A stretch of DNA of 64,000 nt from Candidatus Methylomirabilota bacterium (GTDB taxonomy: Bacteria; Methylomirabilota; Methylomirabilia; Rokubacteriales; CSP1-6), in contig DASXSB010000054.1 in NCBI GenBank assembly GCA_036506275.1, positions 32,840 to 96,839 on the forward strand. The letters are read 5' to 3'. The translations under genes were made by a program, and so were the position numbers. Below, in pieces: positions 1 through 64,000 of this stretch (position 1 is its first letter; each line of letters begins with the position of its first letter). The notes under the pieces were generated by a model. It saw only the letters and a list, made by a program, of their open reading frames with translations. It did no database searches and was not told the origin of the DNA.

Positions 1-480
1 TTCGATCACTCGCTGTCGAACACCCACACCACCGCCATGTCGTGTTCCGGCGTCGAATAGACCATGACGGTGCTATCGGGATTGTCCGTGTTGGCGGAAC
101 CGATGACCACGGAGGCCGGGGTCTGGAAGACGTTACCGAACTGCCAGAAGGTCAGGGTCGCGAGGAGGGCCGCCGCGGCGAGGCCGCCGAACGCCAGGCG
201 CGGGTGCCACCGCCACGCCCGGGTGGGAGTGGCCGCGCGGGTCGCGACACGACGATCCTCGACCCCGCGCACGATCCCTTGCCAGAAGCCCGTCCAGTCG
301 GGGTCGGAAGGCTGGGGCATGGTCCGCACGAGGCTGCGAACCCGCTCCAGCTCGCCGAGCTCGCGGCGGCACCGCGCGCAGCCCTCGACGTGTACGGCGG
401 TCGTGCGGGCGGCCGGCTCCGGGAGTGCCCGATCGAGGTAGGCGCTGATGTGTCGTCGCGTGCGGTAACAGGTCAACACG
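1..480 (-). CDS. Putative anti-sigma factor (zf-HC2 type), partial. It has an N-terminal H-x3-C-x2-C zinc motif, one TM helix and an extracytoplasmic C-terminus that runs off the window start.
   Basis: Minus-strand ORF 6..758. Motif HVEGCARCRRELGEL is followed by the hydrophobic segment LAFGGLAAAALLATLTFW. Candidate GTG/TTG starts lie at 478-480 or 475-477. The ORF has no stop inside the window. Confidence 0.5.
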
Positions 481-524
481 TCGGTTGGACGTCCGGGAGA
501 CCCGCCGCTATTCTCATCCCGGAC

Positions 525-1184
525 ATGATAGCCCAACGCGGGGTGAGGTTTACCACCGGGGACGGCGAGACGCTGGAAGGCGAGGTCGCCCTCCCCCCGC
601 GCGCCGCGGTCGGCCTGGTCGTCTGCCATCCCCACCCCCTGTACGGGGGCGACATGGACAGCCACGTCGTGCGGTGCGTAGCCGACGTCGCCGTCGCCTC
701 CGGCTTGGCTTCCCTTCGCTTCAACTTTCGGGGCGTCGGCGGCTCTACCGGAAAGCACGGCGGCGGCATCCCCGAGGAACGCGACGTCGAGGCCGCGCTC
801 GTGTATCTCGGCACGCTCCTGGCGCCGCCGGCAGCCCTCGCCCTCGCCGGATACTCCTTCGGCGCCGCCGTCGCCGCCCGCGTGGCGGCCCGGCGTGACG
901 ATTTGTGCGGGATCGCGCTCATCGCGCCTCCGCTAGCGGCCGCACCGTGGGCGTTCCCCGCGCCGCGCGCGCCTCTGCTCCTGGTGGCGGGCGCGCGCGA
1001 CCCCTACTGTCCAACAGATGCGCTCACCGTCGTTCGCACGCATGCGCCGGAGGCGGTGATCCGGGTGATCGAGGACGCCGATCACTTCTTCGCGCGATCG
1101 CTCCCGGCGCTGGCGGCGATGCTCGCGCCGTGGATGACGACGCTAGATGCGGGGGAGACGGGGCGGCGTGGCGGTACCGGCTGA
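525..1184 (+). CDS. Alpha/beta hydrolase fold protein (small esterase/peptidase-like).
   Basis: Internal ATG at 525 within ORF 42..1184. The upstream part of the ORF is Arg/Gly-rich junk. GYSFG nucleophile-elbow-like motif; HPLYGG; C-terminal DADHFF. Confidence 0.7.
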   Translation: MIAQRGVRFTTGDGETLEGEVALPPRAAVGLVVCHPHPLYGGDMDSHVVRCVADVAVASGLASLRFNFRGVGGSTGKHGGGIPEERDVEAALVYLGTLLAPPAALALAGYSFGAAVAARVAARRDDLCGIALIAPPLAAAPWAFPAPRAPLLLVAGARDPYCPTDALTVVRTHAPEAVIRVIEDADHFFARSLPALAAMLAPWMTTLDAGETGRRGGTG

Positions 1185-1748
1185 GAGGATGATCCGGATG
1201 CCCTCCTCCACGCTCAGCCGTGTCGACAGCACGTCTTCGCGCGGCACCACGACCACGTCGCCGAGGTAGAGGTTGTTGGTGGGGATGAACACCGTCACCA
1301 TCTCGCGCTTGCCGTCAGGGGTCTCGAGGATCAGCTCGCTGGTGACGAAGGCGAAGGCAAACTCGCCCTCGCGCGGGTGCTGGACGAGGACGACGGCCTT
1401 GAACGAGCTCCGGCGCTCCGGCGAGAACGCGTCGATGAGCATCTTGATGGAGGGATAGAGCCGCCGATAGACGGGAACGCGGAGGAGCAGCTTGTCCGCC
1501 CACGCGAGCACGCGGCGTCCGACGACGTTGCGGGCGGTGATGCCCATGAGGAGGATGATCACGGCCGCGGTGAGAAAACCGAGACCCGGCACGGGGCGCC
1601 CGAAGATCCGCGTGTACATCGGGTAGAAAAAGTCGTCGATGTTGCTCCAGAAGATCCACAGGAGATAGCCCGTCGCGAACACGGGCACGGTGACGAAGAA
1701 ACCGGCGATGAAGCGCGCCTTGAGCCAATTCTTCAGGCGGGACGACAT
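1143..1748 (-). CDS. DUF502 family membrane protein.
   Basis: ATG at 1746-1748. N-terminal TM segment. The conserved DUF502 layout (membrane anchor plus soluble domain) is recognisable. 201 aa. Confidence 0.8.
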   Translation of the reverse strand: MSSRLKNWLKARFIAGFFVTVPVFATGYLLWIFWSNIDDFFYPMYTRIFGRPVPGLGFLTAAVIILLMGITARNVVGRRVLAWADKLLLRVPVYRRLYPSIKMLIDAFSPERRSSFKAVVLVQHPREGEFAFAFVTSELILETPDGKREMVTVFIPTNNLYLGDVVVVPREDVLSTRLSVEEGIRIILSAGTATPPRLPRI

Positions 1749-1757
1749 CCTTCAGGC

Positions 1758-2495
1758 ATGACAGCACAGCGGTCAGAACGAGTCAAGAAACGGCCCCGCG
1801 CGCTCGTCACGGGCGGCGCCGTGCGCGTGGGCCGCGCCATCGCGCTCGCGCTCGCGCGCGCGGGGATGGACGTCGCCATTGGCTATCACCGCTCCGCGGG
1901 GGAAGCGCGGCGCACGCTGCGCGCGCTGGAGGCGGCGGGCGCGCGCGGGGTGGCCGTGCGCGCCGACCTCGCCGATGCCGCCGCCGCCCGACGTCTCGTG
2001 GCGGACGCGGCGCGTGCCCTCGGCGGTCTCGACGTGCTCGTCAACAACGCCGCCGTGTTCTTCCGGACGCCGTTCGCCTCCACCACCCCCGCTCAGTACG
2101 ATCAGCTCCTCGACGTCAACCTCCGCGGCGCCTTCTTCTGCGCGCAGGCGGCGGCGCGCCTGATGACGGGCGGCGGCCACATCGTCAACATCGCGGACGT
2201 GGGCGCCCGCAAGCGATGGCCCGGGTACATTCCCTACACGGTGTCGAAGGCGGCCCTCATCGCCTTCACGGGCGGCGTGGCCGCCGCCCTTCGATCGCAG
2301 CAAGTGGCCGTGAACTGCGTGGCGCCGGGGGCGGTGCTGCGCCCGCCCGGGATGCCGGAAGCGCGGTGGCGAGCGGTGACGCGCGGGCGCGTGAGCGCGC
2401 TCGATGACGTGACGGCGGCGGTGGTGTTCTTCGCGACCTGTCCGTCCGAGGTCACGGGACAGGTGCTGTACGTGGACGGCGGTGAAACGGGGTGA
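1758..2495 (+). CDS. SDR family NAD(P)-dependent oxidoreductase.
   Basis: TGGAVRVGRAIA Rossmann motif, NNAA, and catalytic Y-x3-K (YTVSK). Internal ATG at 1758 of ORF 1377..2495; the upstream extension is antisense to the DUF502 gene. Confidence 0.85.
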   Translation: MTAQRSERVKKRPRALVTGGAVRVGRAIALALARAGMDVAIGYHRSAGEARRTLRALEAAGARGVAVRADLADAAAARRLVADAARALGGLDVLVNNAAVFFRTPFASTTPAQYDQLLDVNLRGAFFCAQAAARLMTGGGHIVNIADVGARKRWPGYIPYTVSKAALIAFTGGVAAALRSQQVAVNCVAPGAVLRPPGMPEARWRAVTRGRVSALDDVTAAVVFFATCPSEVTGQVLYVDGGETG

Positions 2496-2524
2496 GCGCG
2501 CGGGCGCTCACCCCGGCCGGACGA

Positions 2525-2728
2525 TCATGGGACGAGGCGCGGAGTCTTCCGTGGCGGCGGTGGCGGTGTGACCATCCCGAGCGGCACGCGCGTGTCGCTT
2601 CGCTGCGAGCGCCCGCACATCATGCACTTCCACATGAGCGGGACTTCATCGCGGAGTCCGAACCGCTCGGCGTCGGCGAGATACCCTCGATCGAGCTCGA
2701 GGGTTCCACCACAGCGGCAGTGCGTCAT
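2525..2728 (-). CDS. Small zinc-ribbon protein (C-x-C ... C-x2-C), hypothetical, 67 aa.
   Basis: ATG at 2726-2728 is preceded on the minus strand by GGAGG with a 5-nt spacer. Motifs HCRCGG ... CMMCG. Sits between the convergent SDR and DAHP synthase genes. Confidence 0.4.
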   Translation of the reverse strand: MTHCRCGGTLELDRGYLADAERFGLRDEVPLMWKCMMCGRSQRSDTRVPLGMVTPPPPPRKTPRLVP

Positions 2729-2971
2729 CGATGGCCCTCCTCTGGCGCCTTCCAGAGGCAAGGCCGGTACCAAACCCGATCGCCGCGTCCAAGTGGGCGT
2801 CGTTCCTCGGGTTGATCGTAGGCTGACACACGGACGCCGCGGGGGGCGGCAGGTTTCTGACCACGGGCACTGACCAGGATTGACCGTTCGCTGCCCGCCC
2901 GCGTTCACGCGCGGGCGCGCTACATCTCGGCGTCGACGTTGCCGCGCGCGCGGCGGGCTACGCGTTCGGCG

Positions 2972-4042
2972 TCAGCGTTCGCGTGGGAGCCGGCGCCGCG
3001 CGCGCACGGCGTGCGCGAGCTCCGCGATCGCCGCCACCGTCGTCTCCCATCCCAGGCAGGAATCGGTGATCGACTGTCCGTAGCGGAGCGCGGCGGGATC
3101 GCCGAGATCCTGCCGGCCTTCGACGAGGAAGCTCTCCATCATGACGCCGAAGATGGCGGGCTCGCCGTCGGCGAGCTGCTCGGCGACGTCGTGAACCACG
3201 GCCGGCTGGCGGCGGTAATCCTTCCCGCTGTTGCCATGGCTGGTGTCGATCATCAGGCGCGCGGTGAGGCCGGCCGCCCGCAGCGCGCTCGCCGACTTCT
3301 GCACGCTCGCCGCCTCGTAGTTCGGCCCGCTCTCCCCGCCGCGCAGGATGACGTGACAGTCGGGGTTGCCGCGCGTGGCCACGATCGCGCACAACCCCTG
3401 CTCGGTGACACCGAGAAATCGGTGCGGGTGCGCGCTGGAGCGCACGGCGTCGATGGCGATCTGCACGCCGCCGTCGGTGCCGTTCTTGAAGCCGACGGGC
3501 ATGGACAGACCGGACGCGAGCTCACGGTGGACCTGGCTCTCGGTGGTACGGGCGCCGATCGCGCCCCAGCTCACGAGGTCGGACGTGTACTGCGGCGAGA
3601 TCGGATCGAGGAACTCACAGCCGGCGGGAAGCCCCAGCTCGGCGAGGTCGAGGAGCAAACGCCGCGCCCGCCGCAGGCCCTCGTTGATGGCGAAGCTTCC
3701 GTCGAGCCGGGGATCGTTGATGAGGCCCTTCCACCCCACCGTGGTGCGCGGCTTCTCGAAGTAGACGCGCATGACGAGATGAAGCTCGGCCGCGTGCTCG
3801 TCGGCGAGCGCGCGCAAGCGGCGGCCGTACTCGAGGGCGGCCACCGGATCGTGGATCGAGCACGGCCCCACGACGACGACGAGACGATCGTCCTCGCCGC
3901 TCAGGGTATGGACCACGTCACGCCGCCCTTGCGTGATGGTGAGGGCGCCCGCCTCCGTGAGCGGCAGTTCCTCGAGGAGAATCGCGGGCGGCAGCAGAGG
4001 CCGGAAACTTTCGACGCGGAGGTCGCGCGTGCGTTCGGACAT
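2972..4042 (-). CDS. 3-deoxy-7-phosphoheptulonate (DAHP) synthase, class I (AroF/G/H type).
   Basis: Start MSERTRDLRV at 4040-4042. Conserved DAHP synthase blocks are present: GPCSIHD, KPRT, GAIGARTTESQ, IDTSHGNS. 356 aa. Confidence 0.9.
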   Translation of the reverse strand: MSERTRDLRVESFRPLLPPAILLEELPLTEAGALTITQGRRDVVHTLSGEDDRLVVVVGPCSIHDPVAALEYGRRLRALADEHAAELHLVMRVYFEKPRTTVGWKGLINDPRLDGSFAINEGLRRARRLLLDLAELGLPAGCEFLDPISPQYTSDLVSWGAIGARTTESQVHRELASGLSMPVGFKNGTDGGVQIAIDAVRSSAHPHRFLGVTEQGLCAIVATRGNPDCHVILRGGESGPNYEAASVQKSASALRAAGLTARLMIDTSHGNSGKDYRRQPAVVHDVAEQLADGEPAIFGVMMESFLVEGRQDLGDPAALRYGQSITDSCLGWETTVAAIAELAHAVRARRRLPRER

Positions 4043-4109
4043 GGGGCGGAGCTTATCGTCACCCCGCCCCGCTTGTCGAGCCGGCGGGCGGACGCCGTCC
4101 TCGACGTGG

Positions 4110-4574
4110 TCAGGGCCGGATGTAAGCGTATCCCTGCTCCTGCAGCTCCATGACACGCACGACGCCGCCTTGCGGGAGCGGCTTGGCGCCCGCGGGGAGC
4201 TGCTCGAGCGTGACGCTGAAGGCCTTCATCGTGTTACCGCACGCGCCGAACGTGAGGCCGTGGCCTTGCAGTTCCTGGAGCGCCTGACGCAGCCCGGGAT
4301 CCATGCTGCTCGCCACGAACGATTTCAGCGCGGGCCCGTTCACCACCAGCTCCAGCGCTTCGATGTTCTGCCATCCGCCCACGCCGTCCACGTGGTTCTG
4401 GATGTTGCCGACAACGAAGCGCGCCTTGTCGGCGCCGGCATCGTCCAGGTGGTACACAATCTTGTGCTTCTTCGGATTCTCCTTGAGATGGCTGGCGTCG
4501 GCGGTCAGCATGGCGCCGGCGGCGACAACGAATGCGAGAGCGACGATCGAGAGCGTGCGGGCGACGTGACGCAT
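4110..4574 (-). CDS. DsrE/DsrF-like family protein with an N-terminal signal peptide.
   Basis: ATG at 4572-4574. Signal peptide ends ...AGAMLTADA. DsrE-like fold motifs YHLDD ... GACGNTMKA. Confidence 0.7.
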   Translation of the reverse strand: MRHVARTLSIVALAFVVAAGAMLTADASHLKENPKKHKIVYHLDDAGADKARFVVGNIQNHVDGVGGWQNIEALELVVNGPALKSFVASSMDPGLRQALQELQGHGLTFGACGNTMKAFSVTLEQLPAGAKPLPQGGVVRVMELQEQGYAYIRP

Positions 4575-4653
4575 GCAAGGCTCCTTTCAGGACGATCGAC
4601 GTTACCGGAGCCGACACGCCCGCGCAAGACGAACCCCGCGCGCGGCGCGGGCG

Positions 4654-5565
4654 TCAGGGACCGGCGGCGGCGCGGCGGCGCTCCTCGAGCTCCTCCAGCG
4701 TGCGCGGCCAGTCTCCCCGAAGCAGACGCGAGAGCGCGCGATCGGCGAGGAGCGTGCCGCCCGTCTGGCAGGTCGGGCAGTAGTTCGTCTCGTTATCGGC
4801 GTAGACGATCCGCTGCACGGTGGTGCCGCACACCGGACACGGCTGGCCATAGCGGCCGTGCACCGCCATCCCTTCCCGGAAGGCGGTGACGCCTTCCGGG
4901 AATTCGCCGGCCGCCTCTCGTCGCAGTCGCTCGATCCAGTGGAGGAGCGTTGCCTTCGTCGCTTCGAAGAGCCGCGCCGTCTCCGCCGCCGTGAGCTTGT
5001 GGCTGAGCTTGACGGGAGAGAGGCGGGCGCGATGAAGGATCTCGTCGGCGTACGCGTTGCCGATCCCGCTCAGGAGCCGCGGATCGGTGAGCACACGCTT
5101 CAGGGTGTGGCTCTCCCGCGCCAGGGCAGCCGTGAATCGAGCGAGATCCGCCTCGAGCACCTCGAGCCCACCGCGGTCGTGCTCGCGCAGCGCCGTCTCG
5201 CCGCGCACGGCGTGGAGCGCGGCGCGCTTGCGCGTGCCCGCCTCGGTCATGACCAGCGTGCCCGTCGAGAACTCGAAGGCGGCGAGCCCGAGCTTGCCGG
5301 GCGCCTTCGCCGGACCCTGGCGCCAGTGGAGCCGCCCCGCGATCATCAGGTGGAGCACCAGGAACAGCTCGTCCCCCAGCTCGATGACGATGCGCTTGCC
5401 GAGGCGGCGCAGTCCGGTCACGGTTCTGCCGGTGAGGGCGGCGAGCGGCGGATCGACCGAGCGCAAGACGAACGGGCTCAGCAGGCGCACGCGCTCCACG
5501 CGCGCGCCGCGGATGCGCGCGTCGAGCGCTTCGATGTACACGGTCACGTCCGGCAGCTCCGGCAT
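4654..5565 (-). CDS. Fpg/Nei family DNA glycosylase (formamidopyrimidine-DNA glycosylase / endonuclease VIII-like).
   Basis: N-terminal MPELPDV (the catalytic Pro2/Glu3 signature). H2TH region and a C-terminal C4 zinc finger (CPVCG ... CPTCQ). The start abuts the AttH stop. Confidence 0.85.
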   Translation of the reverse strand: MPELPDVTVYIEALDARIRGARVERVRLLSPFVLRSVDPPLAALTGRTVTGLRRLGKRIVIELGDELFLVLHLMIAGRLHWRQGPAKAPGKLGLAAFEFSTGTLVMTEAGTRKRAALHAVRGETALREHDRGGLEVLEADLARFTAALARESHTLKRVLTDPRLLSGIGNAYADEILHRARLSPVKLSHKLTAAETARLFEATKATLLHWIERLRREAAGEFPEGVTAFREGMAVHGRYGQPCPVCGTTVQRIVYADNETNYCPTCQTGGTLLADRALSRLLRGDWPRTLEELEERRRAAAGP

Positions 5566-6741
5566 TCAGCGGGGTCCTGGTGCGCCGGTGCGGGGGGCGC
5601 GCGACGAGGTGGCGTAGCCGACGAGCTCCACGTAGCCGTCTCCCGTCACGGGAACGGCGCCGTCGGTCCCTTCCACGCGCACCGCCCCCTCCCAATATCG
5701 CAGGGGCTCTCCGAGCTCCTGGTCGGAAAGTCGTGGCGTGAGGTCGAGCTGGAGGCGCGCGCCGTCCAGGCGCAGCCGCCAGCGGGCGGGATAGCGTGTG
5801 CCCGCCGGGCTCACCCAGGTATCGAGGACGTCGATGCCGACGTCGCGCGAGCCGAGGGGACGCGCGGAGCCATCGGCGGCGACGAGCGTGCCGCCGCTCC
5901 ACTCGTCGGCAGAGCCGTCGGCACGGCGGAGGCGATAGAACATGAGGTCCCGGCCATCGCCGAGCTGCAGGGCGAACCAGTCCCACCCCACGTTGTCGCC
6001 GAGGCCGCTCGTCGACCATTCGCGATCCATCCACGAGGCTCCCGCGACCGCGAAGCGGCGGCCGTCGATCTCGATCGTTCCCCGCGTCGGCATCCGCGTG
6101 AACGAGTAGTAGTACGACGCATTGCCGTCCTCCGCGCCCTTTCGGCTGAGGCCGTGGTCGCCCTGGAGCACGACCGGCTTGCCGGCGTCGAGGGTGAGAT
6201 CGATGGCGGCACCGCCGTCGGCGGCGCGCAGGCGCATGGGAAGACCGTTCTCGCCCGCACCCTCGACGCTCCAGTCCTCGAGCCAGACCCGGAACGGCGA
6301 TGCCTGCGCGCCCGCGAGGCCGGCGGCGCCGCGCGCGAAGCGCTGCGACGGGCGGAAGCGCCCCGCCCGCGTGTCCGTGACCGCGAAGTGCGCCATGTAG
6401 ACGTGCGTCGCGCCCCAGCGCGAGGCACGTACGACGGCCTCGGGCGTCAGCGCTATCCGGAAAAACGTGAGCTGATAGCCGAAGTGGCGGCCCTCCGGGG
6501 TGGCGACGTTGCCCGTGTAGTACCACCACTCCGTGCGATAGGCGGGGTGCGGCCCGTGATCGCGGGGGAACACGAACGTCCGGGGTGCCGTCGCCCGCGC
6601 GTAGCCCGCCGTCGTCTCCCCGCCGAGCGCTTCCGCCACCGCGATGTTCGCGGACGGCGGCGGCGAATCACTGCGCAACCACCACACCGCGCCGCCGGCG
6701 GCCAGCGCCACCCCTGCCAGCAGGAGCGCGAGGACTCTCAT
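5566..6741 (-). CDS. AttH-like lipocalin/CrtC-like domain protein; component of an AttEFGH-type ABC system.
   Basis: Signal/TM N-terminus. FPRDHGPHPAYRTEWWYYTGN is the hallmark of the AttH/hydroxyneurosporene-synthase-like family. Lies immediately downstream of the FtsX permease and the ATPase on the same strand. Confidence 0.8.
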   Translation of the reverse strand: MRVLALLLAGVALAAGGAVWWLRSDSPPPSANIAVAEALGGETTAGYARATAPRTFVFPRDHGPHPAYRTEWWYYTGNVATPEGRHFGYQLTFFRIALTPEAVVRASRWGATHVYMAHFAVTDTRAGRFRPSQRFARGAAGLAGAQASPFRVWLEDWSVEGAGENGLPMRLRAADGGAAIDLTLDAGKPVVLQGDHGLSRKGAEDGNASYYYSFTRMPTRGTIEIDGRRFAVAGASWMDREWSTSGLGDNVGWDWFALQLGDGRDLMFYRLRRADGSADEWSGGTLVAADGSARPLGSRDVGIDVLDTWVSPAGTRYPARWRLRLDGARLQLDLTPRLSDQELGEPLRYWEGAVRVEGTDGAVPVTGDGYVELVGYATSSRAPRTGAPGPR

Positions 6742-6744
6742 CGC

Positions 6745-9308
6745 TCACTCCCCACGAAGCGCCTCCGGGAGGCCGAGCCGGCTCAGTCGCCGCGCGGGGT
6801 AGAGTCCGGCAAGGACGGCGGCGCCCACGGACAGCAACACCGCCTGCGCGAGCACGCGCGCTGGCACCTCCAGCTCGAGCGTCCAGCCGAACGACCGCTG
6901 GTTGATGACGAACACGAGCACGAGCGCGAGACCGATGCCGACGGGAATGGCAAGCACGCCCGCCACCAGCCCCATGACGGCCGTCTGACCCGTCACCAGC
7001 CTCCACACCTCGCGCGGCGTGAACCCCTGCGCGCGCAGGATCGCGACCTCGCGGCTGCGCTCGAGCACGAGCGCGGTGAGCGCGCTCAGCACGCCGAGGA
7101 AGGCGACGATGGTGGCGAGATGCCGGAGCACGATGGTGACGGCGAACGTGCGGTCGAAGACGGCGAGCGATGCCGTGCGCAGCGCACGGTTGGAACGGAT
7201 CAGCACGTCCGCGTCCGCTCCCGCCCGCGCCCGCAGCGACGCCACCAGCGCCTCCACGTCGACGCCGGGCGCCGCGTAGAGGCCGAGGGACGAGATCTCG
7301 CGATCGTCCCAGAGACGGTCGTAGACGGCGCGGCTCATGAGGACCGTGCCTTCGCTGGAGCCGTAGTCGTAGTAGACGGCGGCGACCGCGAAGTCGTGCT
7401 CGCCGCGGTCGGTGCGCAAGCGCACGCGCGATCCGACGTCGAGGTGACGGCGATACGCGAACGGCTCCGAGACCACCACCGCCCCCGCCGCGAGGTCATC
7501 GCGCAGCGTGTTCGCGTTCCCCGCCTTGAGGCGGAAGCCGCGATAACCACGCGCGTCGGCGTCGAGGGCGACGAGTTGCACGGCCCCGCCCGGCGACGGC
7601 ACGCGGACGGCGCGAAGGCGATTCGCGTGCGCCACCCCCGGCGCCGACACGAGGCGCGCGGCCAGCGCGGGATCGAGCGTGGCGTCGGGGCGATTGCTCA
7701 CGAGGCTCGGGGAGGAGACGTAGACGTCGGCCTGGAGCGAGGCCTCCAGCCATCGCACCACCGTCTCGCGGAAGCTCTGGATCATGATCCCGATCCCGAC
7801 GGTGGCGGCGACGGCGATGGTGAGCGCCGCCAGCGCCACCGACGTCCGGCTGAGCGTCTGCACGACCGCGCCCGCCGCCATGCGCGCAGGCATGCCGAGC
7901 GCGCGCCCGGCCACGGCCCGGATGCCGGCGACGAGGAGGATGGTGGCGACGGGCGTGAGGAGAGCGGCGCCGAGGAGGAAGGCGAACAGCCCGGCGTACG
8001 CGGCGGGCATGCCGCCACCGGGCATCCGCAAGATTCCCCACCCGGCGCCGACGGTGACGACGCCGAGGAGGCCGAGCCGCGGCGCCGCGCGCCGCGCGCG
8101 TCGCTCGATGACGGAGCGCGCGAGCACCGCGCGCGGCGACGTGACGGTCGCCTCCAGCGCGGGCGCGATGGCGGCGACGACGGTACCGGCGATGCCGAGC
8201 GCCACCGCGCGGGCAAGGGCGCCGGGGGAAACCGCGAGGCTGCTCACGGTGATCGTCGCGTAGAGATCGTTGATGGTGCGCGCCACGAGCCGGACGAGCC
8301 CGTGGCCGAGAACGATCCCGAGACCGACGCCGAGCAGCGTGGCCACGATACCGATCGCGAGCGCCTCCCCGAGCACGAGGATGAAGACCTCGCGCCGGCC
8401 CACACCGAGCGCGCGCAACACGCCGAAGAGCTCCCGCCGCTGGACCACCGAGAACGTCATGGCGTTGTAGACGAGAAACAGTCCGACCACCAGCGCCAGC
8501 AAGCTGAGCGCCGACAGATTCACGCGGAACGCGCGCGTCAACTGCTCGACGGCGTCCGCCCGCGCCCGCGCGGAAACGACGTCGACACCCGCGGGCAGCA
8601 CGGCTCCGATGCGCGCGAGCGTTTCCCGTGCCGCCGCGCCCGGAGCCACGATGAGATCGATCCGGCTCAACCGCCCCCCCATCGATAAGAGCTCCTGCGC
8701 GGTGGCGATGTCGGTGAGGAGCAGCGACTCGAACGCCTGCGCGCTCAGCTCGTCCGCCGGCGTGAGCTCGCCCACCACCGTGAGGCGCCGATGCGCGATC
8801 CCCACGCGGATCACGAGATCGTCGCCGGCCGCGATGCGGAGCCGTCGCGCGGTGTCGCGCGCGACGAGGACGCTGTTCGGCCGCGTTAACAGGATTGCGA
8901 GCGGACGCAACCCGCCGGGCGTCTCCGGGTTACCGAGCGACCGGAAAGGCGGCTCTGCGAAGGGATCGACGCCGAGGAGGTGGAAGGCGACGCCCGGATA
9001 GGCGGGCGCGGAGACATCGCGCTCCACCACCGGGGCCGACGGTCGAACGCCCAGCTCCACCCGCAGGCGCCGGTACACGTCTTCGGGCACCCCGGAGGGC
9101 CCGCCCACGATGACGTGCGTGGCGCGGCCGGCGATGGTGTCCGCGAAGAGCGCGAAGGCGTCGCGGGCGGTGGTGTTGGCGAGATCGACTGCGAGCACGA
9201 CCGCGACGCCGAGCGCGATGCCGAGCACGGAAAGTCCGACCTGCCACGGATGGAGCGTGAGCGAGCGCAGACTGGCGCGCCGGAGGATCGACGGCCGGAG
9301 AAAGGACG

Positions 9309-9312
<4 letters not shown>
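6745..9312 (-). CDS. ABC transporter permease with two FtsX-like domains (YbbP/AttFG-like), 855 aa.
   Basis: Multiple TM blocks flank two large periplasmic loops. Its start overlaps the ATPase stop by 4 bp (ATGA). Confidence 0.9.
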
Positions 9313-9992
<680 letters not shown>

Positions 9993-10103
9993 TCATGAGA
10001 GTGTGCCAGCTTCCGGCAGCGGCCGCTCGCCCTTGCCGCGCCGGGACGCTGACGGCGCCCGGGATTTCCGCTATGGTCCGGGGCGGGGGGCGGTCCCGAG
10101 CGA

Positions 10104-10613
10104 ATGGCCGCGGGAGGTCGCGTGATCTTCGACGAGTTTCGTACCGTCGTGCGTCCGGAGTGGATCGATCACAACCGTCACATGAACATGGGCTATTACC
10201 TCGTCGTCTTCGATTACGCCACCGACGCGTTCCTGTCCGCGGTGGGACTCGACGACACCCATCGCCGCGTGGCGCAGGTGACGACGTTCTGCCTGGAAGC
10301 GCACATCACCTATCACCGCGAGGTGGGAGCGGGCGACCCTTTGCGGTTCACGACCCTCCTCGTCGCCCACGACGAAAAGCGGATCCACTACTTTCACGCG
10401 ATGTACCACGCCCATGACGGGTACCTGACCGCCACCAACGAGCTCATGTCGCTGCACGTGAGCGAGCGCACGCGTCGGGGCGCGCCGATGTCCCGCGACA
10501 TCCTGGAACGGCTCGCGGTGATGCAGGCCGATCACGACACGTTGCCGCGCCCGCCCCAGCTCGGGCGTGTCATCGGCCTCGCGGCGCCGCCCTCCACCAG
10601 GACGCGAACGTGA
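10104..10613 (+). CDS. Acyl-CoA thioesterase (hotdog fold, 4HBT-like).
   Basis: EWIDHNRHMNMGYYLVVFDYATDAF matches thioesterase superfamily N-terminal blocks. An alternative GTG start at 10122 is preceded by GGGAGG. Confidence 0.8.
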   Translation: MAAGGRVIFDEFRTVVRPEWIDHNRHMNMGYYLVVFDYATDAFLSAVGLDDTHRRVAQVTTFCLEAHITYHREVGAGDPLRFTTLLVAHDEKRIHYFHAMYHAHDGYLTATNELMSLHVSERTRRGAPMSRDILERLAVMQADHDTLPRPPQLGRVIGLAAPPSTRTRT

Positions 10614-10700
10614 GCACGGCCGAGCGACGTCTTTTCCGTTGCCGCGTCACGAATCGCGGCCTAGACTTCGTGCGTACGCAACCCGTCTCAAGGAGGCAGC

Positions 10701-10952
10701 ATGATGGTGAAGGTGCTGGGTCTCGCGCTGGTGGCATTGCTGGCCATTGCGCCCGTCGCGATGGCGGCAGAGATCGAGGGCAAGATCAAGACCATCGATA
10801 CCTCCGACCGCACGATCGTGCTCGACGACGGCACGAAGGTCTCGGTGGCCGACGGCGTGTCGATGGACACGCTCAAGGAGGGCACGGATGTGAAAGTGTC
10901 CTACGAGGAGCGTGACGGCAAGAACGTCGCCACCAGCGTCGAAGTGAGGTAG
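10701..10952 (+). CDS. Small secreted protein, DUF1344-like.
   Basis: AGGAGG sits 4-7 nt upstream. Signal peptide ends ...PVAMAAE. Repeated ...DGTKVSVADGVS.../...GTDVKVSYEERDGK... beta-hairpin motifs typical of DUF1344. Confidence 0.7.
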   Translation: MMVKVLGLALVALLAIAPVAMAAEIEGKIKTIDTSDRTIVLDDGTKVSVADGVSMDTLKEGTDVKVSYEERDGKNVATSVEVR

Positions 10953-10956
10953 CGCC

Positions 10957-10996
10957 CCACCGCACGGTGGCCATGCCGCCGCGGCGCGGCATGGCC
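10957..10996. terminator. Two consecutive GC-rich hairpins (ccaccgcacggtgg, then ggccatgccgc-loop-gcggcatggcc) between convergent genes; candidate bidirectional terminator.
   Basis: Perfect inverted repeats were read directly from the sequence between the DUF1344 stop (10952) and the protease stop (11001). Confidence 0.45.
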
Positions 10997-11000
10997 GCCG

Positions 11001-11708
11001 TCACTCTCGAACGAGCCGCTCTAGACCCGCCGTCGTCAGGAAGCGCGCGATGGTCGTCGACGAGATGATCGTCGTCTCGCCGGGCACGGGGATCTCGAGG
11101 ACACGGTCGGGCGCGCTCGTGACGCGCGCGGTGCGGTAGCTCTCCACGACGCCGATCAGCGCACCCGTGAGCGCGTCGAACACGCCGCCTCCGCTCGCGC
11201 CGTAGCTCACCGACGCATCCACCATGAGCGCGGGGCCCTCGATGGCGGCCTCGCCGCTCTCGGACACGATCTGGCTCACGACCCCGCTCACGAGCGTGAG
11301 GCGGCGGCCCCATGGGAAGGCGACCACCCACACGTCGTCGCCGAGCCGCGCCGTGTCCTTCAAGCGCACCCCCGGCAACACGACGTCCTCCGCCTCGAGG
11401 ACGGCGAGGTCGGAGTCCTCCGACATCGCGATCACCTTCGCCCGGAATCGCTTCTTCTGATCGGGGACGCCGATGTGGATCTCCTGCCGCACCGGCGGGT
11501 CGAGGAAATGGCGCGTGGTGAGGATCCAGGACCGGCGCTCCGCGCGGTCGGACGCGAGCACGATTCCGGACGCTGACCGCCGTCCCCCGCCCTCACGCTC
11601 GCAGCGAAGCTGCACGGTCGAGGGCAGGATGCGGCGGATGACGTCGTCCCGAGTGGCGAGGCGGGAATTCGCGGAGGCACAACCGCAGAGCACCAGCGCT
11701 AGCCCCAT
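11001..11708 (-). CDS. Trypsin-like serine protease (S1 family), probable lipoprotein.
   Basis: Internal ATG at 11706-11708 gives MGLALVLCGCASA, a lipoprotein-type signal. Catalytic region contains ...ILTTRHF..., ...DLAVLE... and GASGGGVFD (GDSGG-like serine motif). Confidence 0.75.
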   Translation of the reverse strand: MGLALVLCGCASANSRLATRDDVIRRILPSTVQLRCEREGGGRRSASGIVLASDRAERRSWILTTRHFLDPPVRQEIHIGVPDQKKRFRAKVIAMSEDSDLAVLEAEDVVLPGVRLKDTARLGDDVWVVAFPWGRRLTLVSGVVSQIVSESGEAAIEGPALMVDASVSYGASGGGVFDALTGALIGVVESYRTARVTSAPDRVLEIPVPGETTIISSTTIARFLTTAGLERLVRE

Positions 11709-11805
11709 CAGGGCGGCTGTCCCCCGTGACGTCGAGGAATGCGCTGCGCTACACCGCAATGTCCGTGATTCTCCCTGAATCCGCGGCGTCTTGCCAACTT
11801 CTGGT

Positions 11806-12525
11806 ATGGTCTCTCGCGTGACGATCGCGGCCCTCACCTTCGACGTGTTCGGAACGGTGGTGGACTGGCGGAGCAGCCTCATACGCGAGGGCGAGGCGCT
11901 CGGACGGTCCAAGAACCTCGGCCACGTAGACTGGGTGCGCTTGGCCGACGCGTGGCGGGGACTCTACCAGCCGATGCTGGAGCGCGTGCGAACGGGCGAA
12001 CGTCCGTGGACCCCGCTCGACGACCTCCATCGCGAGAGCCTGGAGCGCCTGCTGCGCGAGTTCCGGATATCCGGTCTCGACGAGGCCGAGATCGACAACC
12101 TCAATCGCGCCTGGCATCGTCTCGCCCCTTGGCCGGACAGCGTGGCCGGCCTCACGCGGCTGCGTAGCCGCTTCATCCTCGCCACTCTCTCGAACGGCAA
12201 TGTGGCGCTGATCGTGAACATGGCCCGCAACGCCGGTCTGCCGTGGGACGCCGTCCTCGGCGCCGAGGTCGCTCGGCACTACAAGCCCCAGCCCGAAGCC
12301 TACCTCACGACGGCGCGCCTCCTCGGGCTTCCGCCGGAGCGCTGCATGATGGTGGCGGCCCACAACAACGACCTCGTCGCCGCCCGCGGCTGCGGCTTCC
12401 GGACCGCGTTCGTGTCGCGGCCGACGGAGTACGGGCCGGGCCAGAAGACCGATCTGAAGGCCGAGCACGACTTCGACGTCGTCGCGCAGGACTTCGTCGA
12501 CCTCGCCGCCAAGCTCGGCTGCTAG
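11806..12525 (+). CDS. Haloacid dehalogenase type II (HAD superfamily hydrolase).
   Basis: FDVFGTVVDW (the DxxGT HAD motif I). The C-terminal motifs of type II dehalogenases are present. The first in-frame ATG is at 11806; the track ORF starts at an upstream TTG. Confidence 0.85.
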   Translation: MVSRVTIAALTFDVFGTVVDWRSSLIREGEALGRSKNLGHVDWVRLADAWRGLYQPMLERVRTGERPWTPLDDLHRESLERLLREFRISGLDEAEIDNLNRAWHRLAPWPDSVAGLTRLRSRFILATLSNGNVALIVNMARNAGLPWDAVLGAEVARHYKPQPEAYLTTARLLGLPPERCMMVAAHNNDLVAARGCGFRTAFVSRPTEYGPGQKTDLKAEHDFDVVAQDFVDLAAKLGC

Positions 12526-12644
12526 CCCCCACCTGTCGGCCGGCCCGGCCCCCGGGGTATGCTCGGTGTGACCCATCCCAGGGGGTGCGGAATGCCCGAG
12601 AGCGCGCAGCCGGTCCCACCGGGTCCGGCCACCGGGGGGCAGCG

Positions 12645-14681
<2,037 letters not shown>

Positions 14682-14750
14682 CGTACCGCGCCGCGGTGGA
14701 GGCGCCTTCGGCCGCGGCCCTGGCGCCAGGACGTCTCCCCGTGGTCGCGC

Positions 14751-15446
14751 TCACACGAGCGGCCACGGATAGCGCGTGCCGCTCGGATCAGCGGGAAAGC
14801 GGCGGCGCCGGAGGAGCGTGCGCGCGCGGACGATGAGCGCTTCCCGCTCGTCCTCGTCGAGGAGGGCGGCGAGATCGTCGGGGAGGCCGGTGTCGAGCAG
14901 GCGCGCGAGATCATCGAGCAGCGCGCGCGCGATGGCCTGTCCCGCGAAGTCCCAGATCACCGTGCGAAGCTTGGGCTCGGCGTGGAAGCAGAGCCCGTTG
15001 TCGACGGCGCGGATCACGCCGTCGGGGCCGAGCAGGCAATGTCCGCCCTTGCGATCGGCGTTGTTGGCGACCACGTCGAAGAGGCAGAGCTGGCGCAGCC
15101 GACGCTCGTGGCCGGGATCCTCGCGCAGCGTGAAGTAGTGCTGGCCGAAATCGGCGTGGACGAAGAGCTGCAGCGACCCGTCGCCGTACGGCCCCGCGCG
15201 CGGCACCGTGAGCGGCACCAGGTCCCAGCCGAGCGCTTCCGAGAGCCGATAGGCGGCGATCTCGCGCACGAAGAGACCGGGGCGAAAGTCCCACAGCGCG
15301 CGCTCGCCGCGCTGGGGCTTGTAGATGGCGAGGGTGCTGACGCCCGCCAGCGACACCTCGACGAGGAGAGTGGCGTTGCTGCTCGCCGGCATCCGACCCT
15401 TCACGCTGATCTCGCCGCGGGCGAGCAGGTCCAGCGGCGACGTCAC
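14751..15446 (-). CDS. SCO1664 family protein (TIGR03843-like); possible PI3/PI4-kinase-like fold.
   Basis: 231 aa with a GTG start. Contains ...HADFGQHYF... and ...ANNADRKGGHCLLGPDGVIRAVDNGLCFH..., reminiscent of kinase catalytic and DFG-like loops. Last gene of the triad. Confidence 0.75.
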   Translation of the reverse strand: MTSPLDLLARGEISVKGRMPASSNATLLVEVSLAGVSTLAIYKPQRGERALWDFRPGLFVREIAAYRLSEALGWDLVPLTVPRAGPYGDGSLQLFVHADFGQHYFTLREDPGHERRLRQLCLFDVVANNADRKGGHCLLGPDGVIRAVDNGLCFHAEPKLRTVIWDFAGQAIARALLDDLARLLDTGLPDDLAALLDEDEREALIVRARTLLRRRRFPADPSGTRYPWPLV

Positions 15447-15453
15447 CCCGACC

Positions 15454-15978
15454 TCACGTCTGCGTCACGACGTGTCCGTTGCTGCGCGGGCACACGTGGC
15501 CCGCGGCGTCCCGCGGTCGGCTGCACATGGGGCAGAGGGGACGTCCGCCCTTCATCAGCTCCCGCGCGCGCTCCACGAACCCCATCGCTTGCGCGGGCGT
15601 GATGCGGAAGCGCGCCACCGCCGCCTCCTCGCTCTCCGCCTCCTCGCTCTCCGCCTCCTCGGCGGTGACCTCGTTGGCGATGATCACCACGCGCCCCGAC
15701 TCCTCGTCGTAGCCGACGGCGATGGCGCCCACGTCCCACGCCGGCTCCATCGGCTCCTCGAGGGGCGGCGCCTCCGCCGCCTTCTCCGGCGTCGACGAGA
15801 GCTGCACGAGCAACCCCGCCAGGTAATCGGCGAGCGCGCCCACGTGCTCTTTCTCGACCTTGAGCGTGATGAGCTGCCGGCCTTCCCGCGCCTGGAGGTA
15901 GAACACGCGCTGGCCGGGCTGGCCCACGGTGCCGGCGGTGAAGTGCTCGGGGGCGCCGAAGTCGAACGACGCGCTCAT
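15454..15978 (-). CDS. DUF3090 family protein (TIGR03847-like).
   Basis: Internal ATG at 15976-15978 overlaps the stop of the upstream phosphatase (ATGA). Acidic repeat EEAESEEAESEEA. C-terminal CPMCSRP....HVCPRSNGH Cys/His cluster. Confidence 0.8.
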   Translation of the reverse strand: MSASFDFGAPEHFTAGTVGQPGQRVFYLQAREGRQLITLKVEKEHVGALADYLAGLLVQLSSTPEKAAEAPPLEEPMEPAWDVGAIAVGYDEESGRVVIIANEVTAEEAESEEAESEEAAVARFRITPAQAMGFVERARELMKGGRPLCPMCSRPRDAAGHVCPRSNGHVVTQT

Positions 15979-16628
15979 GCGTGACGGAGGCTCCGGAGGT
16001 CGCCGCTCACGGAGTTGACGGTGAGCACGAGCGGGCCTTCGGGGCGATACGCGATGGCGGTGACGGACGCGGGCGCGATCGCGATGCGCTGGAAGAGATC
16101 GAGATGGGCGCCCACGGCGTGGGCGACGGCGGCCTTGATGGGATCGGCATGCGACACCGCCACCAGCGCGCGCCCGCGATGGCGGGCGACGAGGGCGGCG
16201 ACGGTGGACGCCACGCGCGCCTGCATCTCGGCGAACGACTCGCCGCCTGGAAACCGGAAGCCGCTCGGGTGGCGCTGCACGATCCGCCACTCCGGCGTGC
16301 GTCTGAGCCGCGCCAGTGATCGCCCCGTCCACTCTCCCACGTCGAGCTCCGTGAGCCCGGGCGCCACGCGCACGGCGAGGCGGCGGGCGCGTGCGATGGG
16401 CGCCGCCGTCTCCCGCGCACGCTCCAGCGGAGACGCGTAGACGGCCGCCACTCCGGCCAGGCGTGCCAGGCGTTGCGCCGCCGCCTCCGCCTCCCGCACG
16501 CCCTCCTCGGCGAGATGGAGTCCGCGCGCGCGCCCCGGCAGCACGACACCGGTCGTCCGTGTCCGCGCGTGACGCACGAGCAGGACGAGGGTGGCCGCGC
16601 TCTCAGCCCGTCCTCGCTCCCGCCCCAT
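15975..16628 (-). CDS. Histidine phosphatase family protein (phosphoglycerate-mutase-like; MSMEG_4193/Rv2135c-like).
   Basis: LVRHARTRTT contains the RHG-type catalytic His motif. AAGGAG RBS upstream of the ATG at 16626-16628. The longer 785-aa track ORF is an artefactual extension. Confidence 0.8.
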   Translation of the reverse strand: MGRERGRAESAATLVLLVRHARTRTTGVVLPGRARGLHLAEEGVREAEAAAQRLARLAGVAAVYASPLERARETAAPIARARRLAVRVAPGLTELDVGEWTGRSLARLRRTPEWRIVQRHPSGFRFPGGESFAEMQARVASTVAALVARHRGRALVAVSHADPIKAAVAHAVGAHLDLFQRIAIAPASVTAIAYRPEGPLVLTVNSVSGDLRSLRHA

Positions 16629-16729
16629 CGGCCACTCCTTATCACACCGAGAGCACGGAGTCGATGCGAGCCGACAGCACGGAATCGATGCCGCGACGCG
16701 GACGCGATGACGCGGTGGTGGCGCGCGCG

Positions 16730-18157
16730 TCAGGCGCGCGCGTGGGCGCGGGCGGCGTGCTGATCGGCGAGCACGTGGGAGACGCAGGCGGTGACGTTGA
16801 CGGCGGCCGGCACGTGGAGGAACTCGTTGGGGCCGTGGGCGTTCGAGCCGGGACCGAGCACGCCGGTGACGAGGAACTGCGCGCGCGGAAACCGCTCGCC
16901 GAGCATGCTCATGAACGGGATCGAGCCCCCCGTGCCCTGGAACATCGCGGGCTGCCCGAAGTGCGCGCGGGAGGCGCGGTGGACGGAGTCGAGGAGCCAC
17001 TTCTCCATCGCGGGCGCGTCCCAGCCGTCGCCCGGCGTTTCCGCCTCGAACGTCACCTGCGCCCCGTAGGGCGGGTCGGCCTCGAGGACTTCCTTGAGAC
17101 GACGCGCGGCGCGCACGGCGTCGGTGGTGGGCGGAAGCCGCAGCGAGAGCTTCAGCGACGTGCGCGGACGCAGCACGTTGCCGGCGTCGGCGGGCGCGGG
17201 AAGCCCCGCCGCCCCCGTGACGGAGAGCGCGGGCCGCCACGTGCTGTTGAGCAACAGCTCGAGCGGATCGTCGTGCACGGGACGCATGCCGGGCACGAGG
17301 GGAAGGCGCCCTGCCACCTCGTGGCCCACCACCTTCGCCACCTCGCGCGCCTGGTCGAGGCGCGCGGGCGGGATCTCGGCGTGCAAGTCGGAGAGAAGGA
17401 TGTCGCCCGTGCTCGCGTCCTCGATGCGTCCGAGCAACCGGCGCGCGATGCGGAAGCTCGAGGCCACGATGCCGCTGGAGCCGGAATGAACGCCCTCGGC
17501 GAGCACGTCGACGGTGAGGACGCCGTTCACGACGCCGCGCAGCGAAGTCGTCGCCCACAGCTGGTCGTAGTTGCCGCAGCCGGAGTCGAGACAGACGACG
17601 AGCGCGGGCGTTCCCAGCCGTCCCGCGAGCGCATCGACATAGACGGGGAGGTCGTAACTGCCGCTCTCCTCGCAGGCCTCGATGAGCACCACGCACCGCG
17701 GATGGGGAACGCCCTGCGACTGGAGCGCCTCGATGGCGGTGAGGGCGGCGAACGTGGCATAACCGTCGTCGCCGGCGCCGCGACCATAGAGACGATCGCC
17801 CTCGCGCACGGGCGTCCACGCCCCGCGGTCCTCCGCCCATCCCGTCATCTCGGGTTGCTTGTCGCAGTGGCCATAGAGGAGCACGGTGGTGTCGCCGTGG
17901 CCGGGGACTTCGGCCACGATCAGGGGCGTTCGCTCCGGCAACCGCATCACCTCCACGCGCAGCCCTTCGATCGGTCGCGCGCGACACCATTGCTCGAGGA
18001 GCGCGACCGCGCGATCGAGATGGCCGTGCGCGCGCCAGGCGGCGTCGAACATCGGCGACTTGGCGGGAATGCGGATGTAGTCCGTGAGGACGGGGAGGAT
18101 CGCGCGCTCCCAGCGGTCGCGGACGAACGTGCGCAGGGCGGCCGCGTCGACCGACAT
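16730..18157 (-). CDS. M20 family metallopeptidase (dipeptidase / ArgE-DapE-like).
   Basis: Internal ATG at 18155-18157 (MSVDAAALRTF...). Motifs HCDKQP, GAGDDG and a C-terminal dimerisation domain. Confidence 0.85.
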   Translation of the reverse strand: MSVDAAALRTFVRDRWERAILPVLTDYIRIPAKSPMFDAAWRAHGHLDRAVALLEQWCRARPIEGLRVEVMRLPERTPLIVAEVPGHGDTTVLLYGHCDKQPEMTGWAEDRGAWTPVREGDRLYGRGAGDDGYATFAALTAIEALQSQGVPHPRCVVLIEACEESGSYDLPVYVDALAGRLGTPALVVCLDSGCGNYDQLWATTSLRGVVNGVLTVDVLAEGVHSGSSGIVASSFRIARRLLGRIEDASTGDILLSDLHAEIPPARLDQAREVAKVVGHEVAGRLPLVPGMRPVHDDPLELLLNSTWRPALSVTGAAGLPAPADAGNVLRPRTSLKLSLRLPPTTDAVRAARRLKEVLEADPPYGAQVTFEAETPGDGWDAPAMEKWLLDSVHRASRAHFGQPAMFQGTGGSIPFMSMLGERFPRAQFLVTGVLGPGSNAHGPNEFLHVPAAVNVTACVSHVLADQHAARAHARA

Positions 18158-18168
18158 GGCGTCCGCGA

Positions 18169-18471
18169 TCAGGACGCCAGACGCAGACCGGAGCGGATCT
18201 CGAAGAGCTCCTGCTCGAGGAGCGAGGCGTTTGCGATGCGCACCATCTTGCCGCAGTAGAAACAGTGGATGAAGGCGGGTTCGCGCCCGACGAAGGTGCT
18301 GCCGCACTTGGCGCAGCGGTCGGAGGCGTCATCCACGAACCGCTTGGCGGCGCGCTTCAGCACGCGCTCGGGGGTGAGGGGCAGCACGATGAGCACGGCG
18401 CGCCCCTTGGGGCGACGCGCCTTCTTCGACCGTCCCGTACCGGCAGCGAGCGATGCCATACGGGCGGTCAT
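18169..18471 (-). CDS. Hypothetical small zinc-ribbon protein (C-x2-C ... C-x2-C).
   Basis: CAKCGS ... CFYCGK. Lies 11 bp upstream of the M20 peptidase on the same strand. No clear RBS. Confidence 0.3.
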   Translation of the reverse strand: MTARMASLAAGTGRSKKARRPKGRAVLIVLPLTPERVLKRAAKRFVDDASDRCAKCGSTFVGREPAFIHCFYCGKMVRIANASLLEQELFEIRSGLRLAS

Positions 18472-18529
18472 TGTACATCGGTCGGCGATGGGTAAAAGAT
18501 TTCTCGGTCGGGCCGAACGGCGGGGACGG

Positions 18530-18805
18530 CTACGACAGCATCAGCTCGGCCCAGCCCACCGTGTCGATGAGCTGATCGACCTCGGCGCGTGTTCGCCGCT
18601 CGACGCGGCGGCGGCGCCGCGGGGCACCTTCGCCCGGTGATTGATAGCGCCGGAGACGCCGGTCGCGGATCACCTCCACGTCGTCCTGCTTGGCGAACGC
18701 CTGGCGCAGCAGCTCGAAGAGCGACTCGCGGGAGCGATCGACGATGATGAGGCGCCGCCGCACGTTCGCCCGCGATGCAACGGGAACGCCACACCCAAAC
18801 GCCAC
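18530..18805 (-). CDS. Hypothetical small basic protein.
   Basis: The ORF is present but no recognisable family was found and the start is unclear. Confidence 0.2.
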   Translation of the reverse strand: MAFGCGVPVASRANVRRRLIIVDRSRESLFELLRQAFAKQDDVEVIRDRRLRRYQSPGEGAPRRRRRVERRTRAEVDQLIDTVGWAELMLS

Positions 18806-18876
18806 GTTTGCCGGAGAGATACCACGCGTGAACCTGTCAAGCCGCCAACAGCGACGTCAGGAGCGATCGGAATCGA

Positions 18877-21192
18877 TCACGTCTGCAGCGCGCGCCACAC
18901 GCGTTCGGCGCGAAGCGGCATGTCGAGATGCCGGACGTGAAACGGCGCCAGCGCATCCACCACGGCGTTGACGATGGCCGGCGTGGAGCCGATGGTAGCC
19001 GCTTCACCGATGCCCTTGGCGCCCATCGGATTGAAGGGGGTCCGGGTGACGGTAGCGTCGGTCACGAACGATGGAAGGTCGGTCGCGCGCGGCACCGCGT
19101 AGTCCATGAGGGAGCCCGTGAGGAGCTGGCCGTCGGCGGCGAAGACGACCTCCTCCAGCAGCGCCTGCGCGATCCCTTGCGCGAGACCACCGTGGACCTG
19201 CCCCGCCACCAGATTCGGGGTGATCCGCACGCCGCAGTCGTCGACGGAGACGAAGCGGCGCACCGTCACGTGCCCGGTGGCGCGGTCGATCTCGACCACG
19301 GCCACGTGGGCGCCGAAGGGATACACGAGCTGAGGGGGACGGAAGAAGTCGGTGGCCTCCAGCCCTGACTCCAGGCCGGCCGGCAGCGCGCCCCCGTAAG
19401 CGGTGGCCGCGATCTGCGCGAGCGTCAGCGCGCTCTTCGGGGAGCCCTTGACCTGATAGCGGCCGTCGTCGAGGACGACGTCGTCGGCCGCGGCCTCCAG
19501 CATATGGGCCGCGACGCGGCGTGCCTTCTCCTGCACCTTCACGGCGGCGCCGAGGATGGCGGAGCCGCCCACGGCGAGGCTGCGGCTCCCGCCGGTCCCG
19601 TTGCCCATCGGGATGGCGGCGGTGTCACCGTGACGGACCACGATCTTGTCGAAGTCCACTCCGAGCTGATCGGCGATGATCTGCGCGAACGTCGTCTCGT
19701 GTCCTTGACCGTGCGCCGACGTTCCCGTGTAGGCGGTGACGGTGCCGCCCGGCTCCACGCGCACCACCGCGCTCTCGAAGGGGCCGAAGCCACACATCTC
19801 GACGTAGCACGCCATCCCGATGCCGAGCAGCGGCGTATCCGCCCGCTGGCGCCGCTCGCGCTGCTCCGTGCGCAGCTTTCCATACTCGGCGACGTCGAGG
19901 GCCTTGGTGAGCGCGCGATCGTACTCGCCGCTGTCGTAGTGCTGTCCCGTCGGCGCCTGATACGGGAAGGCGTCAGGCGGGATGAAGTTCCGCCGTCGCA
20001 CCGTTTCCGGAGCCCGCCCCAGCTCGGCGGCGATGACGTCGACGATGCGCTCGATGTAGTACGCCGCCTCCGGCCGCCCCGCGCCGCGATAGGCGGCGAC
20101 GGGCGTGCTGTTCGTGAAGACACACGTGGCCTTGAGGTCGAGATGGGGGATGCGATACACGCCCACGCCCATCATGAGCGTGAGCTCGGGGATGAACGTG
20201 AAGATCGGGTAGGCGCCGATGTCGGCCGTGACCCGCAGGCGGAGGGCGGTGATGGCGCCGTCGTCCTCCACTGCCGCTTCGACGTCGGCGACCTGCGCGC
20301 GTCCGTGCGTGGTCGTCATCATGTGCTCGAGCCGCGTCTCCGTCCAGCGCACGGGAATGTGGTGGACGCGGGCGATGACGGCGAGGGTGGCGTCCTCCGG
20401 ATAGAGGCCGAACTTGACACCGAAGCCGCCACCCACCTCGGGCGCGATGACGCGCACGAGATTCTGCGGGAGGCCGAGCGCGGTCGCGATGTCGTTGCGC
20501 AGCACGTGCGGCGCCTGGTTGGTGGCCCACACCACGATGCCGCCGGTGGCGGGATCGGGAGCGGCGAGGACGGCGCGGCCCTCCATGGGCACGCCCGACA
20601 GGCGCTGGCTGATCATGCGTTGGCGGACGACACGGCGCGCGCGCGCGAAGGCGGCGTCGGGATCGCCGGCGCGGATCTCCTTCACGTGCTCGACGTTGCC
20701 GGGCGCGTCGTCGTGCAGGAGGGGCGCGCTCTTCTCGAGGGCGGCGAAGGCGTCGGCGACGGCGGGCAATGGCTCCCAGTCCACGACGACGTCGGCGGCG
20801 GCATCGGCGGCGAGCGCTTCCGACGTGGCGACGACGGCCGCCACCGCCTCCCCCACGTGGCGCACGCGTCCTAGTGACAGCGGGCAATGCCGACGCCCCG
20901 CGCTCACCTCGCCGTCGCTGGGGCCGCCTCCCTCACCGCCGCCGCCGAGCGGCACCGGCGCCGTGTGGCGCCGGATGTCCTCTCCGGTGAGGACCAGCCT
21001 CACGCCCTCGCGCGCGCGCGCCGCGCTCGTGTCGATGGACCGGATGCGCGCGTGCGCGTGCGGGCTGCGCACGAAGGCGACGTGGTGGAGACCGGGAACA
21101 CCGATGTCACCCACGTACGCGGAGCGGCCCGTGACCAGCCGCGGATCTTCTTTGCGCCGGACTTCGGCGCCCATGAGGCGAGGCGTGCTCAT
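18877..21192 (-). CDS. Xanthine dehydrogenase / aldehyde oxidase / CoxL family molybdopterin-binding subunit.
   Basis: N-terminal MGAEVRRKEDPRLVTGR and a large MoCo-binding domain of about 770 aa. ATG at 21190-21192 is preceded by AAAGGA. No FAD or [2Fe-2S] subunit genes are adjacent. Confidence 0.85.
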   Translation of the reverse strand: MSTPRLMGAEVRRKEDPRLVTGRSAYVGDIGVPGLHHVAFVRSPHAHARIRSIDTSAARAREGVRLVLTGEDIRRHTAPVPLGGGGEGGGPSDGEVSAGRRHCPLSLGRVRHVGEAVAAVVATSEALAADAAADVVVDWEPLPAVADAFAALEKSAPLLHDDAPGNVEHVKEIRAGDPDAAFARARRVVRQRMISQRLSGVPMEGRAVLAAPDPATGGIVVWATNQAPHVLRNDIATALGLPQNLVRVIAPEVGGGFGVKFGLYPEDATLAVIARVHHIPVRWTETRLEHMMTTTHGRAQVADVEAAVEDDGAITALRLRVTADIGAYPIFTFIPELTLMMGVGVYRIPHLDLKATCVFTNSTPVAAYRGAGRPEAAYYIERIVDVIAAELGRAPETVRRRNFIPPDAFPYQAPTGQHYDSGEYDRALTKALDVAEYGKLRTEQRERRQRADTPLLGIGMACYVEMCGFGPFESAVVRVEPGGTVTAYTGTSAHGQGHETTFAQIIADQLGVDFDKIVVRHGDTAAIPMGNGTGGSRSLAVGGSAILGAAVKVQEKARRVAAHMLEAAADDVVLDDGRYQVKGSPKSALTLAQIAATAYGGALPAGLESGLEATDFFRPPQLVYPFGAHVAVVEIDRATGHVTVRRFVSVDDCGVRITPNLVAGQVHGGLAQGIAQALLEEVVFAADGQLLTGSLMDYAVPRATDLPSFVTDATVTRTPFNPMGAKGIGEAATIGSTPAIVNAVVDALAPFHVRHLDMPLRAERVWRALQT

Positions 21193-21364
21193 GCTCGTTC
21201 CTTTCATGATGCGCGATTCAGCGGTCGAGGATCGCCACCGCGCGCGTCCAGCCGGCGGACGCACCGCGGATCTTCACCGGGCCCTGGACCCTCCTCACGG
21301 GCTTCGTCGTCGACGATCTTACCGGAAAGGAGCGGCGCCCGCGGGGAGACGGAAGGCGGGTCGG

Positions 21365-22591
21365 CTACAGCGCGTCGAAGGTACCGCGGACACGGAACAT
21401 CAGGCTGTGACCGGACTGATCGGTGGCGGGGGGAAGGTTTTCTCGACTCTCGGGAAGCCACGAATGGCTCTTCGCCTTGAAATACTGGAATTGTAGGTTG
21501 TCCGGCTTGCCGGGCTCGGTCTCCGGCGTGTACGTGTACGTCAAGCCCACGTTGAGGTCCACGGTGTCGGTCAGTCGTTTCGCGTACTGAAAATCGAGAT
21601 ACGCAAACAGACTGACGGCCTTGCTGGGAGTGCCAAGCTTTGCGAGGTCGGGCTTCGCCAGTCCCGCCACCGTCCCCGCGAAGCCGGAGTCGCGCGTGAA
21701 TTTCGAATAGTGCGCGCCGAGGCCGGGAACGGTGACGTCGAAGAACACGCCCTTGGGAACGGCCTGGAGGCCGCCGATGAACAGCTCCCGATCGGGGAGG
21801 GCGGCGATCTGGGCAGGCAGGATATCGTCGAGGGCGCCGAGCACCGGACGCCGCAATGGCAAGAGCGAGCTGGCGCTGAGCTTCACCACCGAGAGCGGGA
21901 TGCCCGCCTTCACGATCGCCGACGCATCGAAGCTCATGTGGGCCAGCATGTCCTCCACATCCTTGCGCCCGATGTTGCCGTCCTTGGCCAGACGGGCCAC
22001 CGCCTTCGACAGATAGTCGGCGTCGTAGTGGAGGTTGAGCTGGAAGTTCGCGCGGAAGACCTTGTACGCGGTCGCGTATCCGCGGACCCCGATCTCCGAC
22101 GTGCTGAGGCTGGTGCTGGTGATGGTGATCGGGATCTCGGTGGGGGAATCGAACTGCCGCGGATACGGAGTGCCGAGCTCCAGCGTGCCCTTCGCCTTCC
22201 CCTTCAGCGTGAGCGTCTCGTGGTCGAGCGAGAACTCGGTGTCCTGGAGCCGCAGCGCCAGGCTGCGATTGGTGAGAGCGATCCCGGGATCCGGCGCCGG
22301 CCGCCGCGCGTCGTCCTCGCGCCCGCCCGGGAGCTGGGCGGGGGATGGCTGCGTGAAGTTGCTCTCCTCCTTTTTCTCCTGCGGCCAGTTGGACGAATCG
22401 TAGATGTCCTTGAGGAATCCGAGCACTTTCCCGGCGACGTGGGAGGCGTCGAGCGCGAAGTTGAGCGCCTGGTCGGCGCCGTCGGGAAATTCGGTCTCGA
22501 GATTCCGCAGAATGCCGGCGAGATCTCCCCCGGTCGGGAGACGGAGGCCCTTTCCGAGCGGCCCCGGAATGCGTCCTCGCGGATGGCCCAT
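21365..22591 (-). CDS. Hypothetical protein of 408 aa. The C-terminal half is beta-strand-rich and ends ...RVRGTFDAL; no signal peptide was detected.
   Basis: The ORF has an ATG start and locally lower GC than its neighbours. Alternating hydrophobic patterns are seen in the C-terminal 150 aa. Confidence 0.5.
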   Translation of the reverse strand: MGHPRGRIPGPLGKGLRLPTGGDLAGILRNLETEFPDGADQALNFALDASHVAGKVLGFLKDIYDSSNWPQEKKEESNFTQPSPAQLPGGREDDARRPAPDPGIALTNRSLALRLQDTEFSLDHETLTLKGKAKGTLELGTPYPRQFDSPTEIPITITSTSLSTSEIGVRGYATAYKVFRANFQLNLHYDADYLSKAVARLAKDGNIGRKDVEDMLAHMSFDASAIVKAGIPLSVVKLSASSLLPLRRPVLGALDDILPAQIAALPDRELFIGGLQAVPKGVFFDVTVPGLGAHYSKFTRDSGFAGTVAGLAKPDLAKLGTPSKAVSLFAYLDFQYAKRLTDTVDLNVGLTYTYTPETEPGKPDNLQFQYFKAKSHSWLPESRENLPPATDQSGHSLMFRVRGTFDAL

Positions 22592-22685
22592 CAGAACTGC
22601 TCTGGCGCCACAGGAACGTATCTCGAACCGTGGGCACAGTCAATCGGCGCGGCGCCGGCGATCGCCACCGCCGCGGGCGACGCGG

Positions 22686-31582: not shown

Positions 31583-32419
31583 ATGGTGCGCGTCGCCTTT
31601 CCGGGAGGTACGGGGGACGTCGGTCCCGGCCGCACCCGCGCGGTGCGGGCGGGAGTCCTGTTCTTCGTCCTCTTCCTGATCCTCTACATGTCCGCCACCG
31701 TCGTCCCCGCCGGCCACGTGGGCGTGCAGGATTTCTTCGGCACCGTGTCGGATCGCGTCCTCGCGCCCGGCATCAATCTCGTGGTGCCGGGCACGCGCGT
31801 GATCAAGTTCAGCGTGCAGACGCGCGAGATCAAGGAGACGGCGGCGGTGCCGACGTCCGAAGGGCTGATCGTGAACCTCGACGTCTCCCTGCTCTTCCGG
31901 ATGCAGCCGGACGCCGCCGCCCGTGTCTACAAGACGATCGGCCGTCAGTTCGAGGCGGTGGTGATCGACCCCCAGCTTCGATCGGTGATCCGCGACGTCA
32001 CCGCCGAGTACGAGGCGAAGTTCCTCTATTCCGGCTCGCGCGAGGTCGTGGCCCAGAACATGTTCAAGCACATGCGGGCGGCGCTGGCCCCGCGCGGGAT
32101 CGAGGCGGAGCAGGTGCTCCTGCGCGCCGTCCAGCTCCCGCCCCTGCTCACCGCCGCCATCCAGGAGAAGCTGCAAGCCGAGCAGCAGGCGCAGCGCATG
32201 CGCTTCGTCCTCGACCGCGAGCGCCAGGAGGCCGAGCGCAAGCGCGTGGAGGCGCAGGGCATCGCCGACTTCCAGGGCATCGTGGCCAAGGGCATCAGCG
32301 CCGAGCTCCTCAAGTGGAAGGCGATCGAGGTCGCGCACGAGCTGTCGAAGAGCCCGAACGCGAAGATCATCGTGCTCGGCGACAAGAGCGGACTGCCGAT
32401 CATCCTCAGCGACAAATAG
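31583..32419 (+). CDS. SPFH/band-7 domain protein (prohibitin/HflC-like).
   Basis: GGGAGGAG RBS. N-terminal TM segment, SPFH core, and a coiled coil EKLQAEQQAQRMRFVLDRERQEAERKRVEAQ. Confidence 0.85.
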   Translation: MVRVAFPGGTGDVGPGRTRAVRAGVLFFVLFLILYMSATVVPAGHVGVQDFFGTVSDRVLAPGINLVVPGTRVIKFSVQTREIKETAAVPTSEGLIVNLDVSLLFRMQPDAAARVYKTIGRQFEAVVIDPQLRSVIRDVTAEYEAKFLYSGSREVVAQNMFKHMRAALAPRGIEAEQVLLRAVQLPPLLTAAIQEKLQAEQQAQRMRFVLDRERQEAERKRVEAQGIADFQGIVAKGISAELLKWKAIEVAHELSKSPNAKIIVLGDKSGLPIILSDK

Positions 32420-32473
32420 CGACGCCGGCCGTCCGCCCGACGCGGGGGCGGGCGGGCTGCTAGACTGCGTTCG

Positions 32474-33511
32474 ATGGTCGCCGAGGCCCCGTCACCGATC
32501 GACTACCCGTGGGAAGACACCCCGCCCCCCGGCGGCACGGTGACAGTGGCGCCGGGAACGCGCTGGCTCCGCATGCCCCTGCCCTTCCAGCTCGACCACA
32601 TCAACCTCTGGCTCCTCGACGACGGCGAGGGCGTGGCCGCCGTCGACACCGGGGTCGCCCTTCCCGCCACGCGGGAGCTGTGGGAAGCGCTCTTCGCGGG
32701 CGAGCTCGCCGGCCGCCGCCTCACGCGCGTGCTCGTCACCCACTTCCATCCCGATCACATCGGCAACGCGGAATGGTTGGCGGCGCGGTTCGGCGTCGAC
32801 CTCTGGTGCGCGCGCACGGAGTGGTTCGCCGCGCAGTACGCGCGCCGGAGCCGGGGACCGGCCGATCTCGAGGCGCGCCTCGAGCACTACCGGCGCCACG
32901 GCATCCGGGACGACGCGCTCGCCGGCCTCCGCGAGCGCGGCAATCATTACCCGGGACTGGTCCCGGCCCTGCCGCATCGCTTCCGGTCGCTGCGCGACGG
33001 CGACTCCGTGTGGATCGGCGGCCACCGGTGGCGCGTCATGACCGTGGAGGGCCACACGCCCGAGCACGTCTGTCTCTGGAGCGCGGAGACGCAGGTCCTG
33101 ATCTCCGGTGACGAGATCCTGCCCAAGATCACCACCAACATCAGCGTGTGGGCGGAGGAGCCATACGCGAATCCGCTGCGGCGCTACCTCGACTCCCTCG
33201 CGCGCTTTCAGCCCCTCACCGACGACGCGCTCGTGCTTCCGTCCCACGGCCTGCCCTTCCGCGGACTCCACGCGCGTCTCGACGCCCTCCGCCGGCATCA
33301 CGAGACGCGCCTGGCGGAGACGGCCAACGCGCTCACGGAGCCGCGGAGTGCCGCCGACCTCGTGCCCTTGCTCTTCCGTCGCGAGCTCGACGTCCACCAG
33401 CTCGCCTTTGCCATCGGGGAAGCGCTCGCGCACCTGAACTTCCTGGAGGCGGAGGGGCGCGCGGTTCGCGTCGTGGGCGCCGACGGCGTCCACCGCTTCC
33501 GCAAGGCGTAG
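32474..33511 (+). CDS. MBL-fold metallo-hydrolase.
   Basis: THFHPDH (the HxHxDH motif) and downstream His/Asp ligands. Confidence 0.85.
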   Translation: MVAEAPSPIDYPWEDTPPPGGTVTVAPGTRWLRMPLPFQLDHINLWLLDDGEGVAAVDTGVALPATRELWEALFAGELAGRRLTRVLVTHFHPDHIGNAEWLAARFGVDLWCARTEWFAAQYARRSRGPADLEARLEHYRRHGIRDDALAGLRERGNHYPGLVPALPHRFRSLRDGDSVWIGGHRWRVMTVEGHTPEHVCLWSAETQVLISGDEILPKITTNISVWAEEPYANPLRRYLDSLARFQPLTDDALVLPSHGLPFRGLHARLDALRRHHETRLAETANALTEPRSAADLVPLLFRRELDVHQLAFAIGEALAHLNFLEAEGRAVRVVGADGVHRFRKA

Positions 33512-33539
33512 CGGGCGCGGAGGCGTCCCCCGCGCCCGC
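33511..33539. terminator. GC-rich hairpin (gcgggcgcgg-loop-ccgcgcccgc) between the convergent MBL and SDR genes.
   Basis: A 10-bp perfect inverted repeat begins at the MBL stop codon. Confidence 0.4.
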
Positions 33540-33546
33540 GGAGCGT

Positions 33547-34350
33547 TCAGCCGAGCTGGATGTCGAGGGGGAAGACGGGATCCATGAGCGAGGCGCCGCC
33601 GTCGACGATGAGGGTCTGGCCGGTAATCCAGGCCGCTTCCTCGGAGCAGAGCAGCGCTACCGCGTTGCCGATGTCCGCGGGTGTTCCCATCCGGCCCATC
33701 GGCGTCCATCCGCTTTCGTGCCAGGCGCGGGTCATGGCCTGCACGGGATCCGGCAGTCCGTTGAAGACGCTGTCCTCCGTGAGTCCCGGGCTGACGGCGT
33801 TCACGGTGATACCGCGCTTGGCGAGCGCCACCGCGAAATAGCGGCACAGCGACTCCAGCGCCGCCTTGCCCGAGCCCATCGCGATCCACGACTGCCAGCT
33901 TCCGGTGCGTGCGCTCGGCGCGTAGGTCACGGCGACGATGCGACCGCCTGTGCTCATGAGCGGCGCCGCCTCGTGCACCGCGACCAGGAACGCCTTCGCC
34001 TGAGAATCGACGGCGGCGTCCCATTGCTCGAGGCCGATGCTCATCGGCGGCCGATAGAATTCACCGAGCTCCGGCCGCGCGTTGCTGATGAGGATGTCGA
34101 CGCCACCGAGGTCCTGCTTCACCCGCTGCACCATCGCGCGCACGTCGTCCGGGCGGCGGACGTCGGCCTGGACGATCAGGCCGTGCGCGCCGAGCTTGCG
34201 CACCGATCCGAGCGTGTCTCTGGCCGCCGCCTCGTTGACGTAGTAATGCACGGCCACGTCGGCGCCGCTCTCGGCGAGCTTCAATGCGATCCCGCGCCCG
34301 ATGCCGCGCGAGCTTCCCGTGATGAGCGCGCGTTTGCCTCGAAGTGTCAT
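33547..34350 (-). CDS. SDR family oxidoreductase.
   Basis: AAAGGAGG RBS. ITGSSRGIGRGIA Rossmann motif. Y-x3-K (SGKAAL region). The long N-terminal extension of the track ORF was rejected. Confidence 0.85.
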   Translation of the reverse strand: MTLRGKRALITGSSRGIGRGIALKLAESGADVAVHYYVNEAAARDTLGSVRKLGAHGLIVQADVRRPDDVRAMVQRVKQDLGGVDILISNARPELGEFYRPPMSIGLEQWDAAVDSQAKAFLVAVHEAAPLMSTGGRIVAVTYAPSARTGSWQSWIAMGSGKAALESLCRYFAVALAKRGITVNAVSPGLTEDSVFNGLPDPVQAMTRAWHESGWTPMGRMGTPADIGNAVALLCSEEAAWITGQTLIVDGGASLMDPVFPLDIQLG

Positions 34351-34448
34351 GGGCAGCCTCCTTTCGTCTGGGGGGGGACGCGGTGCGAGACCTCCGGCGC
34401 AAAGCCGTTGGAGGACGCGGGGACTGTGCGCGTGCGCGCGGGGTGCTG

Positions 34449-35447
34449 TCAAGCGCGATCGGCGCCAGCGACCAGCTTCAGGTCGTCTGCGAGGAGGCGA
34501 TACAGACGCGCCTGCGCCGCCTCGTCCTCGCCGCGCAGCACGGCGGACGGATGAAGGGTGGCGAGCGTTTTCGCGGCCCAGCCTGTAGGGAGGAAGCGCC
34601 CGCGCTGCTGCATGAGCCGGAATTCCGGACCGAAGATCGCGCTGGCGGCGGTGGCGCCCATGCAGACGAGAATCGCGGGCTGGAGGACGCCGATCTCCGC
34701 CGTGAGCCACGGGCGACAGGCGGCGACCTCGGTGAGGCGCGGCGTCTGATGGATGCGCCGCTTGCCGCGCGCGATGAACTTGAAGTGCTTCACGGCGTTG
34801 GTGACGTACAGGCGGCCTCGATCGAGCCCGGCCTCTGCGAGAGCCCGGTCCAGCACCTCGCCCGCCGGCCCCACGAACGGCGCGCCCTTGAGATCTTCCT
34901 GGTCGCCGGGCTGCTCTCCCACGAGAACGATGCGCGCGTCCGCCGGGCCCTGACCGAAAACGGTCTGCGTGGCGTCGCGGTACAGGTCGCAGCCCGTGCA
35001 GCGGGCGGCGGCGGCCTTGAGATCGATGAGCCCGGCGCCGGCGGGCACGAACGGGGCCGCCCCGCCACCCTGCGACGTGAGCTTCAGCATCTCCTCGACG
35101 TCCGCCTGCCGCGTCTCGCGCCAGGCCTGCATCCCCAGGGCGCGCAGGCGCCGCACGTCGGCGTCGGTGGCGTCGCGAAGAAGCTCGCGGTTCTCGTGGA
35201 CGAGCCGCCAGAGCACCGCGTAAAGGACCCGCCAGCGCGCGGGATCGCGAGCGCCCGCCGCCTGACGGGCGACATCGAGGAACTCGCGCGGAACGCGTGC
35301 CGTCCCCGAAGGGCCGGCCCCCGCGGTGAGCGACGCCGTTGCGCTCTCGTGCCACGTCACGTCCGCGGGCGGGATGCCTTCGCTCAGGAGCACGCGCGCC
35401 GCCGTTTGCCAGGCCTCGAACGTGGGCGGAATCTCGACGGTCCTCAC
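34449..35447 (-). CDS. Family 4 uracil-DNA glycosylase fused to an N-terminal DUF4130-like domain.
   Basis: Iron-sulfur cysteines (CTGCDL ...), GEQPGDQED ... GAPFVGPAGEVL ... and C-terminal HPSAVLR. GTG start. Confidence 0.85.
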   Translation of the reverse strand: MRTVEIPPTFEAWQTAARVLLSEGIPPADVTWHESATASLTAGAGPSGTARVPREFLDVARQAAGARDPARWRVLYAVLWRLVHENRELLRDATDADVRRLRALGMQAWRETRQADVEEMLKLTSQGGGAAPFVPAGAGLIDLKAAAARCTGCDLYRDATQTVFGQGPADARIVLVGEQPGDQEDLKGAPFVGPAGEVLDRALAEAGLDRGRLYVTNAVKHFKFIARGKRRIHQTPRLTEVAACRPWLTAEIGVLQPAILVCMGATAASAIFGPEFRLMQQRGRFLPTGWAAKTLATLHPSAVLRGEDEAAQARLYRLLADDLKLVAGADRA

Positions 35448-35528
35448 GCCTGCACCGCATGCGGACAGGCGAACGCGGGAGGCGTGGCCGCCTCCCGCGC
35501 CGTGCTCGTTACGCGGAGGTCGCCCCGA

Positions 35529-36095
35529 TCAGGCGGCTTCGCGCCAGGTCGGACGGTAGATCCGTTCGCCGCGATAGTTCCGCCACTCGCGATCGAAGTA
35601 TTCGGCATCTTCTTCGGTGCGCGGTGTGACACCCATCACGATGTTGCCTTCCTTGATGCCGGCCTCGTACTCGCGGGCACGCTCCTCGGGGATGCCCGCG
35701 CCCACGAGGGCGCCCACGAGACCGCCCGCCACCGCGCCCGTCGCCGCGCCCGCGAGCGCCGCCGCGATTGGTCCCATGGCGAGGAGGCCGATTCCCGGCA
35801 GCGCGATGGTGCCCGCCGCCGCCAGCACCGCCAGCACGGCGCCGAGCGTACCACCGACGGCGGCGCCGACGCCCGCGCCCTCGGCCGCCTTGCTGCCGAG
35901 CTCCGTCTCCGGCGCGCCCTCACCGAAATGCCGCCGGCGCGCCTCGTCCGACATCAGCAGCGTCACGTCATCCTTCGTGTACCCACGACCCGTCAGCGAG
36001 CCGTACGCGCGTTCCGCGCTCTCGCGATCCCTGAACATTCCCGTCATCAGCCCCGACCGGCGTGATTCCGCGGCCGGGCTACGATAGTCAGCCAT
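35529..36095 (-). CDS. General-stress-protein-like membrane protein with a glycine-zipper segment.
   Basis: A Gly/Ala-rich stretch of GxxxG repeats spans about 60 aa. Both N- and C-terminal regions are charged. Confidence 0.7.
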   Translation of the reverse strand: MADYRSPAAESRRSGLMTGMFRDRESAERAYGSLTGRGYTKDDVTLLMSDEARRRHFGEGAPETELGSKAAEGAGVGAAVGGTLGAVLAVLAAAGTIALPGIGLLAMGPIAAALAGAATGAVAGGLVGALVGAGIPEERAREYEAGIKEGNIVMGVTPRTEEDAEYFDREWRNYRGERIYRPTWREAA

Positions 36096-36242
36096 GATTG
36101 CCCCCTATGAGTTGATTGCAACGTCGCACAGTTGGAGCAAGCGAGGTGCCAGCACATCGCTCCCGCGTTCGTTGTCGAAATCGCCGTCGGTGGCTCGTCA
36201 TTGCGGTAGAAGCACTTCAACTCGGCGTGCTGGAGGAGAGCC

Positions 36243-36590
36243 ATGAAGTACACGGTGCTGGTCTACGAGACGGAGACGGATTTCGCCGCCCGCACAGACG
36301 CCAAGCGCAAGGACGCCTACTGGGGCGCGTACCGAGCCTACACGAAGGCGCTCACCGACGCCGGCGTCATGGCAGGAGGCGCCGGACTTCAGCCGCCCGC
36401 GGTCGGCACGACGCTGCGTCATCGCGACGGCAAGCGCCGCGTGCAGGACGGTCCGTACGCCGAGGCCAAGGAGCAACTCGGCGGCTACTACGTCCTCGAC
36501 GTGCCCGATCTCGACACCGCGCTCGAGTGGGCGGCGCGATGCCCGTCCGCGTCCACGGGCGCCGTCGAGGTCCGCCCCAACCTCTCGTGA
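36243..36590 (+). CDS. YciI-like (DGPF) family protein.
   Basis: MKYTVLVYETE ... DGPYAEAKEQLGGYYVLDVPDLDTALEWA is characteristic of YCII-related proteins. Confidence 0.85.
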   Translation: MKYTVLVYETETDFAARTDAKRKDAYWGAYRAYTKALTDAGVMAGGAGLQPPAVGTTLRHRDGKRRVQDGPYAEAKEQLGGYYVLDVPDLDTALEWAARCPSASTGAVEVRPNLS

Positions 36591-36623
36591 GGGGCTGAGG
36601 TCCGGCGGGATCGAGGCACCGAC

Positions 36624-37847
36624 ATGGACGCGCGCCAGGCCGCCGAGCTGGCCGCTCGCACCTCGTATGGCCGTCTCGTCGCGTACCTGGCCGCGTCCTG
36701 GCGCGACGTGGCGCGCGCCGAGGACGCGCTCGGCGATGCCCTCGTGGCCGCACTCGAGACGTGGCCACAAAGCGGCGTGCCGGAGAAGCCGGAGGCGTGG
36801 CTGCTCTCGGTGGCGCGGCGCCGGCTCATCGACGGCGCGCGCCACGCGAGTGTCGCCGCCGCCACCACGGACGCGCTCCGCATCGTGGTGGAGCGCGCCC
36901 AGGAAGAGGCCTCGATGGACGTGCAGTTTCCCGACGAGCGCTTGAAGCTGCTGTTCGTGTGCGCTCATCCCGCCATCGACGAGGGAATCCGAACGCCGTT
37001 GATGCTCCAGACCGTGCTCGGGCTCGACGCCGCCGCCATCGCGTCCGCGTTCCTGGTCTCGCCGGCGACGATGGGGCAACGGCTCGTGCGCGCGAAAACG
37101 AAGATCCGCGACGCCGGCATCCACTTCGACCTGCCCGAGGCGCACGAGCTCCCCGAGCGCGTGGAGGCCGTGCTGGAGGCGATCTACGCGGTGTACGGGA
37201 CGAGCTGGGACGACGTCGCCGGCGCCGACGCGCGACGCCGCGGCCTCGCCGAGGAAGCGATCTACCTCGGGCGTCTGGTGGTCGGCCTCCTGCCCGATGA
37301 GCCCGAAGCGGGCGGGCTGCTCGCGTTGATGCTCCACTGCGAGGCGCGGCGCCCCGCCCGCCGCGACGCGGACGGCCGCTACGTCCCCCTCACCGACCAG
37401 GACGTCGCGCGCTGGTCCACGCCGCTGCTGAAGGAAGCCGAGCAGATCCTCCACGCCGCATCGCGGCCGAACCGGCCCGGACGCTTCCAGCTCGAGGCCG
37501 CCATCCAGTCCGTCCATGCGGCTCGTGCCGCCACCGGACGCACGGACTGGGACGCGATCGCGCTCCTGTACGAAGGGCTCCTGCGCTGCGCGCCCACCAT
37601 CGGCGCTCACGTCGGGCACGCCGCCGCCCTCGCGGAGACGCGGGGCGCCGCCGCCGGCCTGCGGGCGCTCGATGCGATGCCGGCGGCGGTCAGCGCGTAT
37701 CAGCCGTACTGGGCGCTGCGCGCGCACCTGCTACGCGCGGTCGGCCGCGGCGACGACGCGCGCGACGCCTATGGACGCGCGATCGGCCTCACCGAAGACG
37801 GCGCCGCGCGTGCTTTCCTGGTCGCCCAGGCGGCCGCCGTGCGGTGA
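36624..37847 (+). CDS. RNA polymerase sigma-70 (ECF-type) factor with a C-terminal extension (the DUF6596-like class paired with YciI).
   Basis: Region 2 (LLSVARRRLID), region 4 (LDAAAIASAFLVSPATMGQRLVRAKTKI), and a roughly 230-aa C-terminal domain. Confidence 0.85.
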   Translation: MDARQAAELAARTSYGRLVAYLAASWRDVARAEDALGDALVAALETWPQSGVPEKPEAWLLSVARRRLIDGARHASVAAATTDALRIVVERAQEEASMDVQFPDERLKLLFVCAHPAIDEGIRTPLMLQTVLGLDAAAIASAFLVSPATMGQRLVRAKTKIRDAGIHFDLPEAHELPERVEAVLEAIYAVYGTSWDDVAGADARRRGLAEEAIYLGRLVVGLLPDEPEAGGLLALMLHCEARRPARRDADGRYVPLTDQDVARWSTPLLKEAEQILHAASRPNRPGRFQLEAAIQSVHAARAATGRTDWDAIALLYEGLLRCAPTIGAHVGHAAALAETRGAAAGLRALDAMPAAVSAYQPYWALRAHLLRAVGRGDDARDAYGRAIGLTEDGAARAFLVAQAAAVR

Positions 37848-37885
37848 CGTTCCTCACGAAAGGAGCGGGAGATGACTGAGAGCGA

Positions 37886-38146
37886 TCACGTGAGGCGCGT
37901 CCGGATGTTGATCTCCGATGTCAGCGTGCGATGGACCGGGCACTTCTCGGCGATCTCGAGGAGCCGCGCCCGCTGGTCGTCGGTGAGAGCGCCGGACACC
38001 GAGATGTCGCTCTCGATGCGATCCAGCATTCCTTCTTTCGTCTCGCACTCCTCGCAGTCCTTGGCGTGGATCCGTGAGTGACGGAGGGTCACGGTGACGT
38101 CCCCGAGCGACCACTGCTTGCGTCGCGCGTACAGCGCGATCGTCAT
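37886..38146 (-). CDS. OsmC/YhfA-family C-terminal fragment (86 aa); probably the remnant of a longer gene.
   Basis: DCEECETKEGMLDRIESDISVSGALTDDQRARLLEIAEKCPVHRTL matches the C-terminal half of OsmC-like proteins. The N-terminal roughly 60 aa are absent; a stop lies 2 codons upstream of the ATG. Confidence 0.5.
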   Translation of the reverse strand: MTIALYARRKQWSLGDVTVTLRHSRIHAKDCEECETKEGMLDRIESDISVSGALTDDQRARLLEIAEKCPVHRTLTSEINIRTRLT

Positions 38147-38372
38147 CGACGTTCAGGATCCGAGCGCGATTAATAGATAGTCGTACGGCGACGGCCCGAG
38201 GTCGGTGCCGCCGTGGGCGACCGGCTCGTCGGCGACGAGCCGATGCCGTCCGACCTCCACCTCCTGCGCGAATCCATCCCCTCGCCCGCGCACGATCACC
38301 GTCGGCATCATCCACCTCGCTGTGACTGGCTTGCCGCCCTGTCGTTCGCCGCCCCCGAGACGGCGATGCCGC

Positions 38373-38780
38373 TCACGGCTTGATGACGTCGATGCCGATG
38401 ATGACGATCTTGGCGCCCGACTTGTTCTCCGCCCAGTGGGTGACGTCGCGCGATTCCGTCATGACCTCGCCGGCGTTGTACGTCTTCGAGTAGCCGCCCT
38501 CGCGGCGCTCGGTCAGCGTGCCTTCCGCGATGTAGGCGAACGCGGGGCGGTCCTTGTGGCTGTGGATCCCGGCCACGCCGCCCGGCTCCACCGTGAGGCG
38601 ACGCAGGCGGAGCTGGTGGCCGGGGATGTCGGGGCCGAGGTCGACCGTGCTCACCACCTTGGCGTCGACGCCCTTCGTCTCCGTCGGGGGAGACTGCTGC
38701 CCGATGGCCGTTCCCAGTCCGATGCCCGCCGCCAGCGCGAGAAGCCAGGACGTCGAGAGCAGAACTCGTCGTGCCTTCAT
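38373..38780 (-). CDS. Cupin domain protein, secreted.
   Basis: Internal ATG gives the signal peptide MKARRVLLSTSWLLALAAG. Cupin motifs HSHKDRPAFAYIAEG and ...THWAEN... Confidence 0.8.
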   Translation of the reverse strand: MKARRVLLSTSWLLALAAGIGLGTAIGQQSPPTETKGVDAKVVSTVDLGPDIPGHQLRLRRLTVEPGGVAGIHSHKDRPAFAYIAEGTLTERREGGYSKTYNAGEVMTESRDVTHWAENKSGAKIVIIGIDVIKP

Positions 38781-38907
38781 GGTCGTCCTCCCTGTCGAAC
38801 GTGCGCGTGTCTCGCCGACGGCGTGAGCCGCGTCACTGCGGCGCGGATTATAGGGGCTGGGCGCGACCTCCGCCAGCATCCAGAACGTAGGGCGCCCCCG
38901 CGGTCGA

Positions 38908-39288
38908 ATGCTACGATCGTCTTCGATGCGATCGCGCCTGGGCGCGAGGGGCTTCGGGCTCGTGGAGATCCTGATCGTGCTCGTCGTCGTCGTGGTGGCG
39001 GGCGCCGTGCTCTATCAATACTTCTCGTCCACGGCGCGGACGGTGGAGAAGCTGCAGCAAGATCGACCCCTCGACACCGCCAAGGTCGCGGCCGACCAGG
39101 CGAGCCTGGCCACGGTTCGGTCAGCGCTCCAGATCTATCACGCCCAGCACGACCAGTGGCCGGCCGACAAGGCCGCGGTGCTCGCGCTCTTGCCGGGGCC
39201 GCCGCGCTTCCAGTGCGCGAGCAGCGACTTCGAGTACGATCCCGCCACCGGCGAGGTGCGCCTCACGTCCGATCCCGCGCGCTGCTGA
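38908..39288 (+). CDS. Prepilin-type N-terminal domain protein (type IV pilin/pseudopilin-like), hypothetical.
   Basis: RGFGLVEILIVLVVVVV resembles the G|F-x3-E prepilin cleavage/methylation motif. A C-terminal Cys pair is present. The start may be at 38926. Confidence 0.5.
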   Translation: MLRSSSMRSRLGARGFGLVEILIVLVVVVVAGAVLYQYFSSTARTVEKLQQDRPLDTAKVAADQASLATVRSALQIYHAQHDQWPADKAAVLALLPGPPRFQCASSDFEYDPATGEVRLTSDPARC

Positions 39289-39339
39289 CGGCCGCTCCAG
39301 ACTGAGCGCTGCCGTCGCTCGCGGGCGCTGCTCTCCCGC

Positions 39340-41325
39340 TCAGGGCGACGGCTCGGGACCGACCCTGCCCCCGAGGCACTGACCGAGGAAGACCTCCACC
39401 TCGCGATAGTGTCGGATCAAGTTGCGCCAGTTGCCGTACGTGCGGCGGTGCCCTTCGTCGGACAGAACGACGAAGCGCACCGTCTTCCCCGCCCTCTGGA
39501 GCGCCTCGACCATTTGCTCTGACTCGCGCAGCTTCACGCGCTCGTCGCGGGCGCCGTGGATGATCAGGACGGGCCGCGTGACGTCGCGCGCGCGGAACAG
39601 CGGCGACTTCGCCTCCAGGCGTGGTCGGTCCTCGGGGCGGCGGGGGTCGCCCACGTACTTGTGGAAGAGCGGCATCCAGAGCTTCCAGTGCGGGGGCGCG
39701 CTCTCGAGCAGCGTCACGAGATTCGACATCCCGACCACGGAGACGCCGCACGCGAAGACGTCCGGCGTGAACGTCATGCCCACCAGCGCGGAGTATCCGC
39801 CATAGCTGCCGCCGTAGATTGCCACGCGCTTGGGATCGGCAAGGCCGACGTCGACGGCCCAGCGAACGCCGTCGATGAGGTCGTCGTGCATCTTCCCCGC
39901 GTACTCGCCGACGGCCAGCTCGCGGAACCGCCGGCCGTATCCCGTCGACCCGCGGTAATTGATCTGCAACACGGCATAGCCGCGATTGGCGAGAAACTGG
40001 ATGGGCGCTTCGTAGCCCCAGTAGTCACGTGCCCAGTGCCCGCCGTGCACGTGTAGCACCATCGGCCCCGGTGTCTGGAAGCCGGGAGGCCGCGTGACGT
40101 AGCCGCGGAGGCGTACACCGTCACGCGCGCGGATGACGACGGGCTCCGTGGTTCCCAGGCGGTCGGCGAACGCCGACGACGCCGATTGTCCGAGGCGCAC
40201 CGGGTCGCGTCCGGGCTCGACGAGGAAGTACTCGCGCATGCGCTCCGTGAACGTCTCCACCGTGGCACGCTGGCCGCGCGCGTCGAGACTGAGAACCCGC
40301 ACCCCCGCGTGCGTGCCGGTGCGCAGCGGCGCCACCGCCGTCGCCAGATCGGCGCGGAAGAAATGGACTTCGGGGTAGCCGGGAGAGACGAAGGCGGCGA
40401 CTGGCCCCTGCCGTTGCCAATCGAGCGTGACCCACTCGACGTCGAGCTCGGGATGCTCGTAGACGACGGTCTCACGGCCTGTCTCGAGATCGACCTTGAC
40501 GAACGCCGTGCGGTCGCGGCCGCGTCCCGAACGCAGCCACATCGCGCGATCGTCCGGCGTCATTCCGAGCATGTGGGCATCGAACTCCTCCAGCTCGAAC
40601 GTCTGCAATCGCGTCCACCGCCCGTCGCGAAACACTTCGAGATGGCGCTCCGTGGGACTCGCGTGGCGCAGGCGCGCGCGCGGGCGGCCTCCGCCGTCCA
40701 CGAGCCAGTCCTCGACGTCACCCGGGTTCTCGGCGACCAGCGTCGTCTCCCCGTTACCGAGATCGATTCGGTAGAGATCGAAGACGGTGCGATCGCGGCG
40801 ATTGGAGGAGACGATGATGCGGTCGGGGTCGTCGCGCAGGAGGCGAGCCACCCACGACGTCGCTCCCTCCCACGGCGTGAGGTCGACCGGTCGGGCGTCA
40901 GGCGCGTCCGTCGACGTCACGAAGACATGACTGCGCTCGTCGCCCTCGGCATCCTGGGTATAGACGACGCGCCGGCTGTCGGCCGTCCACTCGAAGCCGA
41001 AGACGGACCGCGGCGAGTGCGTGTCCACGATGCCGACCTCGCCCCCGCTGGTGGCGCGGAAGAAGATGGTCGCTCGGCTCCGGTGGGAGCCGATCCACCC
41101 GAGGCGACTCCCATCCGGCGAGACCTTGTAGCCCCAAATGTTGGCGCGATTGCCGAAGAACTGCGCCAGCGTGACCAGCGCGGGCGGTGCCCCGGGCGTG
41201 GAGTCGCTGAACGCAACGGCCGGCGGCGGCGCTTCCGATCGGGACATTCCGCCGCCGCACGCGACGAGGACAAGCGCCACGAGAACGGCAAGGAGACGCT
41301 CGCTCCCGCGCCTGGTCCAGTCCAT
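39340..41325 (-). CDS. S9 family peptidase (prolyl oligopeptidase / dipeptidyl-aminopeptidase-like), lipoprotein.
   Basis: GGGGAGG RBS. Lipobox LVLVACGGG. Propeller region. GGSYGG nucleophile motif with C-terminal D and H. The 1022-aa track ORF extends antisense into glnS and was trimmed. Confidence 0.85.
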
Positions 41326-41384
41326 GGTCGACGCCTCCCCAGACCCGTAGGTACCTTCGCGCGCGCAACCGCGCGTGATGATAG

Positions 41385-43064
<1,680 letters not shown>

Positions 43065-43068
<4 letters not shown>

Positions 43069-44270
43069 TGACGAACCGCGACCGCTTCGAGCCGCTGCTT
43101 TCCGTCCGCGCCCGCATCGACGTACCGATCTCGACCGTCCGGCCCGCCATGACGCCGCTGTACGAGTTCGGCGGTGGCCTGCCCGATCCCGCGTCGTTCC
43201 CGTACGACGGGATGGTGGAAGCGACCCGTCGCATGATGCAGGTGGAGGGCGCGGCCGCCATGACGTACGGCGACCCGCAGGGCTACCGCGGGCTCCGCGA
43301 GCTGGTGTGCGAGAAGTACGAGCGGTTCGAGAAGCTGAAGGTCGAGCCCGAGAACATCGTGGTCGCCAACGGCTCCGGCCATGCCCTCTCGCTCGCCTTC
43401 AGCGCCTTCGTCGATCCCGGCGATCCCGTAATCTCGGAGGCGCCCACGTTCTCGGGCTCGCTCAACACGATCCGCCGCCACGGCCCCGAGATCCTGGACG
43501 TCCCCGTGGACGGTGAAGGAATCGTCACCGACGCCGTGCGCGCGCGGCTCGAGACGCTGCGTCGCCAGGGGCGGCGCTGCAAGATGATCTACACGATCGT
43601 GAACTTCCAGAATCCGTCGGGCCCCACGCAATCGCGGCGCCGGCGGCAGGAGCTGGTCCGGCTCGCTCACGAGTACGAGACGCTGATCCTCGAGGACGAC
43701 GCCTACGGCGAGCTGCGCTTCGAGGGCGAAACGCTGCCGCCGCTCTACTCGCTCGACACCGATGGCCGTGTCATCCGGGCCGGTACGCTCTCGAAGATCC
43801 TTGGCGCCGGGGTTCGCCTCGGCTGGCTGTGCGCGCCGAAGGAGATGATCCCGGCCTTCCAGGGCTTCCTCTTCGGGGGCGGCGTGAACCCCTACATGTC
43901 GCGCGTGGCTACGTGGTTCATGCGAGACCACATGGTCAGCCACGTCAACCTCCTCATCGACGTCTATCGCGCGAAGCGCGACGCCATGCTGAAGGGGCTC
44001 GACGAGCTCCTCGCCGGCACCGACGCCGTCATCAGCCGCCCCGAAGGCGGGTTCTTCGTGTGGATCCGGTTGCCGTCCGGCACCGATCCCCGGCGCCTGG
44101 CCGACCTGGCCACGGAGGCGCGCGTCCAGTACACGCCCGGCTCGTCGTTCTTCCCGCACGGCGGCGGCGACGAGTTCATCCGGCTCGCGTTCAGCTACGA
44201 CTCGGCCGAGAAGTGCTACGAAGGCAGCCGGCTGATGGCGCGCGCGATCCTCGACGCCCGCGCGCGGTAG
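43065..44270 (+). CDS. PLP-dependent aminotransferase (class I/II).
   Basis: The ATG overlaps the glnS stop (ATGA). The PLP lysine region is recognisable (...[12 protein letters not shown]...). Confidence 0.85.
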
Positions 44271-44314
44271 CAGACGTTCGCGCGCGGACAGGCGTTTCAG
44301 GGGAGGCGGAGACG

Positions 44315-44776
44315 ATGACCACCGCCGCCCGCACGCCTCGCCTGCTGCCCCCCGTATATTTCCTCGCCTTCGTCGTCCTGATGCTGATCCTGGACGTCGT
44401 GGCGCCGCTGGCGGACGTCATCCCGAGGCCGCTCCGGCACGTCGGGACGATCCTGATCGTGGCCGGCGCGCTGCTTTCCCTGTCGGCGACGCTGCTGTTC
44501 AGACGCGCGCGGACGACGATCAAGCCCTTTCGTCAGTCGTCCGCGCTGGTGCGGGGTGGCCCGTATCGCGTGACACGCAACCCGATGTACCTCGGAATGG
44601 TCGTCGCGCTCATCGGCGTCGCCATCCGCCTCGGCGCCCTCACGCCGTTCGTGGTCGTGCCCGTCTTCGCGTGGATCATCCAGACGGCGTTCATCCAGGC
44701 GGAAGAGCGCCTGCTGGAGCAGACGTTCGGGGCGCAATACGCGCAGTACCGCGCGCGCGTGCGACGCTGGCTGTAG
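44315..44776 (+). CDS. Isoprenylcysteine carboxyl methyltransferase / phospholipid methyltransferase (ICMT/PEMT) family membrane protein.
   Basis: GGGGAGG RBS. Multiple TM helices. RNPMYLG ... EERLLEQTFG C-terminal motif. Confidence 0.8.
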   Translation: MTTAARTPRLLPPVYFLAFVVLMLILDVVAPLADVIPRPLRHVGTILIVAGALLSLSATLLFRRARTTIKPFRQSSALVRGGPYRVTRNPMYLGMVVALIGVAIRLGALTPFVVVPVFAWIIQTAFIQAEERLLEQTFGAQYAQYRARVRRWL

Positions 44777-44841
44777 GCCGATCAGGAGGCGATCAGGGCG
44801 TCCACGGCGTCGTCCCACGAGAACCGGGCGGCGCGCGCGTG

Positions 44842-46041
44842 CTACGCCGGCGGCCGCCCTCCGCCTTCCAGAAACCGCAGCGCCACCGCCGCGTGGAGGG
44901 CGATGCCGGTGGCGAGCGCGGACTCGTTCACGAGCATGCGATTGGAGTGATTCGGATAGGCGGGGCCCGTGTCGGGGCGCGTGCCGAGGAAGCTCATGGC
45001 GCCCGGCATGCGCTGGAGCACGTACGAAAAGTCTTCGGAGCCCATGAGCGGGTGGGGCATGTCGCGCACGCGCTCGGGGCCCAACAGCTCGGTGGCGGTC
45101 TCGAGCACGAACCCCGCGAATGCGTCGTCGTTCACGGTGACGGGATAGCCGCGCGTGATCTCCACCGTCGCCTGCGCGCCGTGCGCGGCCGCGACGCCCT
45201 CCGCCACCCGCCGCACGCCTTCGAGCATCCGCGTGCGCGTCTTCTCCGAGACCGTGCGCACGGTGCCGAGGAGCGAGGCCGTCTCCGGGATCACGTTGCG
45301 GGTGGTCCCCGCTTCCAGCTTGCCAATGGTGAGCACGGCGGGATCGAAGACGTCCACGCGGCGGGTGACGAGCGTCTGGAACGCCTGGATGATCTCGGCC
45401 GCGATCGGGATGGGATCGAGGCAGTCGTGCGGCGCGGAAGCGTGGCCGCCTTCGCCGCGCACGACGACGTGGATGGTGTCGCCGGACGCCATCGCCGGAC
45501 CGCGCCGGGTGGCGACGACGCCGGCGGCGTCGCGGTGCCCCACGTGGATCGCGAAGGCGCCGTCGGGCGTGCCTCCGTCGAGCAACCCGTCTTCGAGCAT
45601 CACCCGCGCGCCGTGATACCCCTCCTCTCCCGGCTGGAACATGAACACGACGCGGCCCGCAATGCTCGAGCGGCGAGCCACCAGCAACCGCGCCGCGCCC
45701 ACCAGCATGGCGACGTGCGCGTCGTGACCGCACGCGTGCATCTTCCCCGGCACTTCCGAGGCGAATGGCAGCCCCGTGTCCTCGGGCATGGGGAGCGCGT
45801 CCATGTCCGCGCGCAACAGAATGGTGCGACCGGGCCGCGCGCCGTCGAGCACCCCGACCACCGACGTCGTTTGCGTTCCGGTGCGCGGGCGGAGCCCAAG
45901 TCCTTCGATCGCCTCCAGCACCGTCGACTGCGTGCGCGGGAGCGAGAGGCCGATCTCCGGATGGCGGTGGATGCGGCGCCGGAGCTCCACGGTGTCCTCG
46001 AGCAATCCTCTGGCGTCATCGACGAGGCTGGAAAGTTTCAC
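44842..46041 (-). CDS. M20 family amidohydrolase (hippurate hydrolase / N-acyl-amino-acid amidohydrolase-like).
   Basis: MHACGHDAH metal-binding motif. GTG start. Confidence 0.85.
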   Translation of the reverse strand: MKLSSLVDDARGLLEDTVELRRRIHRHPEIGLSLPRTQSTVLEAIEGLGLRPRTGTQTTSVVGVLDGARPGRTILLRADMDALPMPEDTGLPFASEVPGKMHACGHDAHVAMLVGAARLLVARRSSIAGRVVFMFQPGEEGYHGARVMLEDGLLDGGTPDGAFAIHVGHRDAAGVVATRRGPAMASGDTIHVVVRGEGGHASAPHDCLDPIPIAAEIIQAFQTLVTRRVDVFDPAVLTIGKLEAGTTRNVIPETASLLGTVRTVSEKTRTRMLEGVRRVAEGVAAAHGAQATVEITRGYPVTVNDDAFAGFVLETATELLGPERVRDMPHPLMGSEDFSYVLQRMPGAMSFLGTRPDTGPAYPNHSNRMLVNESALATGIALHAAVALRFLEGGGRPPA

Positions 46042-46278
46042 GGGCGGCGCCCCCTTTCTCGACCGCGATTATAGCGGCTGCGCGCAACGCTGCGGAATCG
46101 TCTGCACAGGCGCCGCTGTAAAAGCGACATGACGGCGTCCGGTCACGGCGAAACGGTTTCATAGGACGAAAGGACGACGGTTGTCTTCGCGATGCGGTGA
46201 TACGTTGTCGGTTCCCAGTCACACGTTGGCGTGCAGTGAACTTCAGTGGCGGTCGTGGTCCGCGGTGGAGTGAAGCCT

Positions 46279-46962
46279 ATGAGCACATTTCGGATCCCGC
46301 TCTGTGTCGCTTTCGCGGTTTTCGTCGCTCTCGTCACGCACGCGACTTTCCTCGCGGCCACGGTGGAGGCCCGCACGATCCAGATCACGAGCGGCGTCTT
46401 TTCCGCCTTCGGCTCGTTCGGTGGCGCCTCCGGCAACTTCGCGGGTGACGGTTTCTCCTTCTCGGGTGTCGGTCTCACCGGAGGTGGCGTCAATCCGAAT
46501 TGCTTTCCCTGTCACCCCGGTGACGTCCTCTTCCTGCGCACGACCTACAGTGGTAGCGACCTCCCCGGCTCCGGAGTCATCGACGGCGTGCCACGAAGCT
46601 TCGGTATGCTGTTGCCGTTTCTCGCCAGCCTGGTCGTCGAGTTCAACGGCAGCCTCATCGTGCCGCCCCCGCCGCCATCGAGCGCCGACGTCGGGCTGGA
46701 CGCCCCGTTCACATTCACGGGACTCGTGAGCTCCCTGACTCCCGGCGAGAACCTCGACCTCGTGGGCGGCGGAAACGCCCATGTCGTTCTCACGCCGATC
46801 ACCACCGGCGCTCTGTTCATGTGGAACGTCCGTCAAACGGACTTCACGTTCTCGCCCGTGCCCGAGCCGGGGACGCTCGCGTTCGTGACGGGCGGCGTGC
46901 TCGTGGGCATCGCGCGCGCCGTCAGGGGACGGCGCGCCGACTGGAAATCAGATAGCCGGTGA
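46279..46962 (+). CDS. Hypothetical secreted protein with a C-terminal PEP-CTERM sorting signal.
   Basis: Internal ATG gives the signal peptide MSTFRIPLCVAFAVFVALVTHA. C-terminal PVPEPGTLAFVTGGVLVGIARAVRGRR. Confidence 0.7.
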   Translation: MSTFRIPLCVAFAVFVALVTHATFLAATVEARTIQITSGVFSAFGSFGGASGNFAGDGFSFSGVGLTGGGVNPNCFPCHPGDVLFLRTTYSGSDLPGSGVIDGVPRSFGMLLPFLASLVVEFNGSLIVPPPPPSSADVGLDAPFTFTGLVSSLTPGENLDLVGGGNAHVVLTPITTGALFMWNVRQTDFTFSPVPEPGTLAFVTGGVLVGIARAVRGRRADWKSDSR

Positions 46963-47953
46963 GCGCGAGCACCGGGAGGGCGAGGCCGACGAGCGCCCAC
47001 GCGAGACGGGACGGCCAGCCCCCGAAGTCACCGTAGTGGAGCCGTCGCAGGAGCTCGCGCGCGGAGATGGGCGCGGAGGCCGCGCGTACGGCCACGATGG
47101 TGCCGGCGGCATCGACGACGACGTCGCCCTCGGTCTTCTCGACGCGGACGGTGCCGTCCGGCTCGGCGACGAGCGCCCGTACCGCGCCGGGTGAGGCGAG
47201 GCGCGCGCGCTCCGCGATCACGTCGAGCGCGAGGCGCCGGCCGAGCGACGGCGGCGCGTCGTCATCACCGGGTGGAGTGAAGGCGTTCGCGAGAGCGAGC
47301 GCGATGCCGGTGAGGGTGACGATCAACCCGACGGCGAGCGATGCGCCGCCCACGATGCGGTGGAAGGTGCGGCTGCGGGCGCCGTGTCGCCGCGCCCCGA
47401 GCGTGAGCGGCCGCCGTCGGGCGGCGGGCCAGCAGAGCCAGAGTCCGCTCACGCTCTCGATCACGAGCCAGGCTCCCACGAGCGCCACCACCACCGCACC
47501 CGCGCGGCCGGCATGAAAGCCGGCGTGCAGGGAATGGACCGCGAGCAGCAACGAGCGCTCCGCGGCCCGGCCACCGATGACGTGAAGACGCGCGGGATCC
47601 ACGCCGACGACCACGTGCTGTCGTTGCGCGAGCAGCTCGACGCGGTAGGGCTGCGCGCGATGGGCGGGGAGTCGCACGGCGTGGACCTCGGCGCCGGGAT
47701 AGCGCAGCCGCGCCACCGCCACCACGCGATCGAGTGACGCCGACGCCGCTTCTCCGCCGACGGCGGAGGCCGGCGGCTGCCCGATGGCGTCGAGCTCGCC
47801 CCTGAACACCAGGACCATGCCCGAGAGCCCGAGCACGAGCACGAGAGGGCCGGTGACGAGACCGCCCCAGAGATGGAAACGCGCTGCGAGGCGGCGAAGG
47901 CTGGCGATGGCGCGCAATCGGCGCGTGGTCGGAGCGGGCGCCTCGGGCAGCAT
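46922..47953 (-). CDS. PepSY-associated TM helix domain protein.
   Basis: Several TM helices with the PepSY_TM pattern (FHLWGGLVTGPLVLVLGLSG ...). Its 3' end overlaps the preceding gene by 41 bp. Confidence 0.8.
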   Translation of the reverse strand: MLPEAPAPTTRRLRAIASLRRLAARFHLWGGLVTGPLVLVLGLSGMVLVFRGELDAIGQPPASAVGGEAASASLDRVVAVARLRYPGAEVHAVRLPAHRAQPYRVELLAQRQHVVVGVDPARLHVIGGRAAERSLLLAVHSLHAGFHAGRAGAVVVALVGAWLVIESVSGLWLCWPAARRRPLTLGARRHGARSRTFHRIVGGASLAVGLIVTLTGIALALANAFTPPGDDDAPPSLGRRLALDVIAERARLASPGAVRALVAEPDGTVRVEKTEGDVVVDAAGTIVAVRAASAPISARELLRRLHYGDFGGWPSRLAWALVGLALPVLALTGYLISSRRAVP

Positions 47954-48059
47954 GAGATCTCCGAGTGTAAGGCGGTTTCCGGGAGCTCGGGTCCTGTGTA
48001 AGGGCTACACTCCGGCCCCGTACCCTTCGTGTACACGTGTCCGGCGGCAAGAAATAAGC

Positions 48060-51000
48060 ATGAACCGTCGCGCTCTCGTCTGGCTGGCCTCGGTGTTCGT
48101 GCTGTGCATCGTGCTGGTCGCGCTGGCGATTCCCGCGCTGCCGCAAATCCTGAGAATCATCGCCATCAACCGGATTCAGGCGGCGACCGGGCGGGCGACG
48201 TCGATCGACGCCGTCGCGCTCGATCTGCGCTCGGGCCGGCTTCTCGTCACCGGCCTGAAGCTCGCCGACCGCGATGGGAGCCCGCTCGGATCCATCCAGC
48301 GCTTCGAGGCGCGCGTGCGACTGCGCGAGCTGCTTCGCGGCCACCTCCACATCCGCGATCTCACCATCACCGACTCCACCGTCCACGTGGTGCGCTTCAG
48401 TCACGACGAGTTCAACATCTCGGACCTCATCAAGCGCCAGGGCGGTGACCGGCGTCCCCTCGCCGTCACCGTCGATCGGTTCGCGCTTGCCCGCGGAACC
48501 GTCCTCCTCGAGGACCGTAGTATTTCGCCGTGGCGCGTGTGGAAGTCGGAAGACGTCACCATCGACGCACGCAACGTCTCCACGCGGCGGGACGACGGCG
48601 AAGCCAACGGATCGACCACCGTGAACGGCTCTCCGATCACCGTCCGCGTCGAACACCTCCGGCTGGCCCCCGTGCACCTCAACGCCGTCGTCCGCGCCCA
48701 GCGCGTGGACATGTCCCTGGCGCGCGTCTACCTGCCGCCCGACACGCCGGTCATCCTCGACCGCGGTCAGCTCGACACCACGATCACGGCCGTTGTCGAT
48801 GCGCGCGATGGCCTCCGCGTGGACGTCGACGGCCAGATCGCGGATGCCGTCGTCATCAGGCGCTTCCAGAAGGATCCCGTGGTGACCGCGCCCCTCCTCC
48901 GCGTGGCCGTTCGCGAGTTCACGGTGGGCGCCAACGGCGAGCTTCGCGTGGGACGCGTGGAGCTGGGCGGCGCCACCACGCTCATCAATGCGGACGCCAC
49001 GCCCCCCGCCCGCTTCGAGCTCGCGCGACTCTCCGTGCGCGCGGAAAAGCTGGCGTGGCCGGTGCGCGAGCCGGCGTGGCTCGAGGTGGCGTCGGCGGTG
49101 CCGGGCGGCGGCGAGCTCACCATGCGCGGGCGCGTCAACGTGAAGCCCGTGTCGGCGCAGCTCGACGTCCGTCTCACCCGCGTCAACCTGAGCCCGTGGG
49201 CGCACTACGCCGCGCCCGGTCTATCGATCAAGGGCACCGGCGAGGCCGCGGTTTCCGTCGACCTCGCGCTCCAGCCGCGCCTCACTGCCGTCGGAAAGGG
49301 AACCGCGCAGGTGACGGGAGTCGCCGTCGCCGACGGTGATCGTCGCCTTCTCGATCTCGACCGCGCCGAAGTGGCCGGGCTCGACGTCCAGTGGCCGTCG
49401 CGGGTGACGGTCGGCCGCGTCACGCTGCGAGGTCCGGTGGCGCTCGTGGAGCGCGACGCCAGCGGAGCGCTCGTGCTGCCCACGCTCACGGGGGAGAAGC
49501 ACCCGACGGCGAAGCGCGGCGCGACGAAGGGCGCCGGCGACGAGGAGGCCGACGCCCCTCCGCCAGCCCCGCCGCCGTCGATCACGGTCGCGGTCGGCGA
49601 GGTCGCCGTCGAACGCGGCGCTCTGCGCTGGCGCGACGCCAGCGTGAAGCCGAACACCGACCTGCGCGTGGCGGACGTGCGCCTGCTCGTGAAGGACGTG
49701 GCGTGGCCGCTGAAGCACGCCGTGCCCGTCGATCTGCGCTTCACGGCACCGGCCGGTGGAACGGTGGCCGTGAAGGGCGACGTGGGCATCGATCCCATGG
49801 CGGCCGACGTCCAGGTCACCGCCCGCGGCGTGGCGGTGGGCCCGTACCGCGCGTACCTCCCGGGCGCGTTGCCCGTGCGCGGCCGCGCCGACGCGACCGT
49901 CGCCGCCACCATCGACCGCACGACCGCGCTGCAGGCGCGCGTGCGTGGCGATGCCGCGCTCACCGGCCTCTTTCTTTCCGACGCCCGTCGGAAGATCGTG
50001 ACCGTCGAGCGGGCGGAGGCGCGTGGGCTCGACGTAGAGTGGCCGGGGCGCATCAGCGCGGACCGGGTGACGCTGCGGCAGCCGTGGGTGCTCGTCGAGC
50101 GCGACGAGAAGGGCGGCTTCCCGCTCCTGGCGACGCTCCGCGAGGCGGGCGCAAAGTCCGACGCGGTGGCGACGGCGACGCCGGGTCCCGGATCCGGCAC
50201 GGAGGCGGCGCTGCCCCGAGAGGCGGCGCTGGGCGCCGCTCCGGTGCCGGCGGAGAGCGCGCGAGGCACTGGCGCCGACGGACCCACCCGCGCCCTCGGG
50301 GACGGGAATGGGCGTCCCGCGCTCGCGGTGGCGGTGCGCGAGTTCGCCATCCAGGACGGAGGCGCGCGCGTGATCGATCGCACGCTCACGCCCGTGTACA
50401 CGGACGACCTCTCGCGTCTCTGGCTGCGCGTCCGCGGATTCTCCACCGCGCCCGCCGATCCCGCCCACGTCGATCTGCGCGCCACCCTCGGGCCCGCCGC
50501 GCCCGTGATCGTGCGCGGCACCGTGAGCGCGCTCGGCGCGCCCCTCGACGTGGACGTCACCGCCGAGCTGCGCGACCTTGCCGTCACGCGTCTCAACGCC
50601 TACCTCCGGCACTTCATCGGCTGGAACGCGAGCAACGGGCGCGTCTCCGCGCGCGTGAGCGGGCGCGTGCGCGGCGACGAGCTGGAGGCGGAGACGGCGG
50701 TTCAGCTCGGCCGACTGCAAGTCGTGCGGGGCGACCGCGACGATGCGGCGCAGCGACACCTTGGCTTGCCGCTCGGGGTCCTGGTCGGGCTCCTCAAGGA
50801 CCGGCGCGGCAACATCAACGTGTCACTGCCGGTGGGCGGCCGCCTCAGCGATCCGCGCTTCGACTTCAAGGACGCCATGTGGAGCGCCGGGCGCGCGGTG
50901 GCCGTGAAGACGATCGCGCTCCCCGTGAGCTGGATCGGCCGGCTCCGCTTCAGCGCGGATTCCAAGGTGCAGGACGTGGAGATCGACCCCGTCGGCTTCG

Positions 51001-51560
51001 AGGCGGGGACGGCGACGCCGACCGCGGAGGGAACCGCACGTCTCCAGCGCGTGGCCGGCTTCATGGACAGCCTGCCCGACGTGCGGATGGTCGTGACGCC
51101 GGTGGTGAGCCTGGGAGACATCGAGAAGCTGAAGACGGACGCGATCGCGGCCCGCATCAAGACCGCGGTCACCGAGAGCCGGGTGACGGAGCTCGAAGCG
51201 GCGCAGCGCCTCTTCGTCCAGCAGTTCCCCCGGCAGGATCCGCCCGTGAGCCTGGGCGCGCTGATCTCGGCGCTGCGGGAGGTGGAGCCGCCGCCCGCGC
51301 GCGAGGCGGCCGCGCTCGCCCGGCAGCGCGCCGACGCCGTCCGCGATACGTTGAAGAAAGCGGGCATCGATCCCGCGCGCATTACGCCCAGTCGCGACGC
51401 CGGCGCTCTCGAGAGCTTCGACGCCGGTCAGGTCGAGTTCGAGCTCACCGACCAGCTCAAGCCGCGCCGGAGCCTGCTCGAGATGCTGAAGGCTCTCCTC
51501 GAATCGCTCCAGCGCAAGCTCGAGGCCTCGCGCCCGGCCTCCGTCGCGGCGGAGCGCTGA
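48060..51560 (+). CDS. AsmA-family / DUF748 large envelope protein (1166 aa).
   Basis: N-terminal TM anchor (MNRRALVWLASVFVLCIVLVALA) followed by a long beta-rich repetitive region. Typical size and organisation for AsmA/DUF748. Confidence 0.8.
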   Translation: MNRRALVWLASVFVLCIVLVALAIPALPQILRIIAINRIQAATGRATSIDAVALDLRSGRLLVTGLKLADRDGSPLGSIQRFEARVRLRELLRGHLHIRDLTITDSTVHVVRFSHDEFNISDLIKRQGGDRRPLAVTVDRFALARGTVLLEDRSISPWRVWKSEDVTIDARNVSTRRDDGEANGSTTVNGSPITVRVEHLRLAPVHLNAVVRAQRVDMSLARVYLPPDTPVILDRGQLDTTITAVVDARDGLRVDVDGQIADAVVIRRFQKDPVVTAPLLRVAVREFTVGANGELRVGRVELGGATTLINADATPPARFELARLSVRAEKLAWPVREPAWLEVASAVPGGGELTMRGRVNVKPVSAQLDVRLTRVNLSPWAHYAAPGLSIKGTGEAAVSVDLALQPRLTAVGKGTAQVTGVAVADGDRRLLDLDRAEVAGLDVQWPSRVTVGRVTLRGPVALVERDASGALVLPTLTGEKHPTAKRGATKGAGDEEADAPPPAPPPSITVAVGEVAVERGALRWRDASVKPNTDLRVADVRLLVKDVAWPLKHAVPVDLRFTAPAGGTVAVKGDVGIDPMAADVQVTARGVAVGPYRAYLPGALPVRGRADATVAATIDRTTALQARVRGDAALTGLFLSDARRKIVTVERAEARGLDVEWPGRISADRVTLRQPWVLVERDEKGGFPLLATLREAGAKSDAVATATPGPGSGTEAALPREAALGAAPVPAESARGTGADGPTRALGDGNGRPALAVAVREFAIQDGGARVIDRTLTPVYTDDLSRLWLRVRGFSTAPADPAHVDLRATLGPAAPVIVRGTVSALGAPLDVDVTAELRDLAVTRLNAYLRHFIGWNASNGRVSARVSGRVRGDELEAETAVQLGRLQVVRGDRDDAAQRHLGLPLGVLVGLLKDRRGNINVSLPVGGRLSDPRFDFKDAMWSAGRAVAVKTIALPVSWIGRLRFSADSKVQDVEIDPVGFEAGTATPTAEGTARLQRVAGFMDSLPDVRMVVTPVVSLGDIEKLKTDAIAARIKTAVTESRVTELEAAQRLFVQQFPRQDPPVSLGALISALREVEPPPAREAAALARQRADAVRDTLKKAGIDPARITPSRDAGALESFDAGQVEFELTDQLKPRRSLLEMLKALLESLQRKLEASRPASVAAER

Positions 51561-51581
51561 CGGAAGCCCGGCGCCCACGGC

Positions 51582-52553
51582 TCACGGGATCAGCACGAGC
51601 TTGCCCGTCGACTGTCGTGACTCGATATGCCGATGCGCCTCCGCCGCCTGCGCGAGCGGGAACGTCTTGCCGATGTGGAGTCGCAGCTTGCCTTCCCGCA
51701 TGAGCGCGAAGCACCGCGCCGCGCTCTCGCGGATCCGCTCCGGGAACTGCACGCTCATGGTGGGCAGCATGAAGCCGCTGACCTTCGTGGATTTCGGGAA
51801 CAGCGTGAAGAGATTCAGGGGCTCGGGCGCGCCGCCCGCTCGCCCGTAGAGGATGAGCTGGCCGAAGGGGGCGAGGCAGCGGACCCCGTCTTCGAAAGTC
51901 GGCTTCCCCACCGCGTCCAGGATCAGATCGACGCCGCGGCCATCGGTGAGCCGCAGGGCCTCGTCCGCGAAGTTCGTCTTCTCGTAGTTGATGATCGTGT
52001 CGGCGCCGCTCCTCTTGACGAGATCGGCCTTGGCGTCGCTCGACACGGTGGCGAAGACGCGCGCCCCCGCCAGCTTCGCGAGCTGCACGGCGACGAGCCC
52101 GACGCCGCCGGCGGCGGAGTGGATCACCACGCTCGTCCCCGCGCTCGTGGTGGCGGCGGTGTGCAGCAGGTGATAGGCGGTCAGGACCTGGATGGGAAAG
52201 GCCGCTCCCTGCACGAAGTCGACGGCATCGGGGAGCGGGATGACCTGGGCGGCGTGCGCGAGGCAATACTCCGCGTAGGCGCGACTCACGAACCCCGCCA
52301 CGCGCGCGCCGGGCGCGAGGTTCGTCACGCCCTCGCCCACGGCCTCGATCACGCCTGCCGCCTCCAATCCCGGCGTGTCCGGGAGCTTCGGCTGGATCGC
52401 GTACGTGCCCTGGCGGAACAGCGTGTCCGCGAAGTTCACGCCGACGGCGTGCGTGCGCAGCAGCACCATTCCCGGCCGCACGGCCGGCTTCGGCGCGTCG
52501 GCCACGGTGAGCACCTCGGGACCTCCGAGCTCGGAGAAGACGATCGCTTTCAT
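51582..52553 (-). CDS. NADPH:quinone oxidoreductase (zinc-type ADH/MDR superfamily, Qor-like).
   Basis: GGGAGG RBS. AAGGVGLVAVQLAK nucleotide-binding motif. Confidence 0.9.
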   Translation of the reverse strand: MKAIVFSELGGPEVLTVADAPKPAVRPGMVLLRTHAVGVNFADTLFRQGTYAIQPKLPDTPGLEAAGVIEAVGEGVTNLAPGARVAGFVSRAYAEYCLAHAAQVIPLPDAVDFVQGAAFPIQVLTAYHLLHTAATTSAGTSVVIHSAAGGVGLVAVQLAKLAGARVFATVSSDAKADLVKRSGADTIINYEKTNFADEALRLTDGRGVDLILDAVGKPTFEDGVRCLAPFGQLILYGRAGGAPEPLNLFTLFPKSTKVSGFMLPTMSVQFPERIRESAARCFALMREGKLRLHIGKTFPLAQAAEAHRHIESRQSTGKLVLIP

Positions 52554-52628
52554 GGGAAGGCCTCCCGCCCGCCTTATATCACCGCCTCCCCGCCCGCGCG
52601 AGGGGACGACGGCGCGGGTGGATCGGCG

Positions 52629-54035
52629 TCAGGGCGCGTTGCCGAGCGTCTTCACCTCGAGCAAGGACGGCTCGATCCGCGTGGCGGCGCGGCCGAGCGG
52701 GACCGCGCGCGCTCGCACCTCCGTCGTCGTCACCCGGAGGTCGCTGGCGCTGATGCCGGCGTGGCCGTTGGGCGTCCACATCGCGGAAAGGAAATCGAAG
52801 CGGCCCGTCCCGAAGCTCTCGGTGTCGCCCACGAGCCGGTAGCGGCCGTCCGCCCACGGGATCGCCGTCCGGAACTCGTCGTTGCGGGATCCGGTGATCA
52901 TCGTGCTCGCCTTCACGTTTCCGGCCTCGTCCAGCAGCATGGCCACCGCGTCGGCGGGCGCCCCCGCGTCCGCCATGCGACCGACGATCACGACGTCGCG
53001 GTAGTGTCCCCGCACGGCGCGGCTCACCACGGCCGCCTTCGGCCACGCGTAGCGCCGAGACCACACGGGCTTGCCTTCGGTGCCGAGCTTCATCGCGAAC
53101 ACGTGCTGTCCGCTCTGCCCCCGCGCGGCGCCGGCGAGAATCAGCTCGCGTCCCTTCCCCGCCACGATGGGGACGACCTCGAGCTTCGCGGCCGCGCTGT
53201 GATACTGCCGCGCCCGCCGCACGGCACCGTTGGCGCCGAGGGTGAGCACGATGGCGTCCACGGCTTCCTTGCCGTCGCGGCTCCCGGTGGAACCGGCGAC
53301 GACGATCTCGCCATTCTCGCGGGCGACGACGTCGACGCCCCACGCCGGCGTCTCCGTGACGTAGGCGTGGGCCCACACGATCTGGCCGGCGTCGGAGATC
53401 TTCACCGCGGCCAGACGCGGAACGTCGGCGATGTCGGCGTAGCCGACGAAGACGTGACCGCCGGTCACCGCCACCCCGCGGTACAGCTCGTGCACGCCGC
53501 CGGGATCGAGCGTCTCGGCCCAGCTCGGCTGTCCCCCGCCGTCGATCTTGAGGATGAGAGGCCGCGGGGGGCGGCTCGGGGGCATCGGCTTCAGCGACGC
53601 CGTGAACCGGCTCTCGCTCGTGCCCACGAGGAGGTACCCGCCGTCCTCGGTGCGCACGGCGGTGCGTAGCATGTTCCGGTGCATCCCGCCGTAGGTCTTC
53701 GCCCAGCGCATGGTGCCGTCGAGCGCTTCCGCAACGGCAAGGAAATCCATCGAGCTGCCCGCGCCGCCCATCGTGAAGCCGAAGAGCGCGCAGCCGTCGC
53801 CGTCGCAGAGGATGTCGCGCACCCAGTCGTTGCCGTCGCCACCGATCAGATAGGCGTCCGTGAGGTCGGCGACGCCGAGGGCGGCCGTGATGTCCTGCGT
53901 GCGGGGCGCGGTGACGACGCGCGACGGCGACGTCGCGCAGCCGGTCGTCAGCACGGCGGCGATGATCCACGCGCTTCCGACGAAGCGGTGGCGGGAACGG
54001 GGCGTCGTGGCAGCCGGGCGGTTGCGCCAGAGCAA
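52629..54035 (-). CDS. Hypothetical lipoprotein with a repetitive beta-propeller-like architecture.
   Basis: Lipobox AAVLTTGC. Repeated Gly/Asp-rich ~50-aa units. TTG start. Confidence 0.6.
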   Translation of the reverse strand: MLWRNRPAATTPRSRHRFVGSAWIIAAVLTTGCATSPSRVVTAPRTQDITAALGVADLTDAYLIGGDGNDWVRDILCDGDGCALFGFTMGGAGSSMDFLAVAEALDGTMRWAKTYGGMHRNMLRTAVRTEDGGYLLVGTSESRFTASLKPMPPSRPPRPLILKIDGGGQPSWAETLDPGGVHELYRGVAVTGGHVFVGYADIADVPRLAAVKISDAGQIVWAHAYVTETPAWGVDVVARENGEIVVAGSTGSRDGKEAVDAIVLTLGANGAVRRARQYHSAAAKLEVVPIVAGKGRELILAGAARGQSGQHVFAMKLGTEGKPVWSRRYAWPKAAVVSRAVRGHYRDVVIVGRMADAGAPADAVAMLLDEAGNVKASTMITGSRNDEFRTAIPWADGRYRLVGDTESFGTGRFDFLSAMWTPNGHAGISASDLRVTTTEVRARAVPLGRAATRIEPSLLEVKTLGNAP

Positions 54036-54144
54036 CTACGAACGAGTCTAGGAGGCCGGCCCCGCGACTGTCAAAAAACGGGGGCGCGCGGGGTACACTC
54101 AGGACCCCGGGGCGGCGCCGGACATCATGTAGGAGGCACGCGCG

Positions 54145-62779: not shown

Positions 62780-63642
62780 TCCGCGCCGCCGCGGTGGCGC
62801 GGTACGCCGACTGGTCCCATCCCGAGCGACGCGCCCGCCTCTTCTGTGCGGCGCTTCCCCTCGGGACCGCGCTCGGCTACGTGATCGGCGGGCTCGTGGG
62901 CGAGGCCCACGGCTGGCGGGCCGCGCTCTTCGCAGCGGGTCTCGCGATCATGGTGCTCGCCCTCCGCGAGCCCACGCGCGGAGTGAGGCACGAAGTGCGC
63001 GGCCTCCGCCTCTCGCTGCCGGCGCTGGCCGATCGCCAGAGCTACCTCGTCAACACCGCCGCCCAGGTCGTCTACACCTTCGCCGTGGGTGGACTCGCGA
63101 CCTGGATGCCGCTCTACGTCGCGCGCGAGCGCGGTGTTCCCACGGACATTGCCGCCACTACCTTCGGGCTCCTCCTCGTCGCCGCCGGTCTCGTGGGGAC
63201 GCTGACGGGAGACCGGGTCGCGCGCGCGGTGGCGCGCCGGTGGCATGGCGGAGACTTCACGGTGTCCGGCTGGTCGCTGGTGGCCTCGCTCGCCTTCACG
63301 CCGGTGGCGTTGCTGGCGGCGGCGCCGGTGGTCGTGTGGACGGCGATGTTCGCGACGCTGTTGCTGCTCTTCATCAACATCGGTCGCCTCAACGCGGCCA
63401 TGGCGGACGTGCTTCCCGCCGAGCTGCGGGCGACCGGCTTCCTGGTGGCCACGATGTCGATCCACCTGCTCGGCGACGCCGTCTCCCCGTTCCTGATCGG
63501 CGCCGCCTCCCAGCGCATGGGCCTCCAGCTTCCCGTGCTCGTGACGGGCTGCCTCCTTCCCGTCGCGGGGCTGCTTCTCCTCTGGGGGCGGGCGACGCTG
63601 GCGCGCGATCTCGCGCGGGCGGGCGCGCTCGCGCGCTGCTGA
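62776..63642 (+). CDS. MFS transporter-like membrane protein, apparently an N-terminally truncated half of about six TM helices.
   Basis: The ATG overlaps the upstream stop (ATGA). Hydrophobic helices throughout, but only 288 aa. Confidence 0.6.
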   Translation: MIRAAAVARYADWSHPERRARLFCAALPLGTALGYVIGGLVGEAHGWRAALFAAGLAIMVLALREPTRGVRHEVRGLRLSLPALADRQSYLVNTAAQVVYTFAVGGLATWMPLYVARERGVPTDIAATTFGLLLVAAGLVGTLTGDRVARAVARRWHGGDFTVSGWSLVASLAFTPVALLAAAPVVVWTAMFATLLLLFINIGRLNAAMADVLPAELRATGFLVATMSIHLLGDAVSPFLIGAASQRMGLQLPVLVTGCLLPVAGLLLLWGRATLARDLARAGALARC

Positions 63643-63655
63643 GAACGGGGTCGGC

Positions 63656-64000
63656 ATGGACGTCGTGAAGGAGGACTTCGCGTATCGCATCCGCCGCCGC
63701 GCCGCCGGACAGCCGCGCGAGCTCGTCGGCCTCGTCGCCCGTCAGGTGGAAGGCACCAAGACACGCAACGTGCTCAACGTCTACGGACCCGCCGTGTTGC
63801 TCGAGGTCCACGACAACTATTTCCACCACAACAGCGCCGTGATGATGCCGGACGTGGACGACGAGGAGGACGCGGAGCCGGGGACGCGCTCGCACTTCGA
63901 GGACGGCGACGAAGTGGCCGGGTTCCGGCGCTGCCGGCCCGACAGCTACGGGCGCTTCCTCAACGAGCCGTTCGAGCCCGCGGACGAGGACGGCGACACG
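63656..64000 (+). CDS. Hypothetical acidic protein, partial (continues beyond the window end).
   Basis: ATG at 63656. The ORF remains open to the end of the window, with coding-like third-position GC. Confidence 0.35.
   Translation, partial: MDVVKEDFAYRIRRRAAGQPRELVGLVARQVEGTKTRNVLNVYGPAVLLEVHDNYFHHNSAVMMPDVDDEEDAEPGTRSHFEDGDEVAGFRRCRPDSYGRFLNEPFEPADEDGDT

Follow-up and report, generated by a model that had tools for sequence, protein, structure and literature searches.

Three adjacent genes in the window (the whole stretch of 64,000 nucleotides of contig DASXSB010000054.1 that was analysed), which encode a histidine phosphatase, a DUF3090 protein and a small kinase of the SCO1664 family, are a genuine, ordinary and intact copy of the conserved module defined by NCBIfam TIGR03848, TIGR03847 and TIGR03843, a module that has been catalogued before, yet never characterised. 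The reading favoured here, tentatively and with a probability of about 0.45, is that the three proteins make up a self-contained kinase/phosphatase complex or switch, in which DUF3090 would serve as the adaptor of the phosphatase.

Organization and distribution of the trio

The trio is tightly linked (Table 1), with the stop codon of the phosphatase gene and the start codon of the DUF3090 gene overlapping as ATGA, and a gap of 7 bp between the DUF3090 and kinase genes. The three genes are translationally coupled and arranged in a fixed order. The profile search suggested in an earlier note on this DNA placed all three proteins above the curated cut-offs, with 248.5 bits for the SCO1664-like protein (TIGR03843, cut-off 172.4), 166.5 bits for DUF3090 (TIGR03847, cut-off 117.25) and, narrowly, 208.4 bits for the phosphatase (TIGR03848, cut-off 203.85). 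The motifs quoted in the note, i.e., NADRKGGH, VDNGLCFH, CPMC...GHVCP and the EEAESEEAESEEA stretch, were all found.

Table 1. Positions of the trio and the associated features in the window.
Feature	Position	Strand	Remarks
SCO1664-family (TIGR03843) small kinase gene	14751-15446	minus	231 aa, GTG start
DUF3090/TIGR03847 gene	15454-15978	minus	174 aa
Perfect 15-bp in-frame tandem repeat	15621-15661		2.7 copies, 100% matches (TRF); encodes EEAES units of the acidic linker
Histidine phosphatase gene, branch 1 (MSMEG_4193/Rv2135c-type)	15975-16628	minus	217 aa, ATG start, AAGGAG upstream
M20A metallopeptidase	16730-18157	minus	Pfam Peptidase_M20; 594 bits to PDB 3PFE
C4 zinc-ribbon protein	18169-18471	minus	100 aa, basic; Rokubacteria-specific family; 249 homologous clusters
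Rv0959-like VWA-domain protein	28058-30007	minus	VWA_2; 2-bp gap to the AAA+ gene
MoxR-type AAA+ ATPase (Rv0958-like)	30010-31401	minus	Pfam AAA_5/Mg_chelatase

The host had been suspected not to be an actinobacterium, and a 100%-identical protein, which bears the NCBI name 'SCO1664 family protein', does come from a Methylomirabilota MAG. The trio is outside its usual context in the taxonomic sense, but it is not unusual there, given the more than 7,500 homologue clusters found (the nearest of which are all of the Rokubacteria type) and the names that NCBI already gives to trio proteins in MAGs of Methylomirabilota, Binatia and Dormibacteraeota. The sighting is ordinary because the trio is common, and already annotated, in soil Methylomirabilota (Rokubacteria).

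Trios of the same order occur widely across Rokubacteria, Acidimicrobiia and Chloroflexi, and practically every one of 80 genome loci and 14 metagenome loci has the order phosphatase, DUF3090, kinase, many of them with overlaps of 4 bp. In relatives, the trio stays together rather than being broken up. The Micrococcaceae have phosphatase-kinase pairs without DUF3090, which is therefore dispensable in at least one version of the module. A search for defence systems gave no match, and the trio behaves like conserved core-genome content, not like a mobile module.

The three proteins

The first gene product is an RHA-type histidine phosphatase, which has the RHA catalytic motif, matches Pfam His_Phos_1 (E 1e-46) and is very basic (pI 11.7). 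Its closest characterised relatives are small-molecule enzymes (the phosphoserine phosphatase 4IJ5, PhoE and CobC), and SixA is a weak HMM match. Rv2135c of M. tuberculosis, which belongs to the same family and carries the RHA motif, has acid phosphatase activity and no mutase activity, phosphoglycerate mutase activity included; what activity was measured is low and unspecific (Km about 10 mM), and the metabolites assayed were dephosphorylated poorly, with Km values in the millimolar range. This protein has been reported from membrane fractions, and its gene adjoins uppP.

The middle protein matches Pfam DUF3090 (E 8e-48) and is probably non-enzymatic, its structural model presenting a PUR/Whirly-like core of beta-beta-beta-beta-alpha repeats, with Pur-alpha, MRP1/2 and the Whirly proteins as the top structural matches, and a Cys2-His-Cys tail. 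This tail contains a putative zinc site (C149-x2-C152...H161-x-C163) followed by RSNGH, and the C-C-H-C arrangement, noticed earlier as a C-terminal metal-site motif, is invariant. The protein is acidic (pI 4.8; family range 4.55-5.97), its charge being complementary to that of the phosphatase. The acidic EEAESEEAESEEA stretch, to which attention had been drawn, is indeed present as the product of the 15-bp tandem repeat, but it is not a feature of the family, being a lineage-specific and copy-number-variable part of a variable linker, as in a 97%-identical relative (P0121) with one EEAES unit more. Natural phosphatase-DUF3090 fusions of 404 aa and 443 aa exist, the former in independent assemblies and with the kinase gene following it; these fusions, as a physical link between the two proteins, and the complementary pI both count for the favoured reading. 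In mycobacteria, transposon mutants of Rv2134c are viable, and mutation of Rv2134c in BCG increases the sensitivity to rifampicin, the mutants being listed alongside those of the RNase H/acid phosphatase Rv2228c and uvrA.

The third gene product is modelled as a small ATP-dependent kinase with the PI3/PI4-kinase fold and intact catalytic residues. The structure predicted for it (pLDDT 84.8, pTM 0.86) agrees with the PI3/PI4-kinase-like fold proposed in the earlier note, given that the best Foldseek matches are PI4KII alpha/beta, i.e., the human type II PI4K (E 6e-6, TMq 0.61, 20-22% identity), followed by CtkA, Fam20, PI3K and HipA; its closest structural relatives are lipid kinases, not protein kinases. 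Membership of Pfam PI3_PI4_kinase is borne out in part, as the protein itself reaches 16 bits (E 0.012) against a gathering score of 27.1, over residues 87-159 and ending just past the DFG-like DNG motif, but 31 of 42 homologues match PF00454, with a best E-value of 5e-7. The conserved residues are K43 (YKP), D131-R132-K133 (NADRK), D149-N150-G151 (DNG) and a C-terminal YPWP tail, all of which are kept over 70 sequences from three phyla, and the catalytic-loop-like and DFG-like segments pointed out beforehand (NADRK and DNG) are among them.

Neighbouring genes

The M20 and zinc-ribbon ORFs are real genes, which share the strand of the trio and lie upstream of it, with spacers of 101 bp between M20 and the phosphatase and 11 bp between the zinc ribbon and M20. 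Purifying selection acts on the zinc-ribbon ORF, in which a comparison with one relative gave 37 synonymous versus 8 non-synonymous codon changes. The coupling of these genes to the trio, as first proposed, holds in close relatives but not beyond them. The M20 gene is adjacent to the trio only in loci L082-L085, and four related contigs, in which DUF3090 is 82-97% identical, preserve the M20-zinc ribbon-trio arrangement. Of the nine Rokubacterial loci that the genome scan returned, two (L002 and L007) have M20 several genes off and one (L006) has it one gene off. M20 directly follows a molybdenum hydroxylase gene in L002, L007 and a 195-kb contig, while the Acidimicrobiia and Chloroflexi trio loci had no M20, bar one distant copy. 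In 80 other genomes, the 10 kb around the trio on either side contain no homologue of the zinc-ribbon gene, and in another Rokubacterium this gene is placed differently relative to M20. Both genes are judged to be regional neighbours and not components of the module.

The MoxR-AAA+/VWA pair recurs beside the trio more than the M20 and zinc-ribbon genes do. In the window, it is found 11.4 kb upstream of the trio and shares its strand; its AAA+ gene is 78% identical to one that lies two genes ahead of the trio in locus L087, where the order is AAA+, VWA, phosphatase, and its VWA gene, homologues of which carry Pfam Mb0984_helical and Rv0959_3rd, is 65% identical to the gene directly upstream of the phosphatase there. 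Four Rokubacterial loci (L005, L087, L088 and L093) have the pair immediately upstream of the trio and one further locus has it 3.5 kb downstream, while in the Micrococcaceae (Arthrobacter and Citricoccus) it lies in divergent orientation beside the phosphatase-kinase pairs. Only 13-14 bp separate the VWA and phosphatase genes in other Rokubacteria, so the M20 block here sits between genes that are adjacent there. Most Acidimicrobiia loci did not show this linkage, and the two genes are possible distal partners of the trio.

The neighbourhood survey of the trio loci found no metabolic neighbour conserved across phyla, with no transporter, dehydrogenase or nucleotidyltransferase consistently linked. 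In Actinomycetes, the trio adjoins mshC and uppP, neither of which is among the flanking genes scanned in this window. Acidimicrobiia and one Anaerolineae genome have a DAGK-type lipid kinase in the vicinity of the trio, and the Acidimicrobiia a glycerophosphodiesterase as well; purine/nucleotide genes (purC, purA and a phosphoribosyltransferase) flank the trio in three unrelated loci, and Fpg and UDG genes lie near it in several lineages.

Possible functions and known systems

The literature searched contains no defined function for the trio, as had been held at the outset. In the favoured reading, the three proteins would form one complex, in which the kinase would add a phosphate to a shared hydroxyl-bearing target and the phosphatase would take the same phosphate off, with DUF3090 acting as a zinc-stabilised targeting or regulatory subunit of the phosphatase, and not as an enzyme. 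Given that no other gene is linked across phyla, this would be a self-contained housekeeping switch rather than a catabolic step. The recurrent MoxR-AAA+/VWA pair, as a remodelling system, also counts for this reading. With respect to the substrate, we lean slightly towards a protein or complex-level target over an inositol-type lipid or headgroup, although a small molecule or a lipid would suit the mshC, uppP, DAGK and glycerophosphodiesterase neighbours better. The switch itself has counts against it, i.e., the lipid kinases as the closest structural relatives of the kinase, the weak and unspecific activity of Rv2135c, the absence of DUF3090 from the Micrococcaceae pairs, and the MoxR/VWA genes, which are missing in most Acidimicrobiia loci and 11 kb distant in this window.

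An inositol-lipid or headgroup cycle is less likely: the substrate of the kinase would be phosphatidylinositol or a soluble conjugate of inositol, the phosphatase would remove that phosphate or another one, and DUF3090 would be a headgroup- or membrane-targeting subunit, in a bacterial counterpart of the type II PI4K/phosphoinositide phosphatase pair. PI3P reportedly accumulates transiently in salt-stressed Actinomycetes, which speaks for such a cycle, whereas inositol lipids are not known for Rokubacteria, which speaks against it. The cycle draws on the type II PI 4-kinases as best structural match, the PF00454 matches among the homologues, the nearby DAGK-type kinase and glycerophosphodiesterase genes, the membrane fractions and uppP neighbourhood of Rv2135c, and the status of the trio as an actinobacterial signature set linked to mshC, the substrate of which contains inositol. 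However, the kinase has no CCPCC palmitoylation insert of PI4KII and stays below the Pfam gathering score, the trio neighbours scanned include no inositol gene, and mycobacterial PI synthesis is essential, yet the Rv2134c transposon mutants are viable. The mycobacterial PIP phosphatase is still termed 'long-sought' in a July 2026 preprint, but the candidate proposed there is another one, EphE.

The remaining proposals are weaker still. It is quite improbable that the trio performs a two-step 'phosphomutase' or small-metabolite salvage reaction, an idea presumably attached to the TIGR03848 name 'putative phosphomutase', in which the kinase would phosphorylate a sugar-like metabolite and the phosphatase-fold enzyme would move or remove a phosphate at a different position, with DUF3090 as an accessory. 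The family name ('MSMEG_4193 family putative phosphomutase'), the small-molecule substrates of 4IJ5, PhoE and CobC, and the flanking purine genes and phosphoribosyltransferase are consistent with it; Rv2135c, on the other hand, is no phosphoglycerate mutase and is weak on the metabolites tested, none of the metabolic gene classes named above is consistently linked across phyla, and the fusion of a phosphatase to a non-enzymatic zinc-binding protein is unusual for a metabolic step. We give very little credence to a Pnkp-like end-processing system, in which DUF3090 would use its PUR/Whirly-like fold and zinc tail to bind ssDNA or RNA, alongside a 5'-OH kinase and a 3'-phosphatase acting on different termini. 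End-healing enzymes are a case in which a kinase and a phosphatase cooperate without a futile cycle, but, to our knowledge, there is no polynucleotide kinase of the PI3/4-kinase fold and no 3'-phosphatase of the histidine-phosphatase fold. The structural matches of DUF3090, the rifampicin-sensitive mutants listed with Rv2228c and uvrA, the Fpg and UDG neighbours, and the co-purification of an Rv0958 orthologue with RNA polymerase-associated material argue for this system, and the family-wide acidity of DUF3090, which is unfavourable for nucleic-acid binding, and a FLAG-tagged MSMEG_5512 that pulled down no DNA argue against it. Least probable of all is a five-gene operon of zinc ribbon, M20 and trio that would process a cysteine-containing or other small peptide. 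The common strand, the short gaps and the four related contigs are compatible with this, as are a gamma-glutamyltranspeptidase and 5-oxoprolinase subunits that precede the trio in locus L001, and the Cys-Gly dipeptidase Dug1 among the distant relatives of M20; the neighbourhood survey nevertheless largely refutes it, through a linkage confined to close relatives, an M20 gene that lies away from the trio or follows a Mo-hydroxylase elsewhere, a zinc-ribbon gene that is never near the trio in the other genomes surveyed, and an M20 block that splits the VWA and phosphatase genes adjoining in other Rokubacteria.

Among the known systems, the eukaryotic type II PI4K (PDB 4HNE, 4WTV) shares with the trio kinase the fold, an NADRK-type catalytic loop and a DNG in place of DFG, although the kinase is about half as large, is without the palmitoylation insert, scores below the gathering threshold and is encoded in one operon with a histidine phosphatase and DUF3090. 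The predicted repeat fold of DUF3090 resembles that of the single-strand nucleic-acid-binding Pur-alpha and Whirly proteins (PDB 3K44, 5FGP, 2GIA, 1L3A), from which it differs in its identity of 7-9%, its acidity, the lack of a Pfam PUR match, the acidic linker that interrupts its second repeat, and the additional Cys2-His-Cys tail. The co-encoding of a PI3/4K-like kinase with a branch-1 histidine phosphatase recalls other kinase/phosphatase pairs (HipA-/PIKK-type; SixA, Sts, PGAM5), with CtkA and HipA among the fold matches, but the trio lies in no toxin-antitoxin or two-component context. A pair homologous to the Rv0958/Rv0959 MoxR-AAA+/VWA genes occurs near the trio here and in other loci, although in this window it does not adjoin the trio as it does elsewhere. 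Finally, the present trio differs from the actinobacterial ones in its host (Methylomirabilota), in the absence of mshC and uppP from the flanking genes scanned, in a TIGR03848 score just over the cut-off, and in the lineage-specific EEAES repeat of its linker, but Rv2135c-Rv2134c-Rv2133c, MSMEG_4193-4191 and SCO1666-SCO1664 all share with the present genes the order, the tight coupling, the RHA motif, the CxxC...HxC site and the kinase motifs.

Family membership and distribution of the trio

The genes of the histidine phosphatase, the DUF3090 protein and the SCO1664-like kinase are tightly linked on the minus strand, the first two being joined by an ATGA start/stop overlap and the last two separated by a gap of 7 bp, which bears out the arrangement described in the earlier note. 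All three proteins score above the cut-offs of the curated NCBIfam models proposed there as a check, with 248.5 bits for the SCO1664-like protein against TIGR03843 (E 6.5e-74, profile positions 1-253 of 253, cut-off 172.4), 166.5 bits for the DUF3090 protein against TIGR03847 (cut-off 117.25) and 208.4 bits for the phosphatase against TIGR03848, which is a narrow pass over the cut-off of 203.85. The DUF3090 protein also reaches 162.9 bits against Pfam PF11290 (cut-off 27 bits), and Pfam assigns His_Phos_1 to the phosphatase. Every sequence motif quoted in the earlier note is present in the translations, and its observation on the trio is confirmed, while its interpretation is partly supported.

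Locations of the features discussed (positions in the window unless a related locus, L-number, is named)
Feature	Location	Strand	Details
SCO1664-like kinase gene	15446 to 14751	minus	231 aa, GTG start
DUF3090 gene	15978 to 15454	minus	174 aa
EEAES tandem repeat in DUF3090 gene	15621-15661		15-bp units, in frame
Histidine phosphatase gene	16628 to 15975	minus	217 aa, ATG start, AAGGAG before it
Direct repeats in M20-phosphatase spacer	16650-16700	minus	two, ~20 nt
M20 peptidase gene	18157 to 16730	minus	101-bp spacer to phosphatase
C4 zinc-ribbon ORF	18471 to 18169	minus	100 aa, 11-bp spacer
Terminator-like hairpin	18517-18503		after the arginine-rich ORF
Arginine-rich ORF	18530-18763	minus	77 aa
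ORF without Pfam match	21365-22591	minus	408 aa
NIDO-domain proteins	25177-26043; 26334-27230	minus	tandem paralogues
Rv0959-like VWA protein	30007 to 28058	minus	65% identical to L087 gene
MoxR-type AAA+ ATPase	31401 to 30010	minus	78% identical to L087 gene
Phosphatase-DUF3090 fusion (404 aa) and kinase	L089 6001-7985; L090 145-2129		independent assemblies
DUF3090-less pairs	L047, L068, L071 (Arthrobacter), L079 (Citricoccus)		around locus position 9350-10700
FrhB/FdhB-like gene, example	L054 5897-7042
Gamma-glutamyl-cycle-like set before trio	L001 2662-8846

In the database search the SCO1664-like protein had homologues in more than 7,500 clusters; identity is 65-84% for the nearest 120, whose named members come from Rokubacteria/Methylomirabilota and, in one case, Binatia, and a protein identical at 100% is recorded from a Methylomirabilota MAG, where NCBI already names it 'SCO1664 family protein'. 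A profile search with DUF3090 over 1.84 billion representative proteins gave 2,354 clusters at 50% identity, and Dormibacteraeota supplies one DUF3090 homologue. The genome scan, with one genome per species, found at least 600 loci, of which the best 80 were analysed; these comprise nine Rokubacteria, about 60 Acidimicrobiia and other Actinomycetota, three Chloroflexi, and also Arthrobacter and Citricoccus. Genes in all loci were called with a codon-position GC model and then clustered. By tblastn, the phosphatase was detected in 77 of 81 loci (the best 80 of the at least 600, plus locus L001) and DUF3090 was detected in 76 of them, and some of the negative loci end inside or next to the trio.

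The kinase gene directly follows those of DUF3090 and of the TIGR03848 phosphatase, an order which is common to related loci and is kept in essentially every locus of sufficient length, frequently with 4-bp overlaps between the genes; a trio split in close relatives was looked for across the loci, and the order was found preserved. Given the homologue searches and the genome scan, the trio is not restricted to Actinobacteria and the copy in the window is ordinary. The earlier note had placed it outside its usual Actinobacterial context, which holds taxonomically and is not unusual, this being an ordinary Rokubacterial copy that is already annotated publicly. The window contributes one further copy from a phylum in which such trios are common, and the sighting by itself adds little, because public annotation already names a trio protein. 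The trio is already defined by curated NCBIfam models and the kinase already recognised as PI-kinase-like, with one homologue carrying the source-given name 'phosphatidylinositol kinase'.

Kinase, phosphatase and DUF3090

The AlphaFold2 model of the kinase, built with 42 homologues, has a mean pLDDT of 84.8 and a pTM of 0.86, and its top Foldseek matches in the PDB are the human type II PI 4-kinases (PI4KII) alpha and beta, with E-values of 6e-6 to 1.5e-5, TM-scores of 0.54-0.62 on the query and 20-22% identity; H. pylori CtkA, Fam20, class I/II PI3Ks and HipA come next. This likeness is reached by fold comparison only, given that searches of the PDB with the single sequence and with a 42-sequence profile gave nothing significant, the best profile match being to FAM20A at E 0.3. 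Against Pfam PF00454 (PI3_PI4_kinase) the kinase scores 16.0 bits (E 0.012, residues 87-159) and does not reach the gathering threshold of 27.1, while 31 of 42 close homologues match this model at E<=1, the best at 5.1e-7; by sequence the kinase is a remote relative of PF00454 and not a member by the curated threshold.

Over 70 kinase sequences from three phyla the conserved motifs are YKP (K43), GE, WDF, RE, KLRTVIW and FD..N.ADRK.GH (D131, R132, K133). N150 of DNG is conserved as well, and so is a YPWP tail at the C-terminus, which the model leaves disordered; D149 of DNG is nearly invariant among Rokubacterial homologues. The predicted features are those of a PI3/PI4-kinase-like bilobal fold, with an ATP-binding lysine, a catalytic loop of the DRx type and a DFG-like metal-binding aspartate. 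Given the PI4KII-like fold match and the conserved motifs, the kinase is very probably an active phosphotransferase. As a minimal protein remotely related to the PI3/PI4-kinase superfamily, it stands nearest to the type II PI4K branch. The PI3/PI4-kinase-like phosphotransferase suggested earlier is thereby upheld in the modelled fold and the motifs, and falls short at the PF00454 threshold.

In the phosphatase, the translation contains the branch-1 catalytic residues (LVRHARTR, SPLERARETA, DVGEWTG, VSHADP), with an RHA variant of the RHG motif. Rv2135c, the family member of M. tuberculosis, has acid phosphatase activity, being weakly active on pNPP, PEP, fructose-6-phosphate and glycerol-1-phosphate with a Km of about 10 mM, and is a tetramer reported from membrane fractions.

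The C-terminal CxxC...HxC putative metal site of DUF3090, previously noted in the literature (PMC9425974) and again in the earlier note, is present, and in the alignment C149-x2-C152...H161-x-C163 is invariant in 46 sequences, followed by RxNGH. The acidic repeat also claimed for this protein is there in translation, and it is only one variant of a linker that varies freely in both length and sequence. The EEAESEEAESEEA stretch derives from a perfect 15-bp in-frame tandem repeat of EEAES units, and the DUF3090 of a 97%-identical relative (P0121) has one unit more, so that the copy number differs between close strains. Against Pfam (E<=0.01) only DUF3090 itself is matched, with no PUR or Whirly family, and sequence searches of the PDB gave L24 matches at chance level only. 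We take DUF3090 to be a binding or scaffold protein that is non-catalytic and probably stabilised by zinc.

Two fusions of His_Phos_1 with DUF3090, of 404 and 443 aa, occur among the DUF3090 representatives. The 404-aa form was found in an NCBI MAG and in a Logan assembly, with a second 404-aa sequence in ENA, and in both contigs examined (NCBI MAG and Logan) it is followed by a kinase gene with a 4-bp overlap and a PF00454 match. On the other hand, phosphatase and kinase genes are adjacent, with no room for DUF3090, in four Micrococcaceae loci, where the proteins are about 56% identical to the Rokubacterial ones and which may represent a second, DUF3090-independent version of the module. Given these fusions and DUF3090-less pairs, the core of the module appears from its gene structure to be the kinase/phosphatase pair, with DUF3090 behaving as an accessory of the phosphatase.

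Neighbouring genes

The M20 and zinc-ribbon genes are real. The M20 protein is a clear Pfam M20 peptidase, with PDB 3PFE as its closest match (594 bits) and 219.8 bits against the NCBIfam M20A dipeptidase subfamily PRK07907, below the 300-bit curated cut-off, and the zinc-ribbon ORF differs from a relative by 37 synonymous and 8 non-synonymous codons. The zinc-ribbon family comprises 249 clusters, whose named members are Rokubacterial; gene callers sometimes label its members ribosomal protein S27AE or L37AE, and the sole Pfam hint is a sub-threshold TackOD1 match. The coupling of both genes to the trio, as proposed earlier, is limited to close relatives: the zinc-ribbon/M20/trio block is kept only in four contigs (DUF3090 82-97% identical), and elsewhere M20 lies several genes off (L002 and L007), one gene off (L006) or is absent, while in the best 80 of at least 600 genome loci no zinc-ribbon homologue was found closer than 10 kb to the trio. 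In L002, L007 and a 195-kb contig, M20 directly follows a gene for a Mo-hydroxylase of the xanthine-dehydrogenase family.

Between the Mo-hydroxylase and zinc-ribbon genes of the window lies an arginine-rich ORF that is conserved in relatives (29 synonymous against 6 non-synonymous codon changes), has no PADLOC match and has no precomputed Pfam domain in those relatives; a terminator-like hairpin follows it. A promoter/terminator scan of 14500-18900 gave nothing beyond shuffled expectation. Conservation of the M20-phosphatase spacer is limited to the ribosome-binding region, just upstream of which, before the phosphatase, two direct repeats (GCATCGAYTCCGTGCTSTCGG) are preserved in the 97% relative and absent from the 82% relatives.

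Outside the trio, no neighbours are conserved across phyla. Those of Acidimicrobiia are FrhB-like, UDG, ETF, GDPD, DAGK-like, WhiB and PdtaS genes; those of Rokubacteria are peptidases, amidase, protoglobin, Fpg and transporters; and those of Chloroflexi are ABC transporter, purA and PRTase genes. In 42 Acidimicrobiia loci a gene upstream of the trio, often on the same strand, encodes an FrhB/FdhB-like protein that contains a 4Fe-4S dicluster domain, an association that may be inherited synteny. In L001, genes for hydantoinase/oxoprolinase A and B, a DinB_2 protein and gamma-glutamyltranspeptidase come before the trio, a set that resembles the gamma-glutamyl cycle.

Several metabolic themes were considered and rejected. 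Adjacency to mshC has been reported as invariable for SCO1664 in Actinobacteria and the linkage discussed (PMC4255298). A mycothiol link for the window was rejected, given that no mshC-like gene lies near the trio here or in the best 80 of at least 600 loci; no cysteinyl-tRNA-synthetase-like domain occurs in the scanned flanking genes of the window and its close relatives, and the Acidimicrobiia gene upstream of the trio proved FrhB-like, with UDG on the opposite strand. A gamma-glutamyl or low-molecular-weight-thiol theme (GGT, oxoprolinase and DinB in L001, M20 here) does not recur in other Rokubacterial loci, and both a cofactor F420 theme (the FrhB-like neighbour, luciferase-like genes) and a purine theme (purC, purA and PRTase near the trio) were set aside as unsupported coincidences.

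One recurring association is conspicuous, that with a MoxR-type AAA+ ATPase and a VWA protein of about 670 aa (Mb0984_helical and Rv0959_3rd Pfam domains), which lie directly upstream of the phosphatase, on its strand and with a 13-14 bp gap, in three related loci (L087, L088, L093). Gene calls made on L005 put homologues of the pair directly upstream there too, in L092 it lies 3.5 kb downstream of the trio, and in Arthrobacter and Citricoccus it divergently adjoins the DUF3090-less pairs. In the window the pair is on the trio's strand, 11.4 kb upstream; between VWA and phosphatase there are a nitroreductase, two NIDO/PEP-CTERM genes, MsrA, an amidase, a 408-aa gene, the Mo-hydroxylase, two small genes and M20. 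This arrangement agrees with the M20 block having come to separate VWA and phosphatase genes that adjoin each other in other Rokubacteria. The 408-aa ORF has a good coding signal, and close relatives L083-L085 have a 258-aa cyclase-family gene in its place; the tandem NIDO-domain proteins carry C-terminal PEP-CTERM sorting signals and are found in L083 and L084 too. In M. smegmatis, the orthologue of the AAA+ protein (Rv0958) interacts with ClpC1 and was also recovered by a pull-down centred on RNA polymerase.

A possible phospho-switch and its relation to known enzymes

The elements shown, from which a mechanism may be drawn, are an intact kinase of predicted PI3/4K fold, an intact histidine phosphatase, a fusible, non-enzymatic protein with a putative metal site, a strict gene order suggestive of co-transcription, and the lack of a conserved metabolic partner. 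We infer that the three proteins would form one complex, in which the kinase would write a phosphate on a target common to both enzymes, the phosphatase would erase or shift it, and DUF3090 would direct or regulate the phosphatase. As to the target, we lean slightly towards a protein or complex-level switch because the trio is linked to MoxR/VWA genes, has a third subunit resembling an adaptor and is genetically self-contained.

An inositol lipid or its headgroup is almost as likely a substrate, given the structural match of the kinase to PI4KII, the links of the trio to mshC and uppP in Actinomycetes (uppP adjoins the Rv2135c gene in many Actinomycetales), and the lipid-kinase and GDPD genes near it. 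The mycobacterial PIP phosphatase is still called 'long-sought'. In its fullest form, this would be a prokaryotic phosphoinositide-type cycle extending from Actinobacteria to Rokubacteria and Chloroflexi, in which the kinase, as a minimal homologue of the eukaryotic PI4KII enzymes, would phosphorylate PI or the inositol headgroup and the DUF3090-tethered phosphatase would erase the mark; we regard such a cycle as improbable. If it exists, bacterial PIP turnover would gain candidate enzymes, and a relative of the PI4KII lineage in bacteria would be indicated. A phosphomutase role is less likely, given that Rv2135c has no phosphoglycerate mutase activity. Nucleic-acid end-processing is also less likely: the predicted fold of DUF3090 makes nucleic-acid binding possible, but the charge is unfavourable, the family being acidic (pI 4.55-5.97, as against 11.7 for the window phosphatase). 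A defence system is rejected as far as the PADLOC models reach, since neither the five genes (trio, M20 and zinc ribbon) nor the AAA+ protein has a match, and the VWA homologue has only a weak LmuB-like one (E 1.4e-5).

Among the uncharacterised gene sets of Actinobacteria, M. tuberculosis (Rv2133c-Rv2135c) included, the trio ranks with the most widely conserved, and it belongs just as much to Rokubacteria, Acidimicrobiia and Chloroflexi. As the earlier note had stated, the searchable literature assigns no cellular function to the trio, and only the phosphatase Rv2135c is characterised biochemically there; the trio also goes unmentioned in the supplementary material of a mycobacterial interactome preprint from 2026. 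The PI4KII fold match, the PUR-like predicted fold of DUF3090, the phosphatase-DUF3090 fusions, the DUF3090-less pairs and the MoxR/VWA association were not found stated elsewhere, and are leads rather than proofs by which experiments may be sharpened. Once known, the joint role of a PI4KII-like kinase, an RHA-type histidine phosphatase and a putatively zinc-binding, PUR-like adaptor would give a function to thousands of 'hypothetical' genes, and could expose either a phospho-switch new to bacteria or an inositol-lipid cycle in them.

A literature search returned no bacterial PI4KII homologues. The PI4KII enzymes are characterised by a cysteine-rich (CCPCC) palmitoylation insert and by membrane association, whereas the kinase described here is without this insert, there being no adjacent cysteines anywhere in its sequence. 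The phosphatase, in turn, has its RHA motif in common with Rv2135c.
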